From Azolla caroliniana (taxonomy: Eukaryota; Plantae; Polypodiophyta), in contig JBHGNT010000009.1 of the NCBI GenBank assembly GCA_043228905.1, positions 15,624,001-15,688,000 on the forward strand: a stretch of 64,000 bases of DNA, read 5' to 3'. The translations under genes and the position numbers were made by a program. The notes below the pieces were generated by a model that saw only the letters and a program-made list of their open reading frames with translations, was not told the DNA's origin and did not search any database. This document shows, piece after piece, positions 1-64,000 of this stretch; position 1 is the stretch's first letter, and every line of letters begins with the position of its first letter.

Positions 1-3000
1 GAGTTTGTCAATTTCTTCTTTTACACGGGTCGCGTAGTTCGGGTTCATGCAGTAGCGGCGCTGTTGGATGGGTTTTTCGTCGGTTGCTAAATTGATCTTA
101 TGTTGATAGAACTTGGGATCTAACCCCTTCATGTCCTCGTGAGCCCAAGCGAACACATCTTTATATTTCTTGAGTAGTGCAATCATCGTGTTTCTCTGGT
201 CCGGCCTTAATTCCTTTGTGATGGAGATGAAATGGGGTTCCGACTCCGTACCCACATTTACTTCTTCCAGGGCGGAGGCGGTGACTCGTCGTGAAATTTC
301 CATTTCCCTTTCGAATGCCGCCCGTGCTCTACTAAGTTCCAATATGGACTCTGGGTTTGGTTCGTAAGCCTCGTCGTGGAGAATAGTGGCCGTGGCATAT
401 TCTGCCGCGGTTGCGATGACGTCGATTTCGAACAGCGGAATGATCCGGGGTGCTCATCTAGGTATGCCTCTAATTCTGCATCCTCCACCCCAGCCAACAT
501 ATTTATATCTTCTGCGTATAATGGTGTTATACCCTTGGGTTGTGGCGTGCTTCCTTCCGTAGGTACGCGAACCTTAGTGCATCCGTGTCGGAAACTGATA
601 CACTTGTGTTGCCAACTCTGCTTGATATTTGCTGCCCGCAGCCATGGTCTGCCCAGAAGCACTAGGTATGCCCCTGGGGTGTCCAAGGCGAGGACGACCG
701 CCGAGATGTCGAAGCGATGTCCGCCCACGATAATGCCTATCTTGCGAATTAACCCATATGGTCGTATTGAGCGGGTATCTGCCATTCGGAGCCAGAATGG
801 GCAAGCCTCCCATTTTGAAATGCCTAACTGCTCGCAAGTTTTCTCGCTAATGACATTGACGCCTGAGCCGCCATCGATTACTCATCCAGAAATTTCTTGT
901 TCATGTAATATTAATGTAATAGCCGGGTTGTGGTGATCCACTACAGGCGGTCCGTTGCTAACGTCTGTAAGGTTTCTAGCGACACTCACCCCGGGTATGC
1001 CCGTCACCCGTTCTTCCATGGTCTGGCGGAAACGTGGGACTAACTACAGCAGCTTCTCCATGGTTAATGTTATCTCGCAACCCGCTAATGCCTGCCAAAT
1101 GGGGTTTGGGATTGGTCCTTCTTCCTCCGCTCGCTCCCGCGTATTCGCGGATTCCTTTCGCATGCGCTCTGTATTGGTCACGTTTGCTTTTTCCACCCAT
1201 GCCTGGGCTTGTCGTCGTATCTCATCTTGCGTAGCCCAATCAACCGTTTTTGTTTGCTGGCGTGCCGTGACTTGCTGCACTTCCGCCGTAATCGTATTGA
1301 CGGCGGGCCCCTTGCCCTTGCGTGCTGGGCATTGCGTGGCATAATGTCCGGGCTGCTGACAAATAAAACAATGGATGCTTGATTCACCCTTCTTGGCTCC
1401 TGGTGGTGTGTACCGATCCCTTGGTGCGACTTGCTCCTCACGGTCCGGCCTTGTTTGTTGGAATGCACGCGGTGGTTGCTATTGGTCCCATCGTGGTTCT
1501 TGGTGTCGCTCATTTCCCGAGCTTTCGTCGTAACGCCGGTGATCTCGATATTGCCGCGGCTTCCCACGGTAACCATTGAAGCCGCCACGTTTGTTTGTCG
1601 GCCGATGATTCTCATAGCGCCGACCCCCTTTAGCATAACTCGGATGTCCACGATAATCCTCATCCTCTGGTTTGTCTTCCTCGGAATCGTTGTGATTTCG
1701 GCGATTCCGGTGGTGCCGGTCGTCACGTGGGTTGTGATCCACATACCGTGGTCGATCTTCTTGCCTCCTTTGTTCAGTACGGGGTGGGGGACGTTGTGTG
1801 TCCATGCTGCGGGCCGTGGGAGCGGCTCTGTTCAACATATTGTATTCGCATTGGTCGACTGTGTGAGCCTTCGAGTGGCAGATTGGGCAGTGGATTCGCA
1901 TGTTGCACTCCACTGCGGAATGCCCCGAGTTCAAGCAAATCGTGCACTGGATTGCTTGACGAAACTGGCGTTCCTCGTCTTGGGGTAACGCTTGTCATAA
2001 GGAGGACATAGAAAACCTTTCCTCCTCGTTGTCCAACTCGAGCTGTAACGCTTGTTCAATGACCATATCTGCCGTTTCCCCTTTCATGCTATGTTATTGA
2101 GCGTTGCTCGTATGGGTCGGCATAATGCTGCCAGAAATGTCTCTCGAGCCTCGTCCTCCGCGGGGCTCCGTTCTAGTTTCCGCCGTAAATTTTGGAAAGC
2201 TAAGCTGAAGTCTACGATCGTCTCGGTCGGCAGTTGCTTAATTGTGTAGAACTATCCGAGGATTTCGCGTTGTGGAACCCTCCGATGGAAGAACCGCAAG
2301 AAAGCGGACTACAACTGATTGAAGGTTGTGATTGCTGGTAAATCCATCTGTGAATGCCAAAATGCCGCTCGCCCATCCAATGTTAACCCGAACTCCGTCA
2401 TTTTCGATGGTGTGCTACTGCCTCCGAAAGGCTCTGCGCCATGTGGTTCGCATTCCAGACATTGAGGAACATGCGAATATGGGTTGCGGCGTCGATTTCG
2501 CCGTTAAAGCGGGGATATGCAAAGGCCATGTTGGGGGCTACGGCGGGTCGGGAAAGACCACAGTGTGGTTGTGGTGAGCGTGCTCCCCACGTATCGTCGA
2601 GGTATTTGGAGAGCGAAGAATCACCTTTGTAATCACGGCAAGTAGTACTGAGGTCGCTCAGGCGAGGCTTTTGCCGTGCGCGTTCCTCTGCCTGGCGTGT
2701 GATAGACCTTGTGATTGGCCGGTCTTGTCATGTTGGTTCTCTGGGGCGTTTGCGGCTAAACATCCATTCGTTGTTGTTCGTCTGTGAGAAGACACAGATC
2801 ACCAGGCGTGCCAAAAGTGTTACTGATTAGGAACACAGTCCGCGGTCAGTCCTTTGACCTAGACCTCCAAGTGATTGTGAAACAACGAATGGTGGCGTCT
2901 ATGCGTAATGCGTAGGGGAATGTTCCCTGTAATCTATCAACGTATATGGGAGACGGCTACAACTGACTCCTTAACAGTGATTACACTCGCGTTCTTACAT

Positions 3001-3255
3001 GCTTAGGTATTCCAAACACACAGTAGATTAGCCGTAGCTATACACAGACTTTCAGAGAAGATAGAATTCTATTACGATACGCTTCTTTACATTCCAAAAT
3101 ACACCCTCCCTCTATTAGAGGTTTTTTTCCCTTTATATACGCAGGGTCTATTTAGCCGTTCACGCTTCTTGCGTGAACCGTTACATGCGTTATGATCTTA
3201 TATTATTTCTTACTCCTACGCTCTTGTCCATCGGTTACTATTCCAGCGGACAACA
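1..3255 (-). mobile_element. Degenerate Ty3/Gypsy LTR retrotransposon, 5' part (LTR, PBS, gag, protease); continues beyond the window start
   Basis: Minus-strand fragments with CCHC knuckles (CPICHSKAHTVDQC) and an aspartic-protease-like region (IDGGSGVNV...LLGRPWL), broken by frameshifts. PBS-like TGGCACGCCTGGTG at 2800-2813 lies next to a TG...CA segment at 2818-3255. Confidence 0.8.
2818..3255 (-). repeat. Putative 5' LTR of the Gypsy at the window start
   Basis: TGTTA...CAACA termini, adjacent PBS, abrupt switch to Copia gag at 3256. The partner LTR is outside the window. Confidence 0.6.
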
Positions 3256-4345
3256 GGCGGAGCGTCAGGTAGAAGGGGGAGCCAGACCGAGCCGACAAAA
3301 TAACTCTACCTAGTGTGGATATTATGGCAATTTTGGCCATTATGAGGCAGAGTGTCACAAAAAGAAGAGTGAGTCGGCCTCCATAAGTCAACAACCCACC
3401 AACTACGCCTCAAACTCCGACTACGACGATCATGACGAAATGTTTATGATGAGGCACAAAGTGAACTCTATGACAGCCTCCAACCCGACCATCACCTCCA
3501 ACTCAGAAGATGTATGTATGGTTTGTTGACTCGGGCGTATCCAACCACATGACGTCTCATGAGGATTGGTTCCGAGATCTACAAAAGCCTGAATGACCCG
3601 GGTATGTGGAAACTAGGGATGACACAATTCACCCCATTCAACATGTCGGCAATGTCCCACTTGGGGAAGAAGGCAACCAAACCTACATCAAGAATGTCTT
3701 GCATGTTCTGACAATAATGAAGAACCTAGTCTCGGTTGGCCAGATTGTGGAACAAGGCATGCAAGTTCGCTTCAACAACGGAGGATGCTTCATCGAAAAA
3801 GAAGGCCGACTCATTGTTCGTGGTCGAAGAAAAGGTCGGATGTTCATCCTCAATTCACACGAGATGAAATCGGCAATGTATGCCAAGGGTCATAGAGCCA
3901 ACGCCGACATAGACCAGTGGCACAAAAGGATTGACCACATCAATCTCCAAAAGCGCACAAGAATGCAGTCGAAAGGAGTCATCACCGGACTCCCGAACTT
4001 CACCGAGAAGGAAATTGCAGGCGTGTGCGAAGCTTGCCAATTCGGCAAACAACACCGACAACCATTCCCAAAGGAGAGGAATGTAAGCAAAGGGATCCTG
4101 GATATAATACATTCAGATGTATGGGGACCAACCCAGACGACAACATACGATGGTTGCTGGTACTACATAACGTTCATCGACAACTTCTCTAGACATACTT
4201 GGATTTATCCCATGTGCAAAAAGAGTGAAGTGTTCTCGCACTTCTAGAAATTCAAGAATGAAGTAAAAAAGACAACCAATTGTCATGTACGATGCCTCGA
4301 TCGAATGACGACAAAGAGTACTTCTCCGATGCCTTTACAACATAC
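3256..4345 (+). pseudogene. Copia element A fragment (gag knuckle, protease, GAG-pre-integrase, integrase N-terminus)
   Basis: DSGVSNHMT protease motif, WHKRIDH...CEACQFGKQHR and IHSDVWGP...YITFIDNFSR in ORF 3606-4247. Contains stops/frameshifts and is cut by Copia B at 4346. Confidence 0.85.
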
Positions 4346-4679
4346 TGTTGAATACGGGCTTCTAATGGACGTATTCACACCGTCTCCTTTGTACACACTA
4401 GGCTTAGGCTACTTATGTAAATAGTGAGAAGGGCAATTGCCCTAAGTCAGTTAGTATATAAACCGACTTTGTAACCTAGTTATGTGGGTGTTGTTCCTTG
4501 TGGCTATTGCAATATATTCTGAGTTGTGCTTAACCGTTTCTCTCTCTCTAACGCACTAGTTGCATTCCTATTTTATCTGTCTATGCTGCCATCAATCCAT
4601 TGTGATCTTCTATCTACTTATGATCTTCCACGAGAGGAGTGTTGATCTTGTTCTGCATTAGATGATGATGCTCCCAACA
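4346..4679 (+). repeat. 5' LTR of Copia B
   Basis: TG...CA ends; first ~133 bp repeated at 9480-9612; followed by the PBS. Confidence 0.92.
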
Positions 4680-5217
4680 TATGGTATCAGAGCGTGGTTT
4701 TGTTTGATTCTGCCGCAACCATCTATCTAACCTCCATCGACAACTCTTCTCATGTACACCTTGAAGATCTCGATTGGCAACTCCTCTTGAAATCACATTT
4801 GACGAAGAGAGACACATGAAGGTCTGCACTCTATTGTTCGATATCACTCTTGAAGCCGCACTTGTGCCTCACTTGGTTAGGAGAAAATCGAGTAGGTCAT
4901 ATGCTGCTATCCCCTCACTCGCCGTAACCACTTGAAGCAAACATGATTCTACGGGCAACCCCAATATGTGTTTCATTCGGTTGAATGACTTTCGGGAGGA
5001 CCAGTTGGCTTCGTCCCTCTCATTGGTGCAGTTACCCGAAAGAAGATCGGCCTGGAGAATCACACATAATCCGTGTTGGGAAATCTCGGAAAATCGATAT
5101 TCAAAATCGACACAACTTGTGCCCAACTCTAGCTAGAACGACATCGAGTGAGCCTGGCTGCTGCACTCCACCACAGTTTGTAGCTGGCTCGGGAAAAAAT
5201 CTATTAAACCAACATAG

Positions 5218-8200
5218 ATGGCATCAACATCCGGCTCGTCAGAGATGAGTCTAAGGAAGTTTGACGGATCGAACTTCAACTTTTGGAAGGAGTAGATGCA
5301 TGACTATTTAATAGTCAAGGGGCAAATTGACCCCATTGAGAATGAAGACCCTCTAGAAGGATATAAACCGCTTGAATGGGAAAAACTCGATAGAATCGCA
5401 AGGGCAAATTGACCCCATTGAGAATGAAGACCCTCTAGAAGGATACAAACCGCTTGAATGGGAAAAACTCGTCAGAGCCACCATTCGAATGCACCTATCG
5501 GAGTCCGTGTACTTCACAGTGCAATTGTGCTCGACTGCCTTCCAACAATGGAAGACACTTTTAGACACTTATGAAAAGAAGGTCGCCGCCACCAAGATAT
5601 ACCTGATTCGACACGTTTATAACCTTCAGATGAAAGAGTCTGACTCGGTCCAGGCACACCTGAATGAGTACAAAAGCTTAAGCTCCCAAATTGCGGCCAA
5701 GGGGACGACTATTGAGGATGAACTAAAAGGAATGCTGCTTATGAGTAGCCTCCCTCCTAGGGAAACTTTCGTTACAACCCTGTGCAATGCGTTAACAACT
5801 GCTGTCAAGTACTCCTCAGTTACGAGTGCAATTCTGACTGAAGCAGCTCGGAGAAAATTGTTTGCAAATGATTCAGCCAACAACGCCTATGTAGTACAAG
5901 GTTCGATCGGCCGATCAAACAACTGTGGAAAAGGTTCTTCACGGCAACCGAATAATCAGCGAAGTCGGAGCAAGTCTCGAGCTAATTGAGTCTGCAAGTA
6001 CTGCAAGAAACTCGGACACATCAAAGCCGATTGCCATGCACTCAAGGCCAAAAACGATAAGGCTCAATGAGTGGATTAGAAGAGTGGCCGACATGAGGAG
6101 ATCAACTACGTCGGCTCTTCAGCCAAAGTATTATCAAACGACCTGAACATACTATCAATTGAGAACCCAGTCAAATCAGAAGTTCTACTTACGACTGAAG
6201 AATCGAGCACATGGATCTTAGATTCGGGTGCATCCTTTCATGCGAATCCTCATCGATTCCAATTCCGACAATACACGGCCCGAAATTCTGACTCAGTTCG
6301 AGTAGGAAATTCGCAACACTACGACATAATTGGAATCAACACGGTAGAGCTCAACCTTGCGGGTGGCTCTACATTAGTATTATGCAATGTCCGAAATGTA
6401 CCTGCGCTCTCCAAACCACTGATCTTAGTCGGACAATTGGATGAAGATGGCATTCGTGCTGGCTTCTCATCAAGAGGGTGGATGCCCCACATGGGGAACC
6501 TCCCGCTTGCTCGAGGACGGAAGATACACTCATTGTATCCTTTGCACGTCACACTCAAAGAGGGTGACCTGTTTCTGGTTTACATCCCCGTGTCATCACT
6601 ATGGCATGGACGACTCAAACACCTCAGCAAGGCCAACATCACGCACTTATCTAGAGCCGGATACAGATTCCCCAAATTCTCCTTCTTGGATCATCAGTTC
6701 TGTGAGTATTGCCAATACGGCAAATAGAGAGCTGCGGCACACCCGTCATCCGTCCGAGAGAATCAAGTCCGCTCGATTTGGTCCACTTAGACATTTGTGG
6801 TCCTATGCCACATCAATCTCTTGGAGGTTCTTCATACTTCATCAGCTTCATTGACGACTCAACTCGGAAGGTGTGGGCTTATCCGATCAGAGCCAAAGAT
6901 CGAGTGTTCTCGATCTTCTCTGATTGGCTCGCTATGGTTGAGAACCAGTCCGGTCGAAAACTGAAATTCTTTCGGACCGATAATGGGGGAGAGTTCAAAT
7001 CAAAGGAATTCATCAAATTTTGCCGACAAAGCGGCATAAGACGTGAATTTACGGCACCCCACAGTCAGGAGCAGAATGGAATTCAAGAAAGGATAGTTTC
7101 CATGCTCCATTACTCCGGACTGCCGAATCGCTTTTGGGCAGAGGCCCTACTTACGACAATACACATAATCAACAGGTCGCTTAGTAGGCCTCTAGGACTT
7201 CAGATCCCTCAGGAATTATGGACTGACAGTAAGCCGAATTATGACAAGCTGAGGATTTTCGGATGCGAGGCGTACGCCCTCATCTCAAAAGATCATCACT
7301 GCAAACTTGCACCAAGGTCCAGAAAAAGGATTTTCCTCGGTTATGGACCATATGGCGAAATTGGATACCGACTCTGGGACCCCGAGCATAGACAGATCGT
7401 CAGAAGTTCGGATGTCGTGTTCAACGAGTCGACCATGCATCAATCAGTCAAAAAACCAATTGAAGTCCGACGGGTAATTTTCTCCGATGTGCCAACCCTT
7501 CACGAAGGCCTACCTCACAACACGCGGTCAACTTCATGGGTAGTTCAACCCTCTAACACCGACTCGCCAGCGTCAGACACGACACAACCAAATGACTCGG
7601 CTTTGGACCATCTAACCACGACATCCGATGTGACCAGTCCAGTCATACCTCGACGCTCCAACAAACTATCGCAACCCCCGGAGAGATACTCTCCTGGTAT
7701 CTTCTTTATGGACGCCGAAGAACCAATGTCATACGAAGAAGCGTCGACATCAACTGACTTAGCTACCTGGCATCGGGCAATGGAATCTGAAATGAACTCC
7801 ATTCGTGCAAACAACACTTGGAACTTGGTTGAATTACCGAAAAATCGACGTGCTCTTCTGTGTAAGTGGGTCTATCGAGTTAAGGAGACGTCTGATTCGG
7901 CCACCCCGAAATTCAAGGCCATATTAGTAGCAAAGGGTTTTCGACAAGAAAATGGCGTCGACTTCGACGAAATGTTTTCACTAGTGGTGAAAATGACCAC
8001 CCTTCGCTTTATGCTCGACGTAGTGACCGCTGAGAATTTGGAGCTGATTCAGCTAGATGTCAAAATGGTTTTCCTCTATGGTGATCTTGAGGAGGAAATT
8101 TATATGGAGCAGCCAAAAGGCCTTGTGGTATCCGGCCAAGAACATCTAGTCTACCGACTCAGGAAGAGTCTTTACGGCCTAAAACAGGCGCCACAATAGT

Positions 8201-9270
8201 GGTACAAGAAGTTCGATGACTTCATCCAATCGATCGGCTTCTCAAAGAGCAATGAGGACCATTGTCTCTTCACGAAAACAACTCGGGATGGATTACCCAT
8301 CTTCCTCATCATCTACGTGGATGACATGCTCATCTTAGATCACCATGCCGGAGAACTCGCCAAGCTTGTTCGGCAACTGTGGTTGAAGTTTTCCATGAAG
8401 GATCTTGGTCTGGCTCGACACATTCTTGGCATGAAAATAAATTGGAATCGAAATCGAAGACAATTGTTTCTATCTCAATCCAACTACATTGGATGTGTCT
8501 TGGAACGCTTCAACATGCAATCCGCAAAATCTGCTTCAACCCCGCTCCCCATTAGTACTCAACAGTCTCAGGAAGACTGCCTGGCATCCGGTCTGGAGGG
8601 GGAGATTATGAAGTCGGTACAGTGTGCACCGACAATAGGCTCCCTGATGTACGCGATGGTTGCGACACGGCCTGACATCGCTCATGCCGTTGGCATCGTC
8701 AACATATTTATGCACAATCCTGGCCGATCGCATTGGAACGCAATCAAGCATGCCTTCAGATATCTAGTGGGCACAAAAGACCTTGGTATTCTTTTCGGCC
8801 CGAACGACATCTCAGGCGTAGTCGGATACACAGACTCAGACTTTGCAGGTTGCGTAGATAGCCGTAAATCAACAACCGGATATTGTTTTAAACTTGGCAA
8901 TGGAGTGATCTCATGGAAATCGAAACTTCAAAAGTGCACTGTCACATCTACGACCGAGGCTGAATACGTAACCGCGTCCGATGTGGCAAAAGAGGCCTTA
9001 TGGTTTGGTCGGCTGGTCTACACGTTTCGACAAGCCGAAATCGGCTCGGTTCCAATTGTTTACAATGACAATCAGGGTGCTATTGCTCTGTCGAAAAATC
9101 CGGTTCATCACAATGCCTCCAAGCATATCGATGTTCGATATCATTTCGTTCGGGACTGTGTCATTTCAGGGAAAATCGGCCTTGAGAAGGTACCTACAGC
9201 CGATAACGTTGCAGATGCAATGACCAAGTGTCTCTCGGCGGATCGATCAATGAAGAATCAGTCCAAATAA
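5218..9270 (+). pseudogene. Copia B gag-pol, disrupted
   Basis: Gag (UBN2-like), DSGAS protease, integrase (LDICGP...RTDNGGEF), RT (SLYGLKQAP, YVDD) and RNase H (YTDSDFAG...KHIDVRYH). Several stops and frameshifts. Confidence 0.93.
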
Positions 9271-9629
9271 ATCGGACACCCAGGATGTTTCTTGGACAAT
9301 AGACCTGGATAGTTCGAACTTCAGCTTCAGTCTCTCCGAACTCAACCAATCCGGCCTTCTACTCTTCGGAGTTCACCAATTCGAACGAAGTCTCGATTGT
9401 TCAGAAACCTTATATCAATATGTATTGTACATTCATTTCGGTATACAAATTTCAGATGTATATGCCAATGACGGGGGAGTGTTGAATACGGGCTTCTAAT
9501 GGACGTATTCACACCGTCTCCTTTGTACACACTAGGTTTAGGCTACTTATGTAAATAGTGAGAAGGGCAGTTGCCCTAAGTCAGTCAGTATATAAACTGA
9601 CTTTGTAACCTAATTCTCGAGTTATCAAC

Positions 9630-12600
9630 AACTTCTTCGACCGGTTCTCAAGTTATCTACAGAAGGAGGGAATTCGACGCGAATTCTCATGTAGATACAT
9701 GCCACAGCAGAACGACGTGCCTGAGAGGAAGAATCAGACGATATAGGAGGTGGCAAGGGTGATGCTTGAAGAGAAGCATTTGCCAAGGTTCTATTGGGCC
9801 GAAGCGTTCAGAAGAGCCGTCTACCTCCAGAATCGGGCATCTACCAATGGAGGAGTGTTGCCACATGAGTTGTACTTCAAGAAGAAGCCGAACTTGGCAC
9901 ACTTGAGGGTCTTCGATAGCATTGTGTATGTGCATGTGCCCCAAAGGAGAAACAGAGGAAGCTAGACGCCAAAGCCGAGAAGTGTATCTTGGTTGGCTAC
10001 TCGGATGAACAGAAGGGTTATAACTGTTATAACCGTCGAACCAAACAACCTCGCGTAAGTCATGATGTTGTGTTCGACGAGTCCGCGCCGTGGTACTTGC
10101 CTTTGCCTCCAACCCATGAAGACTCCATTCCGATCTCAGACGAAGAGGTCAGCGAGGCTGAAATGCCTCAAGAAGAAGGAGACACCGGAGCTCTTGAAGA
10201 GAGTGCGATCTCATTCAGGCTATGTGGGCCGAATTAGCGACTGAGTCGGCATGACCAATTAGATGCAGAGCCGGCGAGTAGTGGAGACTCAGTCGTGCAT
10301 TCCCCGTGCAGGAAGCTGAGGAGACGGTTTACGCACAAAGAGGAGGGAAAGAAGAAGATGTCGGAGTATGACACTGATAAAGATGAGTTGGATCGAAGCG
10401 AATCCGACTTCGAGAAGAACGAAGATAGACCTTCAGAAACGAAGTCCGCGTTGGCCAAGAGGGCCTCAAAATCGGCTAATGAGCAATTACGCCGATCTAC
10501 CCGCCAGAAGAACCCCGTGGGGCGGTTCGGATACAACGAGTACATGGTGCATCATTATGCATACATGACATGAGTGGTGGAAGTGCATGAGCCAAAGAGC
10601 TACGCAGAAGCGACGAAGGACGCAAATTGGCGTGCCACAATGGAGGAAGAGATGCATGCATTAGTGGAAAATGAAACTTGGGACCTGGTTAATGCCCCGA
10701 TGGGTGTAAAGCCGATTGGTGCAAGTGGGTGTACAAGGTGAAGTACAACACTAACGGCTCTGTCAACCGATATAAGGCCCGATTAGTGGCAAAGGGCTAC
10801 ATGCAGAAGCACGACATTGATTACGACAAGACCTTCACGCTTGTTGCGAAGATGACAATTGCTCGTGTACTACTGGTCGTAACAACGACAAAGGGGTGGC
10901 ATTTACATCAGATGGATGTAAAGAATGCGTTCCCGCAAGGAGAACTTGAGGAGCAAGTGTACATGACAGAACCCCTTGGATTTCTATCCAAATGGCACAC
11001 CTCGGCGGTATATCGACTGAAGAAGTCCCTCTATGGACTAAATCAAGCCTGGCGAGCGCAGAACGCCAAGATCACGCAACGCTTGCGTCGGATGGGGTTG
11101 CGACATCCTAATTGGACTCTTCATTGTTCGTCTAGCAAGGTCGACATGGACTGGTTAGTATTTTACTTTATGTTAATGATTTCGTCATCGCCGGCGCTGA
11201 CCTAGATGAAATCGGCTGCGTAAAGTCTCAACTTGTGGCATCATTCGACATGAAAGACCTAGGGGACCTTCATTACTTTGTCAGAATCGAAGTGATCTGT
11301 GCCCCCGAAAGCATACTGATCAGCCAATGACATTACGTGTTGAGTATGCTCTTCAAGTTCGGGATGGTAGACTGTAAGTCCATCTCAACTCCTCTAGACA
11401 GAAACATAAACCTTCACTGATATTCGGGAACGGCGTGTGACCCGACACGGTTCCAACAAATTGACAGAAGCCTAATTTATTTGCTGATCACTCGGCTGGA
11501 TCTCAAATACCCGGTCGGCCTGATCAGTCAATTTATGTTGTAGCCCATGGTCGAACACCTTCAGCTACATCCACAACACTAAGGATAGGGCGTTGCTATA
11601 TCGGGGAGGAGTAGCCAAGTAGCTCGTCGACTACTTGGATGCCGATTGGGCCGGAAATGTCGGCGATCGTAGATCCACATCTGGGCTCTCTTTCTCGCTT
11701 GGGAGCGCCGCGATCACCTGGAGCAGCAAGAAGCAGCCAACAATTGCACTGTCGAGCACAGAGGCTAAGTATCGAGGAGTAGTTGTCGCGACATGTGAAG
11801 CCATTTGGCTCCAGAGGCTAAGTCTCAAGGATCTATAGGTGGAGGTGTTCGATCCGACGACGATCTATTGTGACAATCTCAACATCATCCAACTTGTGAA
11901 GAACCTTGTCTTCCACACCCGGACCAAGCACATTGAGGTGCACTACCATTTTGTCCGTGATCGTGTCCTCTCTGGTGAAGTTGAACTAGTATATGTTGTG
12001 ACGGATCGACAAATTGCTGACATTTTCACCGAGCCCCTTGGTCTCAACAAGTTGCGGCAATTCTCGGGTGCGCTTGGTTTGTAGCACCTCGACGTGCCGA
12101 ACTTGAGGGGGAGAAAAGACCAGGAAAGGAGTGGAAGTGACCGCAAAGCCGAGTCGGATGAAGAATTCGATTTCGGGTCGGTTGAAGAAGTTGTAGGTGG
12201 AAACAGGGGCAGCAACCGAGGGAAGAGCTGGAGTCAGCCGAACGAGGGGGAGATGAAGCCAAGAAGGGCAAGAAGGGCAAGACCAAGACATGGTCAAATG
12301 TGGTCGAGGGCTTGAAGACCAGAAAGGAATCAGAGGCAACCGATTTGGTTCGAATGTTCAATTCAAAGATGTCGAATGAACTGAAGGCCAAGGGCAGTGG
12401 AAGAGGCGCCACCACCGTGACAACAAGGGAGCTGAGAAAGGCCGCACGAGCACACAAGCCGATCGAAAGAGTCGAGGCGCGTGAAATCGAATGGGCCGAG
12501 GAGCGCAAGCGAGGCATGAAGCCAGGAGAAGCCAGAGCGAAGATCTGGAAGAGCAGGCGAAACCTCAAGTTGAGCTTGAGGGGGAGTGTTGAGATACAAG

Positions 12601-12998
12601 CTCAACATTGGGTGTGTAACCAATGCGTAGACTGGGTGTGTAAACTGGGTGCGCAATGAGAGGTCGTAGTGGTGTGTAAACCAGGAGGCCATTGGATAAA
12701 TATTATGCGGAGGAATATATTTTGGGAGTTAGTGTAGGGGCTCATTGATGAGCATTGAAGTACGAGTCGGTACTTCCGTCAATCCGTATGGACTTGTATA
12801 AAAGTGCTCCTTGAGCACATCCTATGTACAGAGTTTTAGAGTATTGTTTTTCGAATAGAGTTTTCTGTGTTATGCTCTCTCTATCTCTCCCCCATACGTT
12901 GTGTTGATTAAGCTTTCCATTAAACCTCCCTTGTCCCTTGTCGCTTGTCTGTTGTTATCCGGTTGTGTTTGTTAAACTTCGGCACATATTCTTTTACA
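9630..12998 (+). mobile_element. Copia element C, 3' part (integrase C-terminus, RT, RNase H, PPT, 3' LTR 12587-12998)
   Basis: Fragments YKARLVAKG, QMDVKNAF, DADWAG...RSTSG, TKHIEVHYHF. PPT GAGGGGGAG 12578-12586, then TGTTG...TTACA. Confidence 0.85.
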
Positions 12999-14166
12999 TG
13001 GACTCCTGACGGCATCATGCTTTCTCAAAAGCACCATATCCTCAATCTACTCTACAAGTTTGGGATGACATAGTGTAAGCCCGTCACTACCCCTCTCGAT
13101 CGCAACCTAAAGTTAGACGCCAACTCAGGCACAAGAGAGTGTGAGCTGATGCTCTATCGTCAGCTAGTCGGAAGCCTAATCTACCTCACCATTACCCAAC
13201 CCGACATGAGTTACCGGTTGGCCTCCTTAGCTAGTTCATGCAAACTCCATGAGACATCCATCTCGACTATGCTAAGCGAGTGATAAGGTATGTGAGTGGA
13301 ACACAGATGCCGATTGGACCGACTACAAAGACGACAGGCGATCAACATCAGGGTTTGTCTTCTCCCTTGACAGTGGAGCCATATACTGGAGCAGTAAGAA
13401 GCAACCGATAGTCGCATTGTTGAGCACAGAAGCCGAATATAGGGGTGCGGTGGTCGCCGCATGTAAAACTTGAACGATCTGGGTGTTCCCATCGCAGATA
13501 TGATTCTCCTCTACTGTGACAATATGAGCAGTATTCACTTGGCTCGGAACCTAGTTTTCCACACTTGGATCAAGCACATCGAAGTGCACCATCACTTCAT
13601 CCGAGAGCAAGTTCTAGCCGGGGATGTCGACCTGCAACACATCAAGACGAACCTGCAAATAGCCGACATCTTCACCAAGGCCATGGGGATTGACAAGCTA
13701 TAACAATTCACGATGAATGTAGGTCTTTCAACTGTCAATCAACCGAGCTTGAGGGGGAGTAAGGAGCAATAGGAGTTAACCAATCATCTGAAGCTGAAGC
13801 TAGTTGACTCAAAGCTGACCCGAAGGCCTTTTCTGAACCAACGATCCGACAATCAGAAGTTGTGTTTGAAGGGATGTGTTGAGAATCAAACTCAACTTCC
13901 CATGTGTGGGAACGCATTCTAGGACACTCAAGTGGGTGAACACCCCACCTCCTTGTATAGTAACTAGTGTGTCATAGAAGCTAATATCGTATGACATATT
14001 CTTTTAATAAATTAAGGCTCGACTTCTTTCCCAAGGGGCCATTTCAGTGAGAGAACTTAGAGAGAAGGTTACTACATAAGCACCTTCTCCTTCTCTTTGT
14101 AATGTTGTTGGCTCATTATTGCTAGTGTTAATACAATTTTCTGTTTTTTTGTATTTTCTTTTGTTG

Positions 14167-14208
<42 letters not shown>

Positions 14209-14230
14209 ACCTCTCCCGCAACACAAAATC
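12999..14230 (+). mobile_element. Copia element D, 3' fragment (RT end, RNase H, probable LTR from 13877; right end uncertain)
   Basis: WSSKKQP...LSTEAEYRG and KHIEVHHHFIRE; purine tract followed by TGTTGAG at 13877. Confidence 0.7.
14167..14210. repeat. (TC)n(AC)n compound microsatellite
   Basis: Directly visible. Confidence 0.95.
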
Positions 14231-14796
14231 ATCACCGGTTCGTTACACTCATAAATAGATTAAAATATTTAAACAAAGAGCCTCTCTTTTTGCAAGATGA
14301 TGGATCAATGGAAGCTAATTCGAATTGGGAAGAAGAGGTGGTCCATGAAATGGCAGTTACATCTATCCAGTTAGAAGCGGTAACGATAGAGGGGGTGAAG
14401 TTACACTGGATATTGGTCTAGAAGAGAATGTAAATGAGGAGTTGACTTTCGTGTTGAATAGAGGGGGTGAAGTTGACTCTCGTGTCGATTCCGGAATTGA
14501 ATGAAGATGATTGGTGTGCATCAATTGTTCAAATAAAGGGAAAGAGGAATTTGGATGAATTTTCTCCACTTGGCACATACCAAAGGATGTGTAGGTTAGG
14601 AGGGGGTGCATTGTCATATAGTGATACGACCGATTGATGCCACCGTGATTCCACACTTGCCTCAACTACAACCAAGCGTCACGACTTGGTTTGATGACCC
14701 AACACTCCTTGGAGATCCACCTGATTCAACTCGTTGGAATTTATTTACATTCTAGACTTAAGTTTCTTTAGTATTATTGTTTTTTGGAATTTATAT

Positions 14797-17700
14797 TGTG
14801 GGGTGCATGTGTTCCTTTGTGCCACCCTTTTAGCACACCCTTTTTAGCATGCATGTAGCTAAGACAACCCAAATGGGTACCTTTGTATCAACTATAAATG
14901 GGTGGCCCTCAATCCACAAGAGTGATTGATCTCTATCTGCCAATTCTTTGCTTGTTTTTTGTCACTAGTCCCATCCAACTAATATCTGATAAGGGCCGCC
15001 AGTTCCACGGGCATGCCCTCAACGTCGTTAGAGCTCAACTAAGTGTCCAACAAGTGTTTAAGCCCCCATACTGTCCTCAGACAAATGGCCTAACCGGATG
15101 CATAAACAAGACCCTTAAGAAGGAGATGGCCGCTTACATCGATCCATGCTACAAAACTTGGGATCAAATCTTGCCTTTCGTCACCCATGCCTACAATACA
15201 TTCGTATAGGCGTCGACACGGATCAACCCTTTTTGAGCACTCTATGTGTGTAACCCTCACCTCCCACCAGAATCGTCCATTGATGTCCATTCGAAACCTG
15301 CCAACATGGATAGTGCCACTTGGGAGCTCTATCTCCAACAGATGCTCCCCATCCTTCGACAAGCCACTGCTCCTATTCCTGCTCCTCAGTTTCTTGTTTC
15401 TCTCAGGGGGGAAATGTGGTGTGTATGTGTTCCTTTGTGCCACCCTTTTCGCATACCCTTTTTAGCTAAGCCAACCCAAATGGGTACCTTTGTATGAATT
15501 ATAAATCCAGCAAGAAGTAAGAAGCTAAGTAGGCTGGTTTTGATCTCTTATGTGCATTTCACATATTGGTGGCGATGCAGGGTACTAGTCCCCCACGTCC
15601 AAGAATCCACCTCTGCCCCCTCAACTTAGGTTGCCCACTAAATTCTTGTCCCACAAGTTTCTCCGATCCCCCTACTACATGATGGCCCTCCTGTCCCCCC
15701 CCACCTCAGCCTAGTCTAGGTGGCCCTTAGTCCACAATAGCGATTGGTCTCTATCTACCTATAGCCCTCCTATTCCCCACCTCACCCAAGTCCAGGTGGC
15801 CCTCAATCCACAAGAGTGATTGATATCTATCTACCAATTGCTAGCTTGTTTTCTGCCACTAGCCCCGTCCAACTATTATCTGATCAGCGCCGTGAGTTCC
15901 AAGGGGATGTCCTCAATGTCGTTGCAGCTCATCGAGGAGTCCAATAGGTGTTTAAGTTCCCATACCATCCTCAGACAAATGGCATCACTAGACGCCTCAA
16001 CAAGACCTTCATGAAGGAGATTGCCGCTTACATCAATCCATGCCACAAAACCTAGGATCACATCTTGCCTTTTGTCACCCACGCCTACAACACATCCGTA
16101 CAGGCATCAACACGGATCAACCCTTTTTGAGCACTCTATGGGCGTAACCCTCGCCTCCACCAGAATTGTCTATTGATGTCCATTCGAAACCTGCCAACAT
16201 GGATAGTGCCACTTGGGAGCTCTATCTCCAACAGATGCTCCCCCTCCTTCGACAGGCCACTGCTCCTATTCCTACTCCTCAGTTTCTCGTATCTCTCAGG
16301 GTGGAAATGTGGTGTGCATGTGTTCCTTTGTGCCACCCTTTTAACACACCCTTTTTTGGATGCATGTACCTAAGTCGACCCACCCTTTTAGCACACCCTT
16401 TTTAGCTAAGCCAACCCAAATGGCTACCTTTGTATCAAATATAAATTGAGCAAGAAGTACGAAGCTAAGCAGGTTGGTTTTAGGTATGCATCACTCTCGC
16501 CACCATCAATCACTCGGCCCACACTATATTGTTAGTCTCTAGTAGTAGTATCTCTTCCATTAACACCGCTTTAGTTCACCAATTATTCCTCTCGACATCC
16601 ACCGCTCCCTCCATCCAAGTCCTTTTTGGCGATCACCAACATCTATACCACTCTCGCATGCAAGCCCGTTGCACCGTCACCTTAGGCAATCTCACTTTCT
16701 CACACCAATTTTATGTCTTGCTACTCTTCCCCCTCACCTTAGGTTGCGATTGGTTCCTGAAGTGTCGCGCTATAATTGATTTCACTGCCCACTAACTTCT
16801 TGTCCGACGAACCCCCCCCCCCCCCCCCCCCCCCGATCCCCCTCCTACATGATCCCCCTCATGTCCCCCACCTCAGCCAAGTCCAGGTGGTCATCAGTCC
16901 ACAGGAGAGATTGATCTTTCCCCGATCCGCCTCCTACACGATAGCCCTCCTGTCCCTCACCTTAGCCAAGTCCAGGTGGCCCTCAACCCATAGGAGCGAT
17001 TGGTCTTTCTTCGCCAATTTATCTTTCCCTAATCTCCCTCCTACACGATAGCCCTCCTGTCCCCCACCTCAGCCAAGTCTAGGTGACCCTCAATCTATAG
17101 GAGCGAGATTGATCTTTACAAATGGCCTCACCAAATGCCTCAACAAGACCCTCAAGTAAGAGATGGACGCACGAATCAGTTCTTTTCGAGCACTCTATAA
17201 GCGTGACCCTTGCCTCCCATCAGAATAGTCCATTAATGTCCATTCCAACCCTGCCAACATGGATAGTGCCACTTGGGGGCCCTATCTCCAACAGCTCCCC
17301 CTCCTTCGACAAGCCATCTTCCTAACCTACAAGTCGCATTGTAGTGCTAGAATCACTGAGGATTCAACTCGTTCACCATAGTTCGTGCCATCAAATCCAC
17401 CACGTACTTGCTCCAACGTGATTCCAATAGTCGATTCACCTCCTCCCATGTTGCCTACATCAATCCCTATGCCACCCAAGGCCCAGCTTCTGACCCCCGT
17501 TCCTTCCCCATGTCATAAAACTCATTGTTTCTCTCAGGGGGGAAATGTGGTATGCATGTGTATCTTTGTGCCACTCTTGTAGCGCATCCTTTTTAGCATG
17601 CATGTACCTAAGCCAATCCACCCTTTTAGCACACCCTTTTTAGCATGCATGTAGCTAAGCCAACCCAAATGGGTACCTTTGTATCAACTATAAATTGAGC

Positions 17701-18397
17701 AAGAAGTACGAAGCTAAGTAATAGAGAGAAGATAGAAAGAAGAGAGAAGGAAGATATATAGATCCAAAACCACAAAGATCTATTGATAATGAATAATCAT
17801 GATGGAAGGAAGAGAGAAAGAAGATACATAAATCCAAGTCTACAAAGATATATGGATAACAACACAACCACACTACATGAATAGGCAAGAAAAACACCAC
17901 AAGAAGTAGGCTCCACTTCTTCACCACCTTAATCTTCTTGCTTTTTATGAAGTTCTCCTCTACTAGATAAGTTTCCCTTGCTTTCTTTTCCACGCTTTTT
18001 TTAGAGCTTTTCCATCTCCTATTCTTAGCTATGACAGAACGATCTTCTAATCGTCATATCTCCCTCATCCGAGATCCAAATTTAGAGATTTAAAAAGCTA
18101 TGGATAGCTCTCTTTACAAGATTTATAACCTATATTTGAAAATGATATTTGGCTTCCAAAAGAATGAGTTATGAGCGTTCGTTTAAGACTGTATTTTGGT
18201 GGCTCGCTTTTTTCTTCTTTTACTTTTCTCCACGTGTCTTGCTTTTTGTTTGACTTATCCTCAAGACCTTGATTCGTGATCTTGCCCTCTGGATGTGAGC
18301 GCACCATCCCTTATATTCTTGTAGACTTCAATACCTTAAATTATAAAAACACTTTCACACTAAGTAGACTGGTTTGATCTCTTATGTGCATTTCACA
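14797..18397 (+). mobile_element. Tandem array of non-autonomous Gypsy-derived units with four LTR starts (TRIM-like)
   Basis: LTR start TGTGG(G/T)(G/A)TG...CTTTGTGCCAC at 14797, 15415, 16308 and 17546, the last three preceded by a PPT (CTCAGGGGGGAAA-like). LTR end ...GTGCATTTCACA at 15563 and 18397. Repeated integrase remnants (PQTNG...WDQILPFVTHAYN) and a protease remnant. ATAT flanks both ends. Confidence 0.75.
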
Positions 18398-18667
18398 ATA
18401 TGCATTATTTTATTGGAACAAATTTTATATAGTTGAAACCATCTAATGTATTGCATTTGCACCATATAACACACATGTAAAAGCATCCATTTAGTATAAG
18501 AGGGAAATGATTATTGTCATGGGGGGGGGGGGGGGGGGGGGGGGGGGGATGGCAATCAAAGAGACATATATTGTAAAGGGTTTTCTTTCTTTTGGCAAAA
18601 GAGATTTTTCTTGTAGCATTCTTTCTTCTTCCGCGTTTGAGGTTTAGCTGCGTAGGGTGTTTTGTTC

Positions 18668-18767
18668 NNNNNNNNNNNNNNNNNNNNNNNNNNNNNNNNN
18701 NNNNNNNNNNNNNNNNNNNNNNNNNNNNNNNNNNNNNNNNNNNNNNNNNNNNNNNNNNNNNNNNNNN
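18668..18767. other. Assembly gap (100 N)
   Basis: Run of N. Confidence 1.
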
Positions 18768-18789
18768 AGGGCATAATTAGAAAAAAAGC

Positions 18790-18825
18790 AACACGTTCGC
18801 GTTCACAAGTGGAAGGATTGCGCAT
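18790..18825 (+). repeat. Left terminal inverted repeat
   Basis: AACACGTTCGCGTTCACAAGTGGAAGGATTGCGCAT; reverse complement at 33547-33582 with 1 mismatch. Confidence 0.92.
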
Positions 18826-19822
18826 TCCACTTGTAGAATCTTCTTAAAACGAAGCAAATACACCCTCTCTACAAAAATTGGATGCACTAGTATCACATGT
18901 TCCTCAACTTGATTAGAATTTGCAAATATAAAAATACATGATAGATCTACGAGTGGAGATCATTAGAAATCATGCAAGTTTAGACATGTTGATAAGTTAA
19001 AGTAGGCATAATAAAGTTCAACTATGGCTCAATATGTCACTACTGTGCGACAAGGGAAACAGTAACTTAAAGACTTATATTAATTAGGTAAGTTTTACAA
19101 AAATATGAGGTGCACTTGTATCCATACTAATAAAATGAGATATAATTTATACTTTGACCCATACGTGCATGTATGTAATTGTGGAAAATGTAGGATAGTG
19201 CACATTAGGATAAGTGATTGGAATAACTAACTTATTAAAGTATTCAATACTTGTATTTAAAGTTGATCTAATCTATTCCTCAGTTTGTTCATGTGGGATC
19301 AAACCATATGTGTATATAATTGTGCACAATGTAAGGCAGTGAACTTTAGGATAATGTCGTGGAAATAACAAACCTATTAGGCTTTCATACCTGTATTTAA
19401 AATTGATCTACTCTATTGCTTAGGTGATTCACACAAGATCAAACTCCGAACGATAACGCAACTGGAACCATTATCAACACACTACACAATCTAAGCAGCA
19501 ATGGAATAGAAACATAATAGTTTTAACAATAGAAGACAAAGATCCATAATAACAACATGGACAGTCATGGCAACAATTATAGGGCCATGTTCTGTTAAGG
19601 TTAGCTTGGACCAAAATCAGCCTCCATTTAAACTAGTTCATGTTTCTCCATAAGTTTGGTAGTCAGCTATGCACGCGGTGAAACCAATATCAAGTATATA
19701 AAAATAAAATTGAAACATATGGAAGATTATAAAGAATAGAATCCACTAGGTAAAACCCAAAATTTGTATTAATAATGTGAAATCTTAACAAATCATCAGT
19801 GTCATATTCTTCATAGAGTCTA

Positions 19823-22800
19823 TTACATAGCAATCAATTCATCAACGTCATTTTCTTCATCATCTTGTGTAGAACTGTCTTCGGCTATACGTGCATTGGT
19901 TTCCCCTGTTAGCCGAGCCAACGAAATATCTTCTATAAGCTCATCATCAAGCTCTATTAGCTCCCCCGGTTCGCCGGCTAACAGAGGAATAGGCTCTCGT
20001 GAAGCAGGTTGAAACCTTTCTGTATTGGCGAGGTTCTTTGCACCGACCTCCTCATCCTGGTCTGGGCACTCCAACAAAGCCTTAATCTGCATATTAATAA
20101 ATATAACTTGGTCCTCGTCCTTCTCCAATGCAACTGTATTTCTAAACAGCTTCAATGCACATGCTGACGTAGTTCCTGTGATGTAAGTAACAAGAAGATT
20201 TAGTTGTCAAACGAAAAAAAAGTGATTGGTTATCTCAAGATCGTTACCCTAGTTCGAGGAATACCTGTGCCAGAAAAGAGATCTAATATCCAATCTCCTT
20301 TGACAGAAAACATCTCGATCAAGCGCATCATAAGTCGTTGAGGTTTTTGGTATGGGTTGACAAGTCCCCGTTCTGTCGTGGTGACATGTCGCAATTTCCG
20401 AGTCACTGCTGGATATACCAACAGATTTGAACCTCCCACTTCATTAGAATGCTCTTTGATTCTCAGTTTCTTAATTTCATCGAAGTAGCCAACCATTATG
20501 TATTCAATGGCATTAACGAACCGAAAAGTTGGCCCTCTATTTACATTGGTCTTGATCCTATAAAAAATAATTCATCGAGTTAAGAATAGATTCAACAACC
20601 TTAAGAAATGCAATATAGTGAAAGACACATATAAATAATCCTTACCATGCAAGGTTCTCGATGCCATGGCAACGAGATCTCAAAGCTTGAGCTACCGAGT
20701 ACCCTTGGTCCATACTATGAAAGACAACTATTCGCCACAAGGATGCGGTCGTTAGCTCAGCAAAATCCTTGACCATCTTCTCCAATTGTTTAAACCTAAA
20801 CGGTTCATCGTCGTATGATGACCCAGCCATTCGAAATCCGTAAGGAATATCCGCAATCATTAGTGTATATTCCTTCTTTGGCACCTTCTGGATCAAGTCG
20901 ATGACATCACCGCAAACCACATTGTAGTAAAGATCTCTCGTAATATCTTTTTTGTGGCTAAAATTTTTAAACGAGCCATCTTCCTCCATTTCGTACGCCT
21001 TGACTAAGCGACGATCCTTTTCTTTTCTGGCTCGCTCGAGATGTGCAAGGAAGGATGTAGGGAAATCGTGTATATCCTTAACTTCTCCTTGTTTCTTGCC
21101 TCGACACGGTTTCTAATAGAAGCAATAGGACATCAGGTATTATTATACAAGCTCTACATATGATGAAAGGGTAATGAAAAAACATGAATACTAACCCAAT
21201 CCTTGAATGCAATAAAATACTCTGATAACGCCTTATACGAAGACGTTAGAGGATAATCCTCAGTCACTTGTTCCCAAGTTATACATCCAAGTTGTTTCAT
21301 CATAACTTCTTGGATCCTCATGTACACCTTATGACTGTAAAATTAGAAATCAAGATTAGAACTTTGAATTACACCAGATAGACTACAATTTCAGTATTTG
21401 AAAGACTTACTTATTGAACTCAGTGACCATTTCTTCAAGGCTTAAATCTTTCGCCACAACCCTTGACAAAACCGACACAAGAAGCTGCTCGTCCTTAATA
21501 CCTTGCATCGCTCTCCATAGAGACAGCTTCATGTCATCTGCCGCTTCTTCAATTGTCAAGTCAATTTTCTTGGCGGCTTGTGACTTTAACTCTAGTTGAG
21601 GGTCAACCCTACATTTCTTTTGTTGTTGACCCTTTACCTCCTTATTCTCCCACATTGAGAAGATTTGATCTTGTAGGTCCCATACTTCTCCATCTCTAAA
21701 CGCCAATTGAAACCAAGACTCATACTTTCGAAGACCATCAGACCTAACATTATCATCTACCACAATGCCGACTTCATGCAGACATTGACGTCGAAGGCCT
21801 AGATGTAACTTCACACCAAACTTTTGTTTCACATCTAAATACTCGTGGTGGAAGAACCGTATACGCTCAATGGACGACATTTTCTGCCTATAGTCATTAT
21901 CATTATTATGGTCCCATGCCAACAGCTTAGCCTCTTCGGTTGTGAGCCCAACATAAATTTTGCACTCGGCATACTTGAAGAAGAAAGTGGTTGGATGTTC
22001 TCTCACAAGTTGCCGACGTGCCTCTGCTGAATGCGATCCACCAATGACAAAATAATTATATTGATAATGCTTTCTAATATCAAAATCTTCAATGGTTTCA
22101 CATTCTTCAGGATCTATCATAACAATAAAAGGCACCACAGTGGCATGAGGATTAATTTTCATTTTTTTCTTGAGATTTTGAACATGCATGCGGTGAGGCT
22201 CTCTAATCTCAAGTGGTCTTCGACCTGTTTTTTCATCAATAGGGGGCCGATGGATGTGTGTTATAGGCAAATTAAACACTTGCCCTTTCCTGACCAGCTT
22301 CCGTTGCATTAACTCTCTCCTTATTTTATTCTGATCGGATGACAAAACACCTGAGGCCAGCTCAACTCCTGGCGTCCCCTTATTATCCTCCTCTTCGTTT
22401 TCACTTGTTGAATCCGTATCCGACATTTTGGTTGTCTTCTTCTTTGCTGGTCTTGACTGGACTTTGGATACCTTTTTTGTGGCCTTCAATGGGGAGGGCA
22501 CTTCATCTCTTAGAGTTACATGGCCTTGTATATAAGGCCTCAAGGTAACAATAAGGTTTTGTGAGCTATCAAGTGCTTTTTTGAACACTTCTGGCCCACA
22601 AGATTCCTTTACTAAAAGGTCTTCTGAAAGGAACACTTTACGTACCCCCTTGGAGCACTCTATCATTACTAGTATGTTTGCCGAATCTGCATCTTCGTAG
22701 TCAAATCGTAGAATACGGCCATACATAAATGGGGTTTCCTTTCCAAGCTGCCCCTCACCCTTCTTCTTTGCTGTATACAATACGACTTTTTTCTTTGAGT

Positions 22801-23907
22801 CGACATATTGCATACACCATTCCTTGTCTGTTAGATCTCGGTCAGGAAGGTCTTCACCTCCAGTAGCGGCGATAAGTTTCTTTTGGCTAACATCACTATG
22901 TGGCTGAGATTTTGTCTCTTCGTTAAATAGAAGCTTTTTTCCTCTCTTTATGGTCTTAGGAGCTACCTTGGTCTGGGCTTCGATTGGAGAACCTTGTATG
23001 CGAAGCTTTATTTTCTTCACGGGTCGGTCCGACAGGTTCTCAAACGACCTATTTAAGAAAGTATATGCAAAAACATAAGTTAGGTAGTCACGTAGATTAA
23101 GGTTGTATATTATAATGAAGAACAGTTCCTAGGAGCAGTCCTATATTCAAAAATCTATTATAGGCAGGGCTATTCAACCTAGAAAATATATATCGTAATA
23201 AGTAAACAGGGTTATATATTCTTTTAAATAGTAGGTATGACTTATATAGATTCTAAACCTATATTGAAGAGAATTTGCTATCGTAAAGGCAATTTGTGGA
23301 TCATTTTCTACTATTTTAAGCTAAAGTAGGTCATAAAACACCTATAATTAGAGCATGTTTTGTTTTAAAAGTAAGGAATGTCAACATAAAAAAGACTGAT
23401 TTTGCCAGACAATTTGATATCTTTTCCACCCCATAATTATTTGTTACCCCAAAAACACAAATTTTCTCTCTCAAAGCCTTCTTATATACAGGAACTCGAT
23501 ACGCCGTATCGAGTTCGTGTTTAAAACCTACACTTTAAACAAGAACTCGATACGTCGTATCGAGTTCCTGTTTAAAGTTGGAATTTTAAACAGGAACTCG
23601 ATACGCCGTATCGAGTTCGTGTTTAAAGTGTAGGTTTCAAACAGGAACTCGATACGCCGTATCGAGTTCCTGTTTAATGTGTGGGTATTAAACAGGAACT
23701 CGATACGGCGTATTGAGTTCCTGTATAAAAAGCAAAAACAAATTATGAACTCGATACGCCGTATCGAGTTCATGTATAAAGTTTGTATTGTATACATGAA
23801 CTCGATACGACGTATCGAGTTCTTGAGAAACGAAACATATTTACAAAAATGTCCACAGTGTCAAAGGCCTACCTGGAGTCCTCGCGCACGATTCTCTTTG
23901 AAGACAT
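19823..23907 (-). CDS. Spliced 974-aa ParB/Srx-like domain + beta-class N6-adenine/N4-cytosine DNA methyltransferase fusion; exons 23907-23873, 23048-21411, 21334-21196, 21112-20646, 20557-20265, 20175-19823
   Basis: Five GT-AG introns join in frame (2925 nt, no internal stop). MTase motifs in beta order: GDVIDLI, IADIPYG (motif IV), W-x-K...EY, NPYQKP..L..RLI, ILDLFSGTGTT (motif I), VALEKD. ParB-like segment: IREP...HVQNLKKKM...YFVIGGSHSAEA...LLAWDHN. Confidence 0.88.
23492..23822. repeat. Seven 25-bp palindromes GAACTCGATACG-N-CGTATCGAGTTC at an exact 51-bp period, inside intron 1 of the MTase gene
   Basis: Copies start at 23492, 23543, 23594, 23645, 23696, 23747 and 23798. The 26-bp AT-rich spacers differ from one another. 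Confidence 0.97.
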
Positions 23908-24050
23908 CGTTGATCGTGTGGAAGTGGAGGCGGAGATCGCGCTTTCGTGCTTTGTGCTTTGTGTGCTTTGTGTGCTTTGTGTGCTCTCTACGTTCTGTGT
24001 GCTCTGTACGCTCTGTACGCTCTGGTGAGTGAAATATGACGAGGTCTTCC

Positions 24051-24058
24051 TATTTATA
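24051..24058 (-). promoter_or_regulatory. TATA box (TATAAATA) of the ParB-MTase gene
   Basis: About 150 bp upstream of the predicted ATG at 23907, followed by a simple-repeat 5' UTR. Confidence 0.6.
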
Positions 24059-25981
24059 GGGATTGAACACATTGGTTAAAGTAACCATAGTCACCTTAAC
24101 CAAGGTTGGTAACTTTGAGGATAGTTAGTTGGTAACCATAGTCACATTAACTAGAGTAACTTATGATTGTATTAATGATTACAAAGTCAAACTAACATAT
24201 TGATCAATCTTTTATAGTCATAACAACCTACAATGACTTCAAAGGTTATGAAGGAGACAATGATAGAGGTTCATGAATGTACCAATGATTGATTACTAAA
24301 AGCAACAAATTTTATGACTCTCAAATGCTATGTATTAAAGATGTTGGCATGAATTAACCAATGATTGATAAGTCTAATATTTAAAATGGTGAGCATTAAA
24401 GAACCAATGATTGAGACGTTCTATATCAAAATGGGTGCCATTAATTAGCCAATGATTTTAACATTAATCCAACATATTCATGGCTTGTTAATGATTAGTT
24501 TTATATTTTACTTGATTTAACTTCATATAGATCTAGTTTATATAATAATTGATATTTTAAGTACAATTACTTTATTAAAAATAATTTTTTGATGTATTGT
24601 ATTAATAGAATATTACATAATATAGACATTCTATTGATTTGGCTTTTGTTTAGAGAGAAGTTTATGTTTAGAGAGGAGTATATGTTTAGAGAGGAGCTTA
24701 TTAGTTTTTTTCCTTACCCTAAGCACATAACTTAGAGAGCCCTATCTAGACCTTAAGCCATGAGTGAAGATTCACCGTTCTCGATTGAAGAATATTGTTT
24801 GTCATCAGACCCATCGTTTTCTACTGAAGAGTATTGTTTGTCAACAGAGTCACCATATTCGATTGAAGAATATTGTCTGTCGACCGACTCACCATATTCT
24901 ATCGAAGAATATTGTCTGAGCTCATCTACAGGGAATGTAAATAATGACACATGTGAAGAGTTCTCTATTGAAGAATACGATATTAATAAAGATACCGAGA
25001 ATGAAGGAAGTGCCCAGGAAACATTGAATAACATTGGCGATGGTCACAACAGAGAATTAGACTGTAACAAGGTTACACCAACCTCTATGCAGGAAGAGAA
25101 ATCTGGGAGCCCTATGCATATTAGAAGAATCCCACGAAGAATTCGTCTGGCTAGATTTAGCTTGGTGACATCAGATAAACAGATTGGATTTGATGTCAAC
25201 AAAATATGTTGTGCCCGTGGTTGTATGCCTATGATTGGAAAATCAAAGTTGCGAGAATTAAGGCGATACTATTTTTCGATGACCAGTGATGAGCAAGACA
25301 CTTACCTCGGGTCACATATGCAACTAGTATCTGACAAATGTACGGGGATCAAAGTATCATTCGAGTATTATATCTTCCATGCGCAACAGATATGTAGAGT
25401 TGCATTCAAAATTGTGTTATGTGTTAGTAACATGCGGCTACATAGAGTACAACAACGTCTACTTAGCGGGGATCAGATGCTCAATTGTAAAGAGGTTCCA
25501 AGTATGAAAGGTGCAATTGGAAGACTAGCTATTGGCTGGATGAAAACTTACTTTCAGTTAAATTGTGAAGTAATGCCCACTACAGGTAGGATGCATCTTT
25601 TTGATAATTATACACGTCGGGAAGTTTATGATGTCTATCGATCTGATATGCTGGGCTCACGTAATAAGTCTATCACCTATAGCCAATTCACAAGATTATG
25701 GAGAGCTCGGTTTTCAAATGTTATTATTCCTCGTAAAGTACGTATGGGGTATTGCTCCATTTGTGCAAATCTTAAAAGTTTGGCTAAAGGTGCAAAGACA
25801 TCAATGGAAAAGGATACGAGTAAGAAGTTACTACAAGAGCATCGTGAGGCACAATCCTTAGAACGAAGGAAGGCGATGCATCTTAGAGAGAAGTGTTTGA
25901 AGAGGCCTGTCAGGAACTCTATTAAGGCAGAGAAGGAATTAGTACTATGAGAGGTGTCGAACTTTGAGAGAAGGAATGAGT

Positions 25982-26049
<68 letters not shown>

Positions 26050-26331
26050 TGATGCGAAAGATATATGTATTATATGACGGAAGATATACAACAGTAGTTA
26101 GAAGGCTTAAGACTGGCGTTGAACCGATTTGGTTCGAACTAATGCCTTGCGCCTCCTTTTATAGTGTCTTCAGGAATACTCCTGAAGTTTCTAGAATGTT
26201 CCAGAGAAATCTGGAATATACATCAATTTCCTAATAAAACCTAAATGAAAATAATATCCTTCAAATTACAACTCATAACCTAATGGTAAAGTCTCGACCC
26301 GTGTAACAAAAGGTTATGGGTTCGAGTCTAG

Positions 26332-29300
26332 TTATGACACTATCCCCCCTTCAAAACGACGAGTTTCACGAGTCGTTTTGGATTGAGGACCCGGTTTCTC
26401 GGGATATCGTCGATGGAAGTCTTCTAGAAGAGCACGAGCATTGGTCACATTCTCGATCGGTTCCCAAGTACGCTCGCTGGGACTATATCCTAGCCAATCG
26501 ACTAGATAGTAGAGCTTGTTGCGAACAATCTTGGAATCGAGGATGGCAGCGACCTCATACTCAGGTCCATCTTCGAGCTCGATAGGAGGTGGAGGTTGTA
26601 TAGTACGTCCTGGGATAGTGCTCTCGTGATAGGGTTCGAGGAGAGAACTATGAAACACCGGGTGTATCCGAAGTTGCGGAGGTAGCTCGAGACGAAAAGC
26701 GACATCATTAATCTTCCCGATAATACGGAAAGGACCTAATCGTCGATAATCCAACTTCTCACATGGGCGAGTAGTCTTGATGTGTCGTCGTAGCAGCCAC
26801 ACCCGATCTCCAATGTTAAAACTGGATGGAAGTCGATGACGATCTGCGTAGTCCTTGTGTGATTGTTGAGCTTGCTGGAGTTGAGTAGATAAATCCGCTT
26901 GTATCTTGTGTAACCGCTCCAAACGATCCTCCGCGTAAGGATTTGTGGACACTTCTGGGGTTTCAAGGACACACCACCGGGGATGATATCCCGTATAAGC
27001 GTAGAATGGCGTGACTTTAGTCGATGCGTGGATAGCGTTATTATAGGCAAATTCGGCGAACGGAAGAATATCTGCCCAGTCATTCTGATGATAGTTGAGA
27101 AAGCACCGCAGATACTGCTCCAGTGTTTGATTTGTTCGTTCGGCTTGACCGTCGGTTTGTGGGTGGTAGCCGGAGGAGAGGTTACAAGTGACCTTCAGCA
27201 TTTTAAAAAGGTGCTTCCAGAATTTTGACACAAACTGGGGTCCACGATCGCTGATGATATTATCAGGGAGTCCATGATGCCGACATACTTCCCGCATGAC
27301 AATTTCGGCGGTGTCTTCACTAGATATTTCTTTAGTACATGGTAAGAAATGAGCCATCTTCGTATATCGATCCACCACTGTGAGAATCGCACTGAATCCC
27401 TTAGAGACTGGAAGATCTGTAATGAAGTCAAGAGCAATGGATTGCCATGGCTTGCTTGGAATTGGTAATGGTTCTAATAAACCATATGGATGATGTCTTG
27501 GCATTTTCGCTCTGCAGCATGTATCGCAAGTCCGAACAAAATCTTCGACAAATTGTCGCATACGGGGCCACCAGAATGATCGTTGTACTAAATCTAATGT
27601 TTTAGTACTACCAAAATGTCCTGCTGTATATGTGTCATGGCAGTTTTGTACTACTCGAAGGCGGCAAGAACCATTAGGAACATACAAAAGTTCTTTAAAG
27701 AAGAGTAATCCATCACAGTATTTGAATTGCCGATAATCCGTACCTGGTGATTGTGATTGTGAACATGACGCTCGAGAGGGGTCAATTTGTGCTAGTATAG
27801 CTTGGGCGAAAGCGTCAGTCTTCAAGTCCTCACGTATAGTATTGGTAATGTCGGAATCCACGGGCATGTCAAAGATCTGTGCTGCTTGCAGTCGTGCTGG
27901 ACCCAAGATTACTTGCTTCTGGTTATCGAAAGCTGGCTCACCGGGACGTGGTGTTAGATACGAACGCCGTGATAATGCATCTGCCTTCCCTTGGTGCTTC
28001 CCCGGACGATATGTAATTTTGAAGTCGAAGCGTGTGAGGAAATGGGCCCACCGAGCTTGACGTCGATTCAGTACACGAGCATCTTGAAAGTAGGCAAGGT
28101 TCTTGTGGTCACTGAATACAGTGACCTGATGAGGAGATCCCTCCAGGAAATGCCTCCATTGCATAAAAGAATCAACTATTGCTAATAGCTCTTTATCATG
28201 AATTTCGTAGTTGATTTCGGCGGCGTCAAACTTACGGGAGTGGAAAGCCACAGGATGTAGCTTCTCGTCGTTACCCTGTTGTGACAGAATGCTCCCCAAT
28301 GCGAAATCCGATGCATCAGCTTCGATAATGAATGGTTTTTCCGGATCCACATGACCTAAAATTGGAGCTGATGTAAACGCCTTCTTAAGACTCTCGAAAG
28401 CCATGTCCGTCTCTTTAGACCAAATGAATGATTGTCCCTTCCTGGTGAGCTGTGTGAGAGGCAGCACAATTTTTGAGTAATTTTGTATGAACTTCCGGTA
28501 GAAATTTGCAAAGCCTAGGAAGCATTGCACATCCCGCACCGAACGCGGAGTGTGCCATTCTATCACCGTTTTGACCTTGGCTGGGTCCATAGATATGCCT
28601 TCTGAGGAGATGACATAGCCGAGAAACTCCACTTGGTTGCACCCGAAACTACATTTCTCTAACTTTGCATACAGACCATGTTCTCGAAGTCGTTTTAGTA
28701 CTAATAGTACATGAGAATCATGTTCTTCTTGGGTCTTTGAATAAACCAGTAGATCATCCAAATAGATGATCAAAAAATCATCCAAGAGGTCTCGAAATAT
28801 ATCATTCGCCATGTGCTGGAAGACTGCCGGCGCATTAGTGAGTCCGAACGGCATGACCGTATACTCGAAGTGCCCATATCTGGTGCGAAACGCGGTCTTC
28901 CATTCATCTCCTGGTCGGATCCGTACGAGGTTATAGGCTCCTCGTAAGTCGATCTTCGTGAAGAACCTGGCACCGTTGATCCGTTCTAAAAGACTTGAGA
29001 TAAGGGGAAGAGCATACCTATTTCTTACTGTGACCTTATTCAAGCCACGGTAATCTACAACGAGTCGAAGCGAGCCATCTTTTTTCTTGACGAAGAAAAT
29101 GGGTGCGCCGGCTGGAGATTTCGAATGCCGAATGAAACCGTTCTCCAAATTCTCCTCTATATAGGCTCGAAGGACTTCTAGCTCGGTTGGTGACAAATTG
29201 TAGATCGGCCCCCATGGCGGCTCTTTTCCCGGTTGTAAGTCGATGGCGCAGTCGTACGGCCGATGATGAGGAAGTGTGTTGGCTTGTACTTTATCGAACA

Positions 29301-29889
29301 CATCAGCATACTGACGATACTTCTCGGGAAGTTGAACGGTGGACTCCTCTTTGGTGGTGCTGGAGGGTTGTACTGATATTGCAAAGAGAAACATTTCCTC
29401 CTTGCGCCCTTCCTCACGCAACTGACGTAGCGAAATGGTTGCAACCTTCTGGGTAGATCCTTGGGTTTGTCGCAACCGGATTTCCCTTGTCCTCCAATCT
29501 ATGTCTGGGTCATGTAACTCGAACCATGGTAATCCTAAAACTATGGGATGTTCTGGAATACTAATAATATTAAATGATACTACACATGTTAAGTTATCTA
29601 GGACAATATTAACGGGTTCCGACTCTTCTATGATATTACCAGAAGCAATGGGACGACCATCAATGACTACTACTGAGGCTGGACATGGGAGCTTTCTTAG
29701 AGATATCTGATGAGCTCGGGCAAAATTCCTATCCATGAAGCAAGAATTAGCTCCGGAATCTAGAAGGGCTAAGGTATGTACTGGAGGGGTACTTTTAGTA
29801 CTAACTGCTACTTGGACTACGAACACATCACTAACTTGCTTAGAGGGAATGGAACCACTAATGGGCTGCACAGATCTAGGGCTGTCCAA
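26332..29889 (-). CDS. pol: Pol (PR-RT-RNase H-IN-chromodomain), probably expressed by -1 frameshift from gag
   Basis: ALLDSGA, YLDD, EADASD, HHCC + DDE integrase, GPF, chromodomain EYEVAAILDS...YLVDWLGY...TWEP. Confidence 0.96.
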   Translation of the reverse strand: MDSPRSVQPISGSIPSKQVSDVFVVQVAVSTKSTPPVHTLALLDSGANSCFMDRNFARAHQISLRKLPCPASVVVIDGRPIASGNIIEESEPVNIVLDNLTCVVSFNIISIPEHPIVLGLPWFELHDPDIDWRTREIRLRQTQGSTQKVATISLRQLREEGRKEEMFLFAISVQPSSTTKEESTVQLPEKYRQYADVFDKVQANTLPHHRPYDCAIDLQPGKEPPWGPIYNLSPTELEVLRAYIEENLENGFIRHSKSPAGAPIFFVKKKDGSLRLVVDYRGLNKVTVRNRYALPLISSLLERINGARFFTKIDLRGAYNLVRIRPGDEWKTAFRTRYGHFEYTVMPFGLTNAPAVFQHMANDIFRDLLDDFLIIYLDDLLVYSKTQEEHDSHVLLVLKRLREHGLYAKLEKCSFGCNQVEFLGYVISSEGISMDPAKVKTVIEWHTPRSVRDVQCFLGFANFYRKFIQNYSKIVLPLTQLTRKGQSFIWSKETDMAFESLKKAFTSAPILGHVDPEKPFIIEADASDFALGSILSQQGNDEKLHPVAFHSRKFDAAEINYEIHDKELLAIVDSFMQWRHFLEGSPHQVTVFSDHKNLAYFQDARVLNRRQARWAHFLTRFDFKITYRPGKHQGKADALSRRSYLTPRPGEPAFDNQKQVILGPARLQAAQIFDMPVDSDITNTIREDLKTDAFAQAILAQIDPSRASCSQSQSPGTDYRQFKYCDGLLFFKELLYVPNGSCRLRVVQNCHDTYTAGHFGSTKTLDLVQRSFWWPRMRQFVEDFVRTCDTCCRAKMPRHHPYGLLEPLPIPSKPWQSIALDFITDLPVSKGFSAILTVVDRYTKMAHFLPCTKEISSEDTAEIVMREVCRHHGLPDNIISDRGPQFVSKFWKHLFKMLKVTCNLSSGYHPQTDGQAERTNQTLEQYLRCFLNYHQNDWADILPFAEFAYNNAIHASTKVTPFYAYTGYHPRWCVLETPEVSTNPYAEDRLERLHKIQADLSTQLQQAQQSHKDYADRHRLPSSFNIGDRVWLLRRHIKTTRPCEKLDYRRLGPFRIIGKINDVAFRLELPPQLRIHPVFHSSLLEPYHESTIPGRTIQPPPPIELEDGPEYEVAAILDSKIVRNKLYYLVDWLGYSPSERTWEPIENVTNARALLEDFHRRYPEKPGPQSKTTRETRRFEGGIVS

Positions 29890-29915
29890 CCAAACGGCTC
29901 CTATTTTGGCTGGAC

Positions 29916-31085
29916 TTAGTCGTTTAACTCTTCTTCTAATTGGCTAAGGACATCAAATTTGTTTGCGAGATTCGGACTATTAGTACTATTAGGACTATTA
30001 TGACTATGAGGATTATCAGAGATTCCTACTGACATAGACTCGGGTTTAGTATAGTCAGAACTAACAATGACTTGGTTTACCTGCCTTCTTGGTCTATGGG
30101 GACAGTTTATCGCGATATGCCCTGGTCCACCGCAATAAAGGCATAATCGGTTTGTTCGGCGTCGTTGCTTTTCCTCCTCCGATAGCGGCCCACGACGACG
30201 TGTAGTGTCAATTTCCATTGGAGTTGGAGTACTTACTGGAGGCGCATTATGTGACTCCCTTTGAAAAGGTTTCGCTACCATTGAGGCATAGGTAGGCTCG
30301 GATCTTGCCCTCGGCATCTGAAATTGTCGTTCCGAACGTCGCTCGAAGAGGCGGTTGTCACATCTGACCGCTCGACTGATTGCTTCTGTTAATGATTTTG
30401 GCTCTTCAGGGAAAGTCAAGAGTAAATCCGTGACATCGTTGCGTAGACCATAGCGGAACTGCTCCATCAATGCTTGATCATCCCAGGGGATATCGGCGGC
30501 GAGTAGGCGGAAATCTGCAGCATATGCGGAGGCTGGACGGTCACCTTGGCGTAATCGCCGGATTTTGTTGATTGCAGTCCTTATGCTGTCAGTATCTCCA
30601 AAACATGCTTTAAACTCACTTATGAATTCTTCAAAATTATTTAGTACTGGAGATTCCTTTTCTAGTAGCGGTGCGAACCATGCTAATGCTGAGCCAGTTA
30701 ACAACGTGCCTACTAAACCCACTCGTGATGCATCGGTGGGATATCGGGACGGATGCATTTGAATAACTAACCGTACCTGGTTAAGAAACCCTCTAAACTG
30801 CGATCGCGTTCCATCGAACTTCGTGGGAAGGCCAATCTTGGGTTCTTTATGAATCCCTTGTGCTCCGTGCCCTTGTTGTTGCATTGCTACGATGGTTGCT
30901 TCGAGTTGTTGCACGCGTAACGCAAGTTCCCCATGCTGTTGTTGCGTTTGCTGCTTTTCTAAGGAAATTTGCTGAAGATCCCCCAACAAGCGTTGATTTT
31001 CTTGTTCCAAAGCATGAAACTTCTCTTTCAAGCATTGAAATTCCGAGAAAACGGATTGATACTCTTCAGCGCTAACGGTGGCCAT
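29916..31085 (-). CDS. gag: Gag (389 aa), retrotransposon gag domain + CCHC knuckle
   Basis: KFDGTRSQFRGFLNQ, LRQGDRPASAYAADF, PTPMEID, CLYCGGPGHIAINC. Confidence 0.95.
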   Translation of the reverse strand: MATVSAEEYQSVFSEFQCLKEKFHALEQENQRLLGDLQQISLEKQQTQQQHGELALRVQQLEATIVAMQQQGHGAQGIHKEPKIGLPTKFDGTRSQFRGFLNQVRLVIQMHPSRYPTDASRVGLVGTLLTGSALAWFAPLLEKESPVLNNFEEFISEFKACFGDTDSIRTAINKIRRLRQGDRPASAYAADFRLLAADIPWDDQALMEQFRYGLRNDVTDLLLTFPEEPKSLTEAISRAVRCDNRLFERRSERQFQMPRARSEPTYASMVAKPFQRESHNAPPVSTPTPMEIDTTRRRGPLSEEEKQRRRTNRLCLYCGGPGHIAINCPHRPRRQVNQVIVSSDYTKPESMSVGISDNPHSHNSPNSTNSPNLANKFDVLSQLEEELND

Positions 31086-31250
31086 GGGATGAAGGAAAAG
31101 GGAAATAAGAGACTAGTAGGAAAGGAGAGAGACAGAAGGAAGAGGGAGACTAGTAGGGGGGGAAATCGGTTCAAACTGTCAGGAACTCTATTAAGGCAGA
31201 GAAGGAATTAGTACTATGAGAGGTGTCGAACTTTGAGAGAAGGAATGAGT

Positions 31251-31296
<46 letters not shown>

Positions 31297-33546
31297 TGAT
31301 GCGAAAGATATATGTATTATATGACGGAAGATATACAACAGTAGTTAGAAGGCTTAAGACTGGCGTTGAACCGATTTGGTTCGAACTAATGCCTTGCGCC
31401 TCCTTTTATAGTGTCTTCAGGAATACTCCTGAAGTTTCTAGAATGTTCCAGAGAAATCTGGAATATACATCAATTTCCTAATAAAACCTAAATGAAAATA
31501 ATATCCTTCAAATTACAACTCATAACCTAATGGTAAAGTCTCGACCCGTGTAACAAAAGGTTATGGGTTCGAGTCTAGTTATGACAAGGCCCGAACAATA
31601 CATGTGCTTAATGATAGATGGCATGGACCAGAAGAAGACATGCTTGCCGCATATGCGGAGGCTCCCCAAAGATGTCAATGATGAGTGCCTTGTTCAAATG
31701 CACTTGGTGGGATGCTTGGCTTATAATAGGTCTGTTTGACCTCACGTCTTCATTACTTACCCCAATGTTCACAATGACCCTAACCTAACAGTTACAGTGA
31801 TTCACCGAGTTTTGATGTCTTGGGGACAACCTTTCCCCCCTGTTCTATACATTCAATTGGACAATACTGCTAGAGAGAACAAAAATTCAACTGTATTTGG
31901 CTATCTAAGTATGTTGGTCAACCTAGAATTGTTTAGGAAAGTGAAAGTCAATTTCCTTTTGGTTGGCCACACACATGACCATATAGATCAGATGTTTAGC
32001 ACATTCTCCAGACAGTTGTCTCGGCATGATGCTTTCACTTTACCTAAACTATTTGATGTCATTTGTGATGCTTATACACCACGCCCAAAAGTGTTACACT
32101 TGAAGGAGGTATATGACTTTAAGAGATATATATTAGATGGGGGTGGTGGGAATGTTAAAGTGCTTGCTCAATTAAACAATATAAGTTTCAATCACATTTT
32201 TTTGATAAAGAAAAATGGAATAAGTGGTTCTACACTTTTGTATGCTAAACAATATTCATCTTCTACAACATGGGAACCTGAAGGTGGTTGCCAGTTATTA
32301 CTTTGTATGCCGAGTACAATTGTCCATGGAGCTAAGCAAATGCCAATTGAGAAGAAAGGACAGTTGCAGAGCGACTTGGTATCAGAACAAAAATGGTCAT
32401 GGGTCCAAGCCTTAGAAGAAAAAAGAAAGCATATTGAGGCCGCCAAGAAATATGCCGCACAACAAGACACGTCATGGTGGGATGTATTTTATAGTGATCA
32501 GAAAGAAATTATAGACAATTGTGTATCTGTTGATAATTGGAATTTGGAAACGCCATTCACATGGTCGCTGCAACATGATTGCGTAAATAGAAGTCCGGAG
32601 CAACTAGTAAATGCGATTAATGACAGCTTGGTCCATCCACAACAAAGAGACATTTATGTGGGACCAAGGATGACGAAAGAAGCCGAAGCTAGATGGCAAG
32701 GAAATTTGCAAGAGCTCACCGCGGGGATGTTGATTGCAAAGCCGGTTGATGAGAACTCACATGGCCACCAATTTTGGGTTGGTAAAATTCTAGAAGTGCT
32801 AATGCATGAAATAGAAAACACGATCAAGTCTATAAATGTTCATTGGTACAACACTAGAAGTGCAAATGCTTTTACAAGTAAGTATACATTGGAGATGATT
32901 GAATGCCAAACAAGAAGGGGAGGTAGGAAGAGGAAGCGAAACATTCGTAACACCTCGACCCTTGATATCTCTGATGTGGATATCATCGTGTACGACTTCA
33001 CACTTACAAAAGCCGGACGATTAAGGAAGTCAACAATAGATATAATAAAAGAAAAATTACCAGGTCTACAAGGTGGCTCGAGTCAAAGGCAAACGAGATC
33101 TACTACATATAATCTAGAGTCAAACCATTTGGTTTATGACGAAGATAATGCACTGATTGGTACATCCGAGGATGATGATGAGGAATCGTCATTGTATATT
33201 AGTTATAGTAGTGATTCTCCGTAAAGGAGTGATCATGAATGTATATTTGGCTATTAAGTGTAACTACATTCCGCTTGTAACAAATCGAGTAATATAAAAT
33301 CATGTGTTTTGAATTCTTATGATTTCTAAAAAATCGTTTCTTATAAAATAACATTGGTTGTAAAGTTTGTGATATAAATTGAGAATGTATGTTTTTGAAA
33401 TTCGTCTTTTTTTAGTTACTTCTAAATCACGAAAATAGTGGATTTTTAACCTTTTTCATAGTATGTTTGAACTTGTATGATACTGGTATCAATGTGTTTT
33501 GTAAAATCATTGAAAAACCCCTAAAATTTCCCTTATCCTTCCATTT

Positions 33547-33582
33547 ATGCGCGATCCTTCCACTTGTGAACGCGAACGTGTT
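33547..33582 (-). repeat. Right terminal inverted repeat
   Basis: ATGCGCGATCCTTCCACTTGTGAACGCGAACGTGTT followed by AAGC. Confidence 0.92.
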
Positions 33583-34116
33583 AAGCATGGATTGCCAAGA
33601 CTCTCTCATCACTATATAAGGATGGGGAGCATGATGTAATAAGGGTGTGGAATATTTGGAAATTGGATATATTTCTAAAAAACACCAATTAATAAACTAT
33701 ATTCGTGAGATTCATAAAATAAACTATACTCGTGGGATTCACGAGGTTTCTATTTCTCTCTATTTCAATCCAAATTCATATTCTTATCTTAATATTGATT
33801 AATCTAATAAAATACATTATACTCATGGGATTCCCGAGGTTTTTTATATCTCTTTCTTATAATCTATTCGTATTCATAACTAGATTAGCCTCAAAATCTT
33901 CCTCCTTGTCCAAAACCCCAGCGGTTCCCACCCGACTCACACAACGATCTGGCGCCGAAAGTCACGACATAGTTGATGAACCCGACGTGAAGATGGGTGG
34001 CAAGGAGATGGAGAATCAACAAGAGGCGATGAATACGATGATGATGATGTTCCAGCGGATGCTACAAGAACAACGAGCGATGTCGGAGATCACAGTGGTA
34101 GTAAAGCGGTTCGTAC

Positions 34117-37100
34117 TGTCAGAACCAAGAGAGAAGGTAAAGTGATAGAAGAAAGATATAAAGAGATCACAAGAAGAGGAATGAAATGATAAGAGAAGAA
34201 TGAATGTCTGAAAGTAGAATAAGAATGGATACAAGATAGGCGATGAGAGCTTAAGACTTGTGTTGATTCGAATCGGTTTTGAGAAGAATTGTATGTCCAT
34301 ATTTATAGGTTCCTATAGAATAACCTAGTGATTTCTATAATGTTCTAGAATGTTCTAGACCTAGAATATTTTAAGATGTTCTAGGATATTCTAGAATGTT
34401 CTAGAACATTTACAATATCAGTCTATTACAAGAAGTAGCTTTTATTATTTCATATAATTATATGCTATCTTAATGGTTAGATTCTTGATTATGTATTACA
34501 AGGTCTTGGGTTCAAGCCCAAGTGAAGCCACATAATGTTCACGGATTCATGACATTATCCCTCCTCTTAAAATGATGGGTGGAAGGAGTTGTTAACAATG
34601 CACGGCTAGGTTTTTTGGGATAGCAATGATGGAAATCGTCAATAAGAGCCTGAGCATTACAAACATTATCGACGGGTTCCCATGTGTGATTGCTCGGAGT
34701 ATAGCCTAGCCAATCAACTAGATAATACAACTTATTGCGCACAATCTTTGAACCAAGAATGGAGGCTACCTAATACTCTGGGCCATCAACAAGTTGGAGA
34801 GGAGGCGGTGGCGACACGACACGATTGGGAATCGAGCTGGTGTGGTAAGGTTCCAAAAGAGAGTTGTGAAAGACCGGATGAAGCTGCAAACTTGCAAGAA
34901 GATCAAGACGGAATGTTGCATCATTAATCCGCTTTGTGATGACAAAAGGATCCAAGCATTTATAATCTAGTTTATCACACGGTCGAGTAGTCTTTATGTG
35001 ACGGTGTAACAACCATACCCGATCACCAACCTTGAATGGAGACAGAAGACGATGTCGATCTGCATGGGCCTTATGTTGGACTTGAGCTTTTTGAAGATGT
35101 GAAGACAACTCAGAGTGAAGGTGTTGTAGTCGGTGGAGGTGTTGCTTTGCACTAGGGTTTGGTGAGATCACTGGAATGTCCAAGAGACATCATCGAGGAT
35201 GGTTGCCAGTATAGGCATAGAAAGGTGTGACCTTGGTAGAAGAGTGTATGGTGTCATTGTATGCAAACTCTGCAAGATGCAATATATGACTCCAATCATC
35301 TTGTTGATAACCGATGAAACATTGAAGATATTGCTCAAGTGTTTGATTTGTGCGCTCTGTTTCGCCATCAGTTTCGGGATGATATGCTGAAGAGAGTTTG
35401 CAAGAGATTCGGAGCCCGTCACATAGGTGCTTCCGAAAGTGAGAGATAAATTGTGGTCCACGATCACTAATTATGTCGTTTGGAAGACCATGATGGCAAA
35501 ATACTTCACGCATAATGATATCTGATGTTTCTCGACTACTGATGCTTTTTACGCAGGGTAGAAAATGTGCCATCTTGGTAAATTGATCCACTACGGTTAA
35601 AATAGCATCAAAACCTTGTGAAGGTGGCAGATCTGTAATGAAATCCATAGTAATTGACTGCCATGGCTTGCTCGGAGTCGGCAATGGTTGTAACAACCCA
35701 TAAGGATGATGGCTAGGCATTTTAGCTCGACAACATGTGTCACATGTGCGAACATAATCTTCAACGAATTGTTGTAAATGAGGCCACCAAAATGATCGCT
35801 CCACTAGCTCCATGGTCTTGGCAATACCAAAGTGTCCGGCCATACGGGCATCATGACAGTGCTCCAACACTCGAAGGTGGGGTGATCCATCAAGGAAATA
35901 AAGTAGATTCTTGTAGAAAAGTAAGTTATCTTGCCACTTGAACTCCTTATAGTGTCGAGATGTCCCTGGCAATGTGGAGCAAAATGCATGATTTGGACCA
36001 AGGTGGGTGAAGACATCCTTAGCAAAATCATCAGAGTTAAGTTGTTGTCGAATAATATCAAGAAGACTTGAATCCAATGGCATGGCACAAACCATGGTTG
36101 CTTGTAGCTTTGTTGGACTAAGGAGAACTTGCTTTTGATTGTCGAAAGATGGATCTCCAGGGGGAAGTGCCAAATATGAGCGTCGAGATAGAGCATCTGC
36201 TTGCCCTTGTTGGTTCCATGGGTGGAAAAATGATCTTGAAATCAAAACGAGTTAAAAATTGCGCCCACTGAGCTTGTCGCCTATTTAGCACTCGAGCTAT
36301 CTGAAAATATGTAAGATTTTTGTGGTCACTTTAAATGATGATTTGATGAGGCGAACCTTCTAGGAAATGTCTCCATTGTGCAAAAGAGTCGACCACAACT
36401 AGTAACTCTTTATCATGCACCTCGTAGTTGATCTCCACAACATTAAACTTTCTTGGGTGAAACACGACTGGATGTAAGTGCCCATCTTCACCTGGTTGTG
36501 ATAGGATGCTCCCTAATGCAAAGTCGGATGCATCTGCCTCAATGATAAATGGCTTTTCTGGATCAACATGAGCTAAGACAAGAGCTGATGTGAATGCCTC
36601 TTTCAACTGAGTAAAGGCTTTGTCTGCTTCAGGAGTCCAAACAAATGCTTGATTTTTGTTGGTGAGTTGAGTAAGTGGCAATACAATCTTCGAATAATTC
36701 CATATGAATTTGTGGTAGAAGTTGGCAAATCCAAGGAAACACTGGACATCGCGAACGGAACTTGGAGTATGCCATTCCAATACTGTTTGAACTTTCGCTG
36801 GATCCATGAAGATACCTTTGTATGAAATGGTATAACCCAAGCACTCAACTTCTTTGCAATCAAAACTGCACTTCTCTAGTTTGGCCAAAAGACCATACTC
36901 TCTTAAGCATTGGAGTACCTTCCGGACATGTATATCATGCTCCGCTTGTGTTCTAGAGTAAATAAATAGATCATCTAAATAGATGATAAGAAAGATATCT
37001 AGAAAATCTCGGAAAATGTCATTTGCCATATGTTGTAACATGGCAGGAGCATTTGTGAGCCCAAAAGGCATAACTGTATACTCAAAATGGCCATATCGAG

Positions 37101-40100
37101 TGTGAAATGCACTCTTCCACTTGTCTCCCGGTCGAATACGGACAAGATTATATGCACCCCTTAGATCAATCTTGGTAAAATGCTTTGCCCCACCAATGCA
37201 CTCTAAAAGACTGGAAATTAAAGGTAGAGCATACCTGTTTCTTATTGTCACTTTATTTAATCCCCAATAATCCACGACCAAACAAAGTGAGCCGTCCTTT
37301 TTCTTCACGAAAAAGATAGGAGCACTAGCTGGAGACTTTGAATGTCGAATAAATCCACTTGCAAGATTCTCGTCAATGTATGCTCGAAGAACCTCAAGCT
37401 CCGTTGGTGACATATTGTAGTTCGGACCCCATGGTGGCTCTTTTCCTAGCTGTATATCAATGGGACAATTGTATGGCCGATGCTTTGGAAGTACACTAGC
37501 TTTGACTTTGTCAAAGACATAAGCATATTCTTGGTACTTTTTAGGAATGTAGACCTCTGAATTCCCTTGAGTGTCACTAGAAGGTGCAATTGATATGGCA
37601 AATAAGAATAAATCTTCTTTTGCTCCTTCTTGGCATAATTATTCTAGGTTGATGGTTGAAATCTGATGAAGAGGAACAACATGTTTGGTAGAGGGTGAAT
37701 TGGTAACACTACGTTTTTCAAGGGGAGGATCCTGGGTTCGACCCTTGACTACTATGTTTCCTTTTGAAGGGCACCTAATTTCTCGTCGTCTCCAATCAAT
37801 TCTTGGGTTGTGTAGCTCGAACCATGGCAAACCAAGGACTATTGGATGCTCAGGGCTACGGATTATGTTAAAGGAGACTACACATCCTAAATCACCTAAG
37901 AGTATGTGTATCGGCTTAGACTCCTCGAATATCTTTCCAGAAGTTTGGGACGTCCATCAATCACTACTACGCAAAACTGGGCAAGGAAGTTTATGCAAGG
38001 CTATTTGATGTTTTCGGGAAAAATCTCTATCCATGAAACAAGAATTGGCTCCAGTATCTAAGAGAGCTGGGACATGAAGTTGACAACTTGGTGTCCTAAC
38101 TTGTACTTGGCTTGAGAAAACTCTACTAACATGCTTGGAAGAGATGGGACCCACACTTGGCTGTATAGATCTGGGATTGTCCAACCAAACGGCTCCGATT
38201 TTGGCTGGACTTATTTGTTTGACTCCTCTTCTAATTGGCTTAGGACCTCAAACTTATTGGATAGAGTTGGATTACTAGAAACACTAGTTGGCACAGTTTT
38301 AACAATGCTAGACTCATTTCTATTATCAATAATGCTAGACTCATTTCTATTATCATAGTTAATGTGATGTACCTGATGCCTCGATCTGTGTGGACAATGA
38401 ATGGCAATATGTCCTGGACCTCCACAATATAAGCATAGTCAATTTGCTCGACGACATTGTTTCTCTTCATCTGATAAAGGTCCTTGTCGCCGGGTCATAT
38501 CAATCTCCATCGGTGTCGGGCTATCCATCGGTGTCGGGCTACGTGCTTGCCATGGAGTTGGGACGGGGCTATATTGTTGCCTTGGAGATTGTGCTGTCAC
38601 TGATGCATAAGTTGGCGTAAATCTTGATCTTGTTTGTTGTTGTTGTCGCTCGGACCGACGCTCAAAAAGCCGATTATCACACCGTATTGCTCGGCTAATA
38701 GCTTCTGTAAGGGATTTTGGATCCTCATGGAAGGTAAGAAGTAAATCTTTTACATCTCCACGGAGGCCCGAACGAAACTGCTCCATTGCAGCTTGTTCGT
38801 CCCAAGGAATATCATTTGCAATGAGACGAAAATTGGGTGCATACGTTGATGCTGGTTGATCCCCTTGTCGCAGTGTGCGAATCTTGTTGATTATCGTTCT
38901 TACACTATCTGTGTCTCCGAAGCAAGCCTTAAACTCTTTGATAAATTCTTCAAAGTTGTGTTGGGTGTATGTCCCTCCAGTAGCAGGATGATCTGACTGT
39001 TCAGAAAGCCGACAGTCGAAGAGTCGGAAAACAGGAGCCGAGCTGATGAGGGCCGAGGCCGAAACCGAAATCGTGTACATAAGCCAACTCAGGAGACTAT
39101 AATTGTAAATAGTCTAGATGTGAGCCCCATGTGGGCCACATATGTAAATAACCAGAAAGTTGCGTAAGTATATATGCAACTAGGGCAAACTTTTAGTGGT
39201 GTTAGAACAGTGTGTGCAGAGAGCGAGAGAGAGCGAGAGAGAGTGTGTGAGAGGAAGGTAGAGCTGCGCCATAGCTGTGTGTGTAATAGCAGACGCGAAG
39301 AGTCCTATGTGGCTGATGCACTCATGAGAGAGTGTTGTAATCTTCTCGCTATTGTATATCCACTATTTTGTATAGTGAAGAATCTGTTCCCGTGGTTTTT
39401 CCCGTTTTAGGGTTTCCACGTAAACCTCTGTGTATACTTCTGTTCATCTTGTCTTTCTGTATTTCTGCAATTCGTATTTCAGCGCGTAATCTGTTTACTG
39501 TGATTTATATTCCGCAACAATTTCTCAACAAGTTGTTGAGTAGGGGCGAATTTGCTTCTAGCAATGGAGCAAACCATGACAATGCCGTGCCAATCAATAA
39601 AGTGCCCACTAATCCGACTCGAGATGAATCCGTCGGATAACGCGTGGGATGCATCTGAATTACCAACCGCACTTGATTTATAAAACCCCAAAAATGTGCT
39701 CTCGACCCATCGAATTTAGTTAGGAGGCTGATTTTGGGCTCCTTAACAACTCCTTGACTATCGACTTTTAGTTGTTGTAAAGCTACTATTACCGACTCTA
39801 GTTGTTGAACCCTTCGTGTCAACTCGTCGTGTATTTGTTGCTTCTCTATTGAAACCTTTTGTAGTTCTTCAAGCAATCGTTCCAGCTCTAGTGATGCAAA
39901 CTTGCTTTTGAGATTCTCCATTTCTGCAACAAGGGTGAGGTATTCTTGTAGGTTGCCAGCAACCATGGGTACTTACTAGTGTTTGTGGAAGAGGCTAGAC
40001 GAAAAGAAGAAATTCGAATCAAACTGTCAGAACCAAGAGAGAAGGTAAAGTGATAGAAGAAAGATATAAAGAGATCACAAGAAGAGGAATGAAATGATAA

Positions 40101-40446
40101 GAGAAGAATGAATGTATTAAAGTAGAATAAGAATGGATACAAGATAGGCGATGAGAGCTTAAGACTTGTGTTGATTCGAATTGGTATTGAGAAGAATTGT
40201 ATGACCATATTTATAGGTTTCTATAGAATAACCTAGTGATTTCTATAATGTTCTAGAATGTTCTAGACCTAGAATATTTTAAGATGTTCTAGGATATTCT
40301 AAAATGTTCTAGAACATTTACAAGAAATAGCTTTTATTATTTCATATAATCATATGTTATCTTAATGGTTAGGTTCTTGATTATGTATTACAAGGTCTTG
40401 GGTTCAAGCCCAAGTGAAGCCACATAATGTTCACGGATTCATGACA
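34117..40446 (-). mobile_element. Degenerate Tcn1-like chromovirus no. 2
   Basis: LTRs 34117-34554 and 40025-40446, TSD CGTAC, and frameshifted gag/pol fragments homologous to chromovirus no. 1 including the chromodomain. Confidence 0.95.
38959..39530 (+). repeat. Solo LTR (probably Copia) inserted in gag of chromovirus no. 2
   Basis: TGTTG...CAACA ends, TSD AGTTG. Carries the GGGTTT(T)CCACGTAAA motif also present in the Copia LTRs at 47444 and 54273. Confidence 0.88.
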
Positions 40447-42004
40447 CGTACAACAAAACGGACAATTCAACGGAAAAGATGCGTCACCTTATTTACGTGA
40501 CTACAAGGCGGAGATGATTCGATGTGGGATATCAAAAAGATTGCAAGTCATATCCTTCAATCAGGTGGCCACAAGAGAGCATCCACAAGATACGGCAACA
40601 AAACCCGACATGGGGGTCATTCGAAGAAGCTTTACGAGAGGCATATGATTACGAGACACCTAAGGGACGAGATCAGTGCGAGTTCGACAAATGGGTGGAG
40701 TTTGAGCATCATTTTGCTCAACTCTCGGAGCGGGAACAAAGATTGGTGGGGGAGGATAAAGTCCTAATGTTCGTAAGATCGATCGATCGGAAAGAAAGGA
40801 TGGACATCGGGATTGAACTCGAAGATGATGACGGTGCAAATGGTCTTACCAAGGATTGGGCTAAAGTTGAAAGAGTATGCCGAAGACATGATAAGAGGAA
40901 GATGAGAATATCGTTAGCAACAACATGGCCTATAAGGGATGATCGATTAAGGATGAACTATGTGGCTACGGGAGGGGTGTGGAATATTTGGAAATTGGAT
41001 ATATTTCTAAAAAACGCCAATTAATAAACTATATTTGTGGGATTCATGAAATAAACTATACTTGTGGGATTCACGAGGTTTCTATTTCTCTCTCTTTCAA
41101 TCCAAATTCATATTCTTATCTTAATATTGATTAATCTAATAAAATACATTATACTTGTGGGATTCACGAGGTTTTTTATATCTCTTTCTTATAATCTATT
41201 CGTATTCATAACTAGATTAGCCTCAAATTCTTCCTCCTCTTAGTCCAAAACCCCAGCAGTTCCCACCCGACTCACGCAACGATCCGGCGCCGAAAGGCAT
41301 GACAACGTTGTCGTGAAGAAAACCGTCCACGAGCGGAATCGGTGCACTGGAGCATAGGAACCGGCTCTTCATGCACGTACGCCTTATGTTGTAAATAAGA
41401 GAGAATTAGGGACATGGAAGATCCGAGGTAGGTAGATTCGGTAGGTAGGAAGTTAATAGGAAACGGCTCCCTTCTTGCCTATAAAAGGAGGGAGACGAGG
41501 AAGAGGAAGGGATCGCGGAGAGTCGAGGACGAAGTGCTGTCGGTTTGCGGAGGCGAAGGGTTCTCTCTCTCTCTGGCTCGCAAACTCCGTAGCTTCTTGC
41601 TGTGCAGGTTTCGGGAGGCTCGCACTGCTCTGAGGAATGCCTGAGTGCTTCCGGCAACACCTCCAACCTACTCTTTCCTTTCTGTGCATTTATGAACAGG
41701 CATCGGCATCTGTTCGCCGGCCTGTTCGGTTGTAACAGACTTCGTGCTTCTTGTTGTTTGTTTGTTAATATATATATTTACATACATTCGTGTCCCTCGG
41801 TGTCTGCGTTCCACTCGCGTCTTTGTATCGAAGGGCCGTGTCCCTGTGAATCTACGCTCGCACGTAGTGGGTCCCCTCCCTTCTCCTTTCTCTCTTGCTC
41901 TTCGGTACAAGACCCCCGAGGTCCCGCCCCATTCCACGCATCCGCGAGGAATACCTCGACATCTTGGTGAACCCGACGTGAAGGAGGCGGCAGAAGAGCA
42001 GAAG

Positions 42005-44110
42005 ATGAAGGGGTCGGATCTTGCGGAGGCCATGGCTTCGGCAGTGGATCGGATATTGAGCGCACGCGAGGGCACCGGCGCCCTTGACAGAGCCATTGAG
42101 GCGGTCGTCGGTACAATCGGCCGGTTCAGCGGAAAGGACGCCACGAAGTATTTGGCGTCCTACGGGGCAGAAATGCTGATGCGGGACATTCCGGAAGAGA
42201 GGCGTCTTGCCGGGTTCCCTCGAGTGGCGATGCCGAGCATCCATGCGGAGGTGCTCGAGGTGCGGGCGGAGAGCCGTACCTGGGAGGAGTTCGAAGGTCG
42301 ACTCCTAGAAAAATACGGGCTGGACGACACGTTCCGGCTTTCGAAAGGACTTCATGGAGTGGGTGGAGTCCCCCGGCAAGGGAAGAAACGCGTCGGCACT
42401 CCTTGGGGAGTTCGAAGAACGCTTTGCGCGCCTTTCGGCGCTTGACCGAACCGTTCTGGATACGAGCCGGGTCCTACTATTCGTCAAGTCGGTGGACGAG
42501 CGGGACCGGGATCAAGTCGGCTCCTTGTTGGAAACCGAAGACGGGCTGACGACCGACTGGGCTGCGGTTAAGAGAGTCTGTGGCCGTTTCGACAAACGAC
42601 GAGAATGGGCTGACAACGGGGCGGCTGGTACGGGCTCTGTCACAGCAAGGAGGCTTGAACTAGCACCGCAAGGGCGAAGGGAAGAAACCCGGGAATGGCT
42701 CGAAACCGGTCCGGCTTCGACCGGCATGGTCAGTGGCTCGTCCGGAGGAGCAGCGCTGGAGGAGTTGACGCGGGCGATAAAGGATCTCCAGATCGCCTAG
42801 ACTCGAAGGGAAGGCGGCGAACGGGCTCGTGACCGACGGCCGGTAGCAGGGAACAGGTGCATGTGGTGCGACGAGGGCGGCCACATTCGGAAGGACTGCG
42901 GCGATTTCGCAGAAGCGTTGAGGAACCGAGTAGTGTACCTGTGGGAAGGCCGGGTGCACGCCGGCGACACCAGAAGGGCCCTAAACCGAAATGACGGGCG
43001 AGGAGGAATGAAGAGACTGATGGAAGAGGCAGTGGCCCGACACGTGGAGGCCATCCACTACTCGGCGTCGGCCGGCATTCGGGTCGGGGGCAGCGAGGCC
43101 CATTCTGGTCGGCAATGCTGGAAGGTCTTGCCGGCGTGCGGCTAAGGAAAGATGAAACGGACCGCGCTGAGAGACGGGTCTGGGAAATAACCGGGTGGAA
43201 CGATCCGGTCGAGGAGAAGACGGGCTTCGTAGAAGCCGCCTGCCGGAACTACGAGGCTCTGGTAGAAGACAAACGAGTGGGGAAAGCTGGAGCGGCCGGG
43301 CCCTCACAACGGTACGAGACCCGATTCGGGCAACGACGGAACAATGCCGGTGGGTCCAGCTCGCAAGATAACCCCAGGAAGGGCGGATACCGAATGGGGA
43401 TGGAAATAGAAAGGACTACGGACCTACGAAAGGTCCTAGAAGAACGGATCCTCGACAGCAAAGTGGAGCTGTCATTGCGAGAGGTGCTAGGGATCACCAA
43501 GAAGGAGTTCCACGACTCCATTGTGGACCTGGGGAAACGGAAGAGGCTGTCGACGGAGACAGAGCCGGAAAGACCGGTGGAGGTGCGGACAACGCACATC
43601 GACGACATGGCGCTGGAAGATAAGTGGGCGGAGAGCCACTATTCAAGGCTGCACTGGGCCCGAGCGACCACGGAGACCCTGGTAAAGATCGGGGATGTTC
43701 AGGAACCGGTGGTGGCATTGGTGGACCACGGTTTGGAAATAAACCTGATGTCCATGGACTTCTATAAGAAGGGAAAGTGGCCGATCAACACCAAGCACGG
43801 GTGGAAGATAAGGGCGGCGACGCGCGCCACCGAGGAACTGCACGGGGCCTGCCCGAACGTGTGAGTCAAGATTGGCGACGTCGAGATTGACCAGCACTTC
43901 TTCGTACAGGAGACGTCCTCACACCCGGTCATATTAGGGGAACCATACTTCACGGCGGCGCGGATGGAGACCAAGGTGCTAGACAACGGTTCGGCCTACG
44001 CAAGGGTCAAAAGCCAGGACGGGCGCCATTTGGTCCAATTTCTGACGGTACGACCGAACCACGAGCGAAACCGCGAATCCCTCGGTGGCGAGAACCGGGA
44101 GGATTTTTAG
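42005..44110 (+). pseudogene. gag-protease of the Trp-primed Gypsy (frameshifts and stops)
   Basis: GRFSGKDAT, CMWCDEGGHIRKDC knuckle, ALVDHG.EINLM protease. Confidence 0.85.
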
Positions 44111-47100
44111 AGAGGGATGCCAAGGCGTGGGGCCGAGACAGTCCGGACACTCGGGAAAGACCCCACAGCTGTACGATAGAACCGAAACCGAAGAAACCTT
44201 GTGCGATAGGTAGAAAATTCTGCTTCTCCAACAACGGAGGGTGTATGATAGTCGGCATCGTTGGCCGAGAAAGGGCAAGGGCGGAGGAGCGACTTCGAGC
44301 GTGCGGAGTTCTCGGCCCGGACGAGGAAATCAACGGGGCTGTGGAGGCGGTCTCCTTCGACGACACCTTGGGGATGCTGAGGAAGGTAGCCGGGGAAGAC
44401 CTTAACGAAGATCGGACGATACCGGTATGTTCTGAAGAGATGTACGAGGTCATCGCGAACTTCAGCCAGGGGCTCCGGTCGGATCGGAAGGTAAGGCCAG
44501 TCGCGGCACCCTTACCGGAGGGCAGCGAGTCCCGAATCAGAGGGGTTGCGTCGGACCCCAGTTTACGAGATCCGGCCTGCATAGGACACACCTTCATCGA
44601 CGGGACGCTCCGGGAGCTCAAGATCGGTGGGGGCGGGTTCCTACTGCCGGCAGAGGAAGACCGGTTTCGGAGAATGCCGAGAAGGCACGGGAAAGCCTTC
44701 GCATTCTCGCCGGAAGAGATCGGGTGCGTAGACCCGACAATCATGGAGCCGATGGTGATATTCACGGTACCGCATGTGCCGTGGAATCTCAAGCCGATTC
44801 CGGTACCAAGAGCTCACATCCCGGCGTTGATGGAGCTACTGAGGCAGAAAGTCGATATGGGTATTCTCGAACCGTCGAGCGCGCCATACTCGAACCGATG
44901 GTTTACCGTACCAAAGAAAAACGGAACATTGCGCTTCATTCAGAACCTGCAGCCGGTCAACAGAGTGACCATTCGGAACGCAGGAATCAGACCGACCATA
45001 GACGAGTTCGCAGAGGCCTTCGCCGGAAGGTCAATTTACTCAGTCGGTGATCTGTACTCGGGGTACGACCAGTTCCAGCTAGCCGTGGAGAGCAGAGACA
45101 TTACGACGATGCGAACTCCCCTCAGCCTAGTGCGAATGTGTACCCTGCCACAAGGAGGGACCAACTCGGTGGCCCACATGGTGAATGCAATGAACAAGGT
45201 ACTGAGGGATTGCATCCCGGACATCACCATGCCATTTCTGGACGACATTCCGATAAAGGGGTGCCCGGTGGAAGAGAAGGACGGGACAGTCGGGCCGGAC
45301 GGATGCCGGCGATTCGTGGCAACACACATCGACGACTGCGAGAAGGTGCTACAAAGGCTAGAGGATGCGAGGCTCACCTTCTCCGGGGAGAAATCGGCCT
45401 TTGGGCAATCAGAAATCCTGGTGGTCGGACACCTGTGTGGACCGTATGGCCGGAAGCCGTCTCCAGCAAAAGTAGAAGCCATCTCCGCGATGAAGACCGA
45501 CTGTAGCTCGGTTATGGAAGTTCGGAGGTTTCTGGGGGCATGCGTGTTCTACCACATATGGATCCCGCATTACGCCCACGTTGCGGAGCCGCTATACGGG
45601 TTGCTGAAAAGGGGGCGAAAATTCGAGTGGCGAGACGAGCACACGGAGTCGGTCCGGAAGCTAAAGGAAGCTCTTGCGGCAGCACCGGCGGTCCGGAAGG
45701 CTGTCTACGAGAAGGGTACCCCGGTATACATAACGGTGGATACGAGTCCGACCGGGATCGGATGGGTCGTCAACCAAGAAGACGGGGACGGCATTCGGTT
45801 CCCAATCCGATTCGGCGCGAAGGTCCTCAGTGAGCGGCAGCGAGGGTACGCCCAGGTTAAACGCGAACTCTGGGGTATCGTTTCGGCAGTAAAGGCCGAC
45901 AAAGACTACCTGATCGGGACGGAAGTGATTATCGAGACGGATTGCCTGCCAATTCTCGGCATGGTTTCCGGATGCGCGACACCGGACCTGGCGATGCTCA
46001 GGTGGATAGCGTACATCAAGTCCCTGGATCCGGAAATACGGCACATTTCCGGAAAGGACAACGCCATGGCCAACATGCTTTCGAGGGCGAGGTTTGATGA
46101 CAAGGGCGGCATGGTTTCGGAGGACGAAGAAGTCGGCGTGGACTTCTTCGAGGCGGCGTACGTGACGACCGATGGGACGAGCACTCCGGCACTTAACGAC
46201 TTCGACGAGAGCAAGTACGACGGCGAGTGGCTCCAGATCGGTGGATTTTTGAGGACAATGACACCGGATGCGTCATGGACGAGGGACGAGACCAACCGGA
46301 TCCAGAAGAAAGCATACCGATTCTTTCTCCAGGACGAATACTTATGGAAGCACCCGAAGAAGAGGAACGGCGTCCCGCTCCGGGTGGTGGCGATGAAGGA
46401 AAAACAGGAGGAGCTGCTGACGGCCTACCACGACAGCCCTTGGGCTGGACACCGTGGAACGTGGGCCACGTTCGAGAAGATAAAGGGGAAGTACTGGTGG
46501 CCGGGACTGTACCGGGACGTGCATCGGTTCATGACAACTTGCGAGAGCTGTCAGATGCACTCCATAGTCCGACATCGGGACGAGCTTCACCCTACGTACC
46601 CTTCGACCATCCACTTCAAATGGATGGTAGATCTGGTGACGATGCCGATGGGAGTAGGACAAATGCGGTACCTGGTCCTGGCTCGGGAAGATCTGACGAA
46701 CCAGGTGGAAGGCCGGGCCCTTCAGAACAAAATGACTGCAGCCGTATGTCGGTTCCTGCTCGAGGACGTGATATGCCGGTACGGGTGCGTCGGGAAGATC
46801 GTGGCTGATCGCGGGGAGTTGGACGCCGAAGAGGCCGAGGAGCTGTTCGACCGGTTAGGAGTCAAGCTCTCGCTTACCACTGCGTACAATCCGGAGGCAA
46901 ATGGAAAGGTGGAGCGCGGACACGGACCGATCGTCAAGGCATTAGTTCGGGCATGCGGGGGTCAAGTCGGGAACTGGCCGCGGCTGCTACCTTACGCATT
47001 ATGGGCTGACCGAACTACGCACAGTTCGGTAACCGGATTCATGCCGGCAGAGCTCATGTTTGGGCAGAAGCCGATCATGCCGATGGAACGTACAGTCTTC

Positions 47101-47443
47101 TCATGGGCAACCGTGGACTGGAGAGACGAGATGAGCCGGGAGGAACTATTGGCAGCGTGCATACGTCAGCTCGAGCGAAGGCCGGAAGACGTGGAACAGG
47201 CTGCGGGAAAGCTTCGGGATGCAAGGATGAGGAACAAAGCCCGGTTCGACCGAACGCACCGGCTCCGACCGGAGAAGATCGAGGAAGGCAACTGGGTGCT
47301 AGTCTACGAAAGCAGCCTCGACAACCAGCACCGAGCGACACGGAAGTTTGCAAGAACGTGGTTCGGGCCTTACGTGGTACAAAGCGCCAACGACAACGGG
47401 ACGTACCATCTGGCGGAACTCGACGGCACGAGAATGGCGATAC

Positions 47444-50400
47444 TGTTGAACACCGCACTCGGCCACAACCGAGAAATAGGATCAAATCACAGAAAACAGG
47501 AAATACGAAATGCTCCAAGACAATAGAGAGAAAAGTACACAGTATGTTTTACGTGGAAAACCCTAAATGGGAAAAACCACGTGAGTCCTCAAACTCCAAC
47601 TCACACTATACACAGAGATGTACAATGGTGAAGCTACAAGGCAACAACCTTGAGCTCACTGTCTTCGCCACAGGCGGCGGCAATACACAGAGGCGTCGAC
47701 CTCTTCCTTTCTTTCTCTCTCTCTCGGCTGCTCTCACTTCGCTCTCTCGCCTAGAACATAAAAATGAGCAACAACAACAAAACTGTTTGCCCTAAGTCAT
47801 ATTTATACGCATATGACTTTCGGGCTATTTACAAATATAGCCTCAAGGGCCCTTGGCAAACATATTCACAAATATGTCCCCGCATCCGGATCTCGCTCCG
47901 GGTACATACATCATCCGGCTCCGTAACCGGGGTCTTCATCATCCGGCTCCGTAACCGGGGTCTTCATCATCCGGCTCCGTAACCGGGGTCTTCATCATCC
48001 GGCTCCGCAGCCGAGGTCTTCATCATCCGGCTCCGTAACCGTAACCGGGCTTGCCGTCATTCATCTCCGGACATCCCATCCGGAGGGACCGAAATCCCAA
48101 CAAACTCCCCCTTCACTTCGGCATGGGATGTCTCTCCAATCCGATCCTCTTCCGGCATGCTTCCAGCTTGTCGGGTGTGAGCACTTTGGTCAGCATATCT
48201 GAGCCGTTCTCGTCCGTGTGGATCTTCGTCAGCACGAACTCCTGATCTTCTATCCTTTCCCGGATCCAGTGATATCTACGCTGGATGTGCTTCGTCCGGG
48301 AGTGATAGGCCGCGTTCTTCGCAAGGTGGATGGCACTCTGACTGTCGCAGTAGAGTCGGTACTCCTCCTGCCGGATACCGAGCTCTCTAATGAAGTCCTT
48401 CATCCATATCATTTCCTTGCCGGCTTCAACAGCCGCCATGTACTCCGCCTCCGTGGTTGACAACGCAACCGTCTTCTGTAGCCTCGACTGCCACGAAACC
48501 GCTCCCCCTGCATACGTCATCACATACCCTGATGTGGACCGGCTGGAATCTGCATCAGCCGTCGAGTTCGGGCTTACCGGAGCCGAATCGGAGGCACACG
48601 TTTGCCGTGCCCTTCAGGTATCAAAGTATCCACTTGGCCGCGTTCCAGTGCTCTTTGCCGGGATTGCTCATGTACCGGCTCACCACTCCAACTGCATATC
48701 CTATGTCCGGTCTTGTACACACCATTGCGTACATCAAGCTTCCGACGGCAGAGGCATATGGTACTTTCATCATGTCCTCTTTCTCAGCCTTTGTCCTGGG
48801 GCTTTGCTTGCTGGACAGTTTGCAGTTTGCCGGGAGGGTTGATCCGACCGGTCTTGCTTCCGACATGTTGAACCGTTGAAGCACCTTTGTCACGTACTTC
48901 TCTTGTGACAGCCACAACTGCTTCTTGCTCCGGTCCCGGATGATGTGCATCCCTAGTATTTGTCTCGCCGGACCCAAGTCCTTCATTGAGAAGGTTCGGT
49001 GAAGAGCCTTCTTCAGCATCCGTATCTTGGCCTGGTCCCGTCCGACGATCAACATGTCGTCCACGTACAGGAGGAGTATTTGAGAGTCTCCTCCTTCGAA
49101 CTTCTTCACAAACACGCAGTGATCAGACTGCGTTTTGTGGTACCCTTCGTCGGTCATGAAGGAGTCGAACTTCCGGTACCATTGCCGGGGAGCCTGCTTC
49201 AGTCCGTAAAGGCTCTTCTTCAACCGGCATACCAGGTGCTCCTTCCCTTTCTTCTCGAATCCTTCCGGTTGCTGCATGTAGATCTCTTCTTCGAGGTCAC
49301 CGTGAAGGAATGCCGTCTTCACGTCCATCTGTTCTACCTCGAGGTCCATGCTTGCCGCTATGCTCAGCACCGTCCGGATGGAGGTCATCTTCACTACCGG
49401 GGCAAATATCTCGTCGAAGTCGACGCCCTTCTTCTGCTGAAACCCCTTCACCACGATCCTGGCTTTGTATCTCGGGGGGTTTCCGGCATCTCCCGGTTTC
49501 AGCTTGAACACCCACTTGTTACAGAGTGCCCGTTTTCCTTTCGGCAACTCCACAAGTTCATATGTGTGGTTCTCATGCAGGGAGTCCATCTCCTCCTGCA
49601 TGGCACTTAACCACCTGCGGCTATGGGTGTCATGCTTCGCTTCTTCAAAGCTCTCCGGCTCCCCTTCGTCGGTTAGCAGCATGTGCTCTGGTTCCGGAAA
49701 TCTCCGGGGGGCCCTTCTCTCTCTTAGAGGATATCTCCGTTCGGGAGCTTCGGTAACCGGTTCTTCCGATTCTTCTTCATCCGAATCCATTTCGGGATCG
49801 GGGCCGGTTCCGGTATTATTTTCATCTTCTTCGGCCGGTTCTGTTTCTTCACCGTCTTCGGCCGGATCCTCGAGTGCTAACCGGTCCCTTGCCGGTCGGG
49901 ACTGCTCCTCGTAGAGTTGATCCTCACCGGTCGACTTGGAGCTCTTCATCTTCTTCTCCGACTCCCAGTCGGCGAGTGTCTTGTCCTCCATGAAGATGAT
50001 GTCTCGACTCCTGAATATATTCTTGTCGACCGGGTCCCATACTCGGTAGCCGAACTCATCGTCGCCGTAACCGAGGAATATGCATGGCCGGGTCTTTGGA
50101 TCTAGCTTTCCTCTCCGGTCCTTTGCCACATGCACGTATGCGAGACACCCGAACACCTTCAGATGCCGGTAGGACACTTCCTTACCGGTCCACACTTTCT
50201 GCGGCGTGTCTCCGTCCAAAGGTACTGAGGGTGATCTGTTTATCACGTATGTCGCCGTCGACATTGCCTCAGCCCAAAACCCCTTGGGTAATTTTGCATG
50301 CGCCAGCATACTCCGGACCCTCTCCATTATGGTCCGGTTCATCCTCTCGGCCAGCCCGTTCAGTTCCGGCATCTTCGGCACAGTAAACTCAAGCCGGATT

Positions 50401-52825
50401 CCCTTCGAGCGACAGTACTCCTGGAACTGCCCCCGGTATTCCCCTCCGTTATCCGCTCGTATCGCTTTCAGCTTCTTGCCGGATTCCCTTTCCACTCTCG
50501 CGTGAAGTTCTTTGAAGACGGACAATACTTGGTCCTTTGTCTTTAACGGTGCCGTCCACAGCTTCCGGCTATGGTCGTCAATGAATGTTACGAAGTACTG
50601 GGCTCCGCCATGTGACTTCGTTTCTACCTGACACACATCAGTATGCACCAACTCCAATGGTGCGCTACGTCTCGTCGGTGGCCTTGAGTGGAAGGAGGTT
50701 CGGTTTTGCTTACCGGCCAGACAGTCGGTGCACTTCTCCAGGTGCACATGCTTCACTGGAATAAGGTTGTCTTCTGCAAGCCTCTTCATCCCCTTCTCAC
50801 TCATGTGGCACAGTCTCTTGTGCCACAGCTCACCGGCAGTGTCGGCTGCCACATTCAACTCTTCCGGACATAACCGGGCATTCATCAGGTACAGTGTGTT
50901 GTCTTTCCGGGCCCGAGCCACTATCAGGCTCCCCTTGCTGAACTTCATGACACCGTTCCGGATGCTACCCGTGTAACCTTCATCATCTAGCCTCCCGGCC
51001 GAGATCAGGTTCAATCGGACCTCCGGAACGTGTCGCACATCCTTCAGCAGCATCTTGCATCCGGTTGATGTCATCAGCCACACGTCTCCTATGCCGGCAA
51101 TCCGGCATGTTCCTTCATTTCCCATCCGGACACAACCATGCTCACCGGCTGTGTAGGATGAGAAGTATTTCTTCTCCGGGGTCAGGTGGAACGACGCTCC
51201 GGAATCGACCACCCAGGTCATCTCTTCTCCGGCAAGGTTCAGCTCCCTCTCTTCGGTAATGAGCATTATCTCTTCTTCACTTGCCGCGAGTGCTGTCGTT
51301 CCTTTCCGGTCCTGCCCTCGCCGATCCGGACCTCTCCGGTCCGTGGCTCCCCGGTATGCACCGTTTCTCTCCGGTGACTTCTTCGAATCGGTGTCGTCGG
51401 CTCCGTTGTCTTTTCGGTAATGCCGACAATTCTTCCGGAAGTGCCCCGGCTTCCCACAGTGGAAGCATGTGGGCCTTCCTCTTGACTGCGACCGGGTCCC
51501 CGACTTCTCCCGTCTCTGCGGACTCCGGTTCCATTGTCTTCCCCGTTCCGATTCGGTAAGCAGCGCCTTCGAGTCGGAGGCCGGTTCTTTATCTCTCCGA
51601 CGCGCTTCTTCGTTCAAAATGCTTGTCTTTACCGTTTGTAGAGACAAGTTATCTTCGGTGCAGGAGGTGCTGAGAGTCACCACCAAGTTCTCCCAGCTAT
51701 CCGGCAATGTACACATCAGAATGATGGCTTGCATTGCATCCTCCAACGGGAACTTGATCGCCGCAAGCTGGTTCACGAATCCCATGAACGTGCTTACGTG
51801 TTCCACCATACTCTCGCCGTCCCGGTACTTGAGATTCACTATCTTCCTCATCAGGGAGGTCCGGTTCAACGCATTCTTCCTCTCGTAGAGGCCCGACAGC
51901 TTCTTCCACATCTCATATGCGTTGGTGTCGTTCGCCACATGTTGTAGGACGCTTACATCGACATATTGTCGGATCGTCGCTACGGCTTTCCGGTTCAGAA
52001 GCCTCCATTCCGTCTCAAGTACCCCCTTGGGTATTTCCGACCTGTCGATCGGTTCATACAGGTCCCGAACAATGAGCAGGTCCTCCATCTTTATCTTCCA
52101 GTCGGCGTAGTTCTGCGCATTCAGCACCATCATCCCCGGCTGCCCGCTGCCGCCGCCTTCCATTTTCTGTGTTACCGTCGCTCTGATACCACTTTGTTGA
52201 ACACCGCACTCGGCCACAACCGAGAAATAGGATCAAATCACAGAAAACAGGAAATACGAAATGCTCCAAGACAATAGAGAGAAAAGTACACAGTATGTTT
52301 TACGTGGAAAACCCTAAATGGGAAAAACCACGTGAGTCCTCAAACTCCAACTCACACTATACACAGAGATGTACAATGGTGAAGCTACAAGGCAACAACC
52401 TTGAGCTCACTGTCTTCGCCACAGGCGGCGGCAATACACAGAGGCGTCGACCTCTTCCTTTCTTTCTCTCTCTCTCGGCTGCTCTCACTTCGCTCTCTCT
52501 CCTAGAACATAAAAATGAGCAACAACAACAAAACTGTTTGCCCTAAGTCATATTTATACGCATATGACTTTCGGGCTATTTACAAATATAGCCTCAAGGG
52601 CCCTTGGCAAACATATTCACAAATATGTCCCCGCATCCGGATCTCGCTCCGGGTACATACATCATCCGGCTCCGTAACCGGGGTCTTCATCATCCGGCTC
52701 CGTAACCGGGGTCTTCATCATCCGGCTCCGCAGCCGAGGTCTTCATCATCCGGCTCCGTAACCGTAACCGGGCTTGCCGTCATTCATCTCCGGACATCCC
52801 ATCCGGAGGGACCGAAATCCCAACA
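47444..52825 (-). mobile_element. Near-intact Ty1/Copia element E
   Basis: LTRs 47444-48102 and 52195-52825 differ mainly by one 28-bp tandem unit. TSD GATAC, iMet PBS 52180-52191, PPT 48103-48112. Confidence 0.97.
48113..52163 (-). pseudogene. Copia E gag-pol: open for ~1180 codons, then a TGA at 48621 and a short deletion at the RNase H start
   Basis: CFHCGKPGH, DSGAS, HTDVC...DNGGEY, YVDD. The FTDSDMSA segment present in sibling F is missing. Confidence 0.93.
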
Positions 52826-53757
52826 GATACCGGTAGCTGGGAAGCGGATCAAAGAGTTCAAGAAGCGTCACGATGACGAGCCGGATCCGGATAACCTGGA
52901 CCGGGACGACGAACGATCCGAAACCGAGGAAGAACCGACGGGCAGGGAATGAAGGCTGGACCGGTTTTCTCCGTCCCAACTCAATTTGGCGCATGCCGGT
53001 GGATGCGCGGTTAGGTGGGGGCGGATGTCGTGAAGAAAACCGTCCACGAGCGGAATCGGTGCGCCGGAGCATAGGAACCGGCTCTTCATGCACGTACGCC
53101 TTATGTTGTACATAAGAGAGAATTAGGGACATGGAAGATCCGAGGTAGGTAGATTCGGTAGGTAGGAAGTTAATAGGAAACGGCTCCCTTCTTGCCTATA
53201 AAAGGAGGGAGACGAGGAAGAGGAAGGGATCGCGGAGAGTCGAGGACGAAGTGTTGTCGGTTTGCGGAGGCGAAGGGTTCTCTCTCTCTCTGGCTCGCAA
53301 ACTCCGTAGCTTCTTGCTTTGCAGGTTTCGGGAGGCTCGCGCTGCTTTGAGGAATGCCCGAGTGCTTCCGGAAGCACCTCCAACCTACTCTTTCCTTTCT
53401 GTGCGTTTACGAATAGGCATCGGCATTTGTTCGCCGGCCTGTTCGGTTGTAACAGACTTCGTGCTTCTTGTTGTTTGTTTGTTAATATATATATTTACAT
53501 ACATTCGTGTCCCTCGGTGTCTGCATCCCACTCGCGTCTTTGTATCGAAGGGTCGTGTCCCTGTGAATCTACGCTCGCACGTAGTGGGTCCCCTCCCTTC
53601 TCCTTTCTCTCTTGCTCTTCGGTACAAGACCCGCAAGGTCCTGCCCCATTCCACGCATCCGCGAGGAATACCTCGAGAACGTTAATCATGATTTGAACCC
53701 ACAAATAGAGTCTTAATTAATGTAACTAAGAAAAATTAAAAAAGAAAGGGCGTCAGT

Positions 53758-54543
53758 CCACCCCCTAACGAAGGTGAGAGATGGATTTGAGTCCCCCATC
53801 GGTGTCCCATACCACCAAGTACAAACATGGATCGTACCTTGAGTTTGACTAAGGAGGCACATGTATATGAAGCTAGAACTTTGCCACAGTATGTGAGAGT
53901 CTATCTTCAAAACAATAAGAAAAGAGATCACCCTCCATGAAGGTAGCCTTCTTATATAGGCTTGAACCCTAGGTCTTGTATGTTTCACACTTGGTTGCTT
54001 ATTATATAAAATGTGGTTGAGAAATGAAACACTCTAAAGTGATCTTCCACAATTATAGGATTGAGATAACTCAATCCTCACCCATCAATCATGCTTACAA
54101 AATTAGCCCACAACTACGGTTACAGATATGCCCATAACATTGTCACATTGAGCTTCTTACCAATGTGGGTTGCCGATCTTGAGAAGGATGCATGTCATCA
54201 TGTCTTCCTTCTGCTATTTGGAGGTCTCTCATCATCTTCATGGGCTCATCTATGGATGAACACCTAGCCAATTGACGGGAACTGAAACGCTCCCTATACG
54301 CAACACTCGGCCACAACCGAGCTTAGAATCATACACAGAAAACGGGAAATAATAAACGACACAAGGAGGAGAAGAGTACACAGGAGGTTTACGTGGAAAA
54401 CCCCAAACTAGGGAAAAAAACCACGGCAGCCCACAGGCTACAAACTGTCACTATGTAAGAATGTACAACAGTGAGTTCACGGAGGCAGCGACCTCATGCT
54501 CACAATCTTCGCCACAGGCGGCGGTTACAACTAAGGCAGCGAC

Positions 54544-54601
<58 letters not shown>

Positions 54602-57600
54602 ACACTGTTACGTGCACTAATCTCGTGCAAAACAACAATGACAACAACCAACTAAAAGTTTGCCCTAAGTCATATTTATACCAATATGACTTTTCGGCTA
54701 TTTACAAATATAGCCTCTATGGACTCTCAGAAACATATTTACGAATATGTCTCTTCATCCGGTGAGCACTCCTCACCGGGTGTACACCATCCGGCTATCC
54801 GTAGCCGGGTACTCCTCATCCGGTTTCGGCCTCGGCCTATCGGCCTCGACCAAGTTTGTTCATCAGCATTGGTCTTCTCCCTTCCCATCCGGGGGGACCT
54901 GTCTCCCAAAAAACTCCCCCTTCACTCCGGCATGGGGTGTCTTACTAGTCCGATCCTCTTCCGGCATGCATCCAGCTTGTCGGGTATCAGCACTTTGGTC
55001 AGCATATCTGACCCGTTCTCAGCCGTGTGGATCTTCGTCAGTGCGAACTCCTGGTCATCTACTCTTTCCCGGATCCAGTGATACCTTCGTTGAATATGCT
55101 TCGTCTGGGAATGGTAGGCCCCATTCTTAGCAAGGTGGATGGCACTTTGACTGTCGCAATAGAGTCGGTATTCATATTGCCGGATACCGAGCTCTCCGAT
55201 GAAGTCCTTCATCCATAATATTTCCTTGCCGGCTTCCAGAACTGCCATGTACTCCGCCTCCGTGGTTGACAATGCAACCGTCTTCTACAGCCTCGACTGC
55301 CACGAGACAGCTCCCCCTGCATATGTCATTACATACCCGGATGTAGACTGGCTGGTATCCACATCAGCCGACATGTCCGAATCGGTGAAACTGTCAAGTT
55401 GAGGTTTTCCGGAGCCGAATCGGAGACACATATTTGAAGTGCCCTTCAAATACCAGAGTATCCATTTGATCGTGTTCCAATGCTCCTTGCCGGGATTGCT
55501 CATAAACCGGCTCACCACTCCGACTGCGTATCCTATATCCGGTCGGGTACACACCATTGCGTACATCAAGCTCCCGACGGCAGAGGCATATGGAATCTTC
55601 ATCATATCCGCCTTCTCTGCTTTCGTCTTCGGGCTTTGCTTACCGGATAGCCTGCAGTTTGCCGGAAGTGTCGATCCGACCGGTTTCGCATCTGACATGT
55701 TGAACCGGTAAAGCACCTTTGTCATGTACTTCTCCTGTGACAGCCACAATTGCTTCATTGCCCGGTTCTGAATAATATGCATGCCCAGCATCTGTCTTGC
55801 CAGACCCAAGTCTTTCATTGAGAAGGTCCGGTTGAGGGCCTTCTTCAGCATCCGTATTTTGACTTGGTCTCGTCCGATGATCAACATGTCATCCACGTAC
55901 AGGAGGAGTATCAGGAAGTCGCCTCCTTCGAACTTCTTCACAAACACGCAGTGATCGGCCTACGTCTTGTGGTACCCTTGGTCGGTAATGAAGGAATCAA
56001 ACTTCCGGTACCATTGTCGGGGAGCCTGCTTTAGTCCGTACAGGCTCTTCTTCAGCCGGCATACCAAGTTCTCCTTCCCTTTCTCCACAAATCCCTCCGG
56101 TTGCTGCATGTAGATCTCCTCTTCGAGGTCGCCGTGAAGGAATGTTGTCTTCACGTTCAGCTGTTCTACCTCGAGGTCCATGCTTGCCGCTATACTCAGC
56201 ACCGTCCGGATGGAGGTCATCTTTACTACCGGGGCAAATATCTCGTCAAAATCCACACCCTTTTTCTACTGGAACCCCTTCACCACGATCCTGGCTTTGT
56301 ATCTCAGGGGGTTGCCAGCATCTCCCGGTTTCAACTTGTAGACCCACTTATTTCAGAGTGCCCGCTTTCCTTTCGGCAACTCCACCAATTCGTACGTGTG
56401 GTTCTCATGTAGGGAATCCATCTCGTCCTGCATGGCACTTAACCTTTTTTGGTTGTGGGTGTCATCCTTTGCTTCTTCGAAGCTTTCTGGCTCCCCCTCA
56501 TCGGTTAGCAGCACATGCTCTGCATCCGGAAATCTCCGGGGGGGCCTTCTCTCTCTTAGAGGATATCTCCGTCTCCGGGGTTCGGTAACCGGCTCCTCTA
56601 TTTGCTCTTCATCCGAATCTGATTCGGGGTCTTGGCCGGTTCCGGTTTCAGCTTCCTCTACTTCTTCTTCTGCTGGTTCGGTATCCTCACCGTAACCAGC
56701 TGGTTCCTCGAGTGCTAACCGGTCTCTTGTCGGTTGGGTCTGCTCATCGTAGAATCAATCATTACCGGTCGACTCAGAGTTCATTATCTTCTTCTCCAAC
56801 TCCCAGTCGGCGGGCGTCTTGTCCTCCATGAAGATAATATCTCGACTCTGGAATACCTTCTTGTCGACCGGGTCCCACACTCGGTAGCCGAACTCATTGT
56901 CGCCGTAACCGAGGAATATGCATGGTCGGGTCTTTGGATCTAACTTTCCTCTCCGGTCCTTAGCTACATGCACATACGCGAGACACCTGAACACCTTCAG
57001 ATGCCGGTAGGACACTTCCTTACCGGTCCAAACTCTCTGTGGCGTGTCTCCGTCCAAGGGTACTGAGGGTGATCTATTTATCACGTATGTCTCTGTCGAC
57101 AATGCCTCGGCCCAAAACTTCTTGGGTAGTTTTGCATGCGCTAGCATACTCCGGACCCTCTCCATTATGGTCTGGTTCATCCTCTCGGCCAGCCCGTTTA
57201 GTTCTGGCGTCTTTGGCACGGTAAGTTCGAGCCGGATTCCCTTCATGCGGCAGTACTCCTCGAACTGCCCCCGGTATTCTCCTTCATTATCTGCTCGAAC
57301 CGCCTTCAGCTTCCGGCCGGTTTCTCTTTCCACTCTTGCGTGGAGCTCTTTGAAGACAGATAACACCTGATCCTTCGTCTTCAACGGTGTGGCCCACAGC
57401 TTCCGGTTGTGGTCATCTATGAACGTCACAAAGTACTGCACTCCGGCATGTGACTTCGTGTCTACTTGACACACATCCGTATGCACCAACTCCAGTGGTG
57501 CATTACGTCTCATCGGTGGCCTTGGTCGGAAGGAGGTCCGGTTTTGCTTACCGGCCAGACAATCAGTGCACTTCTCCAAGTGCACGTTCTTCACTAGAAT

Positions 57601-59259
57601 GAGATTGTCGTCTGCAAGCCTCTTCATCCCCTTCTCGCTCATGTGAAACAGCCTTTTGTGCCACAGCTCACCGGCAGTGTCGGATGCCACATTCACTTCC
57701 TCCGGACATAACCGGGCATTCATCAGGTACAGTCTGTTGACCTTCCGGGCCCAAGCCACAATCAGGCTCCCTTTGCTGAATTTCATGACACCGTTCCGGA
57801 TGCTACCCGTGTAGCCTTCATCATCTAGCTGACCGGCTGATATCAGGTTCAGACGAACCTCCGGAACGTGTCAGACATCCTTCAGCAGCAACTTGCATCC
57901 GGTTGGTATTGACAGCCACACGTCTCCTATGCCGACAATTCGGCATGTACCTTCATTCCCCATCCGGACACAGCCATGATCACCGACTGAGTAGGATGAG
58001 AAGCATTTCCGGTCCGGGGTAAGGTGGAACGACGCTCCGGAGTCTACCACCCAGGTCATCTCGTCGCCGGCAAGGTTTATCTCACTCTCCTCGGTGATGA
58101 GCATCAACTCTTCTTCACTTGCCGCGATTGCCGTCGTCCCCTTCCGGTCCGGCCCCCTCCGGTCTTTATCATTCCGGTCTGGTATCCGCTTCGAATCGGT
58201 ACCGTCGGTTTCCTTGTCCTTTCGGAAATGCCAACAGTTCTTCTGGAAGTGTCCCGACTTGCCGCAATAGAAGCAAGTAGGTCTCCCCCTTGACTTTGAC
58301 CGTGTCCCCGACTTCTCCCGATTCTGGGGACTACGGTTTCTTTGTCTTCCATGTTCCGATTTGGTAAGGAGCGCTTTGGAGTCGGAGCTCATATCTTTAT
58401 CTTTCTGACGCGCCTCCTCATCTAGCAAGCTCGACTTTACTCTTGCTAGGGATAACCGCTTTCCTTCCAACCCGGCGTTGCCCAAAGTGACAACCAGCAT
58501 CTCCCAGCTATCCGGGAGGGAACCGAGCAGGAGTAACGCTAGTACCTCATCAGCGAGAGGTACTTCCAATGAAGTTGCCTGGTGGATCAGGCATTCATGT
58601 GCTCCGCCATGTTGGAGCCATCTTGGTACCAGAGTCTTACTAGCTTCCGGAATACCAAAACTTGATTCACAACATTTTTGTTTTGAAACATTATGCCGAT
58701 CTTCTCCCAGAGCTCATGAGCCTTTCTCTCTTCATTGAAGTTGTTGTACAGGCTCATGTCGATGAAGCACCGTATGTACGCCGTTGTCTTCATGTGCATC
58801 ACCTCCCATATCGCGGCGTCGATTTTGTCCGGTCTCTTGTCCCCGAACTGAACCGGCAGCCAGAGGTCTTTAACCACGAGCATGTCCCTCATCTTCGACT
58901 TCCACACTGAATAGTTGGAGCCGGTGAGCTTGAACATGCCGCCAAACGATTCGTCCATTTTCTGTGTCGTTTTGCTCTGATACCACTTGACGGGAACTTA
59001 AACGCTCCCTATACGCAACGCTCGGCCACAACCGAGCTTAGAATCATACACAGAAAACTAGAAATAATAAACGACACAAGGAGGAGAAGAGTACATAGGA
59101 GGTTTACGTGGAAAACCCCAAACTAGGGAAAAAAAACCACGGCAGTCCACAGGCTGCAAACTGTCACTATGTAAGAATGTACAACAGTGAGTTCACGGAG
59201 GCAGCGACCTCGTGCTCACAATCTTTGCCACAGGCGGCGGTTACAACTGAGGCAGCGAC

Positions 59260-59316
<57 letters not shown>

Positions 59317-60464
59317 CACTGTTACGCGCACTAATCTCGTGCAAAACAACAATGACAACAACCAACTAAAAGTTTGCCCTAAGTCATATTTATACCAATA
59401 TGACTTTTCGGCTATTTACAAATATAGCCTCTATGGACTCTCAGAAACATATTTACGAATATGTCTCTTCATCCGGTGAGCACTCCTCACCGGGTCTACA
59501 CCATCCGGCTCTCTGTAGCCGGGTACTCCTCATCCGGTTCTCACCGGGTCTGCACCATCCGGCTCTCCGTAGCCGAGTACTCCTCATCCGGTTTCGGCCT
59601 TGGCCTATTGGCCTCGACCGAGTTTGTTCATCAGCATTGGTCTTCTCCCTTCCCATCCGGAGGGACCTGTCTCCCAACACCAGTCCGTCCACCACATTTG
59701 TTGTCAGCCTCAGTCCTGCATTCGGTCATCCCCTCCTTCCCATTGCTCTAGTGTCCTCCATGTCACAGGGTCCTCTTTCTATCAGAGCTTGGTGGCTTGA
59801 TGAAGCCCCATCATATTGTTGTCGTCGTTTGTCGAATTGATATGTTTTTACTACGGTCCAATTCCTTGTGAGTCCATCATCATTTTCAAGTAGGAGGCCC
59901 ATTTTCTCTCTATCTTGAGCATCCACTTCTGTGAGGAATAATAGGATTTTTCTTGTATCGAGTACCGTCCTATCAAGTATTGAGAGACATGCAAACCGCT
60001 TCTCAAACTCTTGAAGTATTATAGTGATGCTCCTTCCTTTTCCATGGGACTTTACCCAATCAATTAGGTCTTTCTTCATCATCTTCGTGGAGACATTGAA
60101 TTTACACTCTTGGAGCAGAACTCTCTCGAACTCCTCCCTATTGTGGCTCTCTGCTTTCATCTCAAGGATCTCTTCATGGGACTCGACATTACCACCCTAG
60201 CAAAGCTACTCAGTCCCTTTGCTTCTAGAATGTCTCTCATGACCATGTCGGTTTTATAAGCTTCTATGTAGAGAGAGAGAGAGTTCATTTCCACTAAATC
60301 AACTACTTGTTTCAATGACCATCTCTATGGTTTTATTTAGCGCAACCTTGTTCTCTCCTTCCTTCATCATTCGGTTCATAGCCGCGAACATCATACTGAC
60401 AAAGTTCTCTCCTTGCATCTTTGAAATTCCCCTCCCTTGCTACTCTTTCACGTCGGGTTTACCA
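53758..60464 (-). mobile_element. Relic of another Trp-primed Gypsy interrupted by Copia F; boundaries uncertain
   Basis: PBS-like TGGTAAACCCGACGTGA at 60448-60464. ORF 59726-60160 resembles gag at 42354-42800 (LDRTVLDT...DGLT..W). PPT-like tract near 53760. Confidence 0.6.
54273..59679 (-). mobile_element. Ty1/Copia element F (gag-pol 54922-58958 disrupted), pol closely related to E
   Basis: LTRs 54273-54911 and 58988-59679, iMet PBS 58974-58985, flanks CCAAT/CCAGT (TSD with 1 mismatch). Confidence 0.93.
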
Positions 60465-62338
60465 AATAAGTAAACATGTATGTGTGTGCTACTCGGGCAT
60501 GACCATTATTGTGTTATGAGGAGCACGCATGAGGAAATGAGTTACACTAAATATATGTAAATGGTTGAAGGATAGGCAAAGGTATGTCAAGAAGGACATG
60601 AAACAAGACCAAGTCAAAGATAACAAAAAGACATAGGTTGACAATTGTCAAAAGCTTATTTTAGGAATAAAAAGGTCAAGGATTCGAGTCTTGTTTGAAC
60701 TATGAGAAGTTAAGCATATGTTGATGGTATGGATGTGAAGATTATCAGTTTGCTCGCACCCTAAGGATTTGTGTATAGAGTTTTGTTGTCTAGCCCCATG
60801 AGTACGAAATCCTTGATTAAATTGATGGCACACGACCCTTCCTAAAAAATCAAATTGTAATTGGTTAGAAAATCTTTCATTGCATTCGTATTTTTGCCAA
60901 GGATTTCTCTTAAAGACCTCATTCATTCTCAAGTTACCTTCTAGTAATGCCTTACCAGTAGTAATGATTATGTCCCTTTGCATTGCAATGCCCTTCCCTT
61001 TTATCTTGTGTGGCACTTGATGCCACTATTGATCTTTAACATCAGGTTCTACACTAGCATGTACTCTATTATCCTCCCCAACACCTCCAACATACCATGA
61101 ACTTTAGAATCTCACTTTAACCCATGACATGTTCCTTCATCAATGACCATATCAACCATTGATAAGACAATATTCTTCTCAACATCTTCCTTATCTTTTT
61201 CTTTGACATATTTTTCTGTGGATGGTTCACTATGATATTAACATCAACCCATAAAATGCCCCAATTGATCACATTTAAAACAATGTCCTGCAAAAGTCTC
61301 CCACTAAAGATTAAAACAAAATCGACCAAATTGAGATGTATCTATGTATACTCAACCATCCTAGAAGTTTGCAACTTGTGTCCCATAACATACAAAATCC
61401 ACATTTGTTCAAAGAATTAGCATGGGGAGCTACCTATTTGAGACATCAATTTTGGTAATGATTCCCAAAAGAATGAGTTACTACAATCAACAGTCCCCCA
61501 AATTAGACATTATTTTTCAATAGATCTTTATAATCAACCATGGGAACCCAGTTAATCACATGCACTAATCTTCTATAAAAAAAGATTGGTCCTTTGCCAT
61601 CAAATCAATATGATGTTCCAACGATAAAAAACCCACATCATAGAAACCCCATGGACTTGCATATACATGCTCAACACAATTAGGCATTATGAATGAATTC
61701 AACCATTACTTAATCCATGATACTCAAGGAAGTTTACTAGTGAAATACAAAATAACACCACCGTCATAAAACCTGTCAAATGTTGCTAACATGAACTTGG
61801 TCTCCATCACTACCTCCACAACATCCTCTTCTACACAATCCTTAACATCTTTCTCGTTTTTTTTATAAAGTCAAAAAGCAAAGCGTAAACAAAATCACAA
61901 CATATGTGAACATCATAATCATCCCCGATAACATATTTCCCACCAATAATTGCAACTTTTGATATCTTCGCATGATCCGTAGAATCGATACGTTTTTGTT
62001 GTTTGAAAATTTCACAACCATCATCACTACCACACCTATCGACAAGCATCAACACACTTCCTGTTGTATTGGCTAACATCAAAACATAGATTGAAAACAA
62101 ACTTGAGAGGGTGACAAATTTCCTTGTAACATACATTGTATATATTTGGTTCTCAATAGAATTATATCTTTAATTCTTTACATGGTATATAGGTTAATTA
62201 TGAGGACTTAGAATGTATTGCATAAAGAGGAACCTTACAATGTATTCTAGTGTTAGACTTTAGTTCATCAACTAAGTTGTATATGTATTTGCTCACTTTA
62301 GTCATCAACAAGTTGTAGTTATATTTGCTCACTCAGTA

Positions 62339-64000
62339 TTTTTTTTTTCCAAAAAATAAAACTACTTCCATTAGTTAAGGCAATGTACATAGGATAATTT
62401 ACAACTCATATCTTACAAGCCATCTTGCATGTCAAAAGAAAACAATATGTGTAGAGGAAACAACAAAAACAATTCCAAAACACCACATCATTCGATGTGC
62501 ATAGCATTACCCGAACGCATACTCTCCATGTGAGCCTCATACAACCTGAATTCAGCATAGACGTCCTCCATTCACTTCTCATGGTGTTTGAACTTCTCAT
62601 AGATGTTAGGTACACTCCGAGGGAACAACCACCGTGGTGGTTGATAATTCCACTTCGCTTTACCATCCACCATCTGCAACATCGACGCACCGCTCCATTT
62701 AAGAAGGAACCGAGCTCTAGGTTCTTCACTTGCGTCAGAGGACCCTTGAAGACTTTCAAACTCTCCTCGTAACGTAGAAATAAGATTAAACCAAATCATC
62801 ATGAAATTCTCAGCTAGTGGGGTTCGCTTACCTGCGAAAGTCTCCTTGCACCTAGATACCCACACTTGCCAAATCGTAAGGCCGACCACTAATAACCATA
62901 TGTCCACGTAGCGTTCATGTAAGAATAATGAACCTCCTTGAGCTGGTTGTACAGTTCCTTGCATCACCTTTAAAGAAGGACTATTTCCATTCCACCCTTG
63001 AAACCACGAAGTTGATTCAGTGGCCAACCAAGTGACTATTGCGTTCGATACATGAACCTCAACCCCGAACCGAGCCAAGATTCTTAAGCTCCTCGGCCAA
63101 ATTTCTTGGGCTCGTGGGCAACACCACAAACAATGTGTGATGTCCTCCAAGCTCGCACTACAGGCCTTGCAACTACTCATGTCACCTCTATTCCCAAGCC
63201 ACTCTCCCGTTGGAACAGCCTGATGGGTGATTAACCAGAAAAACACTTTGACCCGCTTGAGAAGGGATGAGTTCCATATCCTGCTCTTAGTTCTATCCAC
63301 GAAGACTGAATCGACAACTACATGGGCCCACTTGTTGGCACACTTCTCACGATACCAACCTAACTTTCTCCCCAAGCGCGTCGAGTATTCAAAGAAACCT
63401 AATGATTTATCTTGTTCTCCCTTCCACGTATATTTAGCGGGATCCCATTCTAAGCACTCGAGAGGCTTGCCTTCAACCACGTACAAGATTCAGTCCTCCT
63501 CAACCTCTTCGACTAGTGGATTCACCTTCCATTTCTTTCCGTCTGTTGCCACAATTCTAATTGGGTACCATCATGCACTTTCATCTATTGATCCCAACTG
63601 GACGATCTTCCCATTCTTTCCTAAACCCCTGACATTGATAATTTTTCTGGAATCATCACATTGTCTGAACCATTCACCCTCTTCCTCATTACCAATAGGA
63701 AGCGAGTAGACAGCTATATTGACTAGGTCAAGCATCTTTCTGCCATTTCCCACCTTTCCCACGTCTTCATATAATTTATCACAATTACTGTCGGACAACT
63801 GCATCCAATCTGCCATTGAGTGAATCCCTAGACAATACAATATAGCCCAGGCATACGCTTGCTCTGTCCAAGCATCTTTCCCTCTGGCAATTGTACGGTC
63901 TCGTTCCATAATAGGGGTTGGCACATCCATTCAGCACTAGTACTTGGATGATTCCGACTTAGATGCCCACAGAGCATACTCCACTCCACGCCTGCATCAC
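62339..64000 (-). mobile_element. L1-like LINE, 3' part of ORF2 (zf-RVT region) with probable poly(A) end
   Basis: IWNSSLLKRVKVFFWLITH...CKAC...EDITHCLWCC..AQEIW and IWQVWVSRC in ORF 62572-63486; T-run at 62339-62348. Confidence 0.8.

What the first reader, a model, noticed from the sequence alone, without database searches (positions are those of the whole stretch)
18790..33582. Candidate new system: a plant TIR DNA transposon carrying a ParB-like/amino-DNA-methyltransferase and a phased palindrome array
Seen: 36-bp TIRs and a 4-bp AAGC TSD enclose two divergent genes (transposase; intact spliced ParB-like + beta-class MTase) and a 7 x 51-bp palindrome array. The reconstructed element is 9,109 bp. 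Known: beta-class N6A/N4C MTases are mainly prokaryotic (restriction-modification, phage), ParB-MTase fusions occur in phages and mobile elements, and horizontally acquired N4C MTases are known in bdelloid rotifers (N4CMT) and Marchantia (DN4MT1). Inference: the element may write its own non-5mC mark, with the ParB-like domain loading at the array, to mark self, regulate transposition or resist host silencing. I do not know of a described family with all three parts, but I cannot search the literature here.
Basis: partly seen in the sequence, partly recalled or inferred. Interest (0 to 1): 0.95.

Follow-up and report, generated by a model that had tools for sequence, protein, structure and literature searches.

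The report
Sola1 transposon carrying ParB-methyltransferase gene
This is one dead copy of a real, multi-copy plant DNA transposon family that carries its own ParB-like DNA methyltransferase gene and an array of palindromes it probably binds; a very similar element was reported in a brown alga in 2025, so it extends a known kind to land plants.

Summary

- **This copy.** The ParB-like/beta-class methyltransferase gene is an intact six-exon gene, and the array lies in its first intron. The transposase is dead: it is split by the LTR element and has a private CGA>TGA stop.
- **The family.** The module is not a one-off capture. TIR, transposase, ParB-methyltransferase and palindromes recur together in three assemblies from other samples. 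Transposase, methyltransferase gene and palindromes also recur in Ceratopteris richardii and the liverwort Riccia. Full-length ParB-methyltransferase proteins exist in Ginkgo and Chara.
- **Selection.** Palindrome sequences differ by lineage but stay symmetric. The genes are under strong purifying selection.
- **Identity.** The transposase is Sola1-like. The ParB fold is supported by structure only. The methyltransferase looks adenine-N6-type (DIPY).
- **Novelty.** An Ectocarpus Sola1 element with an opposite-strand ParB-methyltransferase (2025), and red-algal ParB-oxygenase genes beside inverted-repeat arrays, already carry the self-marking hypothesis.
- **Untested.** Neither methylation nor binding was tested.

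The scan noted seven other copies elsewhere in this genome.

The parts
18786..18789 (.). Left target-site duplication AAGC
   Evidence: Read directly. It matches 33583-33586.
18790..18825 (+). Left terminal inverted repeat (36 bp, starts AACACG)
   Evidence: Homologous TIRs bound the elements in L002 and L006.
19823..20175 (-). ParB-methyltransferase gene, last exon: end of motif I (GTTSACA), acidic tail, stop TAA 19823-19825
   Evidence: GT-AG junction and reading frame. Conserved in L001, L002, L004, L006 and L010.
20265..20557 (-). Methyltransferase exon with NPYQKPQRL and DLFSGTG (AdoMet-binding motif I)
   Evidence: PF01555 N6_N4_Mtase, E=5e-8, 33.6 bits against a cut-off of 26.7. Alignment A6.
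20646..21112 (-). Methyltransferase exon with catalytic motif IV, A-D-I-P-Y-G-F
   Evidence: and alignment A5. D-x-P-x-G is invariant from ferns to Chara.
21196..21334 (-). Short linker exon between the ParB and methyltransferase halves
   Evidence: Both junctions are matched by the annotated Ceratopteris protein P0017.
21411..23048 (-). Large exon: N-terminal PH/SANTA-like beta domain, acidic linker, ParB N-domain (VIGGSHSAEARRQL) and helix-turn-helix region
   Evidence: AF2 model pLDDT 79. Foldseek top hits are Noc/ParB/KorB/sulfiredoxin, E=1e-5. VIA Z 11.2, rmsd 2.1 A over 98 residues to Caulobacter crescentus ParB. 34 close homologues.
23049..23872 (-). Intron 1 of the ParB-methyltransferase gene (824 nt), which holds the palindrome array
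   Evidence: Donor CCAG|GTAGGCC and acceptor TTAAATAG|G are conserved in L006 and L007, and the frame is kept.
23485..23825 (.). Array of seven 51-bp units, each with a 25-39-bp palindrome (core TCGATAC-N3-GTATCGA)
   Evidence: The same core is arrayed in L002, L006 and L007; a symmetric variant occurs in L001, L004 and L010.
23873..23907 (-). 5' mini-exon with the ATG (MSSKRIVREDS-); a TATA-like box lies about 130 nt upstream
   Evidence: A conserved 35-nt coding exon and donor are present in L006 and L007.
24760..25907 (+). Sola1-like transposase, N-terminal part (includes 3.5 x 39-bp coding repeats at 24784-24918)
   Evidence: Same frame as the 3' part once the LTR element is removed. 61% identical to the intact 908-aa P0040.
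25908..31586 (-). Nested Ty3/chromovirus LTR retrotransposon (TSD AGGCC at 25903-25907 and 31587-31591); not part of the element
   Evidence: Gag, protease, RT, RNase H, integrase and chromodomain. LTR alignment.
31592..33224 (+). Sola1-like transposase, C-terminal part with the catalytic core (DGMDQ, QLDNTARENKN, VGHTHDHIDQ); premature TGA at 31737-31739
   Evidence: PF25273 DUF7869, E=3e-42. Translation. TGA read; most public contigs read C at 31737.
33547..33582 (-). Right terminal inverted repeat
33583..33586 (.). Right target-site duplication AAGC

Best explanation
What it is (about 0.9). The region is one recently inserted, now non-autonomous copy of a Sola1-type cut-and-paste DNA transposon family. 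The family is found across streptophytes: Chara, liverwort, ferns and Ginkgo. Besides an intronless transposase, it carries a conserved, intron-containing accessory gene on the opposite strand. That gene encodes a PH/SANTA-like domain, a ParB-like domain (N-domain plus helix-turn-helix) and a beta-class amino-DNA methyltransferase. The element also carries arrays of a lineage-specific 16-17-bp-core palindrome inside the introns of the accessory gene.

How it most likely works (inferred, about 0.45).
1. The ParB-like part binds the palindromes as a dimer. The sites sit on one face of the helix, at spacings near whole helical turns.
2. This concentrates the fused methyltransferase on the element's own DNA.
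3. The enzyme writes N6-methyladenine (less likely N4-methylcytosine) in and around the element.
4. The mark then either tunes expression or transposition of the element, or interferes with host silencing.

Shown: the anatomy, its recurrence, purifying selection, the folds and the catalytic motifs. Inferred: DNA binding at the array, enzyme activity, base specificity and biological effect.
For: Boundaries and TSD.

Sola1 assignment:
- 4-bp TSD and AAC...GTT termini.
- Three catalytic blocks (DGMDQ / QLDNTARENKN / VGHTHDHIDQMFS) match, by eye, the Sola1-1_Ec32 transposase (MDGANQ / QVDNTVAENKN / VGHTHIQIDQIFS) printed in supplement 2 of PMC12477816. That element has a 4-bp TSD and AACCG termini.

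Recurrence of the whole module:
- L002, L004 and L006/L007 come from different ENA assemblies. L002 and L006 are bounded by homologous TIRs.
- Ceratopteris richardii chr18 (L010) has an intact 870-aa transposase, all methyltransferase exons and 27 palindromes.
- Riccia sorocarpa (L008) has the same head-to-head gene pair and 22 copies of TGTATGCGCGCATACA.
- Full-length ParB+PF01555 proteins exist in Ginkgo and Chara.

Palindromes:
- TCGATAC-N3-GTATCGA in the window, L002 and L006.
- TCGATGC-N3-GCATCGA in L001, L004 and L010, changed in both half-sites.
- Spacings of 31, 41, 51, 63, 73, 83 and 103 bp lie near multiples of 10.4.

Selection: pN 0.03-0.30 against pS 0.7-0.9 for the ParB, methyltransferase and transposase exons.

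ParB fold: Foldseek E=1e-5 to Noc/ParB/KorB. VIA Z 11.2 (rmsd 2.1 A, 98 residues) for the N-domain and Z 5.5 to the Spo0J-parS DNA-binding domain.

Homodimer model: ipSAE 0.57 against a best control of 0.20. The mark was reached by 21 of 30 proteins solved as pairs of one chain and 0 of 23 solved as single chains. Runs agree in at least 58% of contacts, and partner pLDDT is at least 72. The pass may be from memory of ParB dimers.

Methyltransferase:
- PF01555 is above its cut-off.
- Motif IV lies upstream of motif I, which is the beta-class order.
- For the Ginkgo homologue, the nearest solved enzymes are the N6A enzymes RsrI, CcrM and MboIIA (E about 2e-7). N4C enzymes score E > 0.09.

The same hypothesis was published for the Ectocarpus element.
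Against: - No expression evidence: none of the listed runs that hold the gene is on record as RNA.
- No methylation data.
- The ParB-like domain has no significant sequence match to Pfam ParBc or to solved ParB proteins. It lacks the arginines of the GERRxR CTP-binding box (GGSHS instead), so it may not act as a canonical ParB clamp.
- The palindromes are intronic, so they could act in RNA.
- In Riccia they are scattered over the element, including near its ends, which would also fit transposase binding.
- Ginkgo, L003 and L005 have DIPH in place of DIPY.
- TSDs could not be confirmed in the assembled metagenome copies, and Ceratopteris TIRs were not resolved.
- This copy itself cannot transpose on its own.
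Confidence: 0.6

Rival explanations
1. The array is a cis-regulatory or RNA-level element and not a loading site for methylation. One version: the ParB-like domain acts as a KorB/Noc-like repressor that autoregulates its own gene and the divergent transposase promoter. Another version: the intronic palindromes fold as hairpins in the pre-mRNA and affect splicing or small-RNA production. In both versions the methyltransferase acts elsewhere.
For: The array lies inside intron 1, about 50-420 nt downstream of the ATG exon, so it is transcribed. In Ceratopteris and Riccia a second array sits in the intron between the ParB and methyltransferase halves. KorB, a ParB-family transcriptional repressor, is among the structural matches.
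Against: A 16-17-bp symmetric core with variable flanks, variable spacers and spacings in whole helical turns is typical of dimeric DNA-binding sites, not of processed hairpins. The covalent fusion to a conserved, selected methyltransferase is left unexplained.
Confidence: 0.2
2. The palindromes are binding sites for the transposase (internal or subterminal enhancers of transposition). The ParB-methyltransferase is a trans-acting factor that modifies the host genome or other DNA, not the element itself.
For: In Riccia, copies of the palindrome lie near both ends of the element and inside the transposase gene region. Many DNA transposons have subterminal repeats bound by their transposase (general knowledge).
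Against: In the fern copies the palindrome is absent from the TIRs and subterminal regions and is confined to the accessory gene's introns. The TIRs carry a different repeated motif, TGGAAGGAT.
Confidence: 0.1
3. The methyltransferase domain is not an active DNA adenine methylase. It may be a pseudo-enzyme kept for binding, or an enzyme acting on RNA or on cytosine N4.
For: Motif IV is the atypical D-I-P-Y, and D-I-P-H in some lineages. Similarity to solved enzymes is low, about 26% to phage enzymes. Several eukaryotic descendants of bacterial amino-methyltransferases act on RNA (PMC4738411).
Against: D-x-P-x-G, NPYQKP and FSG[ST]G are conserved from Chara to ferns under strong purifying selection. 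The fusion is to a DNA-binding ParB-like fold. The nearest solved relatives are DNA N6A enzymes.
Confidence: 0.1
4. A one-off capture of a host or bacterial gene by a single transposon copy, or bacterial contamination or an assembly artefact.
For: Beta-class methyltransferases and ParB domains are mainly prokaryotic. An assembly gap lies 22 bp from the left end.
Against: The gene has five GT-AG introns. It lies between plant-type TIRs. It recurs with the same exon structure in at least seven loci from other samples and species. It is highly repeated in four public DNA runs.
Confidence: 0.02

Closest known systems
Sola1-1_Ec32 of Ectocarpus (PMC12477816, 2025)
   Same: A Sola1 transposon with a 4-bp TSD and termini starting AAC. 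It has an accessory gene on the strand opposite the transposase that encodes a ParB-like domain plus an N4C/N6A DNA methyltransferase. The same self-binding, self-modifying hypothesis is proposed. The transposase catalytic blocks match by eye.
   Different: 21.5 kb with 282-bp TIRs, against 9.1 kb with 36-bp TIRs. Brown alga against fern. No palindrome array is mentioned. Homology of the two accessory proteins could not be tested because the algal sequence is not held under a reference.
Plavaka (CACTA-related) transposons of the red alga Bostrychia: PAG3 (ParB + 2OG oxygenase) and PAG2 (N6A methylase + SET) (bioRxiv 10.1101/2025.02.11.637652)
   Same: [quoted passage not shown] Tandem arrays of inverted repeats lie next to that gene, and binding and modification of the element's own DNA is proposed.
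   Different: Different transposon superfamily. ParB is fused to an oxygenase, not a methyltransferase. The methylase is a separate protein fused to SET.
Phage and prophage ParB-methyltransferase fusions and ParB-terminase loci (PMC4738411; Pfam ParBc+N6_N4_Mtase architectures, from general knowledge)
   Same: The same two-domain logic and the same beta-class methyltransferase family. More than 1,000 phage records hold a homologue of the methyltransferase half at about 26% identity.
   Different: Prokaryotic, intronless, canonical ParBc sequence motifs. No transposase, and no PH/SANTA-like N-terminal domain.
Bdelloid N4CMT and Marchantia DN4MT1 (PMC8885841; bioRxiv 10.1101/2021.02.12.428880)
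   Same: Bacterial-type amino-methyltransferases working in eukaryotic nuclei.
   Different: Those are host genes with S-P-P-Y type motif IV (TSPPY in DN4MT1) that write 4mC. Here motif IV is D-I-P-Y, the gene is transposon-borne, and it is fused to ParB.
DNMT-carrying retrotransposons of dinoflagellates and charophytes (PMC5890265)
   Same: Transposable elements that carry their own DNA methyltransferase.
   Different: Those are C5 cytosine methyltransferases in retrotransposons, with no dedicated binding-site array (abstract seen; not read further).
Dam control of IS10/Tn5 transposition in bacteria (general knowledge)
   Same: Adenine methylation at sites inside a transposon couples transposase expression and end activity to replication. 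This is a working model for what a self-written 6mA mark could do.
   Different: The methylase there is the host's, not the element's.

Membership tests
Sola1 DNA transposons | Sola1-type DDD transposase core | tested here: met
   DGMDQ, QLDNTARENKN and VGHTHDHIDQMFS match MDGANQ, QVDNTVAENKN and VGHTHIQIDQIFS of Sola1-1_Ec32. Its authors classified that transposase by best blastp to Repbase Sola1-1_PPa. The match was made by eye only. No scored alignment was possible because the published sequence has no reference here. Pfam calls the core DUF7869. That Sola transposases are 'DDD' is from my memory of Bao et al. 2009.
Sola1 DNA transposons | 4-bp target-site duplication | tested here: met
   AAGC on both sides. 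This is one copy only, and the chance of a 4-bp match is 1/256. It was not confirmed in L002 or L006, whose flanks come from repeat assemblies.
Sola1 DNA transposons | Terminal inverted repeats bounding the element, shared by other copies | tested here: met
   36-bp TIRs. Homologous TIRs at L002 288-324 and 8818-8838, and at L006 about 2655-2702 and 10930-10963. Ceratopteris termini were not resolved.
ParB/Srx superfamily | ParB N-terminal domain fold | tested here: met
   VIA Z 11.2, rmsd 2.1 A, 98 residues to Caulobacter crescentus ParB. Z 11.5 to Myxococcus xanthus ParB. Sulfiredoxin Z about 8. Foldseek E=1e-5, probability 1.0.
ParB/Srx superfamily | Significant sequence match to ParBc (PF02195) or to solved ParB proteins | tested here: not met
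   No Pfam hit at E<10. phmmer and profile searches of PDB sequences were blank for ParB.
ParB/Srx superfamily | GERRxR (GxxR) CTP-binding box of clamp-forming ParB | tested here: not met
   The position reads V-I-G-G-S-H-S-A-E-A in all ferns, and G-G-G-H-S/Y in Chara. This resembles the GGxH of sulfiredoxin and ParB-like nucleases.
ParB/Srx superfamily | Helix-turn-helix domain that binds a palindromic parS-like site | tested here: inconclusive
   The C-terminal part of the model aligns with the Spo0J-parS DNA-binding domain at Z 5.5 (97 residues) and with 6s6h at Z 3.8. Binding itself is not testable with these tools.
Beta-class N6A/N4C DNA methyltransferases (PF01555) | Pfam match above the gathering score | tested here: met
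   Window exon: 33.6 bits against a cut-off of 26.7. Full-length Ginkgo homologue: 65.7 bits.
Beta-class N6A/N4C DNA methyltransferases (PF01555) | Permuted motif order: catalytic motif IV before AdoMet motif I | tested here: met
   DIPY lies in exon 20646-21112, upstream of FSGTG-TTS at the junction of exons 20265-20557 and 19823-20175.
Beta-class N6A/N4C DNA methyltransferases (PF01555) | (D/N/S)-P-P-(Y/F) catalytic motif and target base | tested here: inconclusive
   D-I-P-Y (ferns), D-F-P-Y (Chara), D-I-P-H (Ginkgo, L003, L005). The leading D and the nearest solved enzymes (RsrI, CcrM, MboIIA) favour N6-adenine. Activity is not testable here.
Transposon-borne ParB-methyltransferase accessory genes (as in Sola1-1_Ec32) | Gene on the strand opposite the transposase, inside the TIRs, encoding ParB-like + N4/N6 methyltransferase | tested here: met
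   The same arrangement occurs in L002, L004, L006, L008 and L010.
Transposon-borne ParB-methyltransferase accessory genes (as in Sola1-1_Ec32) | Sequence homology to the Ectocarpus or green-algal proteins | not tested
   The 1104-aa Ectocarpus protein is not in the held supplements. It did not appear in the capped searches.
N4CMT / DN4MT1-type eukaryotic 4mC writers | S-P-P-Y (TSPPY) motif IV | tested here: not met
   The motif is D-I-P-Y. DN4MT1 has TSPPY.

The most novel reading that the evidence does not exclude
Land plants (ferns, liverworts, Ginkgo) and Chara harbour an active lineage of Sola1 transposons that write their own non-5mC mark, probably 6mA. The fused methyltransferase would be targeted to helically phased, lineage-specific palindrome arrays through a co-evolving ParB-like domain. 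This would be a eukaryotic, element-encoded ParB/parS-style self-marking system that counters or redirects host silencing, or times transposition.
Probability: 0.35. Interest if true: 0.8.

Novelty: new member of a known kind. Interest (0 to 1): 0.6.

Why it matters
If the enzyme is active, these elements would be a defined, sequence-targeted source of adenine (or N4-cytosine) methylation in land-plant nuclear DNA. The existence of such marks there is disputed.

The system comes with its own test: element against flank, and intact against dead copies. The model fern Ceratopteris richardii carries a copy with an intact transposase and 27 palindromes, so the test can be run in a tractable species.

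It also shows that the ParB-enzyme-plus-array design recently seen in brown and red algal transposons is old and widespread in the green lineage. The palindromes change symmetrically between lineages, which offers natural specificity variants for a compact DNA-targeting module.

This particular window copy is only a dead example of the family.

Tried and rejected
**ParB by sequence.** Pfam at E<10, phmmer against PDB sequences and a 27-sequence profile against PDB sequences all failed to find ParB. Only structure did.

**Methyltransferase exons one by one against PDB sequences.** Matches were only marginal. The natural full-length Ginkgo homologue P0147 was used instead.

Exons, and the transposase pieces on either side of the stop and of the LTR insertion, were searched separately by reference. 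A scored alignment to the Sola1-1_Ec32 transposase was also left out, because that sequence exists only as printed text without a reference.

**My interim reading that this copy had lost its start codon** (CTG where two sisters have ATG). Rejected after finding the conserved 35-nt ATG mini-exon and splice sites.

**Expression.** None of the listed runs holding the gene is on record as RNA, so splicing rests on canonical sites and cross-species conservation.

**Empty site.** Not testable: the element exceeds the reads limit and the left flank is an assembly gap.

**Element boundary from reads.** Read laying showed no clear loose ends at 33582/33583 among the rows printed.

**TSDs in L002 and L006** do not match, probably because these are repeat assemblies with chimeric flanks.

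**Ceratopteris TIRs** were not found.

**Chara L009** has no transposase within 10 kb.

**The N-terminal domain** had no Foldseek match.

**The profile search with full-length proteins** returned only Chara paralogues.

**DUF7869** is not mentioned in any held paper. Bao 2009 and Yuan & Wessler 2011 are not held.

Full report
**Observation.** The features are real and at the stated coordinates.
- Two 36-nt inverted repeats (35/36 complementary) lie at 18790-18825 and 33547-33582.
- A 29-nt core of them occurs nowhere else in the 64-kb window, and no shuffle produced a match.
- AAGC flanks both ends. A 100-N assembly gap ends 22 bp to the left, so the left flank is short.
- At 23485-23825 there are seven units at an exact 51-bp period. 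Six hold a perfect 25-bp palindrome GAACTCGATACGnCGTATCGAGTTC and one has a single mismatch. Chance expectation is 0.
- The symmetry extends to about 39 bp, while the 12-bp spacers vary.
- A Ty3/chromovirus LTR retroelement (gag, protease, RT, RNase H, integrase, chromodomain) on the minus strand occupies 25908-31586. Its LTRs are identical except for a (GA)n length difference, and it has a 5-bp AGGCC duplication.
- The surrounding window is a dense field of copia and gypsy elements.

**The transposase.** It is on the plus strand as a single reading frame, 24760-25907 continuing at 31592-33224 (PF25273 DUF7869, E=3e-42).
- In this copy it is split by the LTR element. It also carries a TGA at 31737-31739.
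- Most public contigs of the family read C at 31737, so the stop is a private CGA>TGA change.

**The accessory gene.** It is on the minus strand. Reading it exon by exon gives six exons:
- 23907-23873
- 23048-21411
- 21334-21196
- 21112-20646
- 20557-20265
- 20175-19823

All introns are GT-AG and the frame is kept, giving 974 codons.
- Two junctions are corroborated by the annotated Ceratopteris protein P0017.
- The 35-nt ATG mini-exon, its donor CCAG|GTAGGCC and the acceptor TTAAATAG|G are conserved in L006 and L007.
- I had first thought the start codon was lost. That reading was wrong.
The natural full-length Ginkgo homologue stood in where a contiguous protein was needed.

**What the proteins are.**
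- *Methyltransferase half.* It matches PF01555 above the curated cut-off. It has the beta-class order, with motif IV (A-D-I-P-Y-G-F) upstream of NPYQKP and FSGTG-TTS.
- *ParB-like part.* It is invisible to sequence searches. An AlphaFold model (pLDDT 79) matches Noc, ParB, KorB, PadC and sulfiredoxin (Foldseek E=1e-5). VIA gives Z 11.2 and rmsd 2.1 A over 98 residues to the Caulobacter ParB N-domain. It gives Z 5.5 to the DNA-binding domain of Spo0J bound to parS. The CTP-binding GERRxR box is replaced by GGSHS.
- *Homodimer model.* It scored 0.57 against a best control of 0.20. The mark was reached by 21 of 30 proteins solved as pairs of one chain and by 0 of 23 solved as single chains. Runs agree in at least 58% of contacts and pLDDT is at least 72. 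This may only reflect memory of ParB dimers.
- *N-terminal domain.* It is a confident beta-sandwich with only a weak match to the SANTA domain (Z 6.3).
- *Transposase.* It shares three catalytic blocks, a 4-bp TSD and AAC termini with the Ectocarpus Sola1-1_Ec32 element. The block comparison was by eye, because that sequence has no reference.

**Recurrence.**
- The ParB exon has 34 close homologues.
- Contigs from other samples (L002, L004, L006/L007) hold the same head-to-head pair with all exons. L002 and L006 are bounded by TIRs homologous to those of the window.
- Ceratopteris richardii chromosome 18 (L010) has an intact 870-aa transposase, all accessory exons and 27 palindromes in two introns.
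- The liverwort Riccia sorocarpa (L008) has the same gene pair and 22 copies of a different 16-bp palindrome.
- A profile search found 734 relatives, including full-length ParB+PF01555 proteins in Ginkgo and many in Chara.
- The fern palindromes come in two versions that differ in both half-sites, TCGATAC...GTATCGA and TCGATGC...GCATCGA.
- A more distant lineage (L005) has an AT-rich palindrome array in the same place.
- Spacings (31, 41, 51, 63, 73, 83, 103 bp) sit near whole helical turns.
- Non-synonymous differences are 0.03-0.30 per site while synonymous sites are saturated.
- Four public DNA runs under two organism labels hold thousands of short contigs of the family.
- The scan holds seven further first-reader notes of such copies elsewhere in this genome. 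I did not check them.

**Mechanism.** The best-supported reading has three steps:
1. The ParB-like dimer binds the palindromes.
2. Binding concentrates the fused enzyme on the element.
3. The enzyme writes 6mA. This choice rests on the leading D of motif IV and on the nearest solved enzymes, which are RsrI, CcrM and MboIIA and not N4C enzymes.

All three steps are inferred. No RNA run holds the gene and no methylation data could be examined.

The rivals are:
- a KorB-like or RNA-level regulatory role for the intronic array;
- transposase binding, which the dispersed sites in Riccia would fit;
- a non-DNA or inactive enzyme.

**What is known.**
- PMC12477816 (2025) reports the Ectocarpus Sola1-1_Ec32 element with an opposite-strand ParB-like + N4C/N6A methyltransferase gene. 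[quoted passage not shown] It mentions no array.
- The Bostrychia preprint reports inverted-repeat arrays beside ParB-oxygenase genes in Plavaka elements.
- I found no report from land plants in the held literature. Much of the subscription literature and Repbase are not held.
- This is therefore a new member of a known kind. New here are the land-plant range, the intronic and helically phased arrays, and their symmetric divergence between lineages.

**Verdict.**
- The novelty claim is reduced.
- This copy is a dead example of a living family.

Noticed in passing
window 21411-23048 (protein residues about 60-170 of the large exon): The accessory protein starts with a confidently modelled PH-like beta-sandwich (pLDDT >90). 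Its best structural match is the SANTA domain of the centromere protein M18BP1 (VIA Z 6.3, 93 residues), followed by ordinary PH/PTB domains at Z about 4.5. The match is weak, but a chromatin-contact domain would fit.
   Followed up: partly
window array; L001, L002, L006, L007, L010: Centre-to-centre spacings of the palindromes cluster near whole multiples of about 10.4 bp. This holds even in the irregular L002 array. It would put the sites on one face of the helix.
   Followed up: partly
L008:3200-13600 (Riccia sorocarpa CM100795.1): The liverwort relative carries 22 copies of TGTATGCGCGCATACA. They are spread over the element: near both ends, in transposase introns, between the genes, and in the intron between the ParB and methyltransferase halves. 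A second DUF7869 gene lies 5 kb further on.
   Followed up: partly
L005:8189-8667: A distant lineage (about 41% protein identity, JGI metagenome 3300072920) has an AT-rich palindrome array (units around TATGTTATAACATA) between its transposase remnants and its ParB gene. Low complexity makes this less certain.
   Followed up: no
L009:281-374 (Chara braunii BFEA01000077.1): There are about three copies of a 32-bp unit holding the palindrome ACCGATTACGTAATCGGT, 9.6 kb upstream of a ParB-methyltransferase gene. No transposase lies within 10 kb.
   Followed up: no
window 24784-24918: The transposase N-terminus contains 3.5 tandem 39-bp coding repeats (peptide SIEEYCLS-SDSP-like).
   Followed up: no
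window 23953-24024: A 9-bp microsatellite-like repeat (GCACACAAA on the gene strand) lies just upstream of the accessory gene's ATG. L006 and L007 have (CAG)n-type repeats at the same place. A TATAAATAGG box lies about 130 nt upstream of the ATG.
   Followed up: no
window 25908-31586: The nested chromovirus has an apparently intact 1185-aa pol ORF and a 389-aa gag ORF, with identical LTRs, so its insertion is very recent. The two LTRs differ only in (GA)n length (34 against 23 repeats).
   Followed up: partly
window 18668-18767: A 100-N assembly gap lies 22 bp from the element's left end. A 28-nt G run lies at 18521-18548.
   Followed up: no
window 18790-18850 and 33530-33582: The element ends carry extra copies of the TIR motif: an internal hairpin-like ACAAGTGGAA...TTCCACTTGT at the left end, and a direct repeat of TGGAAGGAT at the right end. 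These may be transposase-binding sites.
   Followed up: no
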